A stretch of DNA of 64,000 nucleotides from assembly GCA_054600435.1 (NCBI GenBank), contig BAAIJX010000003.1:682001-746000 (forward strand). Reading direction: 5' to 3'. Shown here one piece after another: positions 1 to 64,000 of the stretch. Origin of the DNA: Neophaeotheca triangularis. Taxonomy: Eukaryota. The notes beneath the pieces were generated by a model, which was not told where the DNA came from, did not search any database, and saw only the letters and a list, made by a program, of their open reading frames with translations. The stretch's first letter is position 1. Each line of letters begins with the position of its first letter. Position numbers and translations under genes: made by a program.

Positions 1-27
1 CGCCTACCCTTACCAATAGCAAGAATC

Positions 28-1077
28 ATGCCTTCCAACGAAAACGGTGTCGGCGCAGCACGGCCGTCGAGCGCAAAGCCCTACCCTCCTGGTGTCCACG
101 TGCCATCTCTGACCTTCTTCGACGCCTCTACGCGCCAGGAAATCGATTGGCAAATACAGAACAAGCACCTGGACTTTCTGGTCCGCTCGGGTGTTCATGG
201 AGTTGTCCTAGCTGGTACGAACGGCGAAGCAGTCACGCTCGGACGTTCCGAGAAGAAGGAGCTCGTCCAGGCGACAAGGAAGCTTGCGAATGACGCTGGG
301 AAGAGGAACATGCCCATCACGCTGGGTACAAGCGGCGGTACCACTAGGGACGTCTTGGATGACTGCACTGCGGCCAAAGAGGCTGGCGCGGACTTCGTTC
401 TAGTTTTGGTGCCTTCATTCTTTCACTTCGCTATGGTAGGCGATGCGATTTGCGAGTTTTTCGAGGAGGTTGCGGACCACAGTCCAATTCCCGTGGTAAT
501 ATACAACTTTCCTGGTGTGGCTGCTGGGCTGAATGTGAGCTCTACGCAACTAGATCGATTGGCCAGACATCCGAACATCGTCGGGGTGAAGGTACGGCAA
601 ACGCAGGAGCACCTTGGGCGCCACGACGGCAAACGCTGACACTTCTGGCAGTTAACTTGTGGTAGTATTGCCAAGGTTACAAGGGCCGCGGCTACGTTTG
701 AGCCATCTCAATTTTCTGCCCTCGCAGGCCAAAGTGATTGGCTGATACCAGCACTTTCAGTTGGAGGTACTGGCTGCGTAACAGGCGTTGGCAACCTGTA
801 CCCTGAAGTCTGCGTCGCGATTTACGACCTGTACATGACCGGAAAGATGCAGGAAGCACAGAGGCTGCAGGCTTCCCTTTCGATTGCTGAGCTCGGATTC
901 GGGGACGGTGGCATCAACGGTACCAAATGGGTGGTTGGCGAGTTGCTTGGCTACCCTGAGGAGTCGAGACATTGTCGGAGACCATACCCGCAGTTCACCA
1001 GCAAGGAAAAGCGCTCTTGGATATTAGATCAGGTCAGAGCTGTGGAGGAAGAGGAGCGCCGGCTTAGTGTCAAGTAA
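28..1077 (+). CDS. DHDPS/N-acetylneuraminate lyase family aldolase (2 exons; intron 592-651)
   Basis: GTNGEA motif, YNFP, and Schiff-base Lys in NIVGVK|LTCG after removing a 60-nt GTACGG...GCTGAC...CAG intron; the frame joins the 835-1077 ORF. Confidence 0.9.
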
Positions 1078-1127
1078 TCACTGCGTTCCGGGTTGGCATT
1101 GATTGGCGTCAGGGGTGTTCTGAAGGC

Positions 1128-2861
1128 TCACACCACGGCAAAGGACATGTTGAATAAGTCGACAGACGCTTGACGAACATCAGCTCTTTGCTTCGTTGTG
1201 TCCTGTCTCCTGTGAACCTCTTCCAGCACATCAGCAATGGGTTTCGCATTGCTGGCAACGCTCTGCATTCCACGGATAGCACCGATCATAATTCTTCGTT
1301 CTTCTACGTCCTCTTCTTCACAACATGCCATGAGCAAAGGCCAGATAAAGTTCACCGGTAATGGTTCGTTCGACTGCTCGAACATTCGAACAATGCGCTT
1401 AATTGTTGCCCTTGCTTTCAGAACTTCAGCCGTAGCCGGGAGGTGCTTGTGTGCCACTCTGTGTAGATGTATGTAGCCAGCTTGATAGTTCGCGAAGTAG
1501 GTCCGGTAGCTACGAGTGATCGCCGTCGCAATGTCCTTGGCCAGATGCTTTTCGTTGAGATTTCCTGCAATAGCATGGTCCATTAGAGCTGGCCGCTGTA
1601 CTTCCAACGCTGCAAGGTCTTTCAGGATGATTGAGGCCTCGTGGAAAACCTCTGTCTCGTCTGCTACGGTGTTCCTCGCTCGGTGCCAAGGGTCTATGCG
1701 GCTCACTCTGGCCATTATAGACTGTACACGCTGGTAAAAGACCAAGCCTGGCGTGTACAACATGTCGAACAGGATCTCTTCAATTTCTTGATTGACGTCT
1801 CGAAGAACATTGTTGGATGTTAACTCACTGCTGGCCTTCTTTGGCGTCTCGGGCGAGTAGTTCTCGTGGTCGGTTTCGGTGAGAAATATTCCGTCCCCTC
1901 CAGCAGACGATGCTCTCCCATCAACAAGACGGATCCACGATATAAGTCGCTTTTCGTTCAAGGTGAGCTCCCGGGCCTTGTACAACCGAAGTAGTCCTGC
2001 ACCTTCTCGCAGGACGTTCTGGGCATCGTTCACCCTGTTGGTAAGCAGCGCTGAATACGAGAGGAAGAAGCAAGTTGCTAGCGCCGCTTGTAACTCTGGG
2101 GCCATCTTTTCTGCATCGTCACGGGCACCCAACATGTAGGCTGAAAAGGCCCTCTCGGCTTTGTCAAACAATGCTCGGTGCTCGTTACGAGCAGCTCCGT
2201 CCGTTCCGCTTATCTGTAACGCCGAGAAAGCCATCACAGAGTAGCGCACCATGCTCGAGTTGGATGCTAGGGATGCGAACAACATCTTGGTGCTTGTCCA
2301 GCGTGGTCCTACTTCCACGGATGCCAGTATCGGAGGCACTACGGAGGCGAGGAAATGCTCAACCAGCGCGTGACTTCCAACGTCAGTGGACGATGCCGGC
2401 GAGACACTTTCGAATTGCTTTCCATTTGCAGGTGCTTGCGGCGGCAGGACCACCGTCGCCCCAAAAGAAGGCGGTGTCGATGGACCAGCAATTACCGGAG
2501 GCGACGTGCCCGCTCCAGAATTGGTATGAGCGGTCGCGTCATTGGCAATCCAGTCGAACGATGGGTCGAGTGCCGAGGTGTCTTGCCAAATGATATTGTT
2601 GAAATCCCACGAGTCGAACGAAGTGTCTGGGAGCATGGGCATCGAATTACTGTATGGCTCCATCTGAACGTCGCTTCTTCCATGGGAGCTAGGTCCCGGC
2701 CGTGTGGTTGGTCTCCAATTGCATTGTAGATTCAACCTCTCACAATGATTGCAGCGCGGTCGTTGCTCATTGCAGCGCACCTTGCGTCTACGACATGTCA
2801 AACAGCCGTTACGAGAGCGCACAGGACGCTGAGATTGGCCCGGCGATTGCGAGGCGTACAT
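1128..2861 (-). CDS. Zn(II)2Cys6 transcription factor with fungal-specific TF domain
   Basis: CLTCRRRKVRCNEQRPRCNHCERLNLQC cluster; first ATG at 2861; C-terminal WPLLMACCE segment typical of the Fungal_trans_2 region. Confidence 0.9.
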   Translation of the reverse strand: MYASQSPGQSQRPVRSRNGCLTCRRRKVRCNEQRPRCNHCERLNLQCNWRPTTRPGPSSHGRSDVQMEPYSNSMPMLPDTSFDSWDFNNIIWQDTSALDPSFDWIANDATAHTNSGAGTSPPVIAGPSTPPSFGATVVLPPQAPANGKQFESVSPASSTDVGSHALVEHFLASVVPPILASVEVGPRWTSTKMLFASLASNSSMVRYSVMAFSALQISGTDGAARNEHRALFDKAERAFSAYMLGARDDAEKMAPELQAALATCFFLSYSALLTNRVNDAQNVLREGAGLLRLYKARELTLNEKRLISWIRLVDGRASSAGGDGIFLTETDHENYSPETPKKASSELTSNNVLRDVNQEIEEILFDMLYTPGLVFYQRVQSIMARVSRIDPWHRARNTVADETEVFHEASIILKDLAALEVQRPALMDHAIAGNLNEKHLAKDIATAITRSYRTYFANYQAGYIHLHRVAHKHLPATAEVLKARATIKRIVRMFEQSNEPLPVNFIWPLLMACCEEEDVEERRIMIGAIRGMQSVASNAKPIADVLEEVHRRQDTTKQRADVRQASVDLFNMSFAVV

Positions 2862-2962
2862 GGCATCCTGGCTGACCAAATTGAGAGTTTCTTTCAAAGA
2901 TGTCGCAGATGGAAGGTAGCGTTTTGACTTTCCCAGCAACGGTACTTTCACCACGCATGCAC

Positions 2963-2975
2963 AAACCCTAACCCT
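2963..2975. promoter_or_regulatory. Telomere-repeat-like motif AAACCCTAACCCT (possible Tbf1/Myb site)
   Basis: Lies ~100 nt upstream of the Zn2Cys6 ATG; its exact reverse complement occurs at 58848-58860 upstream of SUI3. Confidence 0.3.
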
Positions 2976-3181
2976 GAGCAGGAGCAGTCGCTATGCAGAG
3001 TTATGGACAATAAGATTGAAACCGTGTGCCACTTTGTCGAAATTCGGTCGATTGCAAACGAGCAGTTAATTCGAAGCGAACGATTTTGTGGTTCAATCCA
3101 TATGACGACACCGGTAGCTGTCAGCTTGACACTACATACCTACAGCTGGTGTCGACACCAATCTGATAACCTTTGCCATTC

Positions 3182-4996
3182 TCAGCGATACTGCTGCAAA
3201 AGCTCCAGCAAGCTCATAACCACTGCTTGACCATTCGTAACCCCCATTCCTTCGCCATCCGCAAGCGCCTCCTCATCAGAGTCACCTTCAGCGTGAATTT
3301 CATCCTTGATCTCCTTGTCCCCCGTCTCAGGATCGGGAGCGAAGCTCAACACACGGATAGCTTTGGCTTTGAGCAAGTGCTCTCTGGTACTGCCCGGCCG
3401 CCCAGAGACTCTAATAGCCGTGGCGTAGGTGCTCATGATGCAGTCATCGTAGACTGCCATGAAACTGACCGGGGGCGCGTAGGCGGAGATGGCGGACGTC
3501 GAGACACAATAAGATGCTTTGTTAGAGGGGATGCTATCGTCTTCGCCGTCTCCAGTCGCGGGCGTAATGATAACTGTACCGTCGTCTTCCAAGGCCAGGA
3601 TGTAGATGCGTGGGCCGCAGGTCCACAAGACTCTATTTTTGTGAATGGAAAGCCAGCCGCCGAGATGGAAGTTCTCAGGGTTGTCGTCCTGCTCGCATTC
3701 GATGACTGTCATGTGATTGTGGCCTTCTTCTTGCTCCTGGCCATACAGCTCTTCGAGGAAATTATCACCTGCTGCGCTCTCTTTATCGTGGTTCGGGCAC
3801 TCAACCAGAGAGTCTCGCCAGTTAGGACAGATAACTGCGCGGCCTCCGGCGGAGATACCGACCATGGTGTGCCCATCTAACATCCCGGCACCCCATTCGT
3901 CCTCATCCAGCGGCGTATAGTCGTCGTCTTCAGGCGCTTCTTCGGGAAACTCTCTCAACCAAGGCGGGTTCCGGGTAGCGGAGGAACCTTTGAACGGGAA
4001 CGGGCCAGTCTGCACTTTAAGAGGCTGCGTCCTTTGTCTAGAAGGCCGCGTGGGAGGAAAGGGGGTGCTTTGATTTCCAGACCCAGATATCACATCATCT
4101 TCGTCAGGGTCGCGAATGTGACAGATGTTCGGACAGGAGCTGGGGTTGATCACTCCAAGACGCTGTCCACTAGTCTTGTCGTGAACATGATATCCTTTCT
4201 CGCCAAGAGAATACATCACGACCTCTTCGTCTTGATCAAGATGACCTATCGCACCCTGCGCAATCTTGATAGTCGTCCTCTTACTCGGCTCCGGCTCCAT
4301 GTCATAGACGAACCCAAACCCCTCAGATGACACGACGCACAGAGTATCGTAGCTCAGCTGGAAACCACGAGTCAAGCAGTTATGCGGCAGAATTGCAACA
4401 CGCCTGAATTCTCCCCGTGACATTGTCCAGTCCGTCTTCCAAACCTCAACGGCATTGCCATGTCGGTCGAAAACAGCTGTCCCGGAGCTTTCCTGATACT
4501 CCAAATGAGCACAAGGCCTGACTTCGCGCGGCGACAGAGACCACAGCCGTTCGCCGGTGTCCATACACGAGACGAGTAAGCCTCCATGCTCAGCCGTTGC
4601 TATGAAGAGGCGACGCTTGAAGTCTGGTCGGAAACGCCAGACTCGGCTGGTGTTGATGTGTTTCAGGACGCTCTCCCTGGTGACCGGCTGCTCGCTATTC
4701 CAGTTGCGCTGGAGCATTGTCTGCCTCTTGCAAGCCTCTTTCCACGTCGTGGCTCCATCATAGTACTTTGCGAACGACTTGTAGTCGTCGAGAAAGGCGA
4801 GATCGCGGTTGTTGGGGGGCTGGCTTGTTTTAGTTGGACTTGAATAGATGGCCTGCTGGTGGGTATCGTCGATGAATTTGTGCCATTCCCGCGATGTCTG
4901 TGTGAGAGCTGCAACGCTAGGAACGTCGGCGAAGTCAATGATGCGTAAGACCAGTTCTGCAGGTAGAGCAGACAAAGGGCTCGTTGCTTCAGACAT
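3182..4996 (-). CDS. F-box domain protein
   Basis: N-terminal LSALPAELVLRIIDF...LTQTSREWH F-box signature; 604-aa uninterrupted ORF. Confidence 0.8.
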   Translation of the reverse strand: MSEATSPLSALPAELVLRIIDFADVPSVAALTQTSREWHKFIDDTHQQAIYSSPTKTSQPPNNRDLAFLDDYKSFAKYYDGATTWKEACKRQTMLQRNWNSEQPVTRESVLKHINTSRVWRFRPDFKRRLFIATAEHGGLLVSCMDTGERLWSLSPREVRPCAHLEYQESSGTAVFDRHGNAVEVWKTDWTMSRGEFRRVAILPHNCLTRGFQLSYDTLCVVSSEGFGFVYDMEPEPSKRTTIKIAQGAIGHLDQDEEVVMYSLGEKGYHVHDKTSGQRLGVINPSSCPNICHIRDPDEDDVISGSGNQSTPFPPTRPSRQRTQPLKVQTGPFPFKGSSATRNPPWLREFPEEAPEDDDYTPLDEDEWGAGMLDGHTMVGISAGGRAVICPNWRDSLVECPNHDKESAAGDNFLEELYGQEQEEGHNHMTVIECEQDDNPENFHLGGWLSIHKNRVLWTCGPRIYILALEDDGTVIITPATGDGEDDSIPSNKASYCVSTSAISAYAPPVSFMAVYDDCIMSTYATAIRVSGRPGSTREHLLKAKAIRVLSFAPDPETGDKEIKDEIHAEGDSDEEALADGEGMGVTNGQAVVMSLLELLQQYR

Positions 4997-5267
4997 GTTG
5001 AACGTGTGTACTAGTAGTTCAAGACTTTGAGGGTAGATGAAAGTGACATGTGAAAGTTAATAAGTTTCGAGGAGCTCTTATCGCTATCAAAAGTGGGGGC
5101 TTGACGTCGATTGACTTGACATGACTTCCCCCAGCCGTCCCAAGGTCCCCTTCAATGAAAGTGTGTACAAAGCACTGGTAACGCACTTTCGCGTGGCAAA
5201 ACGCTCCTGTGGAGGCTAAAGACAAGCAATGCCCACCTCCACCTACACGCGCCTCCTTCTTCTACAC

Positions 5268-7656
5268 TCACGGCTGAAGGATGCCAGCGGCAACATCAAT
5301 GCCAGCCGCAGTCCTGACCACCCACTCCTCAGCCATCGTAACGTTCCGATACTCAATGATTGCCTCCGTAATTCCCGGGAAAGTGACCGGGGCATAACCA
5401 GTATCGAGCCCGGGAGCGAAAAGTACATGCTGGTAGAACTCCCTAGTAGGCAATCCGCCTTGGGATGTGAACCCCCTGTGAAAGTCGCGGAAGTTGGCAT
5501 TGGCCCGCTGAATGGCTTCGTCATTGCCAGACTCTGCAGCAGAGGCTGCAAACTCGGTGGCCATTTGCGCCATGGCGAGGAAATTGTCCACCGCCTCTCG
5601 GACAGGGGTGATGTCTAGCTCGGCTGCGCCTTCGACTTCGGAGCTGGCGAGTGTTTCCGCGAGATCGTCGAGGTAGATTTCCAGCTCGGACTCATAGGCG
5701 GAGAGGTCGAAGGGAATGATTGCGTCGTTTGCGAGGTGGTATGCCAAGAGGGTGAGCCATTCGCCCATCACGCGGTGAGTAACGAAGCCCGGGTCGCCGA
5801 AGCCGGCCATCCAAGCATAAGAGTCGTAGTTCGAATGGTAGTGATAGACAGGATCTTCAGGACCGGCACCACTTCCCATGTCCAGACTGGCAATACCCTT
5901 GTGCAGGAAAGCCGTGCTATACGCGGTTAGTATGCAATCACTAGCCCTGGTGGAAGAGGCGCTTACTAGTCAGATCCACTTCCAAGCACACCGACCTCTC
6001 CCTCAGTGAGGTTGTACCAAACATCATACAGGGTAAGGCCATCTTGACCACGGTAGGGGTACACCACCTTCTTCATAGAATCTTGCCCAATGGCATGTAA
6101 TTCCGGAACAGCGGTCATATCTGGGTTGGGACCAGAGCTACCCACGTCGATATTGAGATATGTGACCGCGCTGGTGGTAAGCCAAGGGATGTACTCCTCA
6201 ACCCACTCGGTGGAACCAACAAGGCCATACTCTTCCGCATCCCAGGAACAGAGGACAATGGTTCGACGGGGCTTCCATCCGGTCGCCATCAGCTCGCCAA
6301 AAGCCTTCGAGAGTTCGATCATGATGGCGCTGCCAGAATTGGGATCGGCGGCACCTCCAATAATCCACGCATCTCTGTGGTTTCCAATGACAATCTAGAT
6401 GACGTGTTAGTCCCGGATATTAGATGTGAGCGTTGCCAAGACAACTAACCACTTCGTCGCTTTCAGTACCATTGATGATACCAATGGGATTCCAGACGTC
6501 CTCGTACGCGTCCTCCATGACGTTCTCCATTGATATAGTAACACCAGGCGCCGGCCCAGTGGAATAATCGACATCAGGAATCGCACCTGTCCAGACCGTG
6601 CGATTGACTTCTTCTCCAGAAGTGCCGAACCCGTTCAGGGCTTGAAGCAAAGGTTGTGCTTCGACCCAGGAGATGGGAATAGAAGGAATCTGCGGTGTCA
6701 CCGGAGCGATATCAGCGCGGGGCGAATCCTCACGTGATGGATACCCTGGAGTAGTAGGGTCTCCCGGGAAGGTGCTAAGGTACAAGACACTTCCGCGCTG
6801 CACGCTGGATGGGTTGCGGGCAGGGCCGTCAGGGTAAGTGTCGTAGCCATTGAACTCGGTAACGTTTCCATCGTCTGCCGGATCAGTGAATAATACAGCA
6901 CCGATCATGCCGTAGTCTTGCGCGTTCTTGACCTTGAGTCCTCTATATGCTTGTCAGACCCATCTAGAACTGTCACCCAATATTACAAGGTCTTACCTAA
7001 AGGCACCGCCGTAGCGAGACAGAGCAATCTTGCCCTCCAACTCAACGCCTAGCTCAACAAGTCTCTCAAAGTCGACTCGCTGACCGCGACCAACGTACAC
7101 GAACTCTGCGGTTGCGGAGCCGGTAGCAGAGTAGCCGTGGAAGGTAGGAATGCGGTCGGGGTAGCTAGTCACCGAATCTTCCTCCAGCACATCTTCTTCG
7201 AGCGTGGCGGTGTAGGTTGAACCGTTCGATCCAGTCATCGAGAGAGAGTGTGAGACAGGGTAGTTCAGATACACATCTACGGCGGGGTTAATGCTGCATC
7301 ACTATAAGACGATGACATAACTTACTGTATGCCGCGATGTAGGTGTCGAATCCGTTCTCAGCCCATCTGTCTGCAGTCCATTGGGCCATGGACCTGTTGC
7401 GGCCCGCGATGTGGTCGCCATGGGTGTAATAGTAGCTATAGGTATCGATATCCGTTGCATCGAAGGAATTGATCAGGACTCTTTCATTCTCGTCCAGTAC
7501 TGGTGGGAAAGCAGAACCCTCCTGGCGTTTCTTCAGCGCCTGGTGAGCGTGACGGTGAGCCCGGCCGTGGCTGAGAGGTGTATGCTCTCGCACACAGGTC
7601 AAGCCAATGGCCGCGAAAGACAGTAGAAGAGCGCTGAGAGTGGTGCGTGACAGCAT
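5268..7656 (-). CDS. Glutamate carboxypeptidase II-like M28 peptidase (PA, M28 and TfR-dimer domains); introns 7277-7325, 6943-6996, 6395-6449, 5917-5966
   Basis: Signal peptide; GNHRDAW, AADPNSG, SWDAEEYGLVGSTEWVE, YLNID, GSGSDY, YHYHSNYD motifs; four GT-AG introns join the ORF fragments in frame. Confidence 0.93.
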
Positions 7657-8428
7657 TGTAAGTGGTCAAGAAGAGCTTGTATACTCTTGGTGCCTAGCAA
7701 AGACATTCTACCATGATGGGCGTCCCGGATATTTAAACGCAGCTTCGCCCTACCTTGATTCTTGCTTGCTCCGCTCTTGATCTCCCAGATGCCCCTCACT
7801 TGAATGGCCGCGAGTCCCGCGACCAACTGACCGGCATTATTGACTATCACTTGGCTCACCATATCAAGTCTTCTGCCAAGCTACTACAGCAGCAGGACAT
7901 CACCGTCGGCGCCGTCGAGGGTTTCCTCCTGCTACATGCGGTATAGACCTCAAGCTTTTAGATTGCTGGCTGCAAGGCACAAGCTCGCACTCATTGGCTT
8001 GGCAGAGATAGAAGGGCGGGGTCAGTAGTGGGGTTGTGTAGGCGTGGTCCGCTCCACAACACGCCGTCTCGTGATTTCGGATAGTTTGAGTGTTACCAAT
8101 ATTAATGAAGATGGGATCATGAATTTTGGTGATTGCACTGTCAGCAGAGGTAGGAAATGTTGATAGAGGGGTGAGGTCGGAGCAGAGTTCAAGCTTGGAC
8201 CGTTCCCTGGCTTAATGCGGCTTAAGACACATCCGTCCCAGGCACATAGTATGAATGACTGAAGAGGCAGTCTGGGGCAACAGAAAGCGCCCGAAATGTT
8301 TTAAATTTTAAAAGAATAGCTGGTAAGCGACCAGTCGAACTCCGTTTCCCGCGCGGGTGGTATCATAAAGCACAAGAGCAACTCCAAAGCTTCCCAGCAC
8401 CCTTGGCGCCACCTCATTAAAGCCATGC

Positions 8429-9811
8429 TCACTGCGTGAAGAAGTTCGTGATCCTGGCGTTACCTTCCTTCGTTGGTGTTTTGGCCACAGTCCCATTGCT
8501 AGTAGCGCTTCTCGTTTTGCGGCCGCCCTCAGTCTTGCCAGGCGGTCTAGAAGGCGAAGGCGTTGGCTTCTCCAGTTTTCCAGGCGTTTGAGACAGGCTC
8601 TCATCAGCAGCTTCCAATAAAACGTCATCCTTGACATCCGAGACCTCCTGTTTGATGTCGTCTTCCATTTGAGCATCATCAGCTGCATCTATCAACGCCT
8701 GGTCATCAAGCTCGGAACCCTCCCTTTTCAAGGCCTTTTCAAGGCCTTTTTTTGATTCTTCCTTGGGCTTCGGCACGGGGGCATTGTCTTCCATACCCTC
8801 GAGCCTAGGGTAAGTGACTCTGTCCTCGTCTTCTTCCTTCTTAACTCCAGCGCCTTCTTTCTTCACCTCCGTCTCCTTGCTTGCCTCTTCTGCCTTCTTC
8901 GCTGGGGACTTGGCGGCTGCCTTCTGCCCCCCAAAGAAGTTTGCAATATTGTTTTTGTTTTCCTTGCTATCAATCGGCACTACAAAACTGGGGCTGTTGT
9001 TGCCGACCTTCCCAACAGCCTTGTCGACCGCATAGCATTCCAGCTCCCCTTCAAACGGTTTAAGCATGCTCTGCAACTCCTTCGACCATCCAACATGACT
9101 CGGATCAAGCCACCTAGCCATCTCCTCGGAGCCCGGCTCCAGAATGACCGGCATCCTGTCGTGCAAGAACTTAAGCTGCTTATTGGAATCCGTCGTAATA
9201 ATCGTATATGAGTACAGCTTCTCCTCATGCCCCTCATACTGCACGACATCCCACAGTCCCGCGAAACACATCAGCCCGCCATCCTTGCGCTTCACGAAAT
9301 GAGGTATCTTCTCTTTACCCCCATTCTTTTTCAACCATTCGTAGAACCCCTCGCACATGACGACGCATCGTTTGCGCTGCTTCATGGTATTCCACATCCC
9401 GCGATTCTCTATGAGCGAATCGTCGCGACAGTTAATGGTGCGCATTTGGCTGCCATAGTCGGGCGGACGTTTCGTCCAGAACGGTACTAGACCCCATTTC
9501 GCGGCTTGGAGCTTGTACTTGGTCTCTCTGGTGGCCCGGCCGTCTACGACGGGTTGTGACGTGTCGTGAGACGTTTTGGCACGCTTCTGTGCGGGCTCAC
9601 CGTCGTTGTCCTGCTGACCCTCAATTTCATCTCCGCCCCGGTCGCCAGTCGCAGCTCTGTAGATCAGTCCATGGTTGCCAGGGGCGAAGTTGTAGGTTTG
9701 GCGTATTTGCTCGTCGTCGTCGTCCGGTGCTTCGTCTACTGGCATGTTTTGCTCGGCTAGTCGTGACCGGACCCGGCCGGGGCGTAGCGACAGGGCGTAT
9801 CGACCGCACAT
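8429..9811 (-). CDS. SRAP-domain abasic-site processing protein (HMCES/YedK family)
   Basis: MCGRY start with catalytic Cys2, WGLVPFW, GFYEW, HDRMPVIL; disordered tail ending ARITNFF (PIP-box-like). Confidence 0.92.
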   Translation of the reverse strand: MCGRYALSLRPGRVRSRLAEQNMPVDEAPDDDDEQIRQTYNFAPGNHGLIYRAATGDRGGDEIEGQQDNDGEPAQKRAKTSHDTSQPVVDGRATRETKYKLQAAKWGLVPFWTKRPPDYGSQMRTINCRDDSLIENRGMWNTMKQRKRCVVMCEGFYEWLKKNGGKEKIPHFVKRKDGGLMCFAGLWDVVQYEGHEEKLYSYTIITTDSNKQLKFLHDRMPVILEPGSEEMARWLDPSHVGWSKELQSMLKPFEGELECYAVDKAVGKVGNNSPSFVVPIDSKENKNNIANFFGGQKAAAKSPAKKAEEASKETEVKKEGAGVKKEEDEDRVTYPRLEGMEDNAPVPKPKEESKKGLEKALKREGSELDDQALIDAADDAQMEDDIKQEVSDVKDDVLLEAADESLSQTPGKLEKPTPSPSRPPGKTEGGRKTRSATSNGTVAKTPTKEGNARITNFFTQ

Positions 9812-10110
9812 CTTGTTGAACGGTGCCCTGTCGTAATCTCAAAGGAATTGTTTTCGGAGGATGGACCAGACTGGACCGGACGTTGCCCGGTGAAGGCACT
9901 TGAAACGCGACCGACGAGGGAGGCGCTGATGTCACGATACGCCGAAGTCTGGGGAAAGCTCTGACCCGTACTTGATCAACAGCTTATTAGCTAATACATT
10001 GATTAAAAGTAGAACAGGAAGCCTGCCCATTATGCCAGACAACAACTGCAACACTGCATACAACGCCGCTCAAGTCCCTAACTGTCCCCCTGATACTCTT
10101 TAGATTCGTC

Positions 10111-11427
10111 ATGTCGTCCAAGACAATCGGCACGCAGATGCTGCGTCAAGCACGCCAAAGCCTGGCACCCTCCCGGACAGGAACAAGATGCCTCCATCAA
10201 CTCCCCCGAAGACCACACCCCAAGTCACACTTCAAGGGCCACGCAAGAAATGGCGGAAACCAGCAAAAGCGCCACGTCGGTACCTTCATCGGCAACACAA
10301 GATCTCTATTTCGCTCCAACCCCATCTCCATGACGGTAGCAACCGGCGCGATCCTCTTTGGCATCTTCAGCTGGGGCTACGTCCACTACATTAACCAGAC
10401 ATACATCATCGGCGCTTTCCACAAGTTTCCGGATCCAGTGGCTAAGAAGTTGCGGAAAGCTCTCTATTTCACCAACATCGACTTGCGACCCAAAGAGGCG
10501 CTCAAATTCTACAAGCAAGCGCTGCAAGTCGCCGAGGAATTGGGCATGGACCCTTTCTCAGACGAGATTATGGGTGTGAAGATTCAGGTTGCGGCGCTCA
10601 TGGAGAAGCTGCAGCAGTGGAGCAAGGCGATTCAGGTTCTGGAGATATTGCGGGCGGATAGTTTGGAGTGGTTGAGGCAATTTGGGGAACGGGAGCATAA
10701 CAAAGAGAAGAGGACACGGGTGCTGGCGAAGTGCGTGGCTATGTCTGTGAAGTTGGGAGAGTTGTACGCGCAGCCTGCTATTTATGACCGGGATGCAGCA
10801 GAGGAGAGGATGGTATGGGCTGTCGAGACGGCGCTGAAGGAGTCCCAGCGGAGAGAGAGCTTGGGTGTCAAGGCTGAGGAGGAGGGTGAGTGGTTGTCGC
10901 CCGAGGAACAGGGCGCCGCGTTTGAGTCTTTGGCTCATAGCTACGAGGCAAAGGACCAGCACTACCTTGCGACGCCGCTCTTTCTGCAAGCGCTAAGCCT
11001 ACATCCGACTAAGAACTGCCATACGGTAACACTGATGAGCAACCTTGCCTCCTCGCTCGGCCAGCAGTCTCCACGAGCAGCGGCAGCAGCTCAAGCTTAC
11101 GCCAGATCTCAGACCATTCCGTCCTCGGAGCAGCCCGACAACGGCCCGCCCGCAACAAAGGAGACCATGGTTAACAACGCACGTACATGGGCACAAAAAG
11201 CGCTGGAACTCGCGGCTACAATCAAACCGCCGGAGCGCGACGAAGAGTGCGATGTAGGCTGTGCGGTTGCGACGCACAACTTGGGCGAATTTGCAGAGAT
11301 GCTGGGGGATGTGGCGGAAGCCAGACAGAAGTATCAAGAGTCTGTCAGCCTGGCCAGGGCCGTTGGTTTCCAAGAGGGTGTTGAGATGAGTTCGGAGAGA
11401 CTGAGAGCATTGAGTCAGAGCAAATGA
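10111..11427 (+). CDS. MGR3: Mitochondrial inner-membrane TPR protein, Mgr3-like i-AAA adaptor
   Basis: Arg-rich presequence, one TM helix, FPDPVAKKLRKALY followed by TPR-like helices. Confidence 0.65.
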   Translation: MSSKTIGTQMLRQARQSLAPSRTGTRCLHQLPRRPHPKSHFKGHARNGGNQQKRHVGTFIGNTRSLFRSNPISMTVATGAILFGIFSWGYVHYINQTYIIGAFHKFPDPVAKKLRKALYFTNIDLRPKEALKFYKQALQVAEELGMDPFSDEIMGVKIQVAALMEKLQQWSKAIQVLEILRADSLEWLRQFGEREHNKEKRTRVLAKCVAMSVKLGELYAQPAIYDRDAAEERMVWAVETALKESQRRESLGVKAEEEGEWLSPEEQGAAFESLAHSYEAKDQHYLATPLFLQALSLHPTKNCHTVTLMSNLASSLGQQSPRAAAAAQAYARSQTIPSSEQPDNGPPATKETMVNNARTWAQKALELAATIKPPERDEECDVGCAVATHNLGEFAEMLGDVAEARQKYQESVSLARAVGFQEGVEMSSERLRALSQSK

Positions 11428-14037
11428 AAGAGAAGCCTTGCGCATGAATCGTACAAGCTCCGTCTATATGAAGCTTGCGCATGGGCAAAGAGCTTGAGTG
11501 GTGAGGATCTCGTCTGGTATCAAGATATCTCGGCGGCACGTGGATGCTGCCACGATAGCTCAGCGGACCGCTCGATAGGTTGGCTGCAGCACTCGCTCTG
11601 CCCTCTACAGCTCAGAAGAGAAGTTCGAGTTGCTTGCCCTTCGCCGGGCAACCCGACTCAGCAGAGCATGTGTGTCGGAGGTGAAGGGAAGCAATCACCA
11701 ATCGGGTGCCTCCGCCAAAAAAGCAGCTATCCTATGGTCGTTGCCATCGATTCCCGACAACCCTATGGAATCCTCGCTCAGTTTCACCGACAAGACACGG
11801 GCTCCAGACCGCCGCGAACTCGCAGCTACCTAGCAGCATGCAAGATGCAAGCGGCAAACCAAGGCCTTTCACCGTCAAGCCTCCGGAACAGCGTCCGGTA
11901 TTACTCTCGCTACTACTGGACATGTAGGCTGTATATGCAGCGCCGTTTGGCTGCGTCTGTAATCTATGTGCAGTGTGTTCGTGGTGGCGGAAACAACGGT
12001 CATGGATGGTGGCATGCACTTGCAGACTGCAAGACAGGAGAGGCGAGCTAGCTGCAACTGCCATGCACCTTTGATCGCCAGTTTGACGAACGCAGTCTAT
12101 CTATTGACAATATTAAAAAGTGAGGTTACCTCGGGGAAGCCGATGTCAAGAACTACCTTAGGTATACATTATACCTTTAGCCAATGTCTGGTGACGGACG
12201 AATGCCCCGAACCTCAAAATCAGCCGTGTTCACCTGCACTGTCCGGGTCTAGAGGCGATCGTTGTCCTTCCGGCAACGAAGATTAGCGCTGCTGTACTGT
12301 ACCTAGGTAGTAAGTACTCTATACCCACGCAAAAAAACGTTATCGATCCAATGTCCGTTCCCTGCGTGGCCCCATGTCCACGCGAGTCCGCCCGGTCAAA
12401 CAGACACACCTACAGGGCAGGCAGGCCCTTCCTACGGCACTTGCAGCCAAGTCAATCCAATCCATTGATGCATGGTCGCTTGTTCCACACGCACTTCATC
12501 TAAACAACCGGAACATGGCGTTTATTAAGCGCGTCTCTGGGTCCTAGTGCAGGAAGCCCTCGTCCACTCGACCTTTACACATTATTCACGTATGACTTAA
12601 CCTAGGTAACTTATCGACTGTGCCGTCTCTCCCACAGAAACAACGGTCATCGGCAGTTGACACGAAGCTGTACGCTGGAACGCCAGTCGGTTCAGCAGCG
12701 CCACCACCACCACCCACCCTCACTGCACCCGCTGCGAGTGTGCCCCCCGTCGGCGAGCTCCGCCGAAGCTCGGCGTATTCTGCAGAAAAGTCGTCGTGTT
12801 CCCGCAGCAGCAGCAGAAGGATGGAGAAAAGGTAAGGTGGTAGCTCAGGCGGCAAAAAGAGGGCAGCACGTCCTCTCATTATTCATCAGTCTTGCTCGGC
12901 TGTTTCATCCATTTGGCCGCCGCTGAGACGGTGTGATGAATGTTTGCACTTACCCGTTGCAGGCTGAGGTGCATGTGTTGTTGAGTACTGTGTGACTATC
13001 AAATAATGTCCAGAGTGCTGGGAGCGGGCAGAGGCAAGAGGGGGTAAAGGTAAGCGTGGGTGATAAGGTAGTGAGTGGGTGAGGCGGGTTGTGGGCACTG
13101 GGTTGGAGGGGCTGCTAGGGCCATTTTGCCGAGGGACGCTGCTCAGGTCAGGGCTGGGTGTAGACGGGAGCTTCGACTTTGGCTTGACGAGAGGGAGGGA
13201 CCCGACGGTAACCTCCTAATCGCTACGATTAATCGGGCTGGCGGGGTGGGATGCGATTGGTGGCTACTGGCTACCTATACCTACCTACCTTACCTTATTA
13301 CATGGCCCGTCATGACGCTGCAGGTAAGCGCAGGCGGAATCGGATGGCGTGGGAAGTACGGTGCCTTACCTATAGTACCTTGAAGTATCGTGATTCGTGA
13401 GCAGTACCTACAGTAAGGTAGACTACCCACTACCTATATACCTAGGTTGGTAGAGTCGACAGACAAGGCGGGATAGCATGTGGCACTTGCGGGGGGAGTC
13501 GAGAAAGTCTACCTAACTTACTGTTGTGTAGGCGGTACCTAACTAGTTGTATCGTTACGACTTACGAGTACTGTGGTTAGTAGTGGAGCACACACGAGAC
13601 TTCTTCACACTAAGAAACGACCCTTTTTCCTCGACATAACTACGTACAGGTAATAATATTGTCACAAGGACGGGAGTCTCAAGTTTCTCAACACCAGCAC
13701 TGATGAGCAGCAGCAGCATGCCTCCGCGCGTCGACAACCCCGTATTATGATTTATTATTGCCCTTTGGTTGATCAATTGTTTCATTTGTCTACTACTCTC
13801 CTTCGAGTAGGTTATCATCAACTTTCCAGTACTAGTATCCATCGGGTGCTTGCGTCGTCAGTCTGCCCATCTACGCCATCCATGCCTCTCAAACCACATC
13901 GCACGACCCTCCCGGCAACTACTAGTACTCATCGCGGTGCATGTAACGAACCACTATGCCGGTACAAGGTGTCGCTTGGAAGCTGCGAGGATGAAATACC
14001 GGCACTTCCTGCTGTCGCCGTTGCTGCTTGCCAAAGA

Positions 14038-14080
14038 TACCTACCTACCTACCTACCTACCGACCTTCCTACCTACCTAA
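14038..14080 (+). repeat. (TACC)n simple repeat
   Basis: tacctacctacctacctacctac...ctacctacctaa; similar tracts near 13270-13295 and 25015-25040. Confidence 0.85.
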
Positions 14081-14342
14081 CCTTACCGTATCAATTGCTC
14101 CTCTTTCCTGCCATCTCTTTGCTCTCAAAAACCTCCCCTACCATCCGACTGTCTCACCTACCTGCGGTACATACTGTCCAGTACTGTCCATAAGCTGTTG
14201 ACTTCCTGTCGCCGTACTGCACAACACTCGATCCGTGACTCTGTGGGTGGCTATCCCCTCGAAATTCGTTCGCCAACTCGATCTCTCCACATCTCAGCGC
14301 TTGCTGACTCTTGTTTGTTGCGTAGATGCGTTGTCCATCATC

Positions 14343-16652
14343 ATGACTTCTCTACTAGCCCTGCTGTCTCAGCAGACTCCCAGCTTGAGTACTCGCAAAG
14401 CTTTAATCATCCTCGGCCTTCAAAACGACTTCAACGCGCCATCGGGAAAGCTTCCCGTGACCACCGACCTGGATTATCTTGACAAGATTTCCCAATTGGT
14501 TCCAGGATTCCGCGAACACGGCGATATCATTTGGGTGCGATCTGAATTCGAGGCCAATCGCCCCATTGCGAACCCGGTTGAAAGCGGATGCAGTGTCATT
14601 GTAGGACCGCCACGTGAAAATAGACCCGAGGACGTACGCAAAGATAGCTCGCAGTCGCCCAAGACTGACCGTAAAAGCCCCGTCCATGTCTTAGACGATG
14701 CTGTAGAGGACGGCTCAACATTCGACATTGACGAAGAGGACGAAGAACTGTTCCTCTGCCAGCACGAGACGCGAAAGCCTTGCTGCGTAAAGAATTCCTG
14801 GGGCGCAGAGTATACCGAGAAAATTGCGCCATTGATAAAGACCGGCGACATGCAAGTGACCAAAAGCTATTACTCGGCTTTCAGCTCCACGTCCTTGCTC
14901 ATGACCTTGCGCTCGAAGCTGATCACCGAGCTTTACGTTTGTGGCAACATGACCAACATCTCCGTATATGCCACTGCCATGGATGCCGCCCGGTATGGTA
15001 TCAAGATCACGCTGGTCGAGAACTGCTTAGGGTACCGCAAGCGCGAAAGACACGACCGCGCGCTTCATGATCTTGTCGAGATTATGGAGGCAGCCGTCCT
15101 GCCCAGCACGAAGGTCCTTGACATTCTCGAAAATCCACCAGACTCCGAGGAGGAGAGCGATGAAGAAGACGAAGTCGACGAGGACTCTGACGCGAGCGCG
15201 TCCGACGAAGTCGCCCGCTCGCATGCATCTGCTGCACCAAATTTAGCTGGTGTATTAGAACCCGACAGTGAGGAAGATGAAGACAACAGCGATGATGACG
15301 CGGCTAGAGTACGTCCCGTCCGCTCTTCAGGGAAGCCCAATGAGGCAGAAATCCCTCATCAAGCACTCAGAGACTTACAGCTAGCAGATGTCCGCTCAAG
15401 TACCACTCGGCATGCGCGGACTACGCACGATGAATATCGCAGCAACACGAACTTCAAATGCCCTGGTGCAACGACAGGGTCGCCCGAAGCCTCCTACTCC
15501 TCAGGTCACGAAGGCGTAGCTAGTCGCAGTCTAGATCAGGGGGAAGCAGGCACTGCAGGTCCGCTTCCTCGATCATTCCTATCTGACGCAAAGCCGATGG
15601 CCGCGGCCTTGGATACTGTTGACACACAGCAAACCAACAGCACCTCTTTCTACGAGTCAGTAGCATTTCAAGACTGCGAGGGCCACGAGATACCTTCGCG
15701 CAGTCGAGACTATATCCATACCTCGCCTTTTAGACGGACTATGCCACTCTTCGGTGAAGACAGACATGATGAGAGCGCTGGGTCTAGCCTTATTCATGCA
15801 TTACTCGACGCCACATCCTCGAAAACCATATTTGACGTCCTAAAGGACGAAATTAAATGGCAGCGGATGTTACATCAAACCGGCGAGGTACCCAGGCTAG
15901 TCTGCTGCCAGGCCACAATCGGTGAAGATGGAAGTATTCCAGTTTATCGACATCCTTCCGATTACACCCTCCCAGCGATGCCTTGGTCAAGTAATGTCGA
16001 CCGTGTCCGAAGAGCAGCAGAAGCGGCGGCCGGCCATCCATTGAATCACGCCCTCATACAGCTCTACCGAGGCGGGTCAGACTTTATCTCGGAGCACTCC
16101 GACAAGACTCTCGACATAGCGCCTGGAAGCTCCATCGTCAACGTCTCATTCGGTGCTCAGCGCGTCATGAGATTACGAACGAAACGCACTACCAAGTCAC
16201 TTGCAGACTCTTCTCACGATCAACTACCCACAAGTCCGCCACCACCCCCTTCACCTAGAACAACGCACCGAGTGCCTCTACCCCACAACTCCATGATCCA
16301 AATGTCCCTCCCAACCAACGCCACCTACCTCCACGGCATCATGCCAGACAAACGTCCGGCAGTCGAGCTTACCGACGCGGAGAAGGCTAACAATGGCCAC
16401 CGCATCAGTCTCACTTTCCGTTACATCAAGACATTCCTTAGCAAGGATGGCGACCGGATGTGGGGCCAAGGTGCCAAGGGCAAAACTGCTGATAGCTCTC
16501 GACCTGTCGTTAATGGAGACGAGGTTGAGAGTGCTAAATTGGTTGCGGCTTTTGGCGCGGAGAATCGAGCTGGGGCGATCGAGCGGCAGGGGATTTATGG
16601 GGATGGCTTCGATGTACTGCACTTGAAGGGGAGGCTGGTTGAGGAGGGTTGA
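14343..16652 (+). CDS. Isochorismatase-like domain fused to an AlkB-type 2OG-Fe(II) oxygenase
   Basis: ALIILGLQNDF, KSYYSAF, ELYVCGNMTNISVYATAMDA; acidic linker; C-terminal LNHALIQLYRGGSDFISEHSDK, YLHGI, RISLTFR. Confidence 0.88.
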   Translation: MTSLLALLSQQTPSLSTRKALIILGLQNDFNAPSGKLPVTTDLDYLDKISQLVPGFREHGDIIWVRSEFEANRPIANPVESGCSVIVGPPRENRPEDVRKDSSQSPKTDRKSPVHVLDDAVEDGSTFDIDEEDEELFLCQHETRKPCCVKNSWGAEYTEKIAPLIKTGDMQVTKSYYSAFSSTSLLMTLRSKLITELYVCGNMTNISVYATAMDAARYGIKITLVENCLGYRKRERHDRALHDLVEIMEAAVLPSTKVLDILENPPDSEEESDEEDEVDEDSDASASDEVARSHASAAPNLAGVLEPDSEEDEDNSDDDAARVRPVRSSGKPNEAEIPHQALRDLQLADVRSSTTRHARTTHDEYRSNTNFKCPGATTGSPEASYSSGHEGVASRSLDQGEAGTAGPLPRSFLSDAKPMAAALDTVDTQQTNSTSFYESVAFQDCEGHEIPSRSRDYIHTSPFRRTMPLFGEDRHDESAGSSLIHALLDATSSKTIFDVLKDEIKWQRMLHQTGEVPRLVCCQATIGEDGSIPVYRHPSDYTLPAMPWSSNVDRVRRAAEAAAGHPLNHALIQLYRGGSDFISEHSDKTLDIAPGSSIVNVSFGAQRVMRLRTKRTTKSLADSSHDQLPTSPPPPPSPRTTHRVPLPHNSMIQMSLPTNATYLHGIMPDKRPAVELTDAEKANNGHRISLTFRYIKTFLSKDGDRMWGQGAKGKTADSSRPVVNGDEVESAKLVAAFGAENRAGAIERQGIYGDGFDVLHLKGRLVEEG

Positions 16653-17130
16653 GGGAGGACATGTTGGGTGCGCTTTTGAATTCTGCGTTTGGTGATGGTT
16701 GCTTGATGGCTTGATACGATATGTCGACTTTATCTGTACATGTTCCGCCCCTAGCATCTTCCCGCCCGATGTCATTTAGTGTCGAATTACTCGCACTATG
16801 GGTCTTTACAATGCCAATTCGAGGGTGATGAGTCTAGTCTGCGACACAGTCTCGGAAGCAGAGATACTGTTCACTTCCAGGAAGTTTCCCGCTTGCCCCG
16901 CCACGTGTGAACCACACTTCATCTTCATCTAACCATCTCTCAAGTCCTGCCTATACTCCAAGTCCTCGCTCCACAAGGCACAGGTCGACGATATTAGACC
17001 ATCAAAGATTCCAAAACCCGCAGAAAATCCCTCCAGGTAGGTCACGGCCGCGAAGCACTGCTGAGCCCACCCATCGGCCGTCTCCGCGAGCTATCGAGCT
17101 CTCGCTTCGACGACCCATCTTCCACCTTTC

Positions 17131-17170
<40 letters not shown>
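17131..17170 (+). repeat. (CT)n microsatellite upstream of the HIU hydrolase gene
   Basis: Run of ctctct dinucleotides. Confidence 0.9.
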
Positions 17171-17172
<2 letters not shown>

Positions 17173-17228
17173 TCCCTCGCTCCACCGGCTACCACACAAC
17201 ACCTTTGAATACAGAAGCAGACAAGTCA

Positions 17229-17723
17229 ATGAGCGCCCGCCCCCGCGGCCCAAACCCACCAAACCCCCGCCTCACGGCCCTATCCTCGCAGCTAAACCCC
17301 ACCATGTCCTCCCAACACCACCAACAACAACAACAAGACACCCGGCCCTTCATAACCTGCCACGTCCTAGACACCACCCAGGGCAAACCAGGCGCCAACA
17401 TCTCCGTAACCCTAACTCTCCTCAGCCCCTGCCCGAGCACCAGCCCACCGCCAACCTTCCACGGCACAACAAACTCCGACGGCCGGGTCGCGGGCTGGGC
17501 GAGCGCGAGCCCCGAGCACGACCTCTTCACCCTGATGGATGACATGGAGCCCCAGGCGAAAATGGTCTGGAAATTGGCTTTTGATGTGGAAGCGTATTAT
17601 GGCGAGGGGAGGACTTTTTGGGACGTTGTTGAGTTGAGTTTTTCCGCGAGGAAGTGCGAGGGGCATTATCATGTTCCTTTGCTTTTGGGGCCGTGGAGTT
17701 ATACTACTTATCGGGGGTCTTGA
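17229..17723 (+). CDS. 5-hydroxyisourate hydrolase (transthyretin-like), with N-terminal PTS2-like motif
   Basis: ITCHVLDTTQGKPG, TNSDGR, HYHVPLLLGPWSYTTYRGS C-terminal signature; second in-frame ATG at 17304. Confidence 0.93.
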   Translation: MSARPRGPNPPNPRLTALSSQLNPTMSSQHHQQQQQDTRPFITCHVLDTTQGKPGANISVTLTLLSPCPSTSPPPTFHGTTNSDGRVAGWASASPEHDLFTLMDDMEPQAKMVWKLAFDVEAYYGEGRTFWDVVELSFSARKCEGHYHVPLLLGPWSYTTYRGS

Positions 17724-18121
17724 GGTTGGTTGGTTGGGGGTGAGGTGGGTGTACGGGGTGGATCTCGGGTGGAGATGCGTGGGCTTGGTGTTGATGTGGT
17801 TTATGTGTTGAGGTAGTAGTAGGCGTTTTATTGCGCTGCTAGGCACTAGGAAATGACCAATGGCTTACGAAGAAGAGAAGAGGTGTGTCGATATTGCAAT
17901 AAATGCTTGAGATAGTACATAAGATAGTGGAGAGGTCGTCCTAACAGGCTTGGGGCCTCTTGCTTCGTCTTCAATCCCTCCATCATACATGATTCCCTCA
18001 ACTCGTACAACTAGTAAGCACATACCCCCCGGATGAAAGTTCCCTGAAAAACAATCCCAGAACACCAGCGCTAGGTAGCCACCCAAAAGCACGCATCGTA
18101 CAAAATCACCTTTTGCCAATC

Positions 18122-18892
18122 TTACACCTCCACGGCTCGATCGTTCCTCATCCCCTCCAAAACCTTCACCAGACCCCCCTCCCTCATCCGCTCCAGCACG
18201 ACATTCATCCCCTGCTTGGCCTTGGGCTGACTGCGCTCCGTGCGTTGCAAACTAATGCTCTCAATCGCACTCCTCACAGCACCACTCGTCCAGGAACTGA
18301 AGAAACCCTTCTTGACCTCCTCACCCTCCCCAGCAACCGAAGTCGCCGTAGCCTGCTCGCCCCACTTCTGCCTACGCTTGCGAATCTGCTCTCCAATACG
18401 CGACTTCAGCGTCACGGAAACAGAGCAGAGCGTCTTATCCTGATCGGTCGTTTCCACGACACCACGAGTCTGCAACTCCTTGACCTCATCGGCCGGGATG
18501 TGGTGCGAGGGTGTTTGCGGCCGGCGGTACGTCTGCCGCTCGATGACGGAGAGCACGTTGTTCCAGTCTAGGTTCCGGCTTTCGGTTTGCATCCAGCCTT
18601 CTTTGGCGTCTACGACGCTCTTTTCGAGGATGAAGGACTGGGTGCTGCCATCTTCGGCCGCGCCCAGGGTGCTGCGGGGGAGGAGTTTCAGGACTGCGGG
18701 AGGCAGGCGGGATTTCTTGAGGTGGAGGCGGATGGTTGTGAGGCGTTGAGTTTGCGGGTCGAAGGCGCGGGAGATGGTGTCGGTGCTTGCGACATGGCGG
18801 GAGTAGGGGTTGGGGTAGCGGAGGAAGTAGGCGAGGGAGACGGCTGGGAAGGGGTAGTCGTAGGTGTAGCTGCTGGAGTAGAACTTGACCAT
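18122..18892 (-). CDS. UPS1: PRELI/MSF1 mitochondrial lipid-transfer protein (Ups1-like)
   Basis: MVKFYS..YDYPFPAVSLAYFLRYPNPYSRHV..D, SRNLDW, GMNVVLE. Confidence 0.85.
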   Translation of the reverse strand: MVKFYSSSYTYDYPFPAVSLAYFLRYPNPYSRHVASTDTISRAFDPQTQRLTTIRLHLKKSRLPPAVLKLLPRSTLGAAEDGSTQSFILEKSVVDAKEGWMQTESRNLDWNNVLSVIERQTYRRPQTPSHHIPADEVKELQTRGVVETTDQDKTLCSVSVTLKSRIGEQIRKRRQKWGEQATATSVAGEGEEVKKGFFSSWTSGAVRSAIESISLQRTERSQPKAKQGMNVVLERMREGGLVKVLEGMRNDRAVEV

Positions 18893-19312
18893 TATCGCGG
18901 TGGTGGTGGGCGAGTTGTGTGGAAGTGAGGCATACTCCAACCAAGAGCGACTGTGGGAGAATGTGAGATCGATGTTTGACTGTAAGTGAAAGCGAATGCA
19001 AGGGTGTATGTTAGGTAGTATCTCGTGACTTGTAAGCTGACGCTGCCTTCTTCTGGATTCGCTGCGGCCTCCGCACTTATGATGTCTTCTTCGAGCTTAG
19101 TTGCGTTGCGGGTCGGTGCGATTGCCGAAGAAGCCGAGACCAACATCCCACTTTTGGGGGCCATGAGACATGGCGGGGCATTGAGAGTCACTAATGAGAT
19201 ATACCTTATCGTTTTGAAGGCTTCGAGTCGCGAAAAATTGCAACCACAGAGCTTTACACAGGCACCCTTCAACACCTTCTCAGAGTGTACAGAAAGAAAC
19301 AAATCAGAAACC

Positions 19313-20857
19313 ATGGCAACCCCGGAAGCGGTTGGCGCACCGCCAGCTGTTGCAGAAGAGCACGCGAAGAAAGAAGATGCATCGGAACAACTGATCGATC
19401 CATACAATGTCACGGGCGGCGTCGATGAGCAGGGCAACGCAAAGGCAATTGATTACGACCGATTAAGAGACGTCTTTGGAGTTCAGCCCCTCACCGACGA
19501 TCACTTGAAACGCTTCGAACAGGTCACTGGCAAGCCTGCCCACCGATTGATGAGGAGGAAGCTGTTCTTCAGCCATCGCGACTTTGACAGAATATTGGAC
19601 GCATACGAGCAACATGGTACATTCATGCTGTACACTGGGAGAGGGCCGAGCAGTGGGAGCATGCATCTCGGCCACACTGTCCCTTTCCTCTTTACCAAGG
19701 AGCTGCAAGAGATGTTCGATGTCCCACTAGTAATCATGTTGACGGATGATGAGAAATACCTCTACACCCGCAACAAGAATCAAGGTGTGCAAAAGTCTGG
19801 CAACGCGATTGCAGACTTCATCACCTTTGCCCACGACAACGCAAAGGACATCATTTCCCTCGGCTTCGACCCCGCCAAAACATTCATCTATTCCGACTTC
19901 GAGTACATAGGCGGGCACATGCAGCAAAACATCACCGAGTTCGAGTCACTGCTCCCATATAACCAAATCAAAGGCGCTTTGGGTTTTTCCGACAGCACGA
20001 ACGTCGGACTCATTGCTTTCGGCGCCCGTGAGTGTGCCGCCGCCTTCCCATCCAGCTACCCCGAAATCTTCGGCTACAAGGACTACCGCGCACCAGAGTA
20101 CGACCTGGACGCCCTGCGGCCGCACAAGGCACTCGCCTCAATGCCGACGCTTATCCCTTGCGCCATCGACCAAGAGCCCTACTTTCGCATCCTGCGCGCC
20201 AACTGTGAGCGCATGACCCTTCCCTCGCCCAAGACGTCACTCGTACTGTCGAAATTTTTGACCGCCCTGCAAGGCCCTGGTGGCAAGATGAGCGCTTCCG
20301 ACGCCAACTCCGCCATCTTCATGTCCGACACGCCCAAGCAAATCAAGGACAAGATCAACAAGCACGCCTTCTCCGGCGGACGGGAGTCGCTGGAAGAGCA
20401 CCGTCGGCTGGGTGGAAACCCGGATGTGGATGTTGCATACACTTACCTCTCGTACTTTTTGGAGTCGGATGAGGAGCTAGAGGAACTGGCTACCAAGTAC
20501 CGAGCCGGGGAGATTTTGACTGGAGAAATGAAGAAGCGCTGCATCGACGAGTTGCAGAAGTTCGTCGGCGCTTTCCAAGAGAGGAGGAGCAAGGTCACGC
20601 ACGAGGTTATGAGGGAGTTCATGCGGCCGCGAAAGCTGGAGTTCAAGGGAAATCCTAATCCGCTGAAGCCGAAGACCGAGGAGACAAGTGGTACTGCGGA
20701 TGGCGCTGAAGGTGGCGAGAAGAGGGCTGATGGCAAGCTGACAAAGGGGCAGCGGAAGGAACTCAAAATTGCTGAGAAGAAGGCTGAGAAGGAGAAGGAG
20801 AAGCTTGCTATGAGGGGCAAGGGTGGTGAGGGCGAGCAGGCGTCAGATGGAGCGTGA
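19313..20857 (+). CDS. WRS1: Cytoplasmic tryptophanyl-tRNA synthetase
   Basis: YTGRGPSSGSMHLGH, LTDDEK, PCAIDQEPYFR, KMSAS, KINKHAFSGG. Confidence 0.96.
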   Translation: MATPEAVGAPPAVAEEHAKKEDASEQLIDPYNVTGGVDEQGNAKAIDYDRLRDVFGVQPLTDDHLKRFEQVTGKPAHRLMRRKLFFSHRDFDRILDAYEQHGTFMLYTGRGPSSGSMHLGHTVPFLFTKELQEMFDVPLVIMLTDDEKYLYTRNKNQGVQKSGNAIADFITFAHDNAKDIISLGFDPAKTFIYSDFEYIGGHMQQNITEFESLLPYNQIKGALGFSDSTNVGLIAFGARECAAAFPSSYPEIFGYKDYRAPEYDLDALRPHKALASMPTLIPCAIDQEPYFRILRANCERMTLPSPKTSLVLSKFLTALQGPGGKMSASDANSAIFMSDTPKQIKDKINKHAFSGGRESLEEHRRLGGNPDVDVAYTYLSYFLESDEELEELATKYRAGEILTGEMKKRCIDELQKFVGAFQERRSKVTHEVMREFMRPRKLEFKGNPNPLKPKTEETSGTADGAEGGEKRADGKLTKGQRKELKIAEKKAEKEKEKLAMRGKGGEGEQASDGA

Positions 20858-21078
20858 AGCCCGGGTTTAGGTGGTGAATGCTTCGAGTAAACGCAGCGAT
20901 ATGTTCCCCGCATGCCGGTAGGAAGTTGATGACAGCGTTCCAGCGGATTATAGTGGGTAGATTGGTAGAAAATTTTCCATCCACAATTGGCTTGCTTCTT
21001 CGTCGAATAATACGTACGGGTCTGAAGGCTGAAGGAACCAAAAAGCGAAAAGAAAGGGGAAGGGAAAAAAAAAAACAG

Positions 21079-21396
21079 AAAAAAAAAAAGACCGAGGAAC
21101 CCAGCGGCTAATAGCCAGAAGGGAGGAGGGTAAAGACCTCTTATTCAGAAGCTTTCATTTAAACTCCTTTTCACCCTTTTTCGCAACACCACCGTCCCCG
21201 CCTGAGCGCACACTTCCGTCCAGTGACGTACTTTGCTCAGACGCCCTACTCGGGATAAAGACGGTGCTGTCGCGGTTCGAACCCAGCACTGCCGTGAAAT
21301 CGAAGGGGGGGGCTATGAGCCTCCGCCTTGACCGCTGCGCCAGAGTTGGTTTCGAGGATTTTTGGGTACAAGGTTTGCCGCGCTGTGGTATATATA
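21079..21396 (-). ncRNA. Putative RNA polymerase III-transcribed structured RNA with a degenerate tRNA-like head (identity unknown)
   Basis: TATATA (21389-21396), A box TGGCGCAGCGG (21342-21332), B box GGTTCGAACC (21283-21274), long GU-containing stems, T11 terminator (21089-21079). Confidence 0.6.
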
Positions 21397-21686
21397 GTTT
21401 TGTTTGTTGGGGGGGTCCGTTGCTTGAGGGCGATGCCTTGGCCTCTTCCTCCTTGCATGGTGCGCGGTCTTTTTGCCGTCTGTCTTGTGGTTAGCCGCGC
21501 CTGGATATACTCTCTCCTTCGCTTTATAAAAGTATACCTCGACCTAAAACCTACCGCATCCGACATATACCACCATTCAACCTGGTGATCTCTGCGAGAC
21601 ATGAACCACAGCCGGACTCACGGCTCTTCGTCGCCCTTTACACTCATGAGAAAACCCATCAGCGCGATTGGATACATTCGATACCA

Positions 21687-22614
21687 CTACAGCTTGGAGA
21701 AAGTCGGCTTCCTCTTCTGCAACCCAGACATCATCGCAGCCTTGACATCCTCCGTCTGCAATTGCGAAGCGTTGACGACGGCCACATAGTTCAAACCTGC
21801 AAACACCAGCGTCAGCACCACATCCGCAACCACAATACCCACTCACTCCACACTCACCATCCGCTACGCTATGATCCCGCGAATAGTTGATAACCTCCTT
21901 GGTAGCCTGCACAGCCACGGGGCTCTTACTAGCCATCAACCGGGCCAACTCCAAGGCCTCGGCCACCGCCTCGCCCTTGCTACCACAAACCCGGCTCACA
22001 AACCCCACCCTCAGCGCCTCCTCGGCCCCAAACTCCCTCGCCGACAGCGCAACCTCCTTGACCCAGCTCATACTCACCCCGGCCTTGGGCAACCGCGACA
22101 GAGTCCCGATATCCGCCGCCAGCCCAATATCGACCTCCTTGACCGCGAAACGGGCGTCTGCGGCGCAGATGCGCACGTCGCAACAGGCCGTCATGTCGAT
22201 GGCCAGGCCGAAGCTGATGCCGTGCATGACGGCGATGACGGGTTTGGCGCAAGCCTCAATGGCCGAGATGTCCGCCTGGAAGGAGAGGATGTGGCGCTTG
22301 ATGGCGGCGGCCTTGCGAGCGGGGTCCGAGACCGCGGGTGTGGTGGCTTGTTCGGGCTCGCTGGCCAGGGCGCCGCTGGTCGAGGCGGCTTGTACGTCTA
22401 GGCCCGAGGTGAAGGCGCGGTCGCCGGCGGCGGTGAGCAGGATTGCTCGCACGTCGGGGTCTGCCGAGAGGCGGTTGAAGATGCGCGCGATGTCTTGCCA
22501 CATTGATTCTACGAAGGCGTTGAGTTTGGCTGGCCGGGAGATTTCCACTTGCGCGACATATTGGGAGGGGAATGTTACGTTGAAGTTGTTGTAGCTGTAT
22601 GTCGAGGACGACAT
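21687..22614 (-). CDS. Crotonase-family delta3,5-delta2,4-dienoyl-CoA isomerase, peroxisomal (intron 21797-21857)
   Basis: FTSGLD, KPVIAVMHG, KEVDIGLAADIGTLSRLPK, KSPVAVQATK; the spliced C-terminus ends PTFSKL (PTS1). Confidence 0.92.
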
Positions 22615-23172
22615 TGCGGTGGTTGGCCTTGGTCTACGATGATTCTTTTTCCGAGTCTACGAGATTGCAAGGTTCTGCAAATGGCTTGTTTTCGCTGATT
22701 CGTTGTATACGCGTGGAGATTCGTGTAAATATAATGATTTTGGGTTGCTATATAAAAGGTTAAATAAAAAGAGCTGACCGTCTGAGCTGGGATGAAGTTC
22801 GAGTCGGATGAAGTTGAGGTGAAGCCGAGGTCAAGGTCATGAACAGCCGAAAGCTCTCTCGTCGAGTCCCAGGCACGTGCAAATGGACGAGGAATTGAAT
22901 AGTCCAGAATTGATAAGCATTGTCGTCGTCGTCCACTAGTCAATTGCTACTACTACTTTTGATGCGTAAGATTGCACAGTGGCGAAAATTGTTCGATTGC
23001 TGAAATCGAACCTTGATTAACCACATCACCTGAGCCTCTATACACAACGCCAGGAAGGGATATGGGCATCAACCTCGACAATGCCCGTAAAGCAACCCAA
23101 GACCATTGCCCAACTTCCCATGAAGCCAAAAACCACTATTGCAAACCCCCACAATAAAGCAGTCTCCCCCAA

Positions 23173-24018
23173 TCACTCATAAAACCAATACTCAGCCGCA
23201 TACTCGACCTCAAACTCCCCCGATTCACCACTCGCGCACCTCTCGGCAGGCGGACTCCCCCCAGCCGTCTGAACACGATACACAGCTTTCGCACCCACGC
23301 TGAAACCCTCGCCGTCGTCCTCGAGGAAAAGCCAATCGACAGTGCCATCGCTGCTCTGTCCCGTGTAAGCAGCTTGAGGCGCCTGAGCTCCGGCGGTTTT
23401 GGCAACGGCAAGCTTCAGCGCCGCAGACTCGTCCGTTTGCGTGATGTTGAAAATCGGCGTTCCCGCGGCGTTGAAGTAGTGTTGGCCGACGATGGGGAGG
23501 TCGAAGGCAGGCAGGGAGGAGATGGCGTTGACGCCGTCTTCGCAGGGGAAGCTTTCGAGGTCTGTGGGGTCGCAGGTGCAGGTTTCGGTGCTGGTTGCCG
23601 ACTCGTAGGCTTGGAGGTAGGCGGCCGGGATGTCTTTGTCGGCGAGAGTTTGGTCGAGGAGGTAGCTTTCGGCGTTGAAGAGGCGGGCGCGGGCTCCCAC
23701 GAGGATTGGGGAGGCGGTTGCGTTGGGGCAGGTGTAGTTTTGTGTGCCCAAGCCTAGAGCGACTGTTCGGAGAGTCAGACCCTGACTTTCTGGCATTGGG
23801 AGGGCGTCTTCGTCGAAAGTGCTTGTGGTTACGGGCAGTACTAGTCGTGGTTCTCTTGAGTTTTCGTATGTGGGAACCGTTGGCTCGTCCTTGCCGCAGT
23901 ATGCCTTTTGAGGAGAACGTTTCTGATGGTCCACCTGGCCGTACTGTCTGCCGTTGGGGAGAGCGAGGGCGGGAGTCAGGGCAGCCATAAAAGCAAGAAG
24001 GCTGAGGATCGAGGCCAT
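23173..24018 (-). CDS. Secreted DUF3455-family protein
   Basis: Signal peptide; VALGLGTQNYTC, GQHYF, VDWLFL, VYRVQTAGGSPP..C, YAAEYWFY. Confidence 0.85.
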   Translation of the reverse strand: MASILSLLAFMAALTPALALPNGRQYGQVDHQKRSPQKAYCGKDEPTVPTYENSREPRLVLPVTTSTFDEDALPMPESQGLTLRTVALGLGTQNYTCPNATASPILVGARARLFNAESYLLDQTLADKDIPAAYLQAYESATSTETCTCDPTDLESFPCEDGVNAISSLPAFDLPIVGQHYFNAAGTPIFNITQTDESAALKLAVAKTAGAQAPQAAYTGQSSDGTVDWLFLEDDGEGFSVGAKAVYRVQTAGGSPPAERCASGESGEFEVEYAAEYWFYE

Positions 24019-25636
24019 GATCAATCGCAACTTGGTGTGTACGTCGGTTTAGGAAGCTCGTTTATTTGTGAAACGAAAAGACTAAATCCAAAGAGACCAA
24101 GAAGAGGAAGAGTAGGGAAACGCAGGTAATGAACAGTCAAAGAAGTCAAAGATGCTTGCCAAAAAGAAAGTGCAAGTCCGAGATATATAACCTTGCAGTA
24201 CTACTACCGTCGTACAAGACCTACCATGAATAAGTCAAAGGCAGGCAATCGGCATCCTACAAGGCCGTCTCAGCGAGATGCCTAATCCGTACATTCTTGC
24301 TTGAGAAATGACAGCTCGGGTTTCTAAGCTTAGCATGTTGAAGGCGCCTGCAAGGCCGCGCCAACTAGGCGCATGTTGCTTGGATGTTGGGAGGGGGGCG
24401 CTTAGAGAGAGCGGATACGTGCGAGCTGTCGCTGCGACAACAAGCTGTGTGCGTCCGAGGTCTGTGTATGAGTGCTTCGGCGAATAATGTGCGGAGATAT
24501 ACTGGGGGCCTGCTTGATTCAAAAATTAGTTGCTGTTGGGACTGAGCATTTCATGTACAGTAGGGTATAGGGTGTATATAGTAGGTGTATAGGCTCGAGT
24601 GGGAGAAGAAAGAAAAAAGTCGAGGTCCGTCAAGACATCCAAAAGGCAGAACAGTACACCTGCAGTACCAACCCCGCCCAAAGAGAAGCCAAACCAAACC
24701 AAACCAAACCAACCAGCCAAAACCATAGACACGAACAGCCAGCCAGCCAGCCCAGCAATAAATACCAAGTACCAATGCCAGCCTCAGCGAGATCCAAAAC
24801 CTCGCCCAGTCTCCTACATATTGTATGTAACAAGCAAGCCGACGAAGCGCTGCCGAGTCGCCGGCGCTTACATACATAGTACATACATACATACACACAT
24901 ATATATAGTACAACCTTAGCCACTGCGTTTGCGCTTGCGTCTGCGCTGTCGTCGTTGCTCTTTCGGAAAACGACACGCTCTCAAGGGCTCTTTCGTTTGC
25001 AGGCAGGTAGATAGTAGGTAGTAGGTAGGGTAGGGTAGATTGCAAGCTGCAAGCTTCCGGAGACTGCGCCGCGAGCGAGAGCTGCTGAGGGCACGAGCCG
25101 CCAACCACGCCCACCTCTTCTGGAGTCCCTAAAGTGGTTGGGTTATGGGAACTCGTGGTAGTGCGGACGCAAGCATGCCCTACAGGACGGATCTAGTGCT
25201 GCATATTGTAACCGGCTACAGGACTACAATATGTGACGTTTTGCAAAAATAGATACATTGTTGAACGCCGCTCGCTGCCTAAAATCATCAATGGCATGTC
25301 GTAAAAACCGATAGGGTATCTTGTTTTGAAAATCCGGAAAACGCCCTACTCTTCTCTTCTCCATGTCTTGCTGGATGCTCTCCGTGGTAGAGTACCTCAT
25401 CGCCGCTGCCTGTCAGCGTTGCACTCTTTCGCAAAGGTGGTTGGCCGTAAATGGTACTCCTCGCTTGCTTCGGCACGTTCGCCAGACTCATCTTGGAGTC
25501 TTCGAGTCGCTTCCCGAGGCGATGCCGGCGAGCGTCGTCGCGCTGGGAAGCTCGAGTTGTGATCTCGCGTGGCCGAAGCAACAGCGTCGCAAACGACCGC
25601 TTCTTGGCGCTTGTCCCAGCAACAAACCAAAAAGGT

Positions 25637-26718
25637 TCATTTCTCACGCACCCTCTCCTCGGTACCGACCTCGCGAACCTCGACCCTTCCACCCTCCTTG
25701 ACCACAGCATCCAGCTCGCCCATCCGCATAGGCGCCAACCCATGACTCACACCATCCAACTGCAACTGCAACGAACACTTCTGCAACATCTCCCCGACCC
25801 ACTCCTCCTGCTCGACCTCCAATCTCGCCAGCCGTTTCGCCATCTTGCTCCTCTTTACCCGCATCCCGGGCTTCCCACCCATAGGCGCCAGGACGGGGGA
25901 AACTTCAACAGACGCTGCAGGAGTCGAGGGATCGGAGGGTGTTGATGGCGCGGAAGTGATGAAAGCGTCCAGCTCGAGACACTGGTGAATGAGGTCTTCT
26001 ATGCCGTTGCGGGTTGCGATTGCTTTCGGGGTGGTGAGGTCGAAGAAGTCGGGGCCCCAGAGGGGGTCGGCGTCGAGGGCAGCTTGCAGGGAATCGAGGA
26101 AGAAGATGAAGGAGGGGAGCGTGGGGCCTTCGAGGGTGAAAGGGTAGTGGACATCGCTTAGAAGGCAGGCTGCGTAGAGGAGGCGGATCGTAAACTCAGA
26201 GTCTAGCGAGTGGGAGACTATGCAGGCCGGGCAGCCGCGGGAGTAGGTCCATTCGCGCTCGTTAAGGAGGAAGCACTGGAGCCAGGTGAAGGCGCCGCGC
26301 GCTTCGCCCGAGTAGGCGTATTCGAGCTCTTCGGGGGTTTGGGCGCGGGTGGCCACTTCAGCGGTCCCGACTGCTTTGTCGAAGAGCTCTACGACCGGCA
26401 CAAGGAGGGCATGGAGGATATCGCGAGTGAATAGGTATTGGTTGATGTGATTTGTAGGGAGATGGGCGTGGTGATGGCAGAAGCTAGGGACATGTTTGTT
26501 AGGAACCGCGACTACCACGTGTGTAGTGTGAATGCTGTTGGTTGAACGCACTCATAGTCGAGATGTTGAAGGAGATGTCCCCTCAAGAGGTTGAACCCCT
26601 CGGAGTCGGCAAGAGATTCAACCTCTTGCGGTCGAAGGAGAAATGGCGGTACCACAGTCATGGCAGGCGTCTTGTCCTTTAGGCTGACCTTGTCGGGCGG
26701 CGTTGTCGCTTGGGACAT
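25637..26718 (-). CDS. Hypothetical fungal protein with CPAC motif (intron 26484-26551)
   Basis: A GTGCGT...CTAAC...TAG intron joins MSQATT...HLDYD to FCHHHAHLP...GCPACIV...LLSDVHYPF; strong codon bias. Confidence 0.7.
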
Positions 26719-27283
26719 GGCAACGTAAGTTAGATCAGAGGCGCATGGCGGCGCTGGTCCAATTTGAATCACGGGCAGTCAGTCAGAGAGGTTTGCGCAT
26801 GATGCCAATAAGCACGAGATAAGTGGGCCGCGAGCAAGAAGGCGCGTTGCTCGGCGTAACCGTGAGTCGACGAGTCAATGCGGCGCAGGCACCGAAGTGT
26901 AATAGTGAAGAGCCAGAGTTGATTAGCATGTAGTGATGCAAGAGAAGGGGCACGAGCACATAGTAGTAACTAGTAGTAGTAAGTGGGATAGTGAGAAGAA
27001 GAAGAGGAGGAGGAAGCTTTCTGTATTTGGGCGAGGTAACAGCGGACTCCACTCTGTAGGAGGGCGGTGCAATAGGAGGAGAGACAACAAGGTATTAGTA
27101 GTAGGAGGTAGACGAGGCAGACGATTAGCGCCGCATATCACACGCCTGATTCTGGCTACCAAGAGAAGTACATAATAGTCGTTACCGTTACCTCTACTAA
27201 GGTCCAGTATCTATGTAGTCGTAGAGCGAGAGTTTACGTGGGCTGGTAGACTGTCAAGACTCAAGACTGTGTAGGTAGTCCAC

Positions 27284-27323
27284 CTAGTTACTAGTTACCA
27301 GTTACTAGTTACTAGTTACTAGT
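27284..27323 (+). repeat. (CTAGTTA)n heptamer tandem repeat, ~5.5 copies
   Basis: ctagttactagttaccagttactagttactagttactagt. Confidence 0.85.
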
Positions 27324-29390
27324 CAGGGGGGTCAGCGACGACCGAGCCAGAGCGCGGACGCACGCATGTGATAGCCTTGCTTCTGCGGCAATCCGACGGT
27401 CCAGATTCCAATTTCCAAGGCCCCTGTTGCGCATACTGCCACGCACATAGTAAAATAAGTTACAAGTACCTTGGGTACAATACAGTAAGGTACATAGTAG
27501 GCATTAATGCTGATCTGGCGTCTGGTCAGCTGCCATGGGATGATCCAACAGACGCCTGAGCGCCTCCCCCCGGATCTTGTTCGACCATTCGTCGTTGGGA
27601 GTAGGCACACGGTCGGAGGCTAAGGGAACTCAAGGTCGACTTTGCCAGGTCGGTAGTTCAGAGGCGACAAGCAAGAAGTTGCATGTGTTGTACATATCCA
27701 TGTTCCGGTTGAATCCGATTAAAGGTCTTATTACTACTACTACTACTCTTGTCTGTGGGAGCTTTTTCGGCGCCTTTGGCTTGCGCGTTCTAGCCCGCCC
27801 GTGTCCGCCCCGCCGAAGAGCCACCGCGCGGTGAAGCACGCAAAAACGCTAATAATTAAATAATTATAACACATAACGACACCTCATAACCGTTGCTGAT
27901 AGTCGAAAACGTCAAGCGAATGGGAGAATAATCATGTCCACGATTCAAAACGTTGTCTTTTAACCAGTTTTGCCAGGCGCCAACAAGAGGACCGCATTTC
28001 TGTCCCAAATCTCTCGCAGATCCTCATCGCAAGCATGTGACAGACTAGAACCCCTCCCTCCTGTCTCACGGGCATACAGCGCAGCGGACCAAACCCAAAT
28101 CTTATCGGTAACATTGGGTACGTACCCGAGCCACCGGCATCCCGGGCCCACGAAGCCGAGAAAAAAAAACCTCATGCCTACCGCTTCCGGCAAAAATGCG
28201 GGCAGGCCTTCTAGAAGCGCGCTGAAAAAGAGAAATTTGACTCGCCGTGGTCCACGAGAGCATTGTCACACAAGAGTCCAGCCAAAGTGTGCACCTGTTC
28301 GAAGCCACAAACTGAGGAGCACACGGAAACTCCCCACAACCACCTTGGGCGAAAACGAAATCACGAAAGAAAAAAAAAGCAATCGTACGCACCGACTCTC
28401 TCAACAAAGTCTCTATTGTCCCTCCAATCCCAAACCTCCGATGTCCATGCTGTCCACCACAACGAAAGGTCTAGACCGCCCCCGAGCCCCCCTTTCTCGT
28501 GCTAACCCCAGCTTCCCCACAATGAAAGACATCTTTTCCCCGGGGTCTCCACACTCCAATGCCTTGCTTGGGTACTAAGGTAAGGTACCTTATGTACCTC
28601 GATCGATGAACCAACCCCGAGGCAGCTGGATCAATCATTACCGCCGGGCGATGATCCCTTCTTCGCGAGGCAAGGTTCGGACTGTATACGATTTTCGGTC
28701 TTCTTCGCCAGGATTCCCTATTAGTAGTATCTGACGGCCGGCCTCTGGTGAGAGTCTGACGGGAGCCTGTATGAATGCTGAAGCACACGTTGCTGAACGA
28801 CACGTAATGGTACCTTATGTTACCTATCTAGGTAAGGTAGCTTGGTGCAAGTTGAAACTACCAAAGGGTCTATGCTAGGTGGTTTCAGGCTAAATCTAGT
28901 TTGCTGGGGTTGTGGTGGAGTGGACTTCACGCTCCCAGTGCTTGGGTTCACGTTCCGCAGCGACTAGGGTAGGGACTGGAGATGTTAGACCCGTGCATGC
29001 ACGAAGTGGTATATTAGCCGATGGGACTTCTCAGGCGCCAGGTATGATGCGAGGCTGGGAAGGATCTGGAAGCGAGTGGAAAATGGTTCTGTTGATGATT
29101 CGCGTTGTACATTCGTTTTTGGCTCAAAAGGCGACTATGCTATTAATGCTCTCGCTACTGCGACTACTGTGAAGGACTCTCAAGGCTACACCAGGTAATA
29201 CATGGCCCTCCTTTGCTGTTGATCGTCTGCTTCATTCTGCTCTTCTGACCCTGCCCTTTCCTCGGTGACTTGTAGAATCGAGCAAAGGCGCCAGCACTGG
29301 ACGATAGCTACAGGTGCCTCAAAAAGGTTCTCAAGCACGTCGCAGTCTACTGATGGCGCCCGCGAGCCCAGTGATTCCACTCTCGAGCCC

Positions 29391-31385
29391 TTAGATATCA
29401 ATTTCAAGCCCAAGGTCCATATCCCCGAGCACGTCATCGTCCGTAGTAGCCTTGCCACGCAGACTGCCAAGCGGTAGACCCTTGACATCCTTCTTCTTTT
29501 TGACCTCGCCATTGGGCGTGGCACCGCGACTCGTCGCCTTCTTGACCTCAGCTGTGCCATTCTCATCGCCACCACCACCGAACAGCTCCTCCTCACGCCT
29601 CGCACGCTCCGCAGCCTCCTTAGCCTGTCGCTCTTTGATTTTGTTCGCGACCCATTCCTCATTCTTGCGTTTGTCTTCCAGAATGGCGCGACGCACTGTC
29701 TCGGTGTTGTGCTTCCTCGTGTTACGATTGAAAGCGGCCAGGCGCTCTTGCTCTTGGATCGCCTTGCTCTTCGGCGGGCTCTTGTGCGCAGTTTTGGCAG
29801 CATTGTCCAGTGCCGAGAGCTGAGCTTCGAGTTTCGAGATTTCATCCGAGTCGCCGCGTTCTTCGGCATCGGCTTTGCGCTTGATGAGTTCGCCACGTGT
29901 GGGCTTGGCGTACTTCTTCTCCAGAGTGGCCATTGTATCCAGGCGCTTCTGAATGTCGGCGTCGGTCCAGCGGTGTTCGAGCATCTTGTTGATGTCTTGT
30001 ATTTTGCTTTGAACGAAGTTTTGCGAGGGTAGCTTCTTGTTTTCTTTGCCTAACTGGGCCTCGAACCGCGCCAGTTCGTCGGGTGTGATGCGACCGTCGC
30101 TGCAAGAAAGGAATTGGTAGGGCTTTTCTGAGCTACCTTGCGACATGATGGCGTATGTGTCGAGGGTGAAGGATTTGCCGTTGCTTGTCTCGAGTTGGTA
30201 AGGTTTGCCTTCGGTGAAGCCTGGAGGGTTGATGTTAGCGCGAAGCTCGAGAGTAGTTTGCACGGTCGAACCTGGCTTACCTTTGATCTGAGCGACGCGG
30301 TATTCATTCTGGCCCTTGACCTTGTCCCAGCCAACACTCACGCGGGCGAAACAGCCCTTGGCGGTCGCATTGAAGAGCGGGTTAAAGCAGACTTTGCTAA
30401 AGTTGCTACGCCCAATCTTGCAACGCTCAAACTCTTTGAGAGATGCTGGTGGTTCGTCACGGCGACTTTCGCGGGCTGGCTCAGGCCATTCTACCTCGCT
30501 CTCTCCTTCAGCGTCGCGATCCGAAGCGTGAGATGGCGAGCGAGAGTCTTGCCTGCGAGAGTAGGTGGTGTCGGCCTCGCGACGTGAGCCTTTCTGCTCG
30601 CGCGCACGTTTGTAGTCTTCCAGAGCACTCTTTCCGGACTTCTCCGTCTTTGGACGTGTAGTGCGTCGGGATCCGTCTTCGTGCTCTTCCTCTGCCTTGC
30701 GCTTCGCCTTGCTTCCTAGGGCCTTGGTGGTTGCGAGAGCGCGCTTCAACTGCATGTCCTGCTTCTTGCGAGTGACTTCATGAGCGCGTTCTGCGAGAAT
30801 GCCCTCGCGTTCGATTTCAGGAAGAGCAAGGATATCTTCGCGGTCTTTGGCGGAAGTGAATCTGCCTTCGAGTGGGTAGAGGGGCGCATCGGCCGGCGGT
30901 GAAGGAGATGCGGCGTCGACCTCGATTTCGGATGCGCGCATGGCTGCAGGGCTGGAAGAGCGTTGTGAAGATGCAGGAGAGCTGAGTATTGTGTAAGTAT
31001 GGAAAAATGTTGTGAGGTCAAGGTCTGTGAGTTGGTGCTGCGTGTCGGTCGATGACTCTCGAAAGAGCTGTGACCTCAGCTGTGACGCCACAGCACCTGG
31101 GGCAACCAGCGTGCGGGCTGAAGCGGGTATGGGGGAGGAGCAGACTTACGGAGAAGCATTGTCGACCTCGCTGCTTTCTCTGCGCTGCCTGCGCTTCCTC
31201 CCTTTGACCTTTTGCGCAACACCTCGTTGAGCCTTGGGTGCATCCTCTGTCTTTTCTGTGGTCTGTCTAGGAGCGTCGGGTGTCGCGGAGCGTGCGTTGG
31301 TGTCCTTGGATGCGTCTATGTCTCCTTCGTCGTCTGAACTGTCGCCGGCCAGCGCTAACAACTCAGCGTCGATTTCGTCGGACAT
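29391..31385 (-). CDS. RTF1: PAF1 complex subunit Rtf1 (Plus3 domain); introns 30982-31149 and 30221-30280
   Basis: MSDEIDAELLALAG start, YPLEGRF..DRE.ILALPEIEREGILAER, GCFARVSVG..YRVAQI, C-terminal DLGLEIDI. Confidence 0.92.
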
Positions 31386-31923
31386 GTTGGTGTGATAGGC
31401 GTTGAGATAAGTGTTACGATAAATGTCGGTATGTGGTGCGATTAGATGCGATGCAGTATTCTCTGTCTTCGTTCGACGTTCGTTCAGCGAAGTAGGAAGG
31501 AGAGAGAGTTAGAAGGAAGTAGCTAGAGAAGGAACATTTGCTTTTAAGGTTAAGAACGAGAGCACAAACTGAAGCCAACTCCACAATATTCAGACGACGA
31601 CGATAGCTGTCAAGACGATAAGTGAAGCCAAATTGAAGTTGTTAGTCGCGCAGTAAAGTGAGGTAAAGTAGGTTAGAGTGAAGTGAAGTCAAGTTGTCCG
31701 CGAGTGAAGTCAGGGCGGAACAAGCCCGCTGCCGCAGCTCTCTGGACGCGGCTCTGCGGTACGGTCCTCGTAAGCCGACATCCGACGTCGCCCGTCGATT
31801 AAAGCATCATCACTCCATCGACTGCAGACGACGGTATCGTGTTCGGTGTCAACAGACAAGTCTCTTGTTGGACCACCTGTCACTTGCATAGAAGTGTGGG
31901 AAAGAACCTGAATACTCTCGAGT

Positions 31924-32667
31924 ATGGCATCCCTCAGCATGCTGCCATCGCTACCGCTCAAAGGCCGTATCTCGCCACACACCTTCCAACATATCGCACG
32001 GAACGGGACAAGATCAATTACATCGTCCTCAGCTCCTCCCTCCTCCGAGCCTGAACCCTCGAGTCTCAGTTCTCCACATACAAAGCGACGGCGGCCCCTC
32101 TCTCAGGAACAAAAAGATTTTCTCTCAGCCGCCCTACGAGTAAACCATGCCGGCGAACTGGCCGCTACTCGTATCTACACTGCCCAATCTCCACCTATCG
32201 TCAAAGCACATCCTCACCTCCGCCCTCTTATGAAACACATGTACGACCAGGAAGCGGGACATTTTTCACATTTCAACCATTTGCTAGCCAAGCACCGCAT
32301 TCGGCCAACGGCAATGTACCCGGTATGGCAGGCTGCTTCAACCGTTCTCGGCTGGGGCACAGGGGTTATGGGCCGAGAGGCAGCAATGGCGTGTACGGAA
32401 GCTGTGGAGACGGAGATTGGCGAGCACTACAATGGCCAGGTTAGGGAACTGTTGAAGTGGATGGAGGATATGGAGGCTAGAGGGGAAGAAGTAGGAGAGG
32501 AGCTTACGGAGCTCGTCAAGGAGATCAGACGAATCAGGGACGAAGAGCTGGAGCATCTTGACCATGCTGTCGAGAATGATGCAAAGGAGGCAAACCCTTA
32601 CGAGCTGTTGACTGGTGTGATTAGGGCGGGGTGTAGGGGTGCGATCTGGATTACGGAGAAAGTGTAA
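31924..32667 (+). CDS. COQ7: 5-demethoxyubiquinone hydroxylase (Coq7/Clk-1)
   Basis: LRVNHAGELAA, DQEAGH, AMACTEAVETEIGEHYNGQ, RDEELEHLD di-iron motifs. Confidence 0.96.
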   Translation: MASLSMLPSLPLKGRISPHTFQHIARNGTRSITSSSAPPSSEPEPSSLSSPHTKRRRPLSQEQKDFLSAALRVNHAGELAATRIYTAQSPPIVKAHPHLRPLMKHMYDQEAGHFSHFNHLLAKHRIRPTAMYPVWQAASTVLGWGTGVMGREAAMACTEAVETEIGEHYNGQVRELLKWMEDMEARGEEVGEELTELVKEIRRIRDEELEHLDHAVENDAKEANPYELLTGVIRAGCRGAIWITEKV

Positions 32668-34177
32668 GAGTCAGAAAAGTCTTAAACGGCCATTGCCGTT
32701 CTCGATGGGTCTTGTACACCTTTGGCACACTTGGAGAACGACTTGTTCCCAAATGCTTTCGCTTGTTTGCTGCAACATGGTCGTATCACGCAAGGAGGGC
32801 TCTACAAAACCTCGGCGTCATGCTTCGTCGATCGTCTCTCAAACCGCGTTTTCACTGCCTCTAGAGGTACCCTCGGAGCTATTTCAGGTATTGAGACACC
32901 AACTATCGCGTAGGAATCCACCGGGGAGGAACTAGCGCCATCGCCTCTCTACATCAAGACCGAATGCTATTGTCCCTGGCGAGCACCGTCGAGGTTAACC
33001 TAGCCGCGCTCTCGCGATTGGCTCACTCAAGGACGCGCTAGCGAACGGCTGTTTTTACGTCTGTTCTCATGCTTGATCAAAGAAGTCGTGAGACAAGCAT
33101 CGCTCGCCAGAGACAACCTGAGAGCGTCGCCTTGCCGGTGTATGGACATAAGTTCGCGTTCCCGTCGAGCAATTGACAAGTTGTTCGCCGTCTGCTTCCG
33201 CCATATAGGTCGACCCTTTAATCGTGTACTCTCCAGCTCCGACATGCGATCCCGCAACTAAGTGAGCGAAAGTAGCAGCGAGTCCTTAAATTGCTGGATC
33301 GCTCAGACGTTTGCGCGAGCTGCCGACTTTGTGCAATTGGGGCAATTGAGCTTCCAGCGACACGTCGCATCCTGCTGTATTCTGCATGTGTACGCCTTCT
33401 CCCTTGTTGCTTGCTGGCTCAGAAAACTACGCCACCCAGTTCTGGCTTTTTTGGGTCTGGATCTTCAGTAGAAATGGACAGCATATGTTCGCAACTTCCC
33501 GACTCCAGTGTCAGGTCCCCGCTTCTGGCTCTACTCTTGGTGTCGCCAGTGTAGTTCCCAAGAGCAACTGCGAATATGTGAACGGCATGACTTTATTCCA
33601 CTGCTCACATCAAGGACTAAACCCTGAGGGCCTCGCTCCCCCCGTTAGAGACGTGGCAAGATCCGGCGCGCTTCGTTATTCGCGTAGATCGATGTTCTCT
33701 ATTACCTTTGAGTGATAGTCCGAAAGTACGCCCTGCGCCCTGAACATACTGGTACCCACCCAACCAAATGGAAGCCTCGCACCAATGAAGAGCCGGATCG
33801 AAACCTTTCCAAGCGCCGTACGCATCGCTCGCTGTCCAGAAGCTCCTGTTGGAGCCTGTCCGCGCAGTGCCAGTTTTTTGACTCCCACCTCGCAAGTCAC
33901 GCTCGATCTACACGTTTGCACCTAGCAACATCACTTGGCCTGACATTTGCGTCCAGAGAGTTCCTTTTTACTTCGAGAACGCAGCGTCGTCCTGTGTTAA
34001 TACCACATAGGGTCCGTGCGTTTCATTCTACAAGCTAGCTCCAACCTCTCTCGTGCTCGCACGACCTTTTCCATCACCTCCAAAACCTCCTAACCGACAT
34101 AACAAAGTCACGCATGGTAGCAGGCCAGACCTCCAACGCTACCATGAGCACAAGCACAACCGTTAGTATATCCCAGC

Positions 34178-35479
34178 TTGCTCGCGATGCGACGCACAGC
34201 TCTGATCTCCACTTCACTCCACCTCACTTGTACAACACTCACACGTGCAAAGCCCTCGGACGACTCTGCTGTCCCTGCATTTGGCAACACTCCATCTACC
34301 TTGCCAGCGCGGGCCAGTCCCTTGCCACTTGGCTCCCCTGAACAGATCCCCACCCCCGTCCGCGCCAAGAGACGCCTTCAGTTGTCCGATATTGTGACAG
34401 GGCCTCTTCGAGCGCCCAAGCGCCCAAAGACACTCACCCCCGAGAGCAAATTTGAGCCTCCACGCGGTCTCACGCAACGCCAAATCATCTCTGATCTCGA
34501 AGACATGATGGTCGGCAAGACTCTGGCGGCGAAGATTGCGCGCACCAAAGAGGTCCCTCTAGACTCGCTGGGCCTACCTTTGCCAAAGCAGCTGATGATG
34601 GACGACGAGTCGAGCGCGGAAGATGCCGAGACAGTGATGGTTGGAAATAACAGGAAGTCCACCGCTCGTGCTGGCAGTAAGGAGTATACGCCTCTCATTC
34701 TCGCACCTGAGCGTTCTCCTCGTAAGTCCTCAATCCTCGCCACAAATTATCACCCACAGCTGGTGCAAACCACCTCACTGACCTCCCTATTCCTAGACTG
34801 GGTACTCCTCGACCCTGGCCTCTGGATGCGCGAACAACTCCTCGAAATGCCCTACAAACCCGACTACCACTACTACGAGCCCGGCAACGTCAGAATCCTC
34901 GAATTCAACACCCTCTCCAGCGCCGTGCGCATCAAGTCGACCCCGTCAATCCTCGAAAACAAAACAATCGACTACCGCGCCACCGGCCCCGTCATCGTCG
35001 ACATCGCTCCCGCCCGCAGCATCGAAACCCGCGGCAAAGAGAGAGCCGCCAGCCACAAAAGGAAACCCGCTCTACCCAAGGAGACGGCGACTCATACGGT
35101 CAAAAGCGAAAGCCACACCCCGACGTTGCCGACATTCCCAACAGCCGCTTCCAAGCCCGTCTCCTCCCGCGCCAGCTCCGGCGAACCGGGCAGGAAAGGC
35201 GCGGTGCCCCCGGCTCGGCCTCGTTTCCCCGGTCTCGCTGCTCGTGCTGCGGCTGCTGAGACTGCTAGCGTGTCTGTGATGCCACGCCTCTCACCGGCCA
35301 CCAAGGACTCGGGGGATGCGGTGAAGACCGAGGGTGGCAGTGGTAACGACGATGATGGCGAGACCACGGAGGAGGGGGACACGACTGAGCCCGAGCCCAC
35401 GCCGAAAAAGGAGGATATTGCGGAGCTGAGGCGGTCGTCGATGAGGGGGGCGAAGATGCCTGCTAAGTACTCTCGTTGA
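34178..35479 (+). CDS. Hypothetical protein; start uncertain (possibly ATG 34114 via a GTTAGT intron)
   Basis: 433-codon ORF with protein-like core (LFLDWVLLDPGLWMREQLLE) and codon bias; no family recognised. Confidence 0.55.
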   Translation: MLAMRRTALISTSLHLTCTTLTRAKPSDDSAVPAFGNTPSTLPARASPLPLGSPEQIPTPVRAKRRLQLSDIVTGPLRAPKRPKTLTPESKFEPPRGLTQRQIISDLEDMMVGKTLAAKIARTKEVPLDSLGLPLPKQLMMDDESSAEDAETVMVGNNRKSTARAGSKEYTPLILAPERSPRKSSILATNYHPQLVQTTSLTSLFLDWVLLDPGLWMREQLLEMPYKPDYHYYEPGNVRILEFNTLSSAVRIKSTPSILENKTIDYRATGPVIVDIAPARSIETRGKERAASHKRKPALPKETATHTVKSESHTPTLPTFPTAASKPVSSRASSGEPGRKGAVPPARPRFPGLAARAAAAETASVSVMPRLSPATKDSGDAVKTEGGSGNDDDGETTEEGDTTEPEPTPKKEDIAELRRSSMRGAKMPAKYSR

Positions 35480-35717
35480 GGGGATTTGCGGAGGTTCGCG
35501 AGCACGCTTTTTGTTTGCGGGAGTTAGGGTGGCACGGATTGTTGGCGAATGGCTATCGAATGAGTGTTTGCAACGGCACTTGAGATGCAAAGGCAACAGT
35601 ACTAAAGTGTCTTGAGAGCTTGCAAACAGTCATCAGAGTACAATTACCGCACCGTAGCCTATACATAATGAAAAAGTCACAACCATAGCGAAAAACTCCT
35701 TTCCCATCCCATATTTC

Positions 35718-37271
35718 TCACAGTTTACTCCGCCCATACTGCATCTGCCTGCTCACAACCCCAGCACCCACCAACCCAGCCAACCCCACTCCCCACCAAA
35801 GCCACCCGCCAGCCCCGGTATCCCTCCCCTCCCTATCAAACCCAGGCTTCTGCTCATTCATACTCCTGAACTTCTTCAGCTTCTCCTGGGTAAAGGGCGG
35901 ATACCTGACGGCCAGAAGACCCTCCATCCACCCGGGCGTCGTCGTGATGGACCTACGGTGCGTGAAAGTGTCGAAACTCGCTTTGCCCCTGTAGCTGCCG
36001 CTGCCGCTGTCGCCGACGCCGCCGAAGGCCAAGGTAGGGATGGAGGCGTGGAAAAAGCCGTCGTTGACGCTTGCGCCGCCCGAGCGGGTTGAGGCGAGGA
36101 TTTTGTCCGTTTCCGCTTTGCTGCCAAAGGGGTAGATGCCTAGCGGGGTTGCGTGGACCGTGTTGGAGAGGGCGATGGCTTCGTCGAGCGTGTCGTAGGC
36201 GAGGATTGGGATCAGCGGGCCGAAAGACTCGGTGGCGATGAGGCTGTCGAGTGGCGAGGAGACTTCGACGACCGTCGGCTCGAAGAAGAGGGTTTCTTTG
36301 TTGGAATTGCCACCGAGCAGGATTTTGCCAGAGGTTTGGGATAGCATTTCTTGCAGGCGGCTGAAGTTGCGGGCGTTGACGATTTTGCCGTAGGAGCTTT
36401 CGTCGCGGGCGCCCTTTGGTTGGAAGTCGGCGAGGGCGAGGCGGATGTTGTCGACTAGGCTGGGCAAAACGGAGCGCTCCACTAAGATGTAGTTTTGGGA
36501 GACGCAGACTTGGCCGACATTGAGCAGTTTGGCCCAAATGAGGCGGCGCGCTGCTAGGCGGAGGTCGGCGTTTGCAGTTACGAAGGCTGGGTTGCGTCCA
36601 CCAAGCTCAAGGGTTACAGGGGTGAGGGTCTCGGCTGCACGCTGGGCGATGATTTGACCGACGTTTGCGCTCCCCGTGTAGAAGATCTTGTCCCATTTGA
36701 GATCGAGGAGGGCTGTAGTCTCAGGGACGGCACCTTGAACGACTTGGTAGGCGGATGGGTCGAGGGAGTTTTCGACAATCTTCTGCATCACGCGAGCAGC
36801 GTTTGGGGCGTTCTCAGACGGCTTGAGGACCGCTGTGCAGCCGGCGGCAATGGCGCCGATGAAGGGTCCAAGAGTGAGCTGGATTGGAAAGTTCCAGCAG
36901 CCAATGACAAGGACGGCACCAAGGGGGTCTTTACGGATGCGTGGTCGAACTGGCATGTTCATCAAGCCCATGTCTTCGGGCTTTTCGTCTTGGGTCCATT
37001 TGGCTAAATTCTTGATCATGTACAGGATGTCGTTGAGCACCCAACCCGTTTCACAGAGATAGGTCTCGAAGTCACCCTTGCCCAGGTCGAGCTGACATGC
37101 TTCGGTGATGGCGTGCTCCTGGTCTTTGATAGCCCAGTAGAGTGCCTTGAGCTGTTGGAGTCGGTACTCTACAGAGCGTGTTTCGTTGGTGGCGAATTTG
37201 GCGACGACACGGTCGTGGGCGGGCCTGATTGAGCTCATATCAGTGGCGGTGTAGGGCGGGAGGTCCGCCAT
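35718..37271 (-). CDS. Class 3 (fatty/apocarotenal-type) aldehyde dehydrogenase with C-terminal TM segment
   Basis: PLGAVLVIGCWNFP, LKPSE, FYTGS, LELGG, GQVCV catalytic Cys, ESFGP, FGGVGDSG. Confidence 0.93.
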   Translation of the reverse strand: MADLPPYTATDMSSIRPAHDRVVAKFATNETRSVEYRLQQLKALYWAIKDQEHAITEACQLDLGKGDFETYLCETGWVLNDILYMIKNLAKWTQDEKPEDMGLMNMPVRPRIRKDPLGAVLVIGCWNFPIQLTLGPFIGAIAAGCTAVLKPSENAPNAARVMQKIVENSLDPSAYQVVQGAVPETTALLDLKWDKIFYTGSANVGQIIAQRAAETLTPVTLELGGRNPAFVTANADLRLAARRLIWAKLLNVGQVCVSQNYILVERSVLPSLVDNIRLALADFQPKGARDESSYGKIVNARNFSRLQEMLSQTSGKILLGGNSNKETLFFEPTVVEVSSPLDSLIATESFGPLIPILAYDTLDEAIALSNTVHATPLGIYPFGSKAETDKILASTRSGGASVNDGFFHASIPTLAFGGVGDSGSGSYRGKASFDTFTHRRSITTTPGWMEGLLAVRYPPFTQEKLKKFRSMNEQKPGFDREGRDTGAGGWLWWGVGLAGLVGAGVVSRQMQYGRSKL

Positions 37272-38137
37272 GGTCAAATGGATAACCATCTTGACAGGGG
37301 GGTAGAGTAGAGGTGAGCGGAAGGGCTGCTGGACCTACTGTACTTGTGCTAGTTGTGGAAGTCAAAGTATCAGTAGGGAGGGAGTGGGAGAGATGCTAGT
37401 GGTCTCTGTGATGTTGTCGCCGTTGTTGTTGTTGTCTGAGGTTGAACGGCAAGATGTGATAAGGTAGTAGTTCCGTAATTAATAGATTCTAGGAGGTACC
37501 TATACCGTACCAATGCCGAGGTGCTTCGCGGGCTGTCAACCAACGTCTCCGCTTTCTGGATATGTAAGGTACCTTGCCTTATGTACCTCAAGATATCCTT
37601 GTCATGTGAAATCGGCCGCATCATCCAATCACATTTCTTTGAGATTAATCGAAGCAGCCAATTGTAGACATACGCTAGCCCCTTTTCTCGACGACATGCT
37701 GCTGTAGAGCAGCTAGAAATTCTATCCTCACGTACGCGTGCAACACCAAGTGCGCTACCGCTACAGGCTAACCACTGTGACGTCGAAGAACGGGGGCTCG
37801 AAAGCAGACAATGGACCTTCGGTAAGCTAATGGCTGGCCTTGACCCTTCTGGATGCTATCCAACGAGACGTATATCGAAATAGTGTACCTAGTTGCTTAA
37901 TTGGTGGCATTCACAAGCTCACTCCAGCATGTCAACACCTTCAACTTCACTACCTCCCAGCTCGAATGAGATGCAGCAAAATCCAGAATCCCAGGGCTTC
38001 AGCAGATCGGCATATCCACCGTGTGGCTACTCATGGGACGCTCCGTACACAAGACATGTCTACCGGAGAGCTCAAGCAAGATCATTCTTCTCCGCCACCT
38101 CGTCAGTGAAGACGAGAGCACGATGAAAAAAAAGATA

Positions 38138-38461
38138 TGTGCGCGTCAGCCAGCGGTAGTGCGATACTAGCGACACGGTGACGGTGAGCATGCGCAAGCA
38201 CAGAAGCTCACCGTCCGGTGCCAAAAATAAGAATAATCTTGAAGGTCCCGTAGGACCCTTTCAGAGATTAAACTGAAACTGAAAGAGGAAGGAGTCAGTC
38301 TCTGCATCATGGGTCGTTCCTTCCTGAACAGGCAACTTACAGAACAGATACTACACTTGATCTAAGCCAAAAGGCTGTCGAGTGAGGGTGTCATGTCAAT
38401 AAACTGGTGGAGTGTGGGTGTTGGTGTTGGGGGTCCGGTTTGACTTACCAAAGAGAGCTGG
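38138..38461 (-). ncRNA. U2: U2 spliceosomal snRNA with two spliceosomal introns (exons 38461-38449, 38374-38341, 38278-~38138)
   Basis: Spliced sequence CCAGCUCUCUUUG|CCUUUUGGCUUAGAUCAAGUGUAGUAUCUGUUCU|UUUCAGUUUAAUCUCUGAAA...; stems IIa, IIb, Sm site AUUUUUG, stems III and IV; ~190 nt mature; ends approximate. Confidence 0.95.
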
Positions 38462-38634
38462 AGAGAGAGAAAGGGAAGAGGGAGAGAAGCGGGCAGGGAG
38501 GCCAGTTTTGTTCCTGCGCTGGCGGCGGGAGTGACTCAGCAGCCGCTCACAATCACTCCTGCAATCACGCCAAGGCCTTCTGTTGACGTCGACGCCCTTC
38601 GAAAAGGGGGGCCGTGCCTGACGCAGAGGCGGGC

Positions 38635-38684
38635 AGATCAGAGCGGGCGGTGAGCTAAGAAAGGTAGATCAGAGCGGGCGGTGA
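38635..38684. repeat. 19-bp perfect direct repeat upstream of U2
   Basis: AGATCAGAGCGGGCGGTGA at 38635-38653 and 38666-38684. Confidence 0.8.
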
Positions 38685-39971
38685 AGGGTGGCAGATCGCT
38701 TGCAAGGGGAGGAGCCTGAGGCTGAAGCATGAGCTCGATAGGCTGGGACTGGGGAGTAGCGTGAATGTTCACTTTGGTATGGCCGGGTGACGGTACGGTC
38801 GAGCAGATTAGCAGTCACGGAGAAATGCTCACTTGGTACCCATACAGTTTGATCCCGGGACTGTCGCAGGCAAATATACCCTACGAGCAGCCACATGTAG
38901 CCATGCAGCGAGATATCTCTTTTGGGCCTGAGCGGCAGCAAGGAAACCTTGATCTTTTTGACAACCTGGCAGATGGATGCAATTGGAGCGGCTGAAAATG
39001 GCAAACCTATCCGATCTTCTCGTTCGGGCCGCATGTCGACAAGGATAACCGTGGTCTGCGTACCAGCGCCTGCCATTCCTTCTCCGTCTAGCTTTGACGA
39101 TGCATCCTGGCCACATCCAGCCGAGATACTGTTGAACCTCCCGATGGTCAAGGAGATCTTTCTACGAAAGATCGCCGGCAACAGGCCACTTTTGCATCAC
39201 AGCATGAACTGTCAATTCGCGGAAGTACATCTTTACGTTTCCTGAAGAGATCGCACGAGGTCAAGGGAGCAGACTGAATTGAAGCGTGCTATCCAGATCA
39301 CAAATCGCTTTTCGGATTTCCGAATACATCTGGGCGGCCATGATGTTTTTGTGCCCGAGACTACGACCGCTCATCTGATAACGATAGCTGGTGGAGAAAC
39401 GGTAGTAAAGAGATCCAGGGGTATCCTGATCTGGCGGAACCGCAAGAATATGGCAAAAGACGAGTCGGCGACAGCATGGTAAGATAACCTCCGGGTACAT
39501 GAGGCTTGGATCGATCCGAGCTGTTAGTGCTGTGGCCATGCGGCAACGTGGGCAGTCGATAAAATGGTAGTATTTGGAGTCAAGCTTAATGGTATTGCGC
39601 TCGAATTTGTTTTCCTCGCGGCGACGTCCACAGACTAGATAGTCGAATTTTTTTATGCAGACTGCCCATATCCTCAGATTAGTCCATCTCGGTGTATCGA
39701 GCTACGTACCTCCGTCGCATTGCACAAGTGAATCGCCAAAGAGCGACGTTGTCGTAGACTGGATGTCGTCTCTCCAAAAAACAGCCGAAGCTTCCCCGAA
39801 GATGACAGCCAACGCGTCTCCAACCTCATCCCGTCGGCGAATACAGCAATTCGATAGAGCCGCAACCCAAAGCTCCAACTCCAACTCCAACGACGACTCT
39901 TCCCTTCCCTCCGACACTCTCCACCTACCTAACCCCCAGGCGAGCTCCCTCACCCTCTCAACCTCGCCAGG

Positions 39972-40703
39972 ATGCAACACCTCCTCGCCCTGCTCCTGGG
40001 CGTCCTACTCCCCCTCGTCTCGGCACTCAAGTTCGAGATCCAAGCCCACCCCGGCGCCGAGTCAAAGAGCAAAGAACGATGCATCCGTAACTTCGTCGCG
40101 CGCGACCAGCTCGTAGTCGTCACGACCGACATCTCCGGCAGCAGGGGCGACGGCATGGTGCTGAACATGCACGTAAGCCTGCCCCCTCCTCCCACCCTCC
40201 CCCAAAACCAAAAAAACTGAAACCCCTCCCTCCCCTCTCTCTAGATCAAAGACGCAGTAAACAACGACTACGGCCGCCCACGCGACGTGGCCGGCCACAA
40301 CCGCTACGCCTTCACTGCCCATGCCGACAGCGCCTTCGACGTCTGCTTCGAGAACATCCTCTCCACGGACCACAACAGCTATCCTCGCAACGCCGTAACC
40401 AGCCGCAGCGTCGAGCTGGACATCGACATCGGCGCCGACGCCAAAGACTGGAGTGCCATCCAAGCCACGGAGAAGCTGAAACCCGTCGAAGCGGACCTGA
40501 AGCGAATTTCCGAAGTCGCGAATGAGGTCGTGCAGGAGATGGATTATTTGCGCACGAGGGAGATGCGGTTGCGGGATACGAATGAGAGTACAAATGAGAG
40601 GGTCAAGTATTTTGCGCTTGTGACCATGGGGTTGTTGGTGTTGTTGGGTGGGTGGCAGATTGTGTATCTGAGGGCGTACTTTAAGTCGAAGCATTTGATT
40701 TGA
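39972..40703 (+). CDS. ERV25: p24 delta cargo receptor (intron 40173-40244)
   Basis: Signal peptide, [37 protein letters not shown] helix, YFKSKHLI tail. Confidence 0.95.
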
Positions 40704-40997
40704 GTTGGGAGACATGGTGTTTCAGAGGAAAGATTGGTTTGTTCAGGACGAGGCTATGGAGGAGCTTGTACCTTAGGTGTACGAATATGAAATACCCCGA
40801 GCTTCCAATTCAAAGCACTGCATCCATCTCCCGCATTTCAAACTCACGCCGCTCGCATAGGTGCTTCCAATCTCCAAGGCGACCCGCGGCGCACCACCTC
40901 TTAGCTCAAGGAACCCTCAAAGCATTCGCTCTCACCGCCGTTCCCTTCCATGCGCCTTTTGCGGAGCAAGTGCCAAATACACATGCTCCAACACTTC

Positions 40998-43710
40998 TCA
41001 ATGCGCATGCTTGGCCATGAATAAGCCAAGCTTGACCTTCATCTTGGTGATCTTGCCCTTTATCTTGCTTCCCAGCCCCTTGCCTGCCGTAGTAGTAGTG
41101 CCAGCAACACTCCTCGCTTCGTCCTTTTTCGGGGTAGCTGAGACCGCCACCGGCTCGCGCAGACCCGGATGGTTCTCTTGGTTGACGACAGAAGTGCTAG
41201 CGGTCGGGGGGACAGTAGTAGGGGTTGTCGCTGCCAACGGCGCAGGTGCTGGCGTGGGAGCACGCGTAAGCAACTTCTCCGTCTTCCCCACCTTCGCCGC
41301 CTCGCCCATCGTATCCCTGAGGCTAGGAGCGTTGGTCCAATCCAGCTCCCTTCTGATTTTTCGGTCCCGATTGACGACCTCCTGCTGTGAAGGCGAGGGC
41401 CTGATCGCCCGCATCAGGGCCTGCCTCTTCGAAGATGGCTTGCTCTTTGTCGAAGACGCGTTGTCGCTCGTACTGTGGGGCGGGTGGATAGCAGGTGTCA
41501 GAGGCGCATTCTCGACTCCACCCGCTGGCGTCATGGTAGGCGGTCCGCGCTGCGTTATCGAGGGGCCCGGGGGGATGATCGTTGTAGCAGGTTCCGCGGG
41601 ATAAGCGGGCACCGTTGGGATGAACCCAGTCACTGGCGCAGGCGTGGGCGAGACGCCGTCGCAGCCGTGGCATTCGTATAGCCGGGGGCCAGCGTAAGCG
41701 TAGCTGCTGTAGTTGGAGTCGCAGGAGGGCTGGCGGTGAGGGTAAGCGTTGCGAGCGCGCGAGACGTGGTGGGCGTAGGATGGGTAAGACGGGCCGTGAT
41801 ATTGATGAGGGCCGGAGCATCCGTGGCGGCAGCAGGGGGCTTGGTTTTGGGAGCGCCGGGGCGGGGAACTCCCTCGGTGCGTTTTGGTCGAAGCGTCCAT
41901 GATTCGCTCATCCATGGCTGTGGGTGGGCCGTGGTAATAGTTTTGACGAGAGCGGGAGCGAGAGCGTCGATGTCCTGTGTCGTGCGTGTCGCCGTAGGAA
42001 CTTGCCATGGGCCCTACTCCCGAGTGGATAGAGAGGTTGTCCCAGTAGTCTTTGACTTCGTTGTTGTAATGTTGCTCCATTGACTCGATAGATTTGATAG
42101 ACAGGTTATCATCGTCTAGGTTGGGCTTTTTGGGATACGCACGACCTGGCTTGGGATTGCCTTGCGCGTCCATACCAAGCTGATCGAGCTTAGCTGGACT
42201 TTTCTGAGGCACCGGGACGTACAGACTAGCAGTGTCCTGCCAGTCGTTATTGACGGTGTTCAGCGGGCTCGTGTGGCGACGAGGGAAGCCGGGGACGCGA
42301 ACAGATTGATTTGGCAGAGGTGGTATGGCAGACGCATCGGCACCGTCGTTTGCGCCGTCGAATATACCGTCGGTTTGCTAAGCTTCACGGACGTACGGCG
42401 GACACTTTGGAGTCTTGTTGTGGACGTGGAATGCACAGTCCCAGCCTCTACGGGCATCGAGGATCCCGTTTCGGTGGATTTCGATGGCATCGTTTGTAAA
42501 GTCGGCTGAGATCTCGGGGTTTTTTGCGAGTAAGGTCTTCATGCTGTCTGACAGGTAGACACCCTCAGCTTCGGGCCTCTCCACCAGACAGCGGTAAGCG
42601 GCTGTGTAGGTGAGAAAGTGGCGCATGTGATTTGCACCTGGCGTGAGACTGTAAATGTACTCCACGCGGTAGGCTGGGGCCGTCATGTTCTCCTTGAGGT
42701 AGTAGTGACGCAGGAGATCCATCACTGTTGAAGAGTTAGCACCTGGCAGATCTAACGCTGGGCATTGAGTTTGGATTACCCTCATTCTGCAGCACCTCGC
42801 TTTCGAACCTGTACGCAATGACATACAAACAGATGTAGTGGCCAGTTGAATGGAAGTCATTAGGGCCGTGCAAACCACCACCGTACAGCCACTTTACGAA
42901 CAACGTGAATCCAAACTCGTCCAAGTCTGAGAAGGTAGTTTTTTCGATCGGGACGCTCTCATTTCCTGCGGCATGGGCAGTCGGAGAGCCGGGGTTGGCA
43001 ACAGGCGCGCCAGCAGGAGCACTAGAGACGATGGACGTGTCCTTGGCGGCGGGCATCGCAGCCGTGCTCATCGGTGCAGTGTTGGCGCCACTTGCTAGTA
43101 CGGTACTAGAGGGGCTCATCGGGGACGCGGCGTTCTGCATCACAGTCTCGCGGACCTTCTCCTAGTAGGGACACTTCTCGAGCAAGACTTGGGTGTGCAC
43201 GTGGAAGTGACGCTTGTTGCTGCCAATTAGAAATGGAGTGAAATTGTCGGCGTCGTTTCGTAGGCTCGCTGTCGTGGGTGTCTCGGCGGTCAGGGAGGTA
43301 GGCGCAAGGGATGGAGTAGCAGCTGGCGTGGCCACTGCTGGAGTTGCTGTAGAAGTTGCTGTAGTGGGCGGGAGTTGGATCGCTGGAGCTACTGGACCGG
43401 CCGGCCCAGGCGGTGCAGACGCGCCTGGAAATGGTGCTGAAACGACACCAGGCGGGGTCATTGGTGTGGTCGTACCGCTTGGACTAGCCGGACTGTTTGC
43501 AGGTGCTAGAGTGGCTCCATGGGTAGGGTCAATTGGTTGCTGCGGAGTTGGATCAGTCTTGGTGTCGGTGTCGCTGTTGCGACGGCTACGTGGTCCCGCT
43601 GGCGTCAGTGCGTTAAACTTTTCGATGCGATCGCGCATGCTGCTGCTGCTCGCGGACTTTGAGACCGTCTTGTTTCCAGGCGGGACGTCGAGAGGCTTTG
43701 ACCCAGACAT
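40998..43710 (-). CDS. BTB/POZ-domain protein interrupted by in-frame TAG at 43162-43164 and 42378-42380 (intron 42725-42779); recoded gene or young pseudogene
   Basis: FLIGSNKRHFHVHTQVLLEKCPY*EKV, FTLFVKWLYGG, LYVIAYRF..LQNE|VMDLLR, CAFHVH; all segments share one frame after splicing. Confidence 0.7.
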
Positions 43711-44435
43711 CACGACCGTTGTCTGTCTGCTGGCCTGCACTCGAGCTGACGCTGTGAGTAGTATATAGGGCTTTCGGATCGTTGGCTAGCGTAAGTTGGC
43801 AGACAGGGTTCTTGGTGGGCGCCGCGGCTGCTCCAGGCAGTGGTTCAGAATGTCGTTTAGGAAGCTTGTGATGGAGGTAGTGATGTACCGTTCGTGGAGT
43901 TGGGGGCTTCTGTCTGGCGTTGGTGTTAGAGCGTCGCTCGGCGTTGACTTGACGATGCCGGTGCGCGTAGTCTTGAACGTGATAGGTGTAGTATGCGGTA
44001 ACGAGTGATGCTTTAACGGGCCTGCTGATGGTCTTGGGAGGCACTTTGAAGGCTGAGGTAAACTCGGAGAAGACAGGATAGGTAACAAATCTAGAATGTA
44101 GGCAATGGTGAAGGCGAGGCTCAGAGCCGTAGCTGATGAATGAAAGTTGCAAGAAATGGCAGTCCAGCTGGCCAGATAAGGGAGACCAGAGATGTAACTG
44201 TAGATATCTCGTGAACAGAATGTGAAGCCGCAGTAGGTAGTTTGTGTTCGTGTTGTTCCTAGAAGTCGAGGAAGCTGCCACAAGAGACGCAAGGAAGGTG
44301 AGAGCTTGCAGCAGGAGGGAAGAGCAAATCGAATTTGTTAGACACTACTTCCCTTCTTAAACTGCTGGGAACCATATTTAGCGCATACAAGTGGTATCCG
44401 TACATGGAATGTTTTGGGACCTTTTGAAGTTTGGC

Positions 44436-45477
44436 TCAAGGGCGATCAAAGTTCTTGAGCTCCGGCATGAAGCCTAGACCACCGCCACCGGTGCCCTCGA
44501 CTCCTTGCGCTAAACCTTTCCCATCCACCTTTGGCTCCTCACCCCCGGCGATATGTACGCCCCCAGCAGAGCGGTCGATGACGTGCTTCCTGAGCATTGC
44601 CAGGATCTCGCTGTTCTTCCATCGGGTGGGCACAGGCCTGTAAGCGGGTTGGAACAGTCCCACAGTCTGCGCCCACTCGCCAGTACCAGGCTCACGAGCT
44701 ACGATATCTTGAAGGGGTTTGCCGTCGGGAGTTCGCTCAACTTCGTTGCCAGCCTTGCCCTGTGCCTCTGGAGCAGCGTAGCTCGGTCCAGCGCCCTCTG
44801 CGTAAGCCATTGAAGTTGGTGTCGGCTCTTGCGTAGCCCAGTAGTAAATATCCCAGTCGTTCTCGTCAAGAAACAAATCATACTGCTGCATCTGCTTGGG
44901 TGTCATCTCGGCCAAGTGTTCGTCGGCGAAGGTGGAGAGGAGAAGATCGCTCTCTAGCGTCCCCCTTTTCCGGGATTGATCTGTGGGAAGCCATCAGCGT
45001 TAGCCACTTCGAGTTCTGCAAGTGGTCATGACACATACAGATGAGACGGGCGCGCATGGTGTTTGCATCCTCGCCAGTACGGCGGAGGGGCTCGACACGA
45101 AACGCGCCACCCTCGATTTCACCTACTTCAAGGTCTGCGTTCGGTCCAGCATCAGGAGCAGGCTTTTGTGTGCCACCCGTCATACGCTCGGTGTTCTCCG
45201 GCGCAGAGTCCTTGGGGGTGTATTCAGGGTCGACGCTGGTAAGCATCTCTGGCGGGGCCTTGTCCATGCCAATGGCGGGCGCTTCGTTGGCGATGGTAGA
45301 GGTTGTGTTGGTCATGTGAGGGTTGAGCGGCTTCTCCTTCATTATCCTGCGGTACTCTTCGGCCGTGTCATTGCACCTTTCGTTGATGTCTACCAGGCGA
45401 GACGAGCTTGTACTGAAGGGTCTGAAGGCGCGAGCAGCCATACGGCTGGAGCGGAGGGCGATGCGTGCCGAGGCCAT
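44436..45477 (-). CDS. SDH5: Succinate dehydrogenase assembly factor 2 (intron 44981-45038)
   Basis: Presequence; spliced [40 protein letters not shown]. Confidence 0.95.
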
Positions 45478-46468
45478 GGTGAGGGCGAAGACGATCAGGT
45501 CCAAGTCGAAGACAGGCGTTTATTTGGTGAGACTGATAGGTGTTTGTAGTTCGAATCAGACCTCGATGTCGAACACTTCCAGCATAAGGTAGGTACCTAA
45601 ACGCCCAAATCCTCGACGTCACCGCTCGCGCTTAGTCATCACGACGACCGGACGACTTCACGGCGGACGACAGGAACGCGTCCGTACCGGTCAAGCAACA
45701 AGAGAGCCTCATTCAAGAAACTGGTCCGGCTTACTACTATATCCCAACTACATAGCATAGTAGTACCTCGAGACATACTTGTATGTCGGGTGTAGCAAAG
45801 GTGGACCGTTCGAAACCGGTCAGACGAGCGGGCTAAGAGTGGTTGGCTGGAAGCATACATAATATATATAAGATATATACAAGATACCTAAAGTACCATA
45901 TGTAGGCAGGTAAGTACCGTAGGTACAACCATGGATATCAAGACCTCATGTCCCACATCGATACCTACTAATACTACCTTATACTTAGGTACCCTCGGTT
46001 GGACCAGCCCGCTTGCTCCTTGCTTCCTTCACGCTTCGCTCAGCCGCCGCACTGGTGCATCCTATACCGGTCACCGGTGCAGCTCTTTCGACCTCCGAAG
46101 GAACGATCCTCTGAGATGTCTGACCTGACCGCACCTGAACCCTGAGATGATTGGTACCTTATTCGTCAACCCAAGGAACTACTACCTAGTATGTACCTCC
46201 TAACAGTACTAACTGCACTGTTGATCCCGTGCCACCCCTCCCCCCTTCAAGTGCCTTTGTACATTATGCTCTTGGCCGCCCAAACAAGCATTGTCATACG
46301 CCTCATCTAGAATGCAGTAGCTGCCCGGCTCTTCACTATTCTTCATGCAGCTCTCTCCAGCTGGATGCAATAAATTGCCCGGTGTCCAATACACATAGTT
46401 AAGTATCGTTTGCCTCGTCTCTACCTTTCCGAATCAGCATCAACTCTTGGGCAAGGAAAAGAAATCGC

Positions 46469-47776
46469 ATGATGGACGCCTCCAAGTTATCATCGACTCT
46501 TCCAACTCTACCAGTAGAGCTTTGGGACTCCATCTTTTCCTATCTTTGGTACCCGGACCTCGCCTCAATCGCCCTTACAAACAAAATCTGCCATGGACTC
46601 GTCAAAGACACGTTAGATCACCAGTTCGCTGTCTGGTCAAAATATCACCATATCCGCCACGACGTCGGCAAGCTCTTCCACAGCAGCGATAGCCGCACTG
46701 GCCGACTTTGGCCAATCCTCCTAGCTGTCCTCCGCGACCCAGCGGCTGCCCACTATGTCGAGCACCTAGACTTCTACTCTCAAATTTTGAGCACACCAGA
46801 CCCTCCCCACCCTTGGCAAAACCCTGCGTTCTCAGACAACCAGCCAGAGACCTTCGCCCCTACACCAGAAGAAACCGCCATCGTCGACCACGCGCTCCGC
46901 GGTGAGAACCTCTGGTCCCTGACCGACAACCTCGGCCGCACGCTACGCCTCCACGAAGCAATTTTAACTCACGGCTCCGAAGGTGCCATGGCAGCCTTGC
47001 TCCTTCTCAAATGCCCCAATCTCCGCTCCCTGAGTCTTCAAACCCTGCGACAGGGAACTCTGCACAACAAATGGATCCTCAAAATCCTAGGAACGCTCTC
47101 CACCTTCGCGGCCTTCAAGCCCACTTCCGGTCCACCGTTGCCGCTTTGCCGTCTCGTGAACTTTACTTGCAATCCCTACAAGCCGGACCACCGACAAACA
47201 CCACGCGGAATCTACTGGTCACAACTAACAACCTTCATGTCGCTGCCCTCACTCCGCACCCTCATCCTCCCATGTGTACAAGACTGGCGATTTGACTGCG
47301 GCAGCAGCGGAACCAGCTCCTTCGCCTGGCCGCCACATTTACCCAAATCCAACGTCCGCGACGTCGACATCCGCGACGGCACGCTGGAAAAGTCCACCAT
47401 CTTGCAGTTCGCGCGGGCCATCAGGGGACCTTGCGTCATCCGGCAAGCGTGGGGTCCCGTCGGCGAGAGCAAAGACGCCGAGTGCATGAGCCTGGCAGAG
47501 GGGGCCTGGGGTGATCGCTGGGATTTGCTCGAGATCCCTTATGCGGATGCGCCGGAGAGCGAGTGGCGCTTGGAGCTGACGCATCCTTGGGATGGACCGG
47601 GGGATCCGGTCAGGGCGCTGAAGAGGCATGGGATTAGGGAGGCGGATGAGAGACGTTGGCGGTGGCAGTGTTGTTTGGATGGCGAGGGGTGTCAGGGGTG
47701 CGTGCACTGCGTGGACGCTTGCTGCCGGGAAGAAGATCATACAGCGATGAGTGGGTGTGCAGTCGGCTGGATATGA
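46469..47776 (+). CDS. F-box protein with LRR-like repeats
   Basis: LPTLPVELWDSIFSYL..DLASIALTNK; CPNLRSLSL and LPSLRTLIL repeats; Cys-rich tail. Confidence 0.75.
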   Translation: MMDASKLSSTLPTLPVELWDSIFSYLWYPDLASIALTNKICHGLVKDTLDHQFAVWSKYHHIRHDVGKLFHSSDSRTGRLWPILLAVLRDPAAAHYVEHLDFYSQILSTPDPPHPWQNPAFSDNQPETFAPTPEETAIVDHALRGENLWSLTDNLGRTLRLHEAILTHGSEGAMAALLLLKCPNLRSLSLQTLRQGTLHNKWILKILGTLSTFAAFKPTSGPPLPLCRLVNFTCNPYKPDHRQTPRGIYWSQLTTFMSLPSLRTLILPCVQDWRFDCGSSGTSSFAWPPHLPKSNVRDVDIRDGTLEKSTILQFARAIRGPCVIRQAWGPVGESKDAECMSLAEGAWGDRWDLLEIPYADAPESEWRLELTHPWDGPGDPVRALKRHGIREADERRWRWQCCLDGEGCQGCVHCVDACCREEDHTAMSGCAVGWI

Positions 47777-48993
47777 TGCTTGACGCCGGTGAACTTGGAC
47801 TAGGCCGACGATAACGGTGCTTTATGCTTGAGATGATACCCTAGTGTTTTGGTGGATTAGTCTGGCTCAGACGAGAACTTTTTGGATCATTGAATCAAAC
47901 TTTGGACGCTCACACAGCGTAAGCTGCTCATACAGCACTTCGATACACGTCTTCGCAATTGCAGGTTCCCCCGATACGCGCACATCAGCCGTCTAGGGGT
48001 GAGGACGTTATCTGGGGGATTTAGCATACAATAAAGATTCTCCGCTTTGACGGAGAAGAAGATTGACGGTATAGCGGTAGCCTGGGGTGGAAGCAATGGT
48101 CGGCGGCATGCAGAGTAGGCTTTTGCTGCTATGATACGGTGCGCTACTTTTCTTTTGGACGGGGAGAGAGAGCCGGGGCTGGCCGTGTGTCTATAGCTCT
48201 GAAAAGGCGAGTCAAGGGGTTCGTAGACCTGTGGCATACTAGACGTAGCTGACAATGCGCTGGCTGCCGGCCTGCGTGAAAATTAAGTAGACTAACAAGA
48301 GCCAAAACGCATGGCAAGCCAAGAGCAGACGCCCCGGCGTCACGCTGTAGACACGCTGTAGTGAAAGCGACCGATGTTAAGAATATACCTGTACCTAATA
48401 CATATATCGCAGGAACGTCACCATCGTCAGCGTTCAGTCTCGGTTAGTCGGCGAGACTGCACCTTGCAACGAATGACCGGGTGCTTCTTCAATTGGTGGG
48501 CTTTCCTTTATCTTCTTAACTTGTTTGAACTAAGGTAAAGTTTGAATCTGGTTGGCAGTTGCCTTTTGGAAGCTTCTTTTTGCTCCTAAATGAATCGACT
48601 TTTCTTTCGCATGCGTGATGAGGATTTTGAGGGGATTTCCGGGTATGGTGGCTCTGGTATATCTAAATGCCCTCAGCAATGCCGGGGCACGAGGCTTGCC
48701 GTGCTTGACATGCCCACAACACGTGTGATTATGGCATTCGCATTTACGGTGAATGATTGCTAGACACCCTCACATGCGTTCACATCGCTCGAGCTTGGTG
48801 TAACAATTGCTTGGCAGTATATTTACACTCCTCTTGCGCCCAGCATTCATCTCGCGGAATGTTTCCCTCCAAGCCGTCCTTCTCCTCCAGCTGTCCGGTC
48901 ACCTATCGTCTGCAAGTTCCCTTGCACATCTCACTCATTCCTGGCTCCCCTCTCTCAAATTCAAACCCCATGCGCTGCCTTCCCTTCCTTCCT

Positions 48994-49405
48994 CTACACC
49001 TGTCCAAGCGCCTGGGCCCGCTGGTCTTCGAGTTTGGCGTAGAACATGTCGCGACGGCGGGTGGCGGGGACATGGTAGCCGTACCACCAGAAGTAGCCGC
49101 TTGCGGTACCGAGACCTGTGGAAGAGGCAGAAGTGGTTAGTTACGTGCAGACGGGCCATTGTAAGCGCTTGGGTGATGTAGGTTGTATGAGCTGAGTTTG
49201 GGCCGATTTCAAAAATTCAAGGGGCGATTGAATGATTGATAGCGCGGGCGCAGCGGGTAGGGGGCGGAGTCAGTTCGTACCGAAGGCTACGGCGAGGTCG
49301 AGGACGAGTCCTCTTCGGAGCATCTGGGGGGGTGGTTAGCTTGCCGGTCGTCTTTCCGCTTGGTCGAGGGGATGATCATACGCCAGTGATGGGTTTGACG
49401 GGCAT
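48994..49405 (-). CDS. COX9: Cytochrome c oxidase subunit VIIa (3 exons: 49405-49382, 49323-49281, 49115-48994); absent from the ORF track
   Basis: Spliced MPVKPITG|MLRRGLVLDLAVAF|GLGTASGYFWWYGYHVPATRRRDMFYAKLEDQRAQALGQV. Confidence 0.93.
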
Positions 49406-49643
49406 ATTTGCGGTGCTTGTCTTGTTCAATTGCTTTGTTCGTGGTATGCAACTCCAAAAGTGAAGCCGCGAGAGCTTGTCGTGAGGTCGCATGGAGTCTC
49501 CCGAGAGAGTGTGACCGAGTCTTGGCGCGTGATTGCGGAGAGATCCGGACTCCCGACCTCAAGCTGCAGTAGCAGAGAAGCCCAGCGAGACGACAACACC
49601 CCCCCTAACCAAGGCGATACCACCACCAAAAGCCACGAAGAAA

Positions 49644-50288
49644 ATGGCTCTGAACACAATAACCCTCCCACTCCGACCGTCTCTCTCCCCTTTCAACCCA
49701 ACCAACTTCATCTGTACCGAATGCCGCCGACACGTCTCCTCCTCACGCCGCACCAAAAAAGCCCTGCGCATCAAGCCCGCCGAAGCCTTCCAGCCCTCGC
49801 GCTCCGAGACCCAAGACCACATCATCTTCAACCCGCCCTCGTCGGCGCCAAACGTCTACCACACGCCGCAGAAATTCCTTCCCGCGAGCGATCCCCGCAG
49901 ACGCTTACACTCGCTCGCACCCACGACCCAAGCCGCAACCCCGCCCTCGACACCGGGGACTTCGAACCCACAGCGCGTGGAGGAGAGGAAGGATCAACTC
50001 CCCACGCCCCTGAGGACGCCGTATGTGAAGAAGTATCATTTGGGTGCTGAAGAGATTGCGGAGATTCGTCGTTTGAGGGAGGAGGATCCGCGTCAGTGGA
50101 CACGGGAAAGGTTGGCGGAGAAGTTTGAGTGTAGTCAGTTTTTTGTCAGTTTGTGTGCTGCTGCGCCCGCTGTTAAGGAGCAGAGGGAGCGGGAGTTGGA
50201 AGCTGTTAAGCGGAGGTGGGGGAGGAGGAAGACGGAGGCTAGGGAGGATCGGCAGACCCGGAAGGCGGCTTGGGGGAGGGATGACTGA
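49644..50288 (+). CDS. MRPL20: Mitochondrial ribosomal protein L20 (mL58)
   Basis: FNPPSSAPNVYHTPQKFLPASDPRR, KKYHL..EIRRLREEDPRQWTRERLAEKFECS. Confidence 0.9.
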   Translation: MALNTITLPLRPSLSPFNPTNFICTECRRHVSSSRRTKKALRIKPAEAFQPSRSETQDHIIFNPPSSAPNVYHTPQKFLPASDPRRRLHSLAPTTQAATPPSTPGTSNPQRVEERKDQLPTPLRTPYVKKYHLGAEEIAEIRRLREEDPRQWTRERLAEKFECSQFFVSLCAAAPAVKEQRERELEAVKRRWGRRKTEAREDRQTRKAAWGRDD

Positions 50289-50902
50289 GTTTGGGGTCTG
50301 AGTTCTGAGTAGAGGAGACATGGTTATTGCGTGGATGTTGAGTGTAACTGGTCGCTTTCAAGACGGCGAAGGCGGTCGAGGAAGGTGTGGATCTCCCAAT
50401 CGCCAGCCAGCAGAGCATAGCTGTGAGTGGGCGAATGTAGCAATATGAAAGGCAGGAAGCTGCGGATCAAGAAACGGGGCCGTTGACTAGAGCACTGTCC
50501 CTACGGTATTTGATACTCCGGCTTGGAGGGAAGCGATTCTGTCTGGTTGCAATAGGGACCCGTCGATACTGTAGACATGGGTATGGCGAAAATATCACAG
50601 TGGTCTGTGTACAATATTGAGTCTTTACATTAGAATTCCAAAAGCAGCTGCACCAAAGGCTCCTCAATCGATTACTAATTACCGGCGTCTTCGACCGTGA
50701 TGAATCTACGTACTGGTACTGGATTTACTAACGAGTATCCGCCGAAAGGCATCTGGAATGACTGGTAAGCGCCGTGATGGCCGCGGATATATCGTCCAGG
50801 AAGTAAACCTTGTGGATCTTCCTTCTAGACAAATCCCGAACGGCAGCGTGAAAGGGCGAAAGAACGTAGCGCGAACGATGCATTCCAAAAGACCTCTCAA
50901 AC

Positions 50903-52646
50903 CTAACACCTTACCTCCACCCCCTCCTTACTAACAGTCAAATACTTAACGCCCTTATACGGCTTAACCTCCGGGCCCAACCCGCGACTCTTCTTCGTAT
51001 CCAATAACAAGCTTTCGACTTTCAACCCACTGGGCAACCAGCCCTTGACACTAAACGACAGCGTGGCAGAAGTGGGCATGAGCTCGCGATTCTTGGCCGT
51101 GTTCTCGGCGTCAGAAACGCCATTGAGAGCGGACTTGAAAGACTTTGTGCCGGGGACTTCTTGATAAGCCGCAGGACCGTCTTCGTCATAGTCGTAAGTT
51201 GAGGCGCTCATGCTGTTGACCGCTCCGCTGCTGCTGTCGTCGGGGTTTTCGTCCAGCGGGCCGACGACGGTGCAGCGGAGTACGGCGCCGGAGGCTGTGA
51301 GGTCTTTGGCGGGGATGCGCCATTCAACATTGCCGTCGGCGGGGTTCCAGTGGGCTTCGCCGCGTGTGGGACGCAGTTCGCTGACGTTGCGAACACTCGG
51401 TGGTATGGGAATGTGGACGGCGAGGTTTTCAAGAGCCGGGGCTTTGGAGTCGCCTGAGGCGCCGGCTCGGAAAGCGCCAGCGCGGGTGCTGAGATTGGAT
51501 TGTAGGGATGCTGCGGCGGCGGAGCGGGAGCCTGAGCTACTGGTTGAGGGCAGGGAAAGGCGAACTTCGAAGTCGGTGCCGTTGGAACCTAGGCCGGTTT
51601 TCATTTCGATCGTGGCGGGGAGGTTGAGGCTGTTGCTTGTGTTTTGGTTGTTCGTCAGGGTGAGGGATGCCTCTGGGCCGAGGAGATCTGTTTCGTAGCC
51701 GCAAAGGGCGAAACGTCCGTCGGGTGGTATGAAGGACATAACACCTTCGCTTTTCCATTTGCTTAATCTGACGCATGGATGGAAGACTGCCCTCTCCATT
51801 ACCTGACGTAATTGGTCCCCTCTATTAAACATGCCGCCTCCCTTTCCTCCCGTAGACATTGTAAGCAGGAGATCAGGCGTCCCCGACACCTTGCTCGTAA
51901 AAGCAACGCTACCATACGCAAACGCCGAAAGTGGTCTCCCAGAGGGCGCAAGCGTGACCTGCAGTGATTCGACCACGTCCACATACAGCTCATTACTCGT
52001 ATGCCTGACATTACTCCTCCGCCATGGGATAGCCGTGCCCTGGTTCTGCGGTGGGGGTTGCCGCTGCATTCCACTCCCAAAAGCTGTGTTACTCCCAGAC
52101 CCCGCTCCCAGCGCTGGTGTTGTTCCCGGTAGCCCGCCGAGCAAGTTTTTGAGCACACCCGGTCCAGTCTCGACAGAGTCGCGCAGAATGTTGGCCTCGC
52201 CTTGACAAATGACACCCGCGTCGGCCATTTCGGCCAGTATTTGCGCTACTATGTCATAGTTTGCGGCGATCTTGCTGGCGAGGAGAGGGCTTCCGAGGAA
52301 CTCCTCTAGGGCGTCGGCTACCCGGTGTAGGAATTCGAGGATTAGGAAGGGTTCGACGTCTGTGGAATTTGGCGCGAGGAATAAGAGGTTGTCTTGTATG
52401 ATCGAGAAAAGCAGCGTTGGAGGGTTGGTGGAGGACAGGTATATCAGGCTAGGGCGAGGTGAGGGGTGCTGAAGGTAGAGAGGCAGGAGAGTAGAGGGTG
52501 CTGGAGGGCGTCCGTTGTAGACATGGTCTAGCACGGGGTTGCTGATGAAGTAGTGTCAGATAAAGGAGAGCATATTGGCTAGGGATACAGAATGTACTTA
52601 CGTACTTGTGCTCGTCGAATATGTAGATTGCCTCGATGGCGGCCAT
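50903..52646 (-). CDS. APM3: AP-3 adaptor complex mu subunit (intron 52542-52605)
   Basis: IEAIYIFDEH, LEFLHRVADALEEFLG, IPWRRSNVRHTSNELYVDVVE, FHPCVRL, SFIPPDG, KPYKGVKY. Confidence 0.92.
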
Positions 52647-53093
52647 GTTGGCTGTGGATCGAGTGAGTCTGGTGATGTTGTGCGCCTACTTTTCACGGCC
52701 CCCACATGGCGCTATTAACTTAAAAGGGGTGTTTACCGTTTGAAGGTGCGTCTGTTTCTTGTAGCAAAGATCAAGTGGACCTAATCAGCGTGAGGTGGTG
52801 TGGCTGTCTCGAGGTGAGGTACATGTCGAGCCCTCCCGAATTTGGGCCTCTCAGCATTGTATAGGGACAATGCGAATACACGGGTGTGTCACGCCCACAA
52901 AACATTGAAATAGGGCCATATCTTGATGGATCTAATACGCTTATTGTTTGAATCACTATCAACCGATTACATGAAGTTTATGGCCTTCAATGATTCTCCA
53001 TTTAGAGAACAGATGGGCACAGGAGCTCGTGTTCAGTTCGAACATCGCTGATTCACCTCAATTCTGAGTTGCGGTTCATACCAGTGACTCCGC

Positions 53094-54530
53094 CTACATA
53101 CCAAGTCCAAAGACAGCACCAAGTATTGCCACAAGCGTCCCCGTAGAGCTGATAGTCAACCCAACGGCAGCATTATCAGTCTGCTGCACCGGTTCCTGCA
53201 AAGTCTGCGTAGGTACCGCCGAGCCGATCACTGTAGGAGTGCCCCCAGCATCCGTGGAGTTCGAGCCGGGAGTTGCAGTGCCATTTCCAGACGACCCCGA
53301 CTCCAAGCCCGAACCACCAAGGGCTGGCACACCGTCGCTGGTGCCCTTGTTGGCGAGAATGACTTCCAGGGCACTCAGCTGCTGTCCCAATCCTTCGGAC
53401 CCATCATACTCCTGGTCGGTCCAGTCGCTGCCGCAGAGCGTGCCTTGGTCGCCACCGGTGCAGGATGCGGCAGCAGCCCTGGCCGAGGCTCGAAGCACTT
53501 GGTTGATCCTCGCGGAAGTATCGCGGGTTCCTGACTCGCTGTCTTCGTCAGACACGAGCGCTTGCACGTTGGTCAGCCCCCTTGCCGCCAACGCGAGGAA
53601 AGCGAGCTGGTCGACGTTGCAGTTGCCCTGGGGCGCGCAAGCGACCTCGTATAGAATATTGGTTTCGTCCATAACGAAGACATCGAACGCGGTGAGCAAT
53701 TTCCCCATGAGACGGAGTGTCGTGGGATCTTCAGTTGCGTTGTAAATGTATGCCAGGCCGGACAGAAGCATACCAGAGTTGCTGCTCCATTGAATGTGGT
53801 TAATTGCCGTACAGTTTCTCATGTCATCGGTGCCGTCGAAGACTTGGCCATTTTCTGATAGAAGACCTACGTCGCCTAGCCACTCTAAAGTCTCCTCGGC
53901 CCAGTCGAGATAGGTCTCATTGCCGGTAAGACTGTGGAGACGCGCCGAGAGTTCGAACAGCATGCCGTTGCTCATGGAGTTCTTGTAGTTGTACCCGGCA
54001 TTGAAAGAGAAGATCTGCCACTTCAAGCCACCGCCACAGCTTTCCTCATTCCAGCGAGCGACCTGCGATTCCCACGCATTTTGAGCAAGCTGAAGCCACG
54101 AGTCCACCCCTTCGGTCTCAGGAAAAGGAAAGTCGCGCTCCGCCGCCGTGCAAGCAGCCAGTGCCCACGTAGCTTGGTCGTCGTTACCAAGCGTTTTGGA
54201 TTGATTGACCGGCATGTACTTGTCCTCTGGCCCGCGCTGGAAGAGAAGGGCTTGAGCAACCACGTCGTTGTATGAATCGTCGCCCGTTTTGGCCCAGTAG
54301 TTGACCATGGAGTCCCAAGTGAGCCCCGACTCCCACCAGTAATATGGGTCGCTGAAGAGACCGGGGATGCTGCCTTCGTCCTGTGGGTACATGTCTAAGA
54401 TATCCTCGACAATCGTCTTAGCCGCGCCGTTGATGGAGTCGGTGCTTTCCAGATCCAGGTCGATGGCGGCGGTGCATCCTGCCAGGCACACGATGCCGCC
54501 CAGGCCGAGGGACTGGGAAGAGACACGCAT
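53094..54530 (-). CDS. GH76 alpha-1,6-mannanase/transglycosidase (Dfg5/Dcw1 family), GPI-anchored
   Basis: Signal peptide, YYWWESG, LGNDDQATW catalytic DD, CGGGLKWQIFSFNAGYNYKN, hydrophobic C-terminal GPI signal. Confidence 0.93.
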   Translation of the reverse strand: MRVSSQSLGLGGIVCLAGCTAAIDLDLESTDSINGAAKTIVEDILDMYPQDEGSIPGLFSDPYYWWESGLTWDSMVNYWAKTGDDSYNDVVAQALLFQRGPEDKYMPVNQSKTLGNDDQATWALAACTAAERDFPFPETEGVDSWLQLAQNAWESQVARWNEESCGGGLKWQIFSFNAGYNYKNSMSNGMLFELSARLHSLTGNETYLDWAEETLEWLGDVGLLSENGQVFDGTDDMRNCTAINHIQWSSNSGMLLSGLAYIYNATEDPTTLRLMGKLLTAFDVFVMDETNILYEVACAPQGNCNVDQLAFLALAARGLTNVQALVSDEDSESGTRDTSARINQVLRASARAAAASCTGGDQGTLCGSDWTDQEYDGSEGLGQQLSALEVILANKGTSDGVPALGGSGLESGSSGNGTATPGSNSTDAGGTPTVIGSAVPTQTLQEPVQQTDNAAVGLTISSTGTLVAILGAVFGLGM

Positions 54531-55499
54531 TTTGTTAGGAGAAAGTAGCACAGTCTGGAAGAGATGTGGAGCAGTGAAACGAGAGAGATTCCAAAGCGGA
54601 ATGAGGGGGAGGCGATTGCTGGAGCGACCGCTAGAGCGACCTACCTGCCGCAGTGGTGGTATATCTTATATATATATCCTGGAGAAATAGGTACACTTGG
54701 ACATGCTAACGTGACGTCGTTTGCTGTTAGCTTCTGAAGGATCAAGAAGCTTTAGATAGTTAGTTGCTATTCTCTCGAGGCGCCGTGGAAGAGAGGTTGG
54801 TGTTCGGCCAATTGAGCATGCACAAACGCTCTCACGGCCTGGGGCCCGAAAGTTTAACTTACCTCCCTCCTGAGTCCTAGCACAAGCGCCACCTGCAGGA
54901 TTCCCCTGGCCCACGGGCATGGCTCGAAGGCTGTGCAGCTGGACCATGCTTGGCACTCATTACATGTCTGGTCACTGGTGTAACATCGAAGCTTCTTCCT
55001 TCCTTGAGACCTGTTGGCATCGGTGCTTTCACATCTGCCAGGGAGTCGACAAGGATTCGATAGCGCCTGAGCGATTCTAGTATGGCGTTGTCAAGTGGAT
55101 TGCGAATGCGAATGGAATAGCAAGCTCAATTTGAACACAAGGGGTTTCAGCCTGACCGTCGGTTCCCCGATACACAAGCTACATTTGCGCCTCCTGCATC
55201 ACCGTCCTGGTTCTCGCACTCTCGTCGTGTGTGAGCCTGCTAAAGAAGACCCAGCGTGCTCGAATTCGTGTGATTTCAAGCAAGCGCTGTGCCCCAAGCG
55301 TCGCATCGTTCCCCTTGCGGAGTAGCATGTCTGCTCAGTCGTGGTACTCGTCAAGCATGTAACGCATCTACCCTTTGTGCCATCCGCTTCAGTACGCTCA
55401 AGATGCCGCCACGTCCATGCCATGCCATGCGCTACAATTCCCGGAACGCCAAACCGCTTGCACCATGCGAGGTCGTTTGCGTAGGACGTATTTCTTAGC

Positions 55500-56633
55500 T
55501 CAGTCGAAAGCCTTGGAGTACGCCTTTTTCTCCTTGGCCTTACGGTCCGCAGCCGCCTTCTTGACAGCTGCGAGCTCGTTCTTGATACCGGCGTCGCTGG
55601 GCGCGAGCGCCTCGGCTTGCTTCAGGTACGCGATCGCATCCTCTTCCTCCTTCATTCCACCAGCTGCGGCACCCTTCCTGAAGAATGCCTTGGCCTTCTC
55701 GGCATCGCTGATCCCCTGGACGGCAATAGCCTTATCCGCAGACGCGCTTGAGTCGTTCCACTGCTTCAGCTTAGCCTGGAGGAGCGAAGAGTTGGTGTGC
55801 AGCGAGATCTTCAGCTTGCGCAGTTGCTCGCCCAAGTCTTGCGGGTCACCCTCCAGCGGCTCGGGGTACTCGTGCAGGTAGAGAAGTCCCTTCTGGTATT
55901 TCGCCAGACCGGTCTCCAGGTCCCCAGCCTTGAAAGCTTTGTTACCCATGTCCTTCAGCTCCGTAGCGATCTTGACAATGTCCACACCCTTCCACTCCTC
56001 GCCCTCCTTGAGCTGGTCCTCCGGGAATTCCTCATACTCATCTCCCATCTTGTCCGGCTGCTTCTTCGCAAACTCATTCACGTCCACGCCGGCTGGTACC
56101 TCTCCACAGTCTGCAATCTCGCACTTGCGCTGGGGTACGTCGTTCTCGCCGGTCTGCTGGTTCTCGAGTTTGCGCACAATGCTCTTGCCCACCAACACCT
56201 CGCCAAAGACAACGTGCTTGCCATCCAGATGGGGGGTGGGGACGGTCGTAATGAAGAACTGGCTGCCATTCGTGCCCGGGCCCGCGTTCGCCATGGACAG
56301 CAGGAAAGGCTTCTCGTGCTTGAGCTCAAAGTTTTCGTCCTCGAACTTCTCGCCATAGATGCTCTCGCCTCCAGTGCCGTTGCCAGCGGTGAAGTCGCCT
56401 CCCTGGATCATGAAGCTCTTAATGATGCGATGGAAGCTGGAGCCCTTGTAGTGGAGCGGCTTGCCGGACTGCCCGTTACCCTTCTCACCAGTACAAAGGG
56501 CGCGGAAGTTCTCAGCGGTCTTGGGAACGACATCGTTGTAAAGCTCGAAGACGACCTTGCCGAGGGGTGCTTTGTTGGCCGTGACATCGAAGAAGACGCG
56601 AGTGCGCTGGGGAGTGCTGCTTGAGGCGGCCAT
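55500..56633 (-). CDS. CPR6: Cyclophilin-40 (PPIase plus TPR)
   Basis: [45 protein letters not shown] starting [10 protein letters not shown]; probable start 56633, with an in-frame upstream ATG at 56855. Confidence 0.94.
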
Positions 56634-57539
56634 TCTGCGGTCTTGCTCGTCTGACAATACTCTAAGTCGTTTAATCTCTTCTTGTTGTTCGGCCTCCTCT
56701 CTTTGTTGGACAAGTATCTCCGACAGCGACCTGTGCGGGAATCGTGCGAGGACTTCTGGAGGGAGTGTCTGGCGAAGTGGTGGCAGGACTGAAGGCAGCA
56801 TACTCCAGTTAGTCTCATCCTCAAGGCGCTTCCAAGGGGACTCGGGGGCCTTCATCGTGTTCTACTTACCAGAATGTTGGGGCTGTAGTTGAGATGCTCA
56901 ATGTCGCTACTGTAGAAGTCCGTTAGATGGAGTGAGCTGTGTAATGGCAACCAGAAGCTGTGTACCAAGAATGCTTAACTATATTGCGGAACAGGAGACA
57001 AGAGTGATCAAGGTTGTAAATCAAGTCTTTGTTATGCGTGGGATGTGGGAGGTGTACTTTTGGGGAGCTCCAAATTGATAAATAGAGATGAAGCTGTTCT
57101 CGCAGAGAAGATTCCCGAAGTCCAAACAGCCCACTTCCCACCAAACATCATTCTTGGCAGGGTTGATGGCGGGGGGGCTGGACATTGTGGTGGCTTTGGT
57201 GCCTGACTCAATTTTTGACACTGTAGGGTGGCATAGCATTGCACTTTGCGAGAGGGGTAGAAGTCAGGTTGACGATTTGACATATGCGCTACTCTAAGTT
57301 GCAAGACCCGCCGATTGAACGCCGAGTATGCCATGCCAGAGCCTTTCACAAAAGGACAACGAGGGCTGCATGGGTGAGCGCGCCCTTTCCGCTAAGTTGC
57401 GCGAGAACTCGAGCATCCTCTTGCAATCTCGTCCATTGGGTGTCTCCTCACGCCGATGATCTTGTTAATGGACTCGCTGTCCATACCTAGCTATGAACTA
57501 GCAAGGACCGCGCGGGTGAAGAAGTCGAGCATCAATCGC

Positions 57540-58718
57540 TTAACCCTGCATTCTCTTACGCTTGCCGACTTGCGCAGAGAAACCAGTCTTGATAGCAGTG
57601 ACTGATCGCCTGGAACCACAGCTGTTGCAAGTGACGAAGTAAAGTCGGTTTTCTCCCTTGTTGAGCTCGGTATCGGGAGAGCGACAAGTCTTGCATGTCA
57701 CGTACTCCACTATAAGACGTGGTTAGCATCTCTGAGCTACTCAGGAGTTTAATCATCGATTTCAACTTACTGATGTACCGTCTCAAAACGTTCTCAATCT
57801 GCTTCTGCTGGAAGCGACCCTTGATAACCAGCCGTCTGCTTCCGTCCACGCTACCACTGGTACCCAATTCAGCGAACAAGAACTGCGTGACGTGCTCGTC
57901 TGTTCTCTTCATCCTCTTGCAGATTTCGGCAATGTTGGCAAAGATAGTCTTCTTGTTGCCTTCACGCAGACACTGCGGTGGTGGAATCTTGTAGCTCTTG
58001 CCACCGGATGAGGCGAGGTCGGGATGGCTATCGTGTAGAAGTGTGAAGAATCGGGAGAGGAGGGACTCGTAGTTGAAAGGCTTGGTCTCTTCGTGTGCCC
58101 AGATACCGGTACCCTTGACGAGATCGCCGTCCTGCACACCGGTATTATCTTTGGCGGCCGCTGGCTTTTCTTCTCCAGCCTCCTCGTCGCCGCCTTGGCC
58201 GGCTTCCGCAAGCTGCTTCTCAAAGTCGTCCTCGGGAGCCTTGACCTTCTTCTTCTTCTTTTTCTTCAGCGCACTGAGGTCGACCTCGCCATCTGCTGTT
58301 ACGGCCTCCTCCTCATCACCGTCCTCGGTCTTAGGAGCCCTCTGCTCGGTCTCTTCCTTCTTAGCATCCTTGCTCTCCTTCTTGGCCTTGCTTTTCTTCT
58401 TCTTTTGAAGACCCTCGAACATCTTCGTCACTTCGTCCATCTCTTTGTCGCCTTCTGTCATCTCAGTTGTGGCATGTGATTCCGCGCTGTCCTTCTCGCC
58501 AGACCCGGCGTTCGTCTCTGTGACTTGTCCGTCTGAGTCAACGATGGTCTCGCCGTCAGCAAAAGCTACGCTCTTGCGCGGTTTGCGCTCTGGCATCTCC
58601 TGTTGGTATGACGATTAGCGCTGCACTTGCAGTGGTCTGGTTTCCAAAGCTACGTGCGCTCTCGTCCAGTGCACTGAATATAAGGTGACGGCTCGTCAGT
58701 ACTTACTGTGTCTGCCAT
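57540..58718 (-). CDS. SUI3: Translation initiation factor eIF2 beta (introns 58600-58706 and 57710-57770)
   Basis: Poly-Lys boxes, [14 protein letters not shown], spliced [10 protein letters not shown]...CNSCGS zinc finger. Confidence 0.96.
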
Positions 58719-59067
58719 GATCGCGGGTGCGTTGTGGCGGTAGGGAGAAGTAGAAGGTTGTGCGGAGCGGCAGCGATAATACTTGTCCAGGCAGGAGCGT
58801 CACACAGTGAGGGTTGGTGAAGTCCCCGCTTGACTCAATAATTCTCAAGGGTTAGGGTTTGACCATTAAAGTTAAGGCCGAGGCCGTTCCCATAACCCCG
58901 TCGACCTACATACATGTAACTGTTCTACGACACCAAACGAACAAACGACGAACGGCTCCGACCTGCACTTATTGACCCCAGCTCTGTATGGCACATTACC
59001 AGAACCTCCGGTGACAACAATTCTTCCGTCCGCCTGCCTCGAGCTTGAACCCTCCTGACCTGCCATT

Positions 59068-59472
59068 ATGTCTGAGCCGTCCTCATCCTACGCCGAAATA
59101 AGACCTTCTAGTCCGGACACTGACGAGGAAGTCGATTCTCTGCCCTCCGAGTCCGCCTCTAGCACCTCTACCTCAGGAAGCGATGACTACGAAGACTCTG
59201 ACGCTGACCGGGAATGGCGGGAAAGTCTCCAGCAGCTGGAGCTGCTATTGACAATGGTGTTGGTGCCGTACCTTGGGAAGTATTTTGGGAGGAAGTGTGC
59301 ATACTGGAGTGAGTAAAAGAGCTGCTACGATTCGTTGCAAGCCCAGTCGTACTGATACTGAGTGCTAGGCTGGGCAAAATTCATGGAGTGGAAATACCCT
59401 GTTACGGTCGAGATAACTAGCCCGGGTGCATTCAAGGGCGCTGGGGCTATCGAGGCTGCTGCATCGCTTTGA
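59068..59472 (+). CDS. MIM2: Mitochondrial import protein Mim2 (intron 59309-59368)
   Basis: DADREWRESLQQLELLLTMVLVPYLGKYFGRKCAYWS|WAKFMEWKYP. Confidence 0.9.
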
Positions 59473-60018
59473 AGGCATTGTATTTGTACGGTTTTCGATG
59501 CCCTTGGTGATGACTCCGAAGGATCGATCATGATGCCAAGCGTGAAACGAGGGGAATACGAAACCATGGATTGCTGCTTTGCGGATGGCTGTCTGATGTT
59601 GCGCTACGCCACGCCACGGGATATGATGCTTCGCGACCCCACGACGACGAGAAGCAAGCAGATCATGTTCCGCCAACCGCCCCAATGCATCTTGATATGG
59701 CTTTCGACCCAGGAATGTGGCACGAGCTTTCCAGTGAGAACTGGAGCTCTCGTCACGTCAGAACTGCAATTAGCAGGCAATGAGGATGCCTCACCATACC
59801 TCATGGGGACAGAGGAGGAAACATGAAATTGGACTTGGGGATCTGCAGGATGAGATGAGTGGCAGCTTGTCCGTTACCGCTCCGTGCCTCTTTTGGAGCG
59901 ATTCTGATCGCGCCGCCAGCTGGCAACCAGGTCGCCGACTACACTAAGGTACATACAAGTCAATACATATTGTACAGGCCATAATTAGTTGCGGAGGGAA
60001 GAATGCGTCATTCGGAGG

Positions 60019-60226
60019 TGACGTGGTCAAACGCTTGGGATTACATCCACGCGTGAGGAAATGGAGGTGAAACAGGTGAGACAGCACGAGAACCCTGGAA
60101 AGGGAGGTCGAAAGGTGCCAAAGCAGGGCGACTCGTGTGCTGCCAGGTTTGTTCAGCTGTATCCAAGCTTTTGTTGCAGACACGCATGGACCACGTGACG
60201 TATGCAAATTGACTTTTATATATATT
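60019..60226 (+). promoter_or_regulatory. TATA box (60217-60226) and two TGACGT CRE-like sites (60019, 60196) upstream of the 60331 ORF
   Basis: Motifs read directly; function inferred. Confidence 0.4.
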
Positions 60227-60330
60227 AACAGGTGAACTTCACCGCTGGACGTTCTGCCCCACACGCTCACAGCTTTTCACACATTCTGTCAAGCTGACAG
60301 ATACTACACTACTCATACCACATATCGGCC

Positions 60331-62526
60331 ATGGAGTCGGACCAAGAGCGAAGCTTCGGCACGAATCCCAACATCATCTCCGATAGCAACAACCCAATGC
60401 TGGCGGAAGAAGGTCGCCAAGTACCTACCGCTCAGACACCATCGGGCTTTGGCGGCTACGATACCGGCCGTAACTCACTTTCGTCACAGCAAACCGGAAC
60501 GGTCCCCGCCCCTCGACCATTCGGCGAGTCTGACAGCGCGATGCAGCCGGATCCATACCAGACGAATGCTTCCTCCACCATCAAGGACAGACTGGGGCCC
60601 AGCAAGCAGTCTTACCAAGGAACTTCCTCAGCCAGCAGCTTTGGAGTGGCTCCTGACAGGGAATCTACCACCACTTTGGCCTCGGATCGGTACCAAACGG
60701 CCGCTCCTTCGGCTACCAACAATGGTCGGTCGTCCTTGAACCAGTCTACCAGCACGACCCAACCCAACGTTTACCCAACGGATGGCTCCTCGTCTACAAC
60801 CGATGACGGATTGATGTCCGGCAATGCGTCTACAACGACCTTGCAATCGGACCGATACCCAATGAGCCCTCCCTCAGTCTCCAATGACAGACTCTCGAGG
60901 CCTTCGTATACGCAGCAAACACCCTCAAGCACAGCGCCAATTCCCGTGGAAGACGATACTTCCATCGGAGGACTGTCCGCGGCCCGTCCTCAGAACAACA
61001 CCGTTCCCTCCTTATCCTCCGACAACCTCCCCGATGTTGTTAGCCCGCCCTCCATTCCATCAAGCCGCGCGAGGAGCTTCTCGCGTGCAGGCGACTCAAA
61101 CGCGTCTCCCATGATCAACGAGGCGCCTCCGGCTGGCCCTGTCGGCAATGGTGTGATTGGCAAGACCACTGAAGAATTGACCGCCGATGCTGAGCGTGCC
61201 GGATTCATTGGCAATACCGCCTTCACATCTGGCAATTCAGACCTGGACGGCCCGCCCGCTGAGCTGTCTAGGGCACCTGAGACAGACCCATCAGCTTCTG
61301 TCCTCGCAGAGAACAAAGTACCCGACGCTTTTGCCACCGATGAAGCACTCAAATCGAGCGAGCCAGTGGATGGCCAGGACGCTGAAACCTTTGCCGCTCA
61401 CGTAGGATCTGCATCGACCGAGCCCCAACCTGCCCCTTCTGAGGTGCCTCGAAAGCTCCCAATGCCCGGCAGTTTCGACACACCTCAGCAGAGTTTCAGT
61501 GGCGATATGCCCACTGTCAGCTCCTTCAGCAACAAGAGCGCCGTTGCTGCGGAAGGTCCTGCGCCTCCCACCGCCGACCCGACTACATTCCCCACCACGC
61601 AAGCCCCAGGGCTCGTGGACGCTACTCCCAACCATGCCTCCACCGAGGCTGCGACAGAGCCAACGCCATCCAACTTCAACACTAGCGCTCAACTAGGCTC
61701 AAACGCCACCTCTGTCGTTCCCGTGCCAGAAGAAGTTGACCCAACGACCGAAACAGCGCCATCCAACTTCAACAACACAAGCGCTCAATACGGCTCTAAC
61801 ACCACGTCCGTCGTCCCTGTCGCTGAGGAAAACGACCCTGACGTCCGTCCAGTCCCGACCTCCCGACCTACAGTCGAAGCCCTTACCTCTTTCACTCGCG
61901 AGATGGATACCGCATTCAAAGCACCTGCCGACGATAACTACATCAACACCAAACCACTGCCTACCCTCCCAGATAACAGCAACAGCAACAACGACTACGA
62001 CAATAACCCCACCACCCCAACCACCGGCGGTAACATCAACAACCCCCATCCCACCCAACCCATCCCCGAACCCAGCAAACAAGAAGCTTCCTCCACGCCC
62101 ACACCAGCACAAGAGCCTCCACAAGAACCCTCCAGCTCGGAAAACTCCCGCTTCACCGAGATGACCTCCGACCAAACCGGCCCAACCAACGCCGCCGCGA
62201 CAACAGGCGACGTCAAAGACATCGAGAGCGAAATGCATGGCGCGCCTGCCAACTCCAGCGACATTCGTAATGAGCAACGCTCCGAGGGCCAAGGCGCAAA
62301 CTTCGCTACCTCCGCGGCGGAGACGAATGCCGCGCAGGGCGGAGGCAATTTTGGTACAGTTGCCACTGAGGAGTCTGCTTCTGGGGAGACGAAGGTTGAG
62401 GTTAGGGACTATGCGGGTGCGGGTGCGGGTGCGGATGCGGTTGGCGAGGGCCAGGGAGAGGAGGGGCAGGGGTCGAAGAAACACGGATTGGGGGCTAAGG
62501 TGAAGCATATGTTGCATATGGATTGA
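60331..62526 (+). CDS. Low-complexity Ser/Thr/Pro-rich hydrophilic protein with a 31-aa internal repeat
   Basis: 731-aa ORF with ATG in good context (GCCATGG) and TATA upstream; no globular domain recognised. Confidence 0.75.
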   Translation: MESDQERSFGTNPNIISDSNNPMLAEEGRQVPTAQTPSGFGGYDTGRNSLSSQQTGTVPAPRPFGESDSAMQPDPYQTNASSTIKDRLGPSKQSYQGTSSASSFGVAPDRESTTTLASDRYQTAAPSATNNGRSSLNQSTSTTQPNVYPTDGSSSTTDDGLMSGNASTTTLQSDRYPMSPPSVSNDRLSRPSYTQQTPSSTAPIPVEDDTSIGGLSAARPQNNTVPSLSSDNLPDVVSPPSIPSSRARSFSRAGDSNASPMINEAPPAGPVGNGVIGKTTEELTADAERAGFIGNTAFTSGNSDLDGPPAELSRAPETDPSASVLAENKVPDAFATDEALKSSEPVDGQDAETFAAHVGSASTEPQPAPSEVPRKLPMPGSFDTPQQSFSGDMPTVSSFSNKSAVAAEGPAPPTADPTTFPTTQAPGLVDATPNHASTEAATEPTPSNFNTSAQLGSNATSVVPVPEEVDPTTETAPSNFNNTSAQYGSNTTSVVPVAEENDPDVRPVPTSRPTVEALTSFTREMDTAFKAPADDNYINTKPLPTLPDNSNSNNDYDNNPTTPTTGGNINNPHPTQPIPEPSKQEASSTPTPAQEPPQEPSSSENSRFTEMTSDQTGPTNAAATTGDVKDIESEMHGAPANSSDIRNEQRSEGQGANFATSAAETNAAQGGGNFGTVATEESASGETKVEVRDYAGAGAGADAVGEGQGEEGQGSKKHGLGAKVKHMLHMD

Positions 62527-62984
62527 AATGTTTGAGAAAAGGTCGTGGGTGGAGGGGGGTTAAGGGTTCAAGGATAGGATGCAAAGTGCCTTTTCGGTAT
62601 GATAATGACTTTTCCGTAATGTGTAGACTACGAGGCGCTATTGATAGGACTTTGGCACAGGTCCCGCTGAGCTCGTATCTTGCTCATATCTCTTGGAGCT
62701 GCCGTTAGGTGGTTCACTTGTGATTGTCGGTTGTGGAAGTCTTTTCATGATCCTCCGACAATAGGCGAAGATTCCACTGCCCAGGCAACCCGCAGATAAA
62801 GGAGCACCCTTGGATCTGCATCAAATATTACGTTCAACGCAGCCAAAAGGGCTCCAAATCGCGGTTATATATATGTATAGTACTATCTGTCGGAATGCAG
62901 GAGCCCAAACCCTGGACCTAACCGCTCAAAGATCTCTTCTCCCAACTCACCTCCTCTCAATTCCCTCAGAACAAAAAGCTAAAC

Positions 62985-63794
62985 TCACCGATCATCCCTT
63001 TCCGCCCAACCCCTACAAGCCTCAAAATGCGATTCAAAAACACCCCCCTCCATCCCCTCGACCCTCTCCCACAAATCCCGCTCCCCCAAAACCCTCAGAA
63101 AAACCCACAGTCCCATAACCACAAAATCCGCATAACAAACCTCCTTACCCAACGCATAAGGGCCCTCCGGCCTCTCCCTCAACAAACGGCCCAACATCTC
63201 AAAACCCGCTCCGGCCCCATCCCAAGCCCCCTCGCCCCCTTGCGTCCGCTCAAATTCCGCCAAAGGCATCCCGAACCGCTGCTCCCTCGTGCGATGGAAG
63301 TACTCGGCGCTGCGCTCGGGTAAGATGCCGGGGACGCGGGGCATAAGCACGGGGCCAAGGGATTTCAGCACTTCGGCCACGGCTTCCTGGGCGCGATCGA
63401 CGGCCGGGGAGTCTAGGTGGAGGGAGGGCAAGGGTTGGAGTTTTTCCAGCTCGTCGGCGATGAGGCGCGAGTCCATGACGAATTTGCCCGAGGGGGTGCG
63501 GATGGCGGGGCTGGAGTAGGAGAAGTTGGGGTTGATGGTGGGGGAGTTGGCGGGGATTCCGAGGGCTTTGAAGCGCGGCTCGAGGTCCGGGTATTCGGTC
63601 CAGTCGGTGTGGTAGGGGATTTGCTTGTAGTTGAGGGCGAGGCGGGCTGTGGAGGAAGAGGGTGAGTTATTGGGGGGTTTGGGGAGTCGGGTGGTGGTGT
63701 TTTAGGACTCACTCTTCCATGGGTTTAGACTCCAGCAGGTGGTTTTGCCGTTGATGGAGCTGGGGAGGTCATAGAATGTTACTTCGTTCGACAT
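62985..63794 (-). CDS. Glutathione S-transferase-like protein, fungal FuA/LigE-like (intron 63647-63712)
   Basis: Spliced FYDLPS...CWSLNPWK|TRLALNYKQIPYHTDWTEYPD, MDSRLIADELEK, SAEYFHRTRE, YADFVV. Confidence 0.9.
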
Positions 63795-64000
63795 GATGGC
63801 GATTTTGGTGGGTCGGTCGTTGTTCGGTTGTTTGCGTGGAAGAGCAGGAAATGGTAGGTGTCTGTCGCGGTGAGGTTGATCGTTTATATACCTTCACTAC
63901 CTACAGCCATCAGATTTCCACTTCGTCATGTGGGGCATCTGACGGTGGAGGTACCCAGGTAGTGGGGCCGGACAAATGTCACCTTTGTAAGCATACTCAC

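Follow-up and report, generated by a model that had tools for sequence, protein, structure and literature searches.

A probable new lineage-specific, tRNA-derived Pol III small RNA gene between two convergent genes of Neophaeotheca triangularis

Described Pol III units and the candidate locus

In rodents, BC1 RNA is encoded by a single Pol III gene, has a 5' stem-loop domain that derives from tRNA-Ala and is the source of the ID elements (PMC4923876), and its structure comprises two stem-loops, a long one at the 5' end and, behind an A-rich region, a short one at the 3' end (PMC3440375). Statements made here on this and the other described systems refer to excerpts of the cited papers. In Aspergillus fumigatus, the AfuSINE2 elements, one unit of which is of tRNA-Met origin, measure 140-493 bp, occur in low or single copy, carry an oligo-T tract, form no cloverleaf according to the excerpt, and are transcribed in five of eight cases (PMC5063351).

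Leaders that contain an A and a B box are also known from yeasts. The first 84 nt of RPR1 have been called a "tRNA-like promoter" leader, the A/B-box leaders of snR52, RPR1 and Zod1 are described in the same excerpt as not foldable into a tRNA, and in Yarrowia orphan RUF70 RNAs are located behind tRNA-Trp genes (PMC2566860). In Neurospora, Pol III produces the major milRNAs; milR-1 to milR-4 are Pol III-dependent and end in T clusters, some milR loci contain putative A and B boxes as well as TATA-like elements, and milR-4, which is transcribed together with two tRNA-Ala genes, requires RNase Z (PMC3547838).

The candidate described here is situated on the minus strand of a 64,000-nt stretch of the N. 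triangularis genome (hereafter, the window), and from its sequence we regard it as a probable new, lineage-specific, tRNA-derived Pol III small RNA gene. It resembles BC1, AfuSINE2 and the RPR1/SNR52/ZOD1 group in kind, and no sequence was found to be shared with any of the compared systems that could be tested. BC1, as excerpted, has internal A and B boxes, a tRNA-derived 5' domain refolded into an extended stem-loop, an A-rich middle and a small 3' stem-loop; the head of the candidate is likewise predicted to form one hairpin, and an A-rich linker follows its junction domain. Unlike the candidate, BC1 is about 150 nt long, originates from tRNA-Ala and has no three-way junction in the published descriptions consulted, so that the resemblance is one of architecture only, with no sequence relation. 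Moreover, BC1 is the source of the ID SINEs, whereas the candidate is single-copy within the 64-kb window.

AfuSINE2 shares with the candidate a 5' tRNA-related A/B-box region without a cloverleaf, followed by a tRNA-unrelated body ahead of an oligo-T tract (PMC5063351, excerpt). In contrast, AfuSINE2 has degenerate boxes and target-site duplications of 4-14 bp, while the boxes of the candidate deviate little from consensus and no duplication was seen at its flanks; the tRNA-Met-type AfuSINE2 unit printed in the excerpt, compared by eye, is AT-rich and unlike the candidate. The layout of RPR1, SNR52 and ZOD1 in Saccharomyces, in which an A/B leader that is not a tRNA drives a downstream RNA, is similar to that of the candidate (PMC2566860, excerpt), but the downstream RNAs are RNase P RNA, a C/D snoRNA and an orphan RNA, respectively, and no such Rfam family was detected in the candidate. 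Similarly, milR-4 and the tRNA-Trp-RUF70 units combine a tRNA-type promoter, a downstream RNA that is not a tRNA and an end in a T run, as the candidate does (excerpts of PMC3547838 and PMC2566860). Their leader, however, is a real, processed tRNA, whereas no tRNA is called in the candidate, and RUF70 RNAs are about 70 nt long and multi-copy and the milRNA hairpins simple, in contrast to the branched domain of the candidate.

The intergenic locus, its promoter boxes and its terminator

The candidate unit occupies the middle of an 829-nt gap between two convergent protein genes. On the plus strand there is a class-I Trp/Tyr-type aminoacyl-tRNA synthetase gene (19313-20857; Pfam PF00579, 1.1e-19), which has no intron and encodes 514 aa, and on the minus strand a gene of the enoyl-CoA hydratase/isomerase (ECH) family (21687-22614; PF00378, 3.7e-38), whose stop codon is at 21689-21687. 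The unit lies 221 nt beyond the stop of the synthetase gene and about 290 nt beyond that of the ECH gene, distances that leave room for the 3' UTRs of both. The ECH gene contains one intron of 61 nt (21857-21797, GTGAGT...CTGAC...CAG), and the mechanically listed 345-aa open reading frame therefore runs through the intron; its second exon terminates in ...RKPTFSKL, a C-terminus of the peroxisomal targeting type. Together with the compact genes and the U2 snRNA gene of the window, this intron gives the DNA the look of a filamentous ascomycete. On the plus strand, at 21029-21101, a 7-nt direct repeat (AGGAACC) flanks a purine-rich tract of about 55 nt that includes both A11 runs, and this bracketed tract may be the scar left by slippage or by an insertion, or may belong to the synthetase gene's own 3'-end signal.

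Type-2 Pol III promoters carry an 11-nt A box with the consensus TRGCNNAGTGG and, some 30-60 nt downstream, a B box with the consensus GGTTCGANNCC. The minus strand of the gap contains the sequence TATATATA at 21396-21389, a putative TFIIIB/TBP site located 54 nt upstream of a candidate A box, TGGCGCAGCGG, at 21342-21332. This A box agrees with the consensus at eight of the nine specified positions, which makes its description as a consensus A box in the first-pass annotation slightly generous, since the box is present and one base off. A candidate B box, GGTTCGAACC, follows at 21283-21274, separated from the A box by exactly 48 nt; it is near the consensus, and the spacing falls within the range given above. 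Re-derivation of the coordinates placed the TATA element, the B box at 48 nt and the T11 run where they had been reported.

With the TATA element at about -30, the transcription start would be near A21367, which leaves a predicted 5' leader at 21343-21367, drawn from the sequence and from the geometry of Pol III promoters. The A box would then stand about 25 nt from the start, a distance at the long end of the range for tRNA genes. At the other end of the unit, a putative Pol III terminator and its back-up consist of two T11 runs (21089-21079 and 21075-21065) separated by CTG, and a terminator-like site is also predicted on the minus strand, where a terminal stem-loop (21091-21105) abuts the T run directly. 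The nearest TTTT upstream of the T11 run on the minus strand is at 21531, that is, beyond the TATA element. The absence of an internal T5 run, which had been listed among the features of the unit, is true and carries no weight, given that 3739 of the 6373 minus-strand windows of 278 nt are free even of T4.

To what extent such a layout would arise by chance was estimated with dinucleotide shuffles. When both boxes are defined loosely, 0.88 A/B pairs are expected per window, so that the pair by itself is meaningless, and with a strict B box instead the expectation drops to 0.057 per window. When a loose A box, a strict B box, a TATA element 25-75 nt upstream and a T6 run within 400 nt downstream were required together, one instance was observed on both strands of the 64 kb and none in 300 shuffles, which do not reproduce how rich intergenic DNA is in T tracts and TATA and are set here against a site selected post hoc. 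Of all loose A boxes on the two strands of the 64 kb, only that of the candidate is followed by a B box at a distance of 25-110 nt, and two of the five runs of at least eight T in the window are at its putative terminator. As judged from the sequence, the arrangement of promoter and terminator supports a tRNA-type Pol III unit, improbable by chance. All five of these T runs are on the minus strand; two T9 runs, at 28169 and 28378, lie about 200 nt apart in DNA that looks intergenic, and no Rfam match was found there.

Predicted RNA structure, related modules and homologues

The region between the predicted start and the B box has features of a tRNA without folding as one. Read by hand, the hairpin GGAGG-CUCAUAG-CCCCC at 21324-21308 resembles an anticodon arm, and its 7-nt loop has U as the second base, followed by CAU. 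In the predicted fold, the head (21277-21355) forms no cloverleaf: it is a single long, imperfect hairpin that pairs the A-box side with the nucleotides just ahead of the B box. The free energy of the head is -30.9 kcal/mol on the minus strand (z -1.55; 14 of 200 shuffles), and its z on the plus strand is -2.46. ARAGORN, run with default settings and with -ps, with or without introns, called no tRNA at the candidate, and at thresholds of 70-80% it returned implausible calls only (six settings in all). Checking the possible registers by hand, we likewise found that acceptor and T stems do not form, as had been noted before. The registers examined included those with a CAU or AGC anticodon, a long variable arm or a 16-nt intron, and in every one the acceptor and T stems failed.

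The part of the predicted RNA with the strongest structural signal starts with the final base of the B box. In the minimum free energy (MFE) fold, a 93-nt domain (21182-21274, minus strand) forms a three-way junction. Its lower stem joins 21274-21260 with 21196-21182, with 14 of the 15 positions paired (one pair being G-U), and one G.G opposition at 21267/21189; in the MFE fold this stem is extended by G-U pairs, for 15-18 pairs in all. It encloses a small hairpin, CCC-GAGUA-GGG (21254-21244), and a second stem of 21243-21235 with 21207-21199, in which nine of nine positions pair (one G-U) and which holds an inner CGUC-ACUG-GACG hairpin. The 15-position stem, the small hairpin, the 9-bp stem and their junction, all proposed from the sequence at first pass, were checked by hand and are reproduced by the MFE fold.

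Over 97 nt (21180-21276) this domain reaches -49.2 kcal/mol, compared with -33.5 ± 3.5 for shuffled sequences (z -4.45; 0 of 200). On the plus strand the same DNA gives -34.9 kcal/mol (z -2.67), the minus strand being 14 kcal/mol more stable, in agreement with the preference for that strand previously read from GU pairs. The whole 292 nt has a z of -2.46 (2 of 200 shuffles). The remaining 3' part is different: an A-rich linker and a 3' hairpin domain (21119-21178) are weakly structured, and the 3' domain as a whole (21090-21181) is no better than chance (z -0.95; 32 of 200 shuffles). The second hairpin domain of the earlier description corresponds to these weakly structured 3' hairpins, which do not rise above shuffled sequence.

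Two further segments of the locus are related to the head. Immediately upstream, at 21406-21511 on the minus strand, a decayed tandem copy of promoter and head is colinear with 21396-21305. It holds TATAT, GCGCGGC-AACC, a degenerate A-box-like stretch, CTCA-AGC and a C7 run, and no B box. The local alignment score of the two segments is 34, compared with 22.3 ± 4.1 for shuffles, 6 of 500 of which reach 34, and the 23 nt of the duplication nearest to the TATA element score 26 compared with 11.8 ± 2.6 (1 of 500). By hand count, the upstream copy retains five of the nine specified A-box positions and the downstream copy eight of nine. Boxes kept close to consensus in spite of a lost tRNA fold, beside a sister copy that lost its own, hint, in this single comparison, at selection on promoter function. 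Both copies have in common the motif TATAT(A)CCA..GCGCGGC(A/T)AACC, which might be an upstream promoter element or a mere trace of the duplication.

The second related segment is a 3' tail module (21097-21132, minus strand) composed of a C-rich stretch, CCCUUC and GCUGGGUUC, the last being equal to half a B box. The tail hairpin GGCUAUUAGCC resembles GGCUCAUAGCC of the head, and the alignment of the tail (21132-21097) with 21315-21279, the portion of the head that runs from the loop into the first half of the B box, scores 29.5 compared with 20.3 ± 3.2 (4 of 500). On this sequence evidence, the locus appears as a unique and very stable junction domain set among tRNA-like modules that are related to one another; such duplications of modules can also be read as typical of the turnover of tRNA-derived repeats. 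A longer transcript beginning at the upstream TATAT (about 21480), the 5' AAAAAGACCG of which would pair with the 3' CGGUCUUUUU, was considered and set aside as the principal explanation, because its start would be some 140 nt away from the A box and because, by our estimate, chance gives about 0.16 matches of 10 nt in this stretch.

Comparison with known RNA families identified no relative of the candidate. At Rfam gathering thresholds the only match in the whole window is a U2 snRNA gene at 38135-38388. At E<=10, the interval 20900-21600 has no match to tRNA, SRP, RNase P/MRP, U6, 5S, snoRNA, Y or vault RNA, and the three matches to miRNA families that were obtained score 15-20 bits against cut-offs of 85-95 and are noise. 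No relevant family was therefore returned at either level. A hand search of the candidate found no convincing C/D, H/ACA or P4-type motifs. Together, these scans and the hand search bear out the earlier statement that hallmarks of SRP, RNase P/MRP, U6, 5S and C/D RNAs are missing. The U2 gene is on the minus strand (99.9 bits, Rfam RF00004), has an 81-nt insertion where the model has 20 positions, and is immediately followed at its 3' end by a T8 run that starts from 38133.

Neither was a second copy of the candidate found in the 64-kb window (blastn, word size 7), where the best non-self match covers 27 nt with an E of 0.057. A metagenome scan with the synthetase recovered 80 loci, the best at 77% identity. 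None of the 80 has an ECH neighbour beside the relative of the synthetase, and searches for the candidate with blastn and nhmmer gave no match in any of them at E<=1. The 25 fungal-like loci have no tRNA genes, and a loose A/B regular expression applied to the first 25 loci gave five weak pairs, the one inspected (L009) being unrelated. A single-sequence covariance model of the junction domain, searched against the window and 25 of the 80 loci (217,583 bases), retrieved only itself (122.9 bits) and a chance match of 15.5 bits (E 0.77) at 51224-51279 of the window. These absences say little about conservation, because the lineage is seemingly isolated: the synthetase is the sole member of its own 90%-identity cluster in a collection of 15 billion proteins, and close relatives of the lineage may be unsequenced.

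Competing explanations and significance

With moderate confidence, we propose that the locus is an independent type-2 Pol III unit, specific to its lineage and preceded by a TATA element, that gives rise to an RNA of about 280 nt. Following established Pol III biology, both boxes (A, 21342-21332; B, 21283-21274) would be bound by TFIIIC, with TFIIIB positioned over TATATATA (21396-21389). Pol III would initiate near 21367 and terminate in the T11 run at 21089-21079, and the non-coding product, about 280 nt long, would carry oligo-U at its 3' end. Its first 90 nt or so would be what is left of a tRNA-like sequence whose CAU loop resembles that of an anticodon; this remnant, which no longer folds as a tRNA, would have been retained as a promoter and, in the RNA, would refold into one long hairpin. 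The body would consist of the very stable 93-nt three-way junction, the A-rich linker and the small 3' hairpins. As to its role, our guess is that of a young, lineage-specific small RNA in which the junction domain is the part that counts, and the bound Pol III complex may in addition act as a barrier between the converging Pol II genes. A more elaborate version, in which the RNA is a functional, lineage-specific Pol III riboregulator that arose from a tRNA-Met-like gene converted, in the manner of BC1, into a hairpin-headed RNA of about 280 nt, with a junction that binds a protein and a decayed sister copy adjoining, so that the gene would be seen at its very origin, seems unlikely to us.

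The first-pass annotation had offered a novel ncRNA, a milRNA precursor or a SINE-like source gene, and the lack of a known family, the Pol III layout and the strand-specific structure sustain this set of options but do not separate them. The SINE-like or tRNA-derived option gains some support from the decayed tandem copy and from the repeat in the tail. Carried to its end, it would make the locus a decaying tRNA-derived repeat, either an old or tandem tRNA gene or a SINE-like insertion, which is functionless, whose transcript, if any, is unstable noise, and whose boxes are still legible owing to a recent last duplication. Such an origin would account for three related partial modules within 430 nt (21511-21406, the head and the tail at 21132-21097), for the missing cloverleaf, for a head and a 3' domain that do not exceed shuffles on the minus strand and for the absence of a homologue from every metagenome locus fetched, and low-copy, tRNA-related, SINE-like units of this size do occur in A. 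fumigatus (PMC5063351, excerpt). We nevertheless hold it, although the main rival, to be a possible but rather doubtful explanation. Both boxes stay close to consensus and the TATA element is perfect, yet the tRNA structure is gone and the A box of the sister copy is lost; the junction domain is exceptionally stable and strand-specific; and the unit is single-copy in 64 kb. As for insertion, no direct repeat of the SINE target-site type was seen to bracket the unit, and the unit ends in T11, without the A-rich or LINE-related tail of a SINE.

If instead the unit were the Pol III-driven precursor of milRNAs of about 19-25 nt, the head would serve as promoter and perhaps be cut off by RNase Z or RNase P. 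The Neurospora milR loci are a precedent (PMC3547838, excerpt), and the 14/15 stem placed directly after the B box, as well as the second tRNA-like fragment in the tail, would suit such a precursor. The stable domain, however, is a branched three-way junction whose lower stem has 15-18 pairs and not a long simple hairpin, for which reason the milRNA appears to be the weakest of the three options first proposed, and since the head is not a tRNA, a cut by RNase Z or RNase P is not expected; we judge this explanation very improbable. The elements could also act only in the DNA, as a TFIIIC- or Pol III-bound separator of Pol II genes, or be chance motifs in a T-rich, GC-rich terminator region. The unit is located exactly between two convergent genes, its T/A-rich tract would also suit Pol II 3'-end formation of the plus-strand synthetase gene, loose A/B pairs are expected at 0.88 per window, and the effect of Pol III complexes on neighboring Pol II transcription in yeast is the topic of PMC4228148 (excerpt). 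Against this stand the full combination of motifs, absent from all 300 shuffles, and the consideration that a TATA element at the right distance, a T11 terminator and a 97-nt domain with a z of -4.45 would all be superfluous in a pure factor-binding site, and we find this account distinctly unlikely.

The set of Pol III transcripts of fungi is poorly charted outside yeasts. If the proposed small RNA gene is expressed, it would add one orphan Pol III RNA to the fungal set and would be a clear case of a tRNA-derived promoter outliving its tRNA, and the decayed paralogue alongside would permit a direct contrast between a selected and a drifting copy. If it is a relic only, it would be an unremarkable outcome of the turnover of tRNA genes. 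In both cases the locus cautions annotators that 829 nt between two convergent genes may conceal a Pol III unit that standard tools miss.

Follow-up and report, generated by a model that had tools for sequence, protein, structure and literature searches.

For U2 snRNA, the available text of a 2018 review (PMC5855946) cites a single intron-bearing case, that of Rhodotorula hasegawae (Takahashi et al. 1993), and the same work (Takahashi, Urushiyama, Tani and Ohshima 1993, Mol Cell Biol 13:5613) is also among the references of PMC2396436. Other spliceosomal RNA genes are also interrupted, given that the sections of the 2018 review at hand list introns in the U1 and U5 genes of Rhodotorula together with multi-intron U6 genes (PMC5855946), and that they cite, for fungal U6, the intron of Schizosaccharomyces pombe (Tani and Ohshima 1989, 1991) and up to four introns per gene (Canzler et al. 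2016). The preliminary description of the locus reported here had taken introns in S. pombe U6 and in Rhodotorula snRNAs as its background, in agreement with what these sections say of S. pombe U6 and of Rhodotorula U1, U2 and U5. Among the snoRNAs, fungal U3 genes have a TATA box and one or two spliceosomal introns, an arrangement common in Pezizomycotina, and two-intron U3 genes are recorded in the Dothideomycetes Baudoinia and Cucurbitaria (Canzler, Stadler and Hertel 2017, PMC5832005, available text). In that available text, U3 and U6 are named as the sole small structured RNAs that are often interrupted by introns.

The locus analyzed here lies in a 64-kb stretch of DNA (the window) and is best read, from its sequence, as a working U2 snRNA gene of a Dothideomycete that would consist of three exons (11, 34 and ~145 nt) and two ordinary spliceosomal introns, a reading to which we assign a probability of about 0.88. 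As in R. hasegawae, a spliceosomal intron is present in the U2 gene. What is new relative to the record is that there are two introns instead of one, that the fungus belongs to a different phylum (a Dothideomycete ascomycete, R. hasegawae being a basidiomycete yeast) and that the extra intron lies inside stem I. In the full-text literature searched, with most subscription journals outside the search, no report of a multi-intron U2 gene or of U2 introns in Pezizomycotina was found. With fungal U6, as treated in the sections of the 2018 review at hand, intron-bearing U2 shares canonical splice signals in otherwise unconserved introns, insertion sites near the catalytic core, many lineage-specific insertions and the condition of a core spliceosomal RNA that needs the spliceosome in order to mature. 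However, U6 is a Pol III transcript, whereas U2 is transcribed by Pol II, and an intron survey exists for U6 but none was found for U2 in the literature searched. The U3 genes described in the available text of the 2017 survey are likewise Pol II-type small-RNA genes with one or two spliceosomal introns, but U3 has no role in splicing.

The full U2 snRNA gene occupies positions 38459-38134 of the minus strand and is split by two inserts. Exon 1 (38449-38459, 11 nt) comprises U2 nucleotides 1-11, with the 5' strand of stem I, and pairs with U6 in helix II. It is followed by intron 1 (38375-38448, 74 nt), which falls between nucleotides 11 and 12, within the 5' strand of stem I. Exon 2 (38341-38374, 34 nt) comprises nucleotides 12-45, with the loop and 3' strand of stem I, the U2/U6 helix I strand and the branch-site-pairing hexamer (38354-38349), and intron 2 (38279-38340, 62 nt) separates nucleotide 45 from nucleotide 46 at the base of stem IIa. 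Exon 3 (38134-38278) runs from nucleotide 46 to about 190 and contains stems IIa and IIb, the Sm site (38228-38221) and then stem-loops III and IV; the profile match described below stops at about 38134, and the mature 3' end is approximate. All coordinates of the preliminary description proved correct on the minus strand when checked against the sequence, including its placement of the start of intron 2 at 8 nt past the hexamer. When the joined RNA is folded, stem I (pairs 6-25, 7-24, 8-23, 11-20, 12-19 and 13-18) and stem IIa both form. To stem I, exon 2 contributes the loop and the 3' strand, but just 2 nt of the 5' strand, whose other nucleotides lie in exon 1. The earlier statement that the middle exon carries the hexamer, the U2/U6 helix I strand and most of stem I thus stands for the first two items and has to be amended for the third, given that the 5' strand lies mostly in exon 1.

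Both inserts begin with GTAAGT, carry a YTRAY branch-like motif 16-21 nt from their end and terminate in CAG. With equal base frequencies, the combination of GTAAGT, a terminal AG and a YTRAY motif 8-30 nt upstream of it has a chance in the order of 1e-6 per random insert, and because the borders set by homology coincide exactly with GT...AG and this pattern occurs twice, the two inserts are more than chance would produce.

A neighbouring gene indicates the host. An aldehyde dehydrogenase gene at 35718-37334 of the minus strand (Pfam PF00171, E = 8.4e-73) has its best named relatives in Dothideomycetes, at 66-70% identity, including Salinomyces, Cladosporium, Pseudocercospora, Septoria, Teratosphaeria, Zymoseptoria and Hortaea. 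Therefore, the window comes from an ascomycete of the type found in Mycosphaerellales/Capnodiales and not from a Rhodotorula-like yeast, and a close sequenced relative is absent from the list of relatives of this enzyme. The relatives are named fatty-aldehyde or hexadecenal dehydrogenase, or beta-apo-4'-carotenal oxygenase. No Pfam match was obtained for the open reading frames flanking the U2 gene at 37370-37855 and 38669-39196, both on the minus strand.

For comparison, metagenome contigs were scanned for the 20 nt of exon 3 that correspond to stem IIa, which identified at least 117 loci, with full flanks for 80. Among the 117 listed loci, eight had less than 45 nt of upstream sequence, 98 were resolved, and 11 without a resolved alignment were set aside (L006, L030, L048, L052, L055, L059, L075, L088, L089, L090 and L099). 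Of the latter, L030, L048 and L075 had no Rfam match and were rejected as U2, and in L055, L089 and L052 introns are visible by eye that are hidden by the gap-free routine or by a cut contig. The U2 gene at L006:356-594 (88.7 bits) contains an insert of about 48 nt within the region of the branch-site-pairing hexamer. This insert opens with GTGAGT and includes a CTAAC motif, yet its last two nucleotides are not AG; its 3' splice site could be unusual, or the copy could be damaged.

Borders were placed by a gap-free, splice-aware alignment, allowing GT/GC...AG introns of 30-250 nt, to a 65-nt model in which exon 1 and exon 2 were joined, by coordinates, to the same 20 nt of exon 3. On the window itself, this routine places introns after nucleotide 11 (74 nt) and nucleotide 45 (62 nt). 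Among the 98 resolved loci in the matches listed, at least 27 are uninterrupted and identical to the joined exons of the window at 65 of 65 nt. The comparative evidence therefore bears out the preliminary description, according to which two mRNA-type introns flank a 34-nt exon with the hexamer and removal of both restores the canonical 5' region of fungal U2.

The same conclusion about the two inserts can be drawn from an nhmmer profile of U2 that was built from 37 distinct intronless fungal loci. The unspliced window is matched in two pieces, of 99.9 and 37.0 bits (profile positions 46-192 and 11-45), and removal of intron 1 alone leaves two pieces, of 99.9 and 50.2 bits (positions 46-192 and 1-45). 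With intron 2 alone removed the score is 156.9 bits (positions 11-192), and with both introns removed it reaches 170.6 bits in a single match over positions 1-192 that starts exactly at 38459. In a cmscan search of the unspliced DNA, RF00004 (gathering score 46 bits) was found at 38388-38135 of the minus strand, with 99.9 bits, E = 6.5e-19 and model positions 1-192, and it was the sole Rfam family matched in the whole 64-kb window, matches up to E = 0.1 included. All base pairs of stems IIb, III and IV are standard in this alignment. Rfam scores were 135.2-158 bits for seven intronless loci and 69.9-128.7 bits for ten intron-bearing ones, and the 99.9 bits of the unspliced window fall in the range of the latter, being what an intact but interrupted gene would give. 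It had been anticipated that covariance-model scans might miss or truncate the gene. It is not missed by cmscan, but the 5' end is misplaced at 38388, inside intron 1, and therefore exon 1 is lost.

The flanks of the gene were compared with those of the metagenome loci, upstream over 140 nt in 79 distinct loci (38599-38460 in the window). Among the matches listed, TATATA is present in 42 of the 79 upstream regions, at a median of -46, CTAGCG occurs near -79 in 25 and GCCAAG at about -76 in 19, and a pyrimidine-rich tract extends from about -30 to -1, with pyrimidine 6-mers at medians of -9 to -18. In the window, a 42-nt pyrimidine-rich tract (38460-38501, minus strand), almost purely pyrimidine, adjoins exon 1, and an A-rich TATA-like octamer (38503-38510, minus strand), located at -51 to -44 from the putative first nucleotide, may act as a promoter element. 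The window has no clear TATA box, and the A-rich octamer stands in its place, as in L007. Downstream of the gene, the 3' flank (38085-38133, minus strand) has, in this order, a T run containing TTTCAT, a hairpin at 38116-38099 and, at 38093-38085, a purine motif. Of the 82 distinct 3' flanks in the matches listed, 55 have TTTCAT at offset 3 and 74 contain a GARGARG-type motif, whose median offset is about 37; this conserved layout presumably constitutes a signal for 3'-end formation.

The transcript is putatively spliced, and this copy would be the source of U2 in the cell. The alternative that survives best, although we regard it as improbable, is that the locus is a silent or decaying copy whose introns are real in form, while an intronless gene elsewhere supplies U2. 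Such a situation would have a parallel in U3, of which intron-bearing and intronless copies occur together in some fungal genomes according to the available text of the 2017 survey (PMC5832005). A decaying copy, however, would not be expected to retain a 65-nt functional 5' region identical to that of at least 27 intact genes among the matches listed, an intact Sm site, promoter-like tract and 3'-flank motif, and, in addition, two perfect sets of splice signals. Nor would standard pairing throughout the 3' domain be likely in such a copy, and it is seen here despite an identity of only 76-79% to the nearest listed loci. In public sequencing runs, the word shares of the locus were 0.97, 0.50 and 0.00 in DNA runs and 0.11 and 0.05 in marine metatranscriptomes, the latter being too small to show expression or habitat. 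The DNA run with a share of 0.97 may be the source of the assembly and hence provides no independent check of the sequence.

A second alternative concerns the 5' end of the gene. Taken by itself, the Rfam alignment bears out an insertion at intron 2 but does not decide about intron 1, whose final 14 nt are matched by cmscan to model positions 1-14. This alignment would be accommodated if only intron 2 were real and the RNA started near 38388, with 38389-38459 serving as promoter, and a TTTATT stretch is indeed located about 20 nt upstream of 38388. We nevertheless consider such a start very unlikely, given that the cmscan alignment contains two non-standard pairs in stem I and that the fungal profile, unlike cmscan, never aligns the end of intron 1 but skips this stretch, so that removal of intron 1 extends the match from position 11 to position 1 and adds 13.2-13.7 bits. 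Moreover, 74 nt upstream an exact 11-nt canonical 5' end abuts GTAAGT, for which the chance within 200 nt is about 5e-5; this exon 1 is an exact copy of nucleotides 1-11 in at least 27 uninterrupted loci among the matches listed. The pyrimidine tract typical of these promoters precedes 38459 and not 38388, and intron 1 is C/A-rich, unlike that tract. Finally, two of the matches listed, L054 and L094, have an unrelated intron at exactly the position of intron 1, and in L094 a TATA box precedes exon 1 by about 45 nt. Taken as a two-intron gene, the locus would thus have its transcription start at 38459. Two features of this part of the gene count against that reading. Intron 1 starts with GTAAGT and ends with CAG, and its candidate branch motifs are a TTGAC whose A lies 21 nt from the end and an ATGAC at 16 nt, of which TTGAC fits YTRAY but is weaker than the CTRAC consensus; in addition, exon 1 is just 11 nt long. 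The shortest first exons in the listed loci measure 5 nt.

Intron 2 has better splice signals than intron 1, with GTAAGT at its start, a CTGAC whose A lies 16 nt from the end and is followed by a pyrimidine run, and CAG at its end. In the cmscan alignment it is contained in an 81-nt insertion across 20 model positions, which corresponds to intron 2 plus the stem IIa stretch, and its removal joins the two profile pieces into one match. In 102 of the 117 matches listed, the last 24 nt of exon 2 (with up to 3 mismatches) directly abut the stem IIa 20-mer, and because the flanking sequence is continuous in these loci, the borders of intron 2 are unambiguous. The strict pattern GTRNGT...HCTRAC...YAG, which occurs 12 times in the window against 11 +/- 2.7 in Markov resamples and thus at the resample level overall, catches intron 2 as its sole match near the gene and does not catch intron 1. 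The intron of R. hasegawae U2 is reportedly 60 bp long and situated in a conserved stretch just downstream of the branch-site recognition sequence, the same short region as that of intron 2 in the window. Among the matches listed, an intron at the intron 2 site was found in none of the 98 resolved loci, which counts against the main reading. A tandem acceptor is present at 38284-38273 of the minus strand, where the 6 nt that close intron 2 recur as the opening 6 nt of exon 3, so that two CAG sites lie 6 nt apart, the second of them at 38275-38273. Only the upstream CAG would yield canonical RNA, and use of the downstream one would delete the 5' strand of stem IIa.

That the inserts are not introns but mobile-element fragments, introner-like elements still spreading or assembly artefacts is scarcely credible, even though introner-like elements were reportedly described in Dothideomycetes by van der Burgt et al. 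in 2012, since the borders are exact GT...AG at the breakpoints of homology, no further copy of either insert was found in the 64-kb window or in the 117 listed loci (best chance matches of 10-15 nt), and folding energies are within one SD of those of shuffled sequences (-3.5 versus -4.7 +/- 2.4, and -11.3 versus -12.6 +/- 2.8). Within these 64 kb, nothing points to an introner-like element, which would be marked by many near-identical copies and unusually stable folds.

Introns are not confined to the window gene. Among the matches listed, introns interrupt the first 65 nt in 57 of the 98 resolved loci or, counted by distinct sequence, in 53 of 93. Their number is one in 54 loci, two in L087 (after nucleotides 6 and 31), and three in L018 (after 5, 16 and 30) and in L054 (after 11, 24 and 30). 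These 62 introns occupy 20 sites, all within nucleotides 5-31, the most frequently used being nucleotide 24 (11 loci), followed by 6 (nine loci) and 30 (five loci); counting the window gene, there are 21 sites within nucleotides 5-45 among the matches listed. The introns in the listed loci are of the GT...AG type, with a median length of 56 nt, and 57 of the 58 introns from distinct sequences among these matches have a YTRAY motif within 30 nt of their 3' end. As introns in the 5' region of U2 are common, they are evidently tolerated. Splits of the 3' domain were detected in three of the 105 listed loci whose matches reach the 3' end, namely L009 and L062, after about nucleotide 68, and L053, near nucleotide 160. 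In the listed loci, the intron-rich nucleotides are those of the catalytic-core part of U2, and the 3' two-thirds are almost free of introns. By eye, an intron before the Sm site can also be seen in the 3' part of L001. Another of these contigs has, besides an intact U2 gene, a second, partial U2-like match of 59.8 bits (L031:96-194, minus strand), which is on the opposite strand and about 200 nt upstream. We found no paper describing common introns in environmental fungal U2 genes in the full-text literature searched.

The relationships among these genes were addressed with a tree of the U2 3' domains (131 columns), from which L001, L009, L053 and L062, with their 3'-domain introns, and loci with less than 120 nt downstream were left out; 42 of its 82 inner branches are unresolved, and counts of intron gains are indicative only. 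Intron sites differ between very similar U2 sequences, and on this weakly resolved tree site 24 has eight carriers and six changes. The window gene groups loosely with L026 and L037, which are intronless, with L039 (intron at site 7) and with L087 (sites 6 and 31). That its nearest sampled U2 sequences among the matches listed, L037 and L026, have no introns counts against the main reading. None of the listed loci is a close relative of the window U2, the best identity in the 3' domain being 79% (L011, cut at a contig end).

The two introns of the window gene are probably lineage-specific gains. The crowding of introns in the part of U2 that pairs with U6 and with the branch site fits the reverse splicing that has been proposed for U6 and U2 in the available text of the 2018 review (PMC5855946). 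It would also be expected if introns were in general retained preferentially towards the 5' end, or if splicing were better close to the cap.

If the locus is read as a two-intron gene, its expression can be pictured as follows. RNA polymerase II would most likely begin at 38459 and produce a precursor of about 330 nt, with a capped first exon of 11 nt and a strong 5' splice site immediately after it. A spliceosome already holding mature U2 would then remove intron 1, which interrupts stem I at 11 nt from the cap, and intron 2. Until splicing, the exon with the hexamer would be held apart from the remaining RNA, and stem I and stem IIa would form only after both introns are gone, giving a canonical U2 of about 190 nt. 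If this is the sole U2 gene, new U2 depends on old U2. The logic of dependence would then be that of S. pombe, whose single U6 gene bears an intron (PMC5855946, available text). The preliminary description had suggested that this arrangement allows a feedback loop on U2 levels, which is speculation; as a matter of logic, the self-dependence is positive, given that less U2 means less splicing and hence less new U2, and not homeostatic. A broader reading is that the locus is the sole U2 gene of its host and one example of the intron-bearing U2 genes that, in filamentous ascomycetes, would form a large population, undescribed and changing fast, and would record reverse splicing at the active site; we put it forward tentatively and consider it possible, though rather doubtful.

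For annotation, these results mean that covariance scans find such a gene but misplace its 5' end and lose about 50 bits, and U2 genes with three introns could slip towards the RF00004 threshold. With U2, a second RNA besides U6 becomes available for comparing reverse splicing with alternative ways of gaining introns, and for this purpose the pattern of introns in environmental U2 genes may matter more than the single gene of the window. For the fungus itself, a U2 that cannot fold or work before two splicing events would have a supply that depends on existing U2 and, if this is indeed the sole U2 gene, every U2 molecule would be cut twice by a spliceosome that contains U2. If the broader reading is true, U2 would serve as a natural archive of reverse splicing at the spliceosome's active site, as has been argued for U6.

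Follow-up and report, generated by a model that had tools for sequence, protein, structure and literature searches.

The window analyzed in this report is a stretch of 64,000 nucleotides from contig BAAIJX010000003.1 (positions 682,001 to 746,000) of Neophaeotheca triangularis, a halophilic black yeast of the class Dothideomycetes. On its minus strand lies a BTB-family gene that extends from an ATG at 43710, through a single 55-nt intron, to a stop codon at 42378-42380, for a total of 425 codons (Table 1). Codon 183 of this gene is a TAG. Positions 43162-43164 are cta on the plus strand, which corresponds to the TAG in the minus-strand sequence TGT CCC TAC TAG GAG AAG (C P Y * E K). Around this codon, the reading frame has 207 open codons ahead of the TAG and 141 behind it, and the gene then continues in exon 2, in agreement with the original prediction that the frame runs on intact past the stop. 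The TAG at codon 183 is the sole lesion in the 425 codons; the start codon and splice signals are undamaged, as are the frame and the natural stop.

The public annotation divides the locus into two proteins. One (P0003) has 182 amino acids, which is exactly the length of the truncated stub that had been predicted. The other (P0004) has 672 amino acids and begins, with MSPSS, 16 codons past the TAG of codon 183. The P0004 model bypasses the second TAG, with which the BTB gene ends, through a 48-nt non-consensus intron that is an invention of the annotation.

Table 1. Features of the BTB locus and the frame that follows it
Feature	Position in window	Strand	Description
Start codon ATG	43708..43710	(-)	First Met of the 207-codon frame; also start of annotated 182-aa P0003
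Codons 2-182	43165..43707	(-)	Disordered Pro/Thr/Ala-rich N-terminus, then BTB core beginning at ~43242
In-frame TAG, codon 183	43162..43164	(-)	Middle A corresponds to plus-strand T 43163
Low-complexity insert in BTB domain, ~60 residues	42949..43125	(-)	Disordered; haplotype-variable
Second half of BTB core	42780..42948	(-)	Ends at exon 1 boundary, split codon G|TG
55-nt intron, phase 1	42725..42779	(-)	GTAATC...CTAAC...CAG; spliced out in annotated P0004
Exon 2, conserved C-terminal family domain	42381..42724	(-)	MTAPAYR...TAAYR...C.FH.H....C
Second TAG, natural stop of BTB gene	42378..42380	(-)	C-terminus PPYVREA* aligns with homologue ends EPYENA*, EPYQNP*
459-codon open frame and TGA stop ("gene B", the tail)	40998..42377	(-)	Same frame, directly after second TAG

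The serine-rich region and RSRRNSD motif at the N-terminus match the N-termini of full-length homologues in an alignment inspected by eye. In the predicted structure, codons 2-182 include two strands (residues 157-162 and 167-172) and a helix (residues 173-179), and codon 183 falls at the start of a further helix that spans residues 181-195. The low-complexity insert is modelled with a pLDDT of 51-61 (model residues 51-100); it is missing from the aligned homologues, and its sequence differs between two haplotype contigs of a second sample, X2. In the homologue search, conservation is strongest in the second half of the BTB core (query 98-160), where the pLDDT is 86-98. Many homologue fragments that derive from ORF calling end directly after LQN-x, as seen in the homologue alignment and in hits inspected by eye, which suggests that the intron position is common to the family.

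The BTB family and the residue at codon 183

When 1.84 billion representative proteins were searched (E <= 1e-3), 76 hits were returned, 74 of which come from outside the window. Single polypeptides from one family match the sequence on both sides of the TAG. Our aligned set comprises the 37 hits that match both sides of the stop, and 21 further hits were inspected by eye. At the column occupied by the TAG, 34 of the 37 aligned homologues have F, whereas V, M and L appear once each and Trp does not appear (0/37). The columns that precede it are occupied by S (33/37), P (35/37) and Y (31/37). Thirteen of the further hits carry the motif (11 with F, 1 with W and 1 with L), and the other 8 begin past it. 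The homologue with Trp at the TAG site, P0048, reads S-S-Y-W. By alignment, the TAG stands at the conserved Phe of an S-P-Y-F motif within the core of the BTB domain; the expectation that an aromatic residue of the BTB S/C-P-Y-F motif belongs at this position was thus correct.

The Pfam BTB profile (PF00651) matches 18 of the 37 aligned homologues, with a best E-value of 2.9e-10. A Pfam search with the read-through product of the window found nothing at thresholds up to E <= 1; the insert of ~60 residues probably breaks its match to the BTB profile. Pfam searches with the protein pieces of the window and with the 459-codon tail also yielded zero hits. An AlphaFold model that spans the stop reaches a mean pLDDT of 80.6, with core blocks at 93-98. 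All top rows of a Foldseek search with this model were BTB domains, with a probability of 0.77-0.99 but an E-value of 0.05-0.2. Alignment of the model to the BTB domain of BTBD6 with VIA-align gave a Z of 10.4 and an rmsd of 2.4 A over 87 aligned residues (model range 3-160). As modelled, the sequences on both sides of the TAG form a single BTB domain, and neither half is a domain alone.

Word-indexed protein searches, which exclude the length class of ORF-called exon fragments, returned only the window's own annotated pieces. The one metagenome locus found in a scan with exon 2 (L001) was rejected as a relative, because it is a high-GC bacterial contig with a chance match to the peptide pattern.

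Age of the stop codon and selection downstream of it

Contigs from three other public runs, X2 (records 6 and 7), X3 and X4, cover position 43163 and show zero differences from the window at that base. X2 comes from the same organism and is ~1.4% diverged from the window (22 differences in 1581 nt). Its records 6 and 7 retain the TAG, and all their differences are located elsewhere; its record 5 retains the TAG by inference through a 30-base overlap with record 7. The TAG is also retained in the X3 contig (267 nt, 0 differences) and in the X4 contig (261 nt, with 1 difference, elsewhere), the latter of which ends 4 nt beyond the TAG. Given that every contig covering the codon has the TAG, an assembly error and a strain-specific allele, either of which would have undermined the original prediction, are ruled out. 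X4, whose kind was only guessed as RNA, reads A at 43163, and its contig is unspliced from 43418 to 43158. X7, which is RNA, covers only 43444-43600, and the comparison with these runs gave no joints.

In places, two haplotypes are present within X2, and the fungus may therefore be diploid. Haplotypes that share the TAG differ from one another within 40-85 nt on either side of the codon, which indicates that the TAG is older than their divergence. No indels were seen in X2. Alternation between TAG and TGG had been suggested as a sign of editing, but none is seen within the species: the TAG at codon 183 is old, and it is fixed in every haplotype seen.

To assess selection, we compared X2 with the window by using TAG-bearing haplotypes of this one strain pair, which provide 9-14 substitutions, and a spectrum-matched null. 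In the conserved domains downstream of the TAG, 7 of 9 substitutions are synonymous, compared with 1.9 expected (P=0.00035). If the changes at 42876/42877 are taken as a single event, the result is 6/8 (P=0.0017). Exon 2 alone has five synonymous changes and one non-synonymous change (5/6, P=0.0026; dN/dS ~0.06), and the second half of the BTB core has only 3 substitutions between X2 and the window. For the whole region downstream of the TAG, the fraction is 9/14 (P=0.0019); five X2 differences are unclassified, and if all of these were non-synonymous, it would become 9/19 (P=0.03). Internal controls look neutral, with synonymous fractions of 2/6 in the N-terminus, 2/5 in the insert and 6/17 in the tail.

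Purifying selection downstream had been proposed as a check on the prediction. Judging by the pattern of substitutions, the conserved domains past the TAG have indeed stayed under such selection in lineages that already carried the TAG. The synonymous excess suggests that translation of the sequence beyond the TAG continues, which makes a simply dead gene unlikely. Because the downstream part evolves as a working protein, RNA editing or read-through probably bypasses the stop, and we infer that full-length protein is made under at least some conditions.

Explanations for the interrupted gene

Among the mechanisms that we weighed, A-to-I editing of the UAG to a Trp codon is the most likely means of bypass, with a probability of roughly one in three. 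UAG is the only stop codon that A-to-I conversion changes to sense. Site-specific deamination of the middle A would produce UIG, which would be read as UGG (Trp), as happens when premature stops are corrected by editing in Fusarium and Neurospora. Unedited mRNA would give rise to the 182-aa stub only, and the full BTB protein would be restricted to a stage or condition in which editing is active. The context of the putative editing site is U[A]GGA, with purines at +1 and +3. The bases at -1 and +1, including the U at -1 that had been offered as an argument for editing, come with every UAG. In the minimum-energy fold, the middle A lies within a 6-nt hairpin loop, but the hairpin is not more stable than shuffled sequences (z -0.70), of which 48 in 200 fold equally well. 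As to the proposal that Trp would be conservative at the site, P0048 has Trp there, which suggests that Trp is tolerated, but the family residue is Phe, and editing would therefore substitute a residue and not restore the original one.

In the available portions of the studies on F. graminearum, purines at +1 and +3 are described as favoured in editing, and 71 genes with such premature stop correction (PSC) are reported, in which the TAGs often derive from non-TGG codons. Documented A-to-I editing of fungal mRNA is confined, in the parts of the literature available to us, to Sordariomycetes and one Pezizomycete (Pyronema), and these sources report its absence from Aspergillus nidulans and Botrytis cinerea. 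The interaction of Ame1 with Tad3 that enables mRNA editing has been reported as having evolved within Sordariomycetes. As a Dothideomycete, N. triangularis is outside the Sordariomycetes and Pezizomycetes in which those sources document editing, which is the circumstance under which the original prediction foresaw an undescribed recoding system.

The locus can be compared with known fungal PSC editing point by point. It is similar in that a genomic in-frame UAG interrupts an otherwise intact and constrained gene, the stop is fixed and not peculiar to one strain, and a truncated stub would result if the stop were uncorrected. The U at -1, the purines at +1 and +3 and the location of the A in a predicted hairpin loop would also fit, with the reservations on these bases and on the hairpin given above. 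It is unlike those cases in that the host belongs to a class without reported editing, the Tad2-Tad3-Ame1 mechanism is described as having arisen in Sordariomycetes, and the ancestral Phe would be replaced by Trp instead of restored. Moreover, we know of no sexual stage for N. triangularis, and of no case in Dothideomycetes in which RNA editing or read-through bypass has been shown.

The pseudothecium is the fruiting-body type of Dothideomycetes. Reviews, in the portions available, leave open which classes of Pezizomycotina beyond Sordariomycetes and some Pezizomycetes edit mRNA, and name pseudothecium-forming fungi as untested. The BTB locus offers a single-nucleotide test of stop-codon editing in a Dothideomycete. 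If codon 183 is edited, stop-correcting editing would have a wider taxonomic range, and machinery unlike that of Sordariomycetes would be implied. If it is not, the locus would still be a useful case of a nonsense-split gene under selection, in which automatic annotation masks the problem as two gene models and an invented intron.

Two explanations accept the TAG as a true end of translation. The gene might be split, with the downstream part made separately as an N-terminally truncated protein that starts at an internal Met, 8 or 16 codons past the TAG, or from an internal transcript start; the conserved C-terminal domain would then be the part under selection. Such a split requires no new machinery, and it fits both the start of annotated P0004 and the fact that the constraint comes mostly from exon 2, to which the second BTB half adds little. 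However, the P0004 annotation is not independent evidence, as it also requires the invented intron, and the product would be without two strands and the first helix of a BTB core that is modelled as one compact domain. Eukaryotic ribosomes re-initiate inefficiently after a frame of 182 codons, which also counts against a split, and on balance we regard it as unlikely. We have a similarly low expectation that the gene is a unitary pseudogene, in which a nonsense mutation became fixed in one dispensable gene of a large BTB family and the synonymous excess is a small-sample accident or reflects substitutions that predate the stop. This is the default reading of any in-frame stop. The size of the family (76 representative hits), the atypical nature of this member, which has the insert and by itself is below Pfam BTB detection, and the position of the organism outside the editing lineages all favor it, as does a stop context, UAG-G, that to our knowledge is not among the leaky ones. 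The division of the locus into 182-aa and 672-aa models also resembles unitary pseudogenes that are masked by annotation. Yet the 425 codons contain a single lesion, without a frameshift, splice defect or additional premature stop, the stop predates the divergence of the haplotypes, and the strong synonymous excess is found in the conserved downstream domains while the flanking disordered regions look neutral.

Read-through would leave the RNA unchanged, with a near-cognate or suppressor tRNA decoding UAG to give some full-length protein. Read-through of UAG inserts Gln, Tyr or Lys, and Tyr would be conservative at a Phe position. The constraint downstream of the TAG also is consistent with read-through, and the second TAG is in a leaky-type context, UAG-CAA, and is followed by a conserved, start-less, in-frame tail, which hints that UAG may be leaky in the same transcript. 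Known examples of programmed read-through include the tobamovirus-type UAG-CAR-YYA context and the yeast "bypass of stop codon" genes, and the locus resembles them in having a single UAG between two coding frames and CAA after the second TAG. The first TAG, however, is in the context UAG-GAG (G at +4), which is not a leaky context known to us, and it interrupts the middle of a domain, whereas read-through usually lengthens the end of a protein. No stimulatory RNA structure was detected in the 100 nt downstream of either TAG, which fold worse than shuffled sequences (z +1.9 for the first, +1.6 for the second). The window has no tRNA gene, hence no suppressor tRNA, and TAG is an ordinary terminator elsewhere. 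A basal read-through rate of under 1% would hardly be enough to account for a dN/dS of ~0.06. We view read-through as improbable.

The chance is slimmer still that the TAG is absent from the translated message, either because of a non-canonical or alternative splice or because an intact second allele or copy is present elsewhere in the genome. The two haplotypes in X2, with the possibility of a diploid genome, would allow for a second allele, but the TAG is in both X2 haplotype contigs. As the original prediction stated, no consensus intron removes the stop. In the splice-site scan, every candidate intron across the TAG has a poor donor and lacks a CTRAY branch site; those that keep the frame (117 and 246 nt) have the donor GTCACT, and their splicing would remove conserved core residues. 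The unspliced X4 contig likewise argues against splicing.

Reassignment of TAG in a variant genetic code was considered and rejected. The terminal TAG of an AP-mu frame in the window coincides exactly with the end of its Pfam profile, and the BTB gene itself has a TAG at its family-typical end. Among other long frames of the window that are broken by one TAG, four of the seven listed cases were translated, and all four appear non-coding, with no Pfam match.

The second TAG and the 459-codon tail

Gene B has no ATG across its first 65 codons. The chance of 459 open codons at the local base composition is ~1e-6, and a homologue, P0079, is a protein of 486 aa that is 54-61% identical and has the same C-terminus.

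It is conceivable, though doubtful, that UAG-directed recoding acts on both UAGs, most simply through A-to-I editing whose origin or persistence was independent of the Ame1-Tad3 innovation of Sordariomycetes. Under such recoding, the premature UAG would be corrected and the natural stop removed, fusing the BTB protein to a conserved 459-residue tail that had lost its own start codon; the product would be a conditional isoform of 885 residues. If true, this would represent the first stop-codon editing in Dothideomycetes, in a fungus without a known sexual stage.

Stop-loss A-to-I editing creates C-terminal extensions, for example in DBF2 of Sordariomycetes, according to the available text of that report (PMC13123824). 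The arrangement here is similar, in that the natural stop is UAG and is followed by a long, mostly disordered in-frame tail. Unlike a short and non-conserved extension, however, the tail in N. triangularis has 459 codons and is homologous to the stand-alone P0079, and its translation as a fusion with the BTB protein is hypothetical.

A BTB gene interrupted by an in-frame UAG

What places this BTB locus beyond a routine broken gene is a fixed premature UAG in the BTB core, followed by sequence under purifying selection, in a class of fungi (Dothideomycetes) never tested for mRNA editing. As originally noticed, the stop lies in frame inside a BTB motif: plus-strand cta at 43162-43164 gives the sense codons TGT CCC TAC TAG GAG AAG, or C-P-Y-stop-E-K. 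The reading frame is indeed intact past this point, being open for 207 codons up to the TAG and for another 141 beyond it. The expected 182-aa stub, from the first Met at 43710, is identical to P0003, an annotated protein of the same 856,010-bp contig. No consensus intron was found over the TAG: all candidates lack both an acceptable donor and a CTRAY branch site, and the in-frame ones would remove conserved core residues.

Features of the BTB gene and its vicinity
Feature	Position	Strand	Basis
Exon 1 frame after the premature TAG	down to 42780	minus	translation
Intron, 55 nt, GTAATC...CTAAC...CAG, good signals	42725-42779	minus	sequence
Exon 2, 114 codons	ends at second TAG, 42378-42380	minus	translation
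Insert, ~60 residues, Ala/Pro/Ser-rich	42949-43125	minus	
Second TAG and the 459-codon open frame directly after it, same frame	40998-42380	minus	
Single open frame, 816 codons	14202-16652	plus	

The read-through product has no Pfam match. With the 160 residues around the premature stop as query, full HMMER comparison with 1.84 billion representative proteins gave 76 matches at E <= 1e-3, 74 of them from outside the window. The alignment took in 37 matches covering both sides of the stop; 21 more were read by eye, and 16 were left out. Common to the 37 are a first block, G.S.K.F.VH..LL.KSPYF, followed by a short linker; a second block, TF.DLDEFAFALFVRWLYGGKLHGP.DFHS..HYL.LYVLA..FE.E.LQN; and a C-terminal domain, MTAPAYRLEYIY...FL..TAAYR...C.WH.H....C. 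In the column of the TAG, the aligned homologues carry Phe (34 of 37), Val, Met or Leu (one each), and none of the 37 has Trp. Among the 21 read by eye, the motif is present in 13 (11 Phe, one Leu, and one Trp, in the homologue P0048), and eight start past it. The RSRRNSD motif of the stub's N-terminus also occurs in full-length homologues when these are aligned by eye.

Pfam finds a BTB domain in 18 of those 37 sequences. The homologue alignment also served to build an AlphaFold model, with a mean pLDDT of 80.6 (93-98 in the core blocks). Its best Foldseek matches are BTB domains throughout (probability 0.77-0.99, E 0.05-0.2), and VIA-align superimposes model residues 3-160 on BTBD6 with Z 10.4 and rmsd 2.4 A over 87 aligned residues. 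These Pfam, model and structural matches place the TAG inside a single compact domain, where the long first helix begins. Stub and remainder are thus pieces of one ancestral polypeptide. The insert, which falls between that helix and the next strand and is disordered in the model, is absent from all 37 aligned homologues and varies most between haplotypes.

Age of the stop and selection downstream

The stop was checked in DNA with Logan contigs of three public sequencing runs. X2 is a second, diverged sample of the same organism; its longest piece, of 1581 positions, has 22 differences from the window. Three of its contigs span 43163: records 6 and 7 differ from the window only elsewhere, and record 5 represents a second haplotype, with nine differences in 178 nt and its last 30 bases (43145-43174) in common with record 7. 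A metagenome contig, X3, is identical to the window over 43103-43369 and reads TAG, as does X4 (a different organism code, its kind guessed as RNA) over 43158-43418, with one difference at 43234. These contigs exclude misassembly as well as an allele private to one strain. The suggested alternation of TAG with TGG did not appear: the five T-to-C differences counted in X2 are all placed elsewhere, so X2 has no TGG allele, and X3 and X4 read TAG.

The difference in X4 at 43234 is plus-strand T-to-C, that is, sense A-to-G (CCA becomes CCG, a synonymous change preceded by C at -1), and is not in X2 or X3; it is probably a strain difference, though its direction is that expected of editing. X2 also has two alternative contigs of near-equal depth at 42997-43174 (57.7/73.1) and 41306-41475 (51.7/61.7), which are short, low-complexity, coding stretches, and a single contig elsewhere. 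X2 could represent a mixed sample or a diploid that is heterozygous in part.

All compared haplotypes bear the TAG, and on each flank they diverge within tens of bases of it; their substitutions therefore arose after the stop, which predates their divergence. Differences between X2 and the window were classed as synonymous or nonsynonymous, and the null placed each observed change type randomly on the same base in the same region. For this one strain pair, the conserved downstream domains (second BTB half plus exon 2) show 7/9 synonymous changes, with 1.9 expected (P = 0.00035), in support of the predicted purifying selection.

Synonymous differences between X2 and the window
Region	Synonymous	Expected	P
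Conserved downstream domains, adjacent 42876/42877 as one event	6/8		0.0017
Exon 2 alone	5/6	1.32	0.0026
All downstream of TAG	9/14	3.56	0.0019
Disordered N-terminus (control)	2/6	1.46	0.45
Insert (control)	2/5	1.27	0.38
459-codon tail (control)	6/17	5.49	0.48

Exon 2 alone has dS 0.066 and dN 0.0038 (ratio 0.057). Five X2 differences, which we reckon to lie chiefly in record 5's insert, fall outside the classed set; counting every one of them as nonsynonymous would give an all-downstream figure of 9/19 (P = 0.03). The concentration of substitutions at third codon positions of the downstream frame indicates that the frame after the TAG is still translated, which is our conservative claim.

Editing and its rivals

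A-to-I editing of UAG to UGG would let the full BTB frame be translated, and we give it about one chance in three; the editing step is what we infer. Such editing is the known route to expression, in filamentous ascomycetes, of genes that carry a fixed premature UAG (71 such genes in F. graminearum, the TAGs derived mostly from TGG but often from other codons). Trp is natural at the site in P0048. The context U[A]GGA fits the reported preference of U at -1 and purine at +1/+3, but this fit is partly automatic for any UAG. The candidate A occupies a 6-nt hairpin loop of the minimum-energy fold, which does not reach significance (z -0.70). The mechanism as originally proposed is unproven and has a low prior: the literature documents editing only in Sordariomycetes and Pyronema and describes none in A. 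nidulans or B. cinerea; our literature searches on Dothideomycetes and pseudothecia gave no report of it, and a 2020 review lists pseudothecial fungi as still to be examined. The Ame1-Tad3 interaction is a reported Sordariomycete innovation.

Separate translation of the downstream fragment, as the public annotation models it, is unlikely, and such a fragment would be without part of the BTB core. A plain pseudogene is improbable to the same degree. Near-cognate read-through of the UAG seems somewhat less probable again, as the UAG-GAG context and the strength of downstream constraint speak against it. UAG-GAG is not known as a leaky stop context; over the 100 nt past the premature stop, predicted structure is weaker than in shuffled sequence, and no tRNA gene, suppressor or other, lies within the 64-kb window. 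A hidden splice or second intact copy has nothing in its favor, and we consider it very improbable.

The second TAG and neighboring genes

Because homologues end where exon 2 ends, the second TAG (context UAG-CAA) is the natural stop of the BTB gene. The 459 open codons after it have a chance of ~1e-6 at this base composition. This tail shares 54-61% identity, and its C-terminus, with P0079, a stand-alone 486-aa protein of another assembly. Similarity begins by codon 25, and the first ATG of the tail comes only at codon 66; the Met of P0079 aligns ~6 codons past the second TAG, close to an ATA codon for which X2 has ACA. In the public annotation, tail and BTB gene are fused via a 48-nt nonconsensus intron, which would remove the conserved H.H....C motif of the family. 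Within-species substitutions of the tail look neutral. It could be a dead or neighboring gene whose start codon has been lost, or an extension made through UAG bypass (stop-loss or read-through). For exon 2, the metagenome scan gave a single locus, a 3087-nt contig, which was rejected as high-GC bacterial sequence matched by a chance peptide pattern and unrelated to the gene.

Reassignment of TAG was likewise rejected: the AP-mu frame terminates with TAG exactly at the end of its Pfam profile, and the BTB gene itself has TAG after its family-typical C-terminus, PPYVREA* (compare EPYENA* and EPYQNP* of homologues). A protein search identified a 672-aa protein annotated on the same contig as 'hypothetical protein MBLNU230_g4087t1 [Neophaeotheca triangularis]'. 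Neophaeotheca belongs to the Dothideomycetes, order Neophaeothecales, and a review describes N. triangularis as a halophilic black yeast. Adjoining frames encode ordinary fungal proteins, including a Zn2Cys6 factor, COQ7, AP-mu, GH76 and Sdh5. The 816-codon frame combines isochorismatase and 2OG-Fe(II) oxygenase domains (Pfam E 6.6e-25 and 9.7e-33).

Follow-up and report, generated by a model that had tools for sequence, protein, structure and literature searches.

Two conserved in-frame UAG codons, probably overridden on purpose, interrupt a BTB/BACK-like gene of the black yeast Neophaeotheca triangularis

Results

Within the 64-kb stretch of Neophaeotheca triangularis DNA analysed here (hereafter the window), a single minus-strand gene runs from an ATG at 43710 to a TGA at 41000-40998 and is interrupted by two in-frame TAG codons, at 43164-43162 (TAG1) and 42380-42378 (TAG2). 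As judged from sequence comparison, this is a live gene, whose predicted product is BTB/BACK-like, resembles Cul3 adaptors and carries a long disordered tail, and both UAGs appear to be old and kept by selection. Their override is probably programmed, perhaps via RNA editing that would be new to this fungal class. Programmed UAG recoding is our best reading, with A-to-I editing somewhat favoured over readthrough, tentatively and at less than even confidence. That the stops are decoded, that they are decoded by editing and that this is regulated are all three things that we infer.

Gene structure

The spliced gene measures 2658 nt, or 886 codons (885 sense-frame codons before the final TGA), with exon 1 at 43710-42780, a 55-nt intron at 42779-42725 and exon 2 at 42724-40998; its stops lie at codons 183 (TAG1), 426 (TAG2) and 886 (TGA). 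All features are on the minus strand:

43165-43710, minus strand: segment 1, codons 1-182; disordered N-terminus, then the first BTB strands and helix, ending ...HVHTQVLLEKCPY
43162-43164, minus strand: TAG1, codon 183, in frame; opposite the Phe of 'SPYF', a BTB motif
42780-43161, minus strand: segment 2a, codons 184-310 and the first base of codon 311; low-complexity insert and remaining BTB core (FSDLDEFGFTLFVKWLYGG...EVLQNE)
42725-42779, minus strand: intron of 55 nt (GTAATC ... GCTAAC ... CAG), which moves the frame by one base
42381-42724, minus strand: segment 2b, codons 311-425; BACK-like helical domain that carries C-x2-H-x-H-x5-C and closes with ...KCPPYVREA
42378-42380, minus strand: TAG2, codon 426, in frame; at the aromatic residue of an 'E-[AP]-[WYF]-Q-[ST]-D-G' motif
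41001-42377, minus strand: segment 3, codons 427-885 (the 459-codon extension); Cys/His-patch N-terminal half, variable middle and basic tail
40998-41000, minus strand: final stop TGA, closing the 886-codon frame

The context of TAG2 is GAA GCT TAG CAA ACC, as had been claimed, and the claim of a 459-codon extension whose first 55 stop-free codons lead into a 404-aa ORF was borne out; this ORF (40998..42212) starts with GTG, whereas the extension reaches its first ATG at its own codon 69. The further statement that no frameshift occurs over 2.7 kb is true only once the 55-nt intron is removed; before splicing, TAG1 and TAG2 do not share a frame. The intron junction agrees with the homologs, which read ...LQN-VMDL... 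across the same point, and the NCBI gene model (P0001) joins 42781 to 42725/4. This model places its start after TAG1 and cuts TAG2 out by means of a 48-nt intron, which is artificial. The 182 residues of segment 1 are on record, identical, as a separate ORF (P0074).

Upstream of the ATG, another in-frame TAG at 43788 is preceded by 183 open codons with a translation that is not protein-like, and we treated this stretch as a G-poor leader. Codon-position GC gave no clear separation of the coding sequence from its flanks.

The predicted BTB/BACK-like protein

When searched against Pfam, the window's own two pieces matched no family, the BTB domain being split by TAG1, the insert and the intron. 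The BTB domain (PF00651, cut-off 20.5 bits) was recovered in the homologs P0018 (40.7 bits), P0078 (23.8) and P0005 (21.2), in which it covers the region of segment 2a, and segment 2b found 70 homologs at E<=1e-3. The fold was tested on the homolog P0009 in place of the window protein: residues 57-290 of the model (pLDDT 81.8, pTM 0.75) fold as one unit, with the BTB domains of SPOP, KEAP1, KLHL and KBTBD proteins as best PDB matches (Foldseek E 6e-4 to 1e-2) and a TM score of 0.62 against the SPOP BTB chain 4j8z_A. The family compares with the BTB/POZ plus 3-box/BACK adaptors of Cul3 (SPOP, KEAP1, KLHL) in that homologs pass the Pfam BTB cut-off and the model of P0009 folds alike. It departs from them as a fungal, Dothideomycete-wide subfamily in which a C-x2-H-x-H-x5-C motif of its own lies C-terminally, both ends of the protein bear long disordered tails, and MATH or Kelch domains are absent; Cul3 binding is putative.

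Conservation of the two stops and of the three open segments

In a relative, the ORFs stop precisely where these two codons lie (P0075 with ...LLEKCPY and P0007 with ...KCPPYIQEA), its stops being known as ORF ends and not as TAG. P0075 is 65% identical to segment 1 and stops at the same residue as segment 1 does. The ORF corresponding to the extension, P0002, begins with an ATG about 6 codons past the second stop and is 54% identical to the window's extension in a global alignment, which contains long stretches of identity and no indel that breaks the frame; the frame of the extension, which the original prediction proposed to check in orthologs, is thus kept in this relative. The N-terminal half and the basic C-terminal tail of the extension are conserved and its middle is variable; the conserved part takes in the 68 codons that precede the extension's first ATG, as well as the Cys/His patches CCRHGC and ECHGCDG, both of which are present as the original prediction had it. 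P0002 and P0007 each occur on 2 contigs, the longest of 45547 nt. Conservation of the two stops and of the three open segments in this relative, at 54-73% identity, bears out the proposal that the two UAGs belong to one gene and that the extension is real coding sequence.

We then compared a second sample of the same species (X2, about 1.5% diverged), which shows 42 differences in 2901 nt and, in parts, two haplotypes. Neither TAG is among the listed changes, and none of the 5 T>C changes (plus strand) falls on a TAG. TAG1 is unchanged in the runs X2, X3 and X4; the one run guessed to be RNA gave a 261-nt contig in which TAG1 is unchanged, contigs being apt to drop rare variants. A look for runs recorded as RNA that contain the locus found none, and X6, a run with the same species label, gave no match at 80% likeness. 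Among TAG1-bearing haplotypes, codons 184-425 carry 10 synonymous and 6 nonsynonymous changes (pN/pS 0.18, p=0.0008), with 5 synonymous versus 1 nonsynonymous in segment 2b. Against this, constraint within the species was not significant for the extension (pN/pS 0.60, p=0.22).

Chance, decay and the ordinary use of TAG

Across the six frames of the window, stops flanked by at least 100 open codons on each side number 10 TAG, 3 TGA and 3 TAA, so that open frames alone are no better than chance. The other 14 TAG-separated ORF pairs that we inspected in the window gave translations that are not protein-like. It is because of homology and conservation that the case of this gene exceeds chance.

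A genome-wide reassignment of TAG was rejected: the AP-mu (50903-52555) and GH76 (53094-54665) genes of the window end at TAG codons that coincide with the end of a domain or of a hydrophobic tail, the Pfam domain of the AP-mu gene stopping at its TAG. In this genome, TAG thus serves as a normal terminator. No tRNA gene was found within the 64-kb window.

That the gene is a decaying pseudogene, for instance through RIP-type TpG-to-TpA mutation turning TGG into TAG, is extremely improbable and largely refuted already. Such a change would match TGG to TAG, the BTB family has numerous members, and as TAG makes up 47-60% of one-step nonsense outcomes, two TAGs are unremarkable by themselves. However, both stops and the three open segments are common to the relative at 54-73% identity, neither a further stop nor a frameshift occurs across 885 codons, and purifying selection 3' of TAG1 is significant; in addition, GC content at the locus (56-59%) is not lowered, no stops occur at the Gln codons (CAG/CAA) that RIP would also strike, and stops recur at aromatic columns only. 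The earlier view that this is unlike random decay is thereby upheld, by the retention of the stops in the relative and in the second strain and by the selection downstream of TAG1.

Stops recur at aromatic columns of the subfamily

In the alignment of the family, the TAG1 column (47 rows) holds Phe in 37 rows, Trp in 3 and Leu in 3, the remainder being the window's stop, P0075, which ends just before the column, and 2 uninformative rows. It is thus mostly a Phe column (37 of 43 informative rows), and Phe is more than one mutational step from TAG, which speaks against editing. The TAG2 column (79 rows) holds Trp in 31 rows, Tyr in 18 and Phe in 5, with P0007 ending just before it; all 7 of the nearest subfamily rows that reach it have Trp, and QTDG, directly 3' of TAG2, conforms to the WQ[ST]DG motif of the subfamily. 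Hence, a stop where relatives have TGG or a one-step codon is found at TAG2, and in part only at TAG1.

A third column shows the same behaviour. At another conserved Trp, that of the motif DCxWHxH, a TAG followed by conserved sequence was read in the DNA of two further Dothideomycete loci, L002 and L004 (the latter the same as L005). L004 is an exact coding match to P0079, which NCBI names Extremus antarcticus and whose model skips 57 nt around the TAG. Four more ORFs (P0006, P0019, P0021 and P0085) end directly before this Trp, their stops likewise known as ORF ends and not as TAG. Among the 79 rows of this column (termed CxW), 7 are DNA-confirmed stops or ORF ends and 54 have Trp. In a tree using 27 of the 69 rows, from which the number of stop origins was read off, the rows with a stop at CxW fall into two separate clades, interspersed with Trp rows. 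By computation, a random nonsense mutation would fall on a TGG codon in only 4-10% of cases. Tyr or Phe is accepted by the family at each of the three stop columns. A metagenome search with an alignment as query returned 18 loci.

Termination and spliced mini-introns as explanations

If the stops simply terminate translation, the short products would be those that matter, either the 182-aa fragment or an internally started BTB fragment reaching TAG2, as in the NCBI model, and the extension would either be a relic or be translated separately from an internal start. We regard this as improbable. Most family members do end 2-6 residues past the aromatic column of TAG2, so that little of the domain would be lost there, a model starting after TAG1 could be built (P0001), and the relative's extension ORF P0002 has an ATG soon after the stop. 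Yet the window's extension is without an ATG for 68 codons, a stretch nevertheless conserved with P0002, and the QTDG after TAG2 retains the WQ[ST]DG motif; the conserved BTB strands and helix of segment 1 form a domain only together with segment 2, a part that a start after TAG1 removes; and a 459-codon relic would not remain open across 46% protein divergence.

Very improbable, too, is the removal of the TAGs by splicing, as short in-frame introns ending at the AG of the TAG (48 nt at 42425-42378; 57 nt in L004). Both stretches begin with GT (of a Val codon), end with TAG and have lengths divisible by three, and gene predictors accepted them (P0001, P0079). But the stretch 42425-42378 encodes the conserved VHNKTPKCPPYVREA, for which the relative has VHKISQKCPPYIQEA, and that of L004 encodes VKLHRCGEHDARHGADCE, including part of the C/H motif. 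Their 5' sites are poor (GTCCAC and GTCAAG) and a CTNAY branch motif was not seen in them by eye, in contrast with the real 55-nt intron and its GTAATC and GCTAAC. Moreover, TAG1 is without such a device, the sole GT...TAG option being one of 39 nt that lies in conserved coding sequence.

Editing or readthrough of the UAG codons

In the reading that we prefer, sense codons at two aromatic positions would have been replaced by UAG. Read literally, the mRNA would yield a 182-aa fragment; a BTB protein of 425 aa would result if UAG1 were overridden, and a tailed form of 885 aa if both were, the three lengths originally proposed and those which the positions of the stops give. Site-specific A-to-I editing would provide the override by turning UAG into UIG, decoded as UGG (Trp), a premature-stop-codon (PSC) correction as in Fusarium and Neurospora, here in a Dothideomycete and possibly tied to stress or to a developmental stage. 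Recurrence at Trp columns (7 stops or ends against 54 Trp among 79 rows at CxW) is what a TGG-to-TAG exchange under editing predicts, and low-yield readthrough fits poorly because there are two UAGs in series, one of them in a non-leaky context. On the other hand, Tyr inserted by readthrough would serve equally, since either Tyr or Phe is acceptable at all the stop columns.

Fusarium editing prefers C/U at -2, U at -1, A/G at +1, G at +2 and A/G at +3 and +4 (PMC9600606). TAG1 agrees with these preferences at 6 of 6 positions and TAG2 at 5 of 6, compared with 3 of 6 for L002 and L004 and 4 of 6 for two ordinary TAG stops of the window. At the four positions left free by the TAG triplet (-2, +2, +3 and +4), the agreement is 4/4 for TAG1, 3/4 for TAG2, 1/4 for L002 and L004 and 2/4 for the two ordinary stops. 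The A at +3 from the editable A had been noticed beforehand and is present in both (UAGGA at TAG1, UAGCA at TAG2). Such a match of the flanks is weakly discriminating. In the minimum-energy fold, the editable As lie in small loops, a placement without statistical significance (z -0.70 and +0.17), and a control stop looks alike.

The gene resembles the fungal genes with restorative A-to-I editing (PSC genes) in many respects: an in-frame UAG within an intact, conserved ORF, constraint downstream, TGG in relatives, conservation of the stop between species, the same column struck repeatedly in different lineages, two sites as in some PSC genes, a predicted protein with much disorder and, as a weakly discriminating match, U at -1 with purines at +1, +3 and +4. 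As given in the passages cited from PMC10776026, Fusarium graminearum has 71 such genes, 6 with two sites and 71% with disordered regions, its TAGs stem mostly from TGG, and origins at the same site are recurrent; in those cited from PMC11169179, the conserved premature stop of CHE1 is edited in the vegetative phase and this is stimulated by stress. The window's gene differs from PSC genes in that its host, a Dothideomycete black yeast, lies outside the classes with demonstrated editing, the gene being known here from DNA, in that the TAG1 column is mostly Phe and not Trp, and in that the editing machinery known so far, with its Ame1-Tad3 interaction, has been described as an innovation of Sordariomycetes. 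This last point weighs against editing: the mRNA function of the Tad2-Tad3-Ame1 complex was, by the cited parts of PMC11087585 and PMC10776026, gained in the ancestor of Sordariomycetes. In the cited literature, such editing is reported only for Sordariomycetes and, as an independent case, Pezizomycetes, and its occurrence in the remaining Pezizomycotina classes is described as yet to be determined (PMC10776026). A literature search for mRNA editing in Dothideomycetes turned up no paper.

Programmed readthrough, in which a near-cognate amino acid (Tyr, Gln or Lys in yeast) would be inserted at UAG at a low, selected rate to give minor 425-aa and 885-aa isoforms beside the 182-aa product, is the principal alternative, and we consider it rather unlikely. 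It requires no lineage-specific machinery, and conservation both of a stop and of the ORF that follows it in frame is how readthrough is classically recognized in comparisons. Of the four TAGs read in DNA, three are followed by C-A (CAA at TAG2, CAC in L002 and L004). The leaky UAG-CAA context originally invoked is present in part: CAAACC after TAG2 agrees with the yeast consensus CARNBA at 5 of 6 positions and with CARYYA at 4 of 6, while GAGAAG after TAG1 fits neither, being no known leaky context, and the full hexanucleotide was found 3' of neither TAG1 nor TAG2 (motifs as given in the cited part of PMC4132726). According to the cited part of PMC4150775, yeast decodes UAG as Gln, Tyr or Lys and inserts Trp at UGA; Tyr insertion would explain TAG rather than TGA at columns that accept Tyr or Phe. 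The likeness to the UAG-CARYYA/CARNBA readthrough of tobacco mosaic virus and yeast (same part of PMC4132726) consists in UAG plus CAA and a long, conserved in-frame extension, whereas the partial hexamer at TAG2, its absence at TAG1, the two serial stops with one inside a folded domain, and the lack of predicted downstream structure set the gene apart. Serial stops would multiply two small efficiencies, and a TAG of the E. antarcticus type, inside a folded domain, would leave the unextended product truncated. No stable structure is predicted after either stop (z +1.6 and +1.9), and a search of Rfam with 40500-44400 gave no match. The recurrence specific to Trp columns (CxW, as above) also counts against readthrough. 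Taken overall, the interpretation in the original prediction is partly supported.

Implications

We know of no sexual stage for Neophaeotheca triangularis. It is possible, although we hold it on balance to be doubtful, that the extremotolerant black fungi of the Dothideomycetes (Neophaeotheca, Extremus and relatives) have a UAG-to-UGG mRNA recoding system of independent origin that has this BTB/BACK-like subfamily as a recurrent target. In that event TGG and TAG would have been exchanged several times at conserved Trp codons, and the full-length protein would be gated post-transcriptionally, perhaps by stress, without a known sexual cycle. The locus and its relatives offer a concrete Dothideomycete test case for restorative UAG editing. 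If editing is true, the system would have a further origin or a wider range and would be tied to fungi that tolerate stress and are apparently asexual; readthrough, if true, would make this an unusual cellular gene with two conserved serial readthrough stops. Either way, the public models P0001 and P0079 hold invented mini-introns that delete conserved residues, and the same gene-model error is likely elsewhere in these genomes.

Similarities of the extension

The extension matched no Pfam family, and a metagenome scan with it as query returned no relative. A 'Pal1 family' lead for the extension (Atlas) had a score of 0.82, below the useful range, and was dropped. A comparison of the extension with the P0079 and P0004 tails gave no significant homology either (best BLASTP E 0.24). 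The best stretch of that BLASTP comparison is a co-linear 'SVV..H.P ... G.K.KG', and the basic tails share, by eye only, a motif likeness of 'FG.KM.G' to 'LGSKIKG'.

Gene layout and use of TAG in the window

Sequence inspection and translation gave the following layout for the BTB gene.

43710 (ATG) to 42780, minus strand: exon 1 (sequence inspection)
43164-43162, minus strand: TAG1, codon 183, context TAC TAG GAG AAG (translation)
42779-42725, minus strand: 55-nt intron with GTAATC, a GCTAAC branch box and CAG (sequence inspection)
42380-42378, minus strand: TAG2, codon 426, context GCT TAG CAA ACC (translation)
Up to TGA at 41000-40998, minus strand: exon 2 (sequence inspection)
41000-40998, minus strand: final TGA (translation)

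The spliced frame comprises 886 codons with three stops (the two TAGs and the final TGA), which confirms the originally predicted products of 182, 425 and 885 aa as well as the 459 stop-free codons 3' of TAG2, and the Cys/His patches announced for this extension are present. The accompanying claim of no frameshift holds after removal of the 55-nt intron, but not in unspliced DNA. Within the extension, the first ATG is its codon 69, and the 404-aa ORF begins with GTG in the ORF listing. A third in-frame TAG (43788-43786) lies 26 codons 5' of the ATG and is preceded by 183 open codons; as this region (43786-44337, minus strand) yields no protein-like translation and lies on a G-poor strand, it is probably a 5' leader.

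Pairs of open stretches, each at least 100 codons long and separated by one stop, were found across the window for TAG (n = 10), TGA (n = 3) and TAA (n = 3), and the translations of the remaining TAG-split pairs were not protein-like. Since such long open pairs are not rare in this GC-rich window, the reality of the TAG-interrupted BTB gene rests on homology and not on open frames. A Pfam scan of 20 large ORFs of the window returned a family match for 17 (E<=0.001), two of which end in TAG: an AP-mu gene (50903-52555), where Pfam domain position 259/259 falls on the last residue before TAG, and a GH76 gene (53094-54665), where a hydrophobic tail precedes it. Because TAG thus ends other genes normally, and no other protein-like ORF within the 64-kb window is interrupted by TAG, the interruption is gene-specific within these 64 kb. 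The 20 scanned ORFs end in TGA (n = 15), TAA (n = 3) or TAG (n = 2), a strong dominance of TGA in a small sample where some ends are perhaps exon ends.

Protein family and position of the two stops

The Pfam scan matched none of the window's own protein pieces; three homologs passed the BTB threshold of 20.5 bits (P0018, 40.7; P0078, 23.8; P0005, 21.2 bits). A structure was predicted, from a 35-row alignment, for the homolog P0009 (NCBI: Neohortaea acidophila). In this model (pLDDT 81.8, pTM 0.75), residues 57-290 fold together as one unit, whose closest solved structures are BTB or BTB-BACK chains of SPOP, KEAP1, KLHL and KBTBD. The named family members found belong to the Dothideomycetes (Elsinoe, Diplodia, Friedmanniomyces, Neohortaea, Extremus, Cryomyces, Baudoinia, Lasiodiplodia, Sphaceloma and Oleoguttula), with one exception labelled Quercus suber. 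That record (P0092, 703 aa, "succinate dehydrogenase assembly factor 2, mitochondrial"), 46% identical to the family member P0006 over 41% of the query, is probably a fungal sequence, or a fused model, inside a plant record.

TAG1 occupies the column of the SPYF Phe, which is residue 83 of the P0009 model and opens a helix in the BTB core. Among 47 rows this column holds F (37), W (3), L (3) and the window's stop (1); one row, the ORF P0075 of a relative, ends just before it and two are uninformative. The three members with Trp are locus L001 (exon 1, frame 1), P0090 and P0092 (SPFW, SPYW and SVYW, respectively). A TGG ancestor is therefore possible for TAG1 from the alignment, Phe nonetheless dominating the column. 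TAG2 occupies the aromatic position of E-[AP]-[WYF]-Q-[ST]-D-G, corresponding to the EPWQFDG Trp at residue 283 of the model, near the fold end. Its 79 rows comprise W (31), Y (18), F (5), S (3), G (2), T (1) and the window's stop (1); P0007, P0045 and P0047 end just before the column, P0045 and P0047 being distant members without the motif whose placement here is unreliable, and the remaining rows are gapped or shorter. In the nearest subfamily, all seven rows reaching the column read W followed by Q-[STFK]-D-G, the corresponding window sequence being TAG and then QTDG.

Recurrence of TAG in the subfamily

The C-terminal exon was read through in DNA for 17 of 18 metagenome loci of the family, L018 being cut short at 66 codons. 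An internal stop is present in three of these 17 loci, and in each it is a TAG in place of the DCxWHxH Trp (GCG TAG CAC in L002; GAA TAG CAC in L004, identical to L005), past which conserved sequence resumes; the ORFs P0006, P0019, P0021 and P0085 likewise end just before this Trp. No stop occurred elsewhere in the C-terminal exon among the loci read, nor at the SPYF column in the seven loci with exon 1. The DCxWHxH column (79 rows: W 54, F 13, Y 1, L 1) corresponds to Trp 266 of the P0009 model (DCHWHVH), inside a nearly invariant C-x2-H-x-H-x5-C motif, and the window has Phe where L002 and L004 have TAG. This motif, in the C-terminal helical domain (P0009 residues 264-275; window 42397-42435), is possibly a zinc site. 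In the tree (27 of 69 rows), the stop-bearing rows fall in two separate clades (support 98/96 and 89/83), each interspersed with W rows, so that several exchanges between TGG and stop would be needed. If nonsense mutations arose at random in single steps, TGG would be the starting codon in only 4-10% of paths and TAG the outcome in 47-63%.

Conservation of the stops and of the downstream sequence

In a relative (Logan assembly), three ORFs mirror the three segments of the window's gene. P0075 (200 aa; C-terminus ...HTQVLLEKCPY) is 65% identical to codons 1-182, and P0007 (C-terminus ...KCPPYIQEA) shows 73% identity over 115 aa. P0002 (486 aa) begins about 6 codons past the end of P0007 and matches the extension with 54% identity in global alignment, including long identical blocks in the first 280 aa and conservation of the last 60 residues; all indels are in frame. 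P0002 and P0007 each occur on 2 contigs (longest 45547 nt), which fits their being neighbours. We infer the relative's reading frame across the stops, and the identity of its stop codons, from the ORFs.

A second sample under the same species label (X2) differs from the window at 42 positions in 2901 nt. No difference is listed at TAG1 or TAG2, three of the 42 (by tally two A>T and one G>A) not being displayed; the listing does include every one of the five T>C changes (the direction in which a TAG would revert, read on the plus strand), and these all lie outside the TAGs. TAG1 is also unchanged in a contig whose one difference lies at another position and in the contigs of runs X3 and X4 from two other studies. 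The X4 contig (other organism label, guessed to be RNA; 261 nt, 43158-43418) includes TAG1 and the final part of segment 1, with one synonymous difference (43234), too little to judge expression. As two X2 stretches (41306-41475 and 42997-43174) each come as two differing contigs at about half depth, X2 holds two haplotypes, from a diploid/heterozygous organism or a mixture.

Among these TAG1-bearing haplotypes, codons 184-425 carry 10 synonymous and 6 nonsynonymous differences (pN/pS 0.18; P = 0.0008), and this segment 3' of TAG1 is therefore under purifying selection. The extension carries 6 and 11, respectively (pN/pS 0.60; P = 0.22, not significant), and segment 1 carries 2 and 4; constraint on the extension is shown across species and not at the level of polymorphism. 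Because the stops and the sequence downstream are kept in the relative and the second sample, and the same TAG pattern recurs in the subfamily, decay is largely excluded; the original prediction had likewise called the pattern unlike random decay.

Possible routes past the TAG codons

Editing, readthrough and splicing remain. Splicing is the solution of the public gene models. The model P0001 (NCBI: hypothetical protein) of the dothideomycete Neophaeotheca triangularis, encoded exactly by the window in three blocks (43119-42781, 42725-42426 and 42377-41001), begins 3' of TAG1 and removes TAG2 by a 48-nt "intron" (42425-42378) that drops VHNKTPKCPPYVREA, conserved in the BTB family; the 182-aa first segment is a separate ORF record (P0074). 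P0079 (NCBI: Extremus antarcticus), encoded exactly by L004 in six blocks, omits 57 nt (L004 3786-3842), whereby the TAG is avoided and conserved residues are lost. These mini-introns cut out conserved coding residues, their 5' sites are poor and a branch box is not visible by eye; TAG1 has no comparable option. We conclude that both in-frame mini-introns were invented to avoid TAG, an annotation error perhaps widespread in these genomes. In the E. antarcticus-type tail, two 54-nt introns of the annotation (L004 3924-3977 and 4026-4079) are also in frame and stop-free, the frame being open through both.

A-to-I editing of UAG is our tentative preference, held at a little under even chance. It is favoured by the likeness in overall TAG pattern to 71 Fusarium genes which, according to PMC10776026, have TAG mostly from TGG, repeated origin at the same site, six cases with two sites and an over-representation of disordered proteins. 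The Fusarium flanking preferences of PMC9600606 agree at 6/6 positions for TAG1 and 5/6 for TAG2; against editing, L002 and L004 reach 3/6 and two ordinary TAG stops of the window 4/6, and the hairpin placement of the editable A is not significant. PMC11087585 and PMC10776026 also describe the machinery as a Sordariomycete innovation, PMC10776026 adding that it is still to be established whether other Pezizomycotina classes have editing. Editing without a known sexual stage is conceivable, since PMC11169179 reports that oxidatively stressed vegetative hyphae of Fusarium edit a conserved premature UAG in CHE1. Translational readthrough, which we rate somewhat lower, requires nothing new. CA directly follows three of the four TAGs seen in DNA, and Tyr or Phe is accepted in the family at all three stop columns, so that Tyr inserted at UAG would suffice. 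Counted for editing instead are the context of TAG1, which is not leaky, the lack of predicted stable structure 3' of TAG1 or TAG2, the use of TAG at DNA-confirmed stops in Trp columns (3/3 distinct genes), and the insertion of Trp at UGA and not at UAG in yeast (PMC4150775). Everything other than editing or readthrough, taken jointly, is about as probable as readthrough.

Literature searches on A-to-I mRNA editing and Dothideomycetes returned only Fusarium papers mentioning the class in passing. Nothing relevant was found on stop codon readthrough in Dothideomycetes or linking Extremus antarcticus with a stop codon, and none of the matches listed for Neophaeotheca triangularis, by titles and abstract starts, concerned this BTB gene.

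Possible function of a two-point switch

The modelled fold resembles that of Cul3 substrate adaptors, and partner binding probably falls to the disordered regions at the N- and C-terminal ends. The 182-aa product of literal translation would have an incomplete BTB domain. The 425-aa form would be a full BTB/BACK-like unit whose end lies close to that of most family members, and the 885-aa form would add a tail that carries conserved Cys/His patches and finishes in a basic C-terminus; given these differences, a two-point gate could control how much adaptor is made as well as whether it bears the tail. Most family members stop 2-6 residues past the TAG2 column, and tails beyond it are found in the nearest subfamily (about 230 more residues in P0004; P0079, 497 aa in total).
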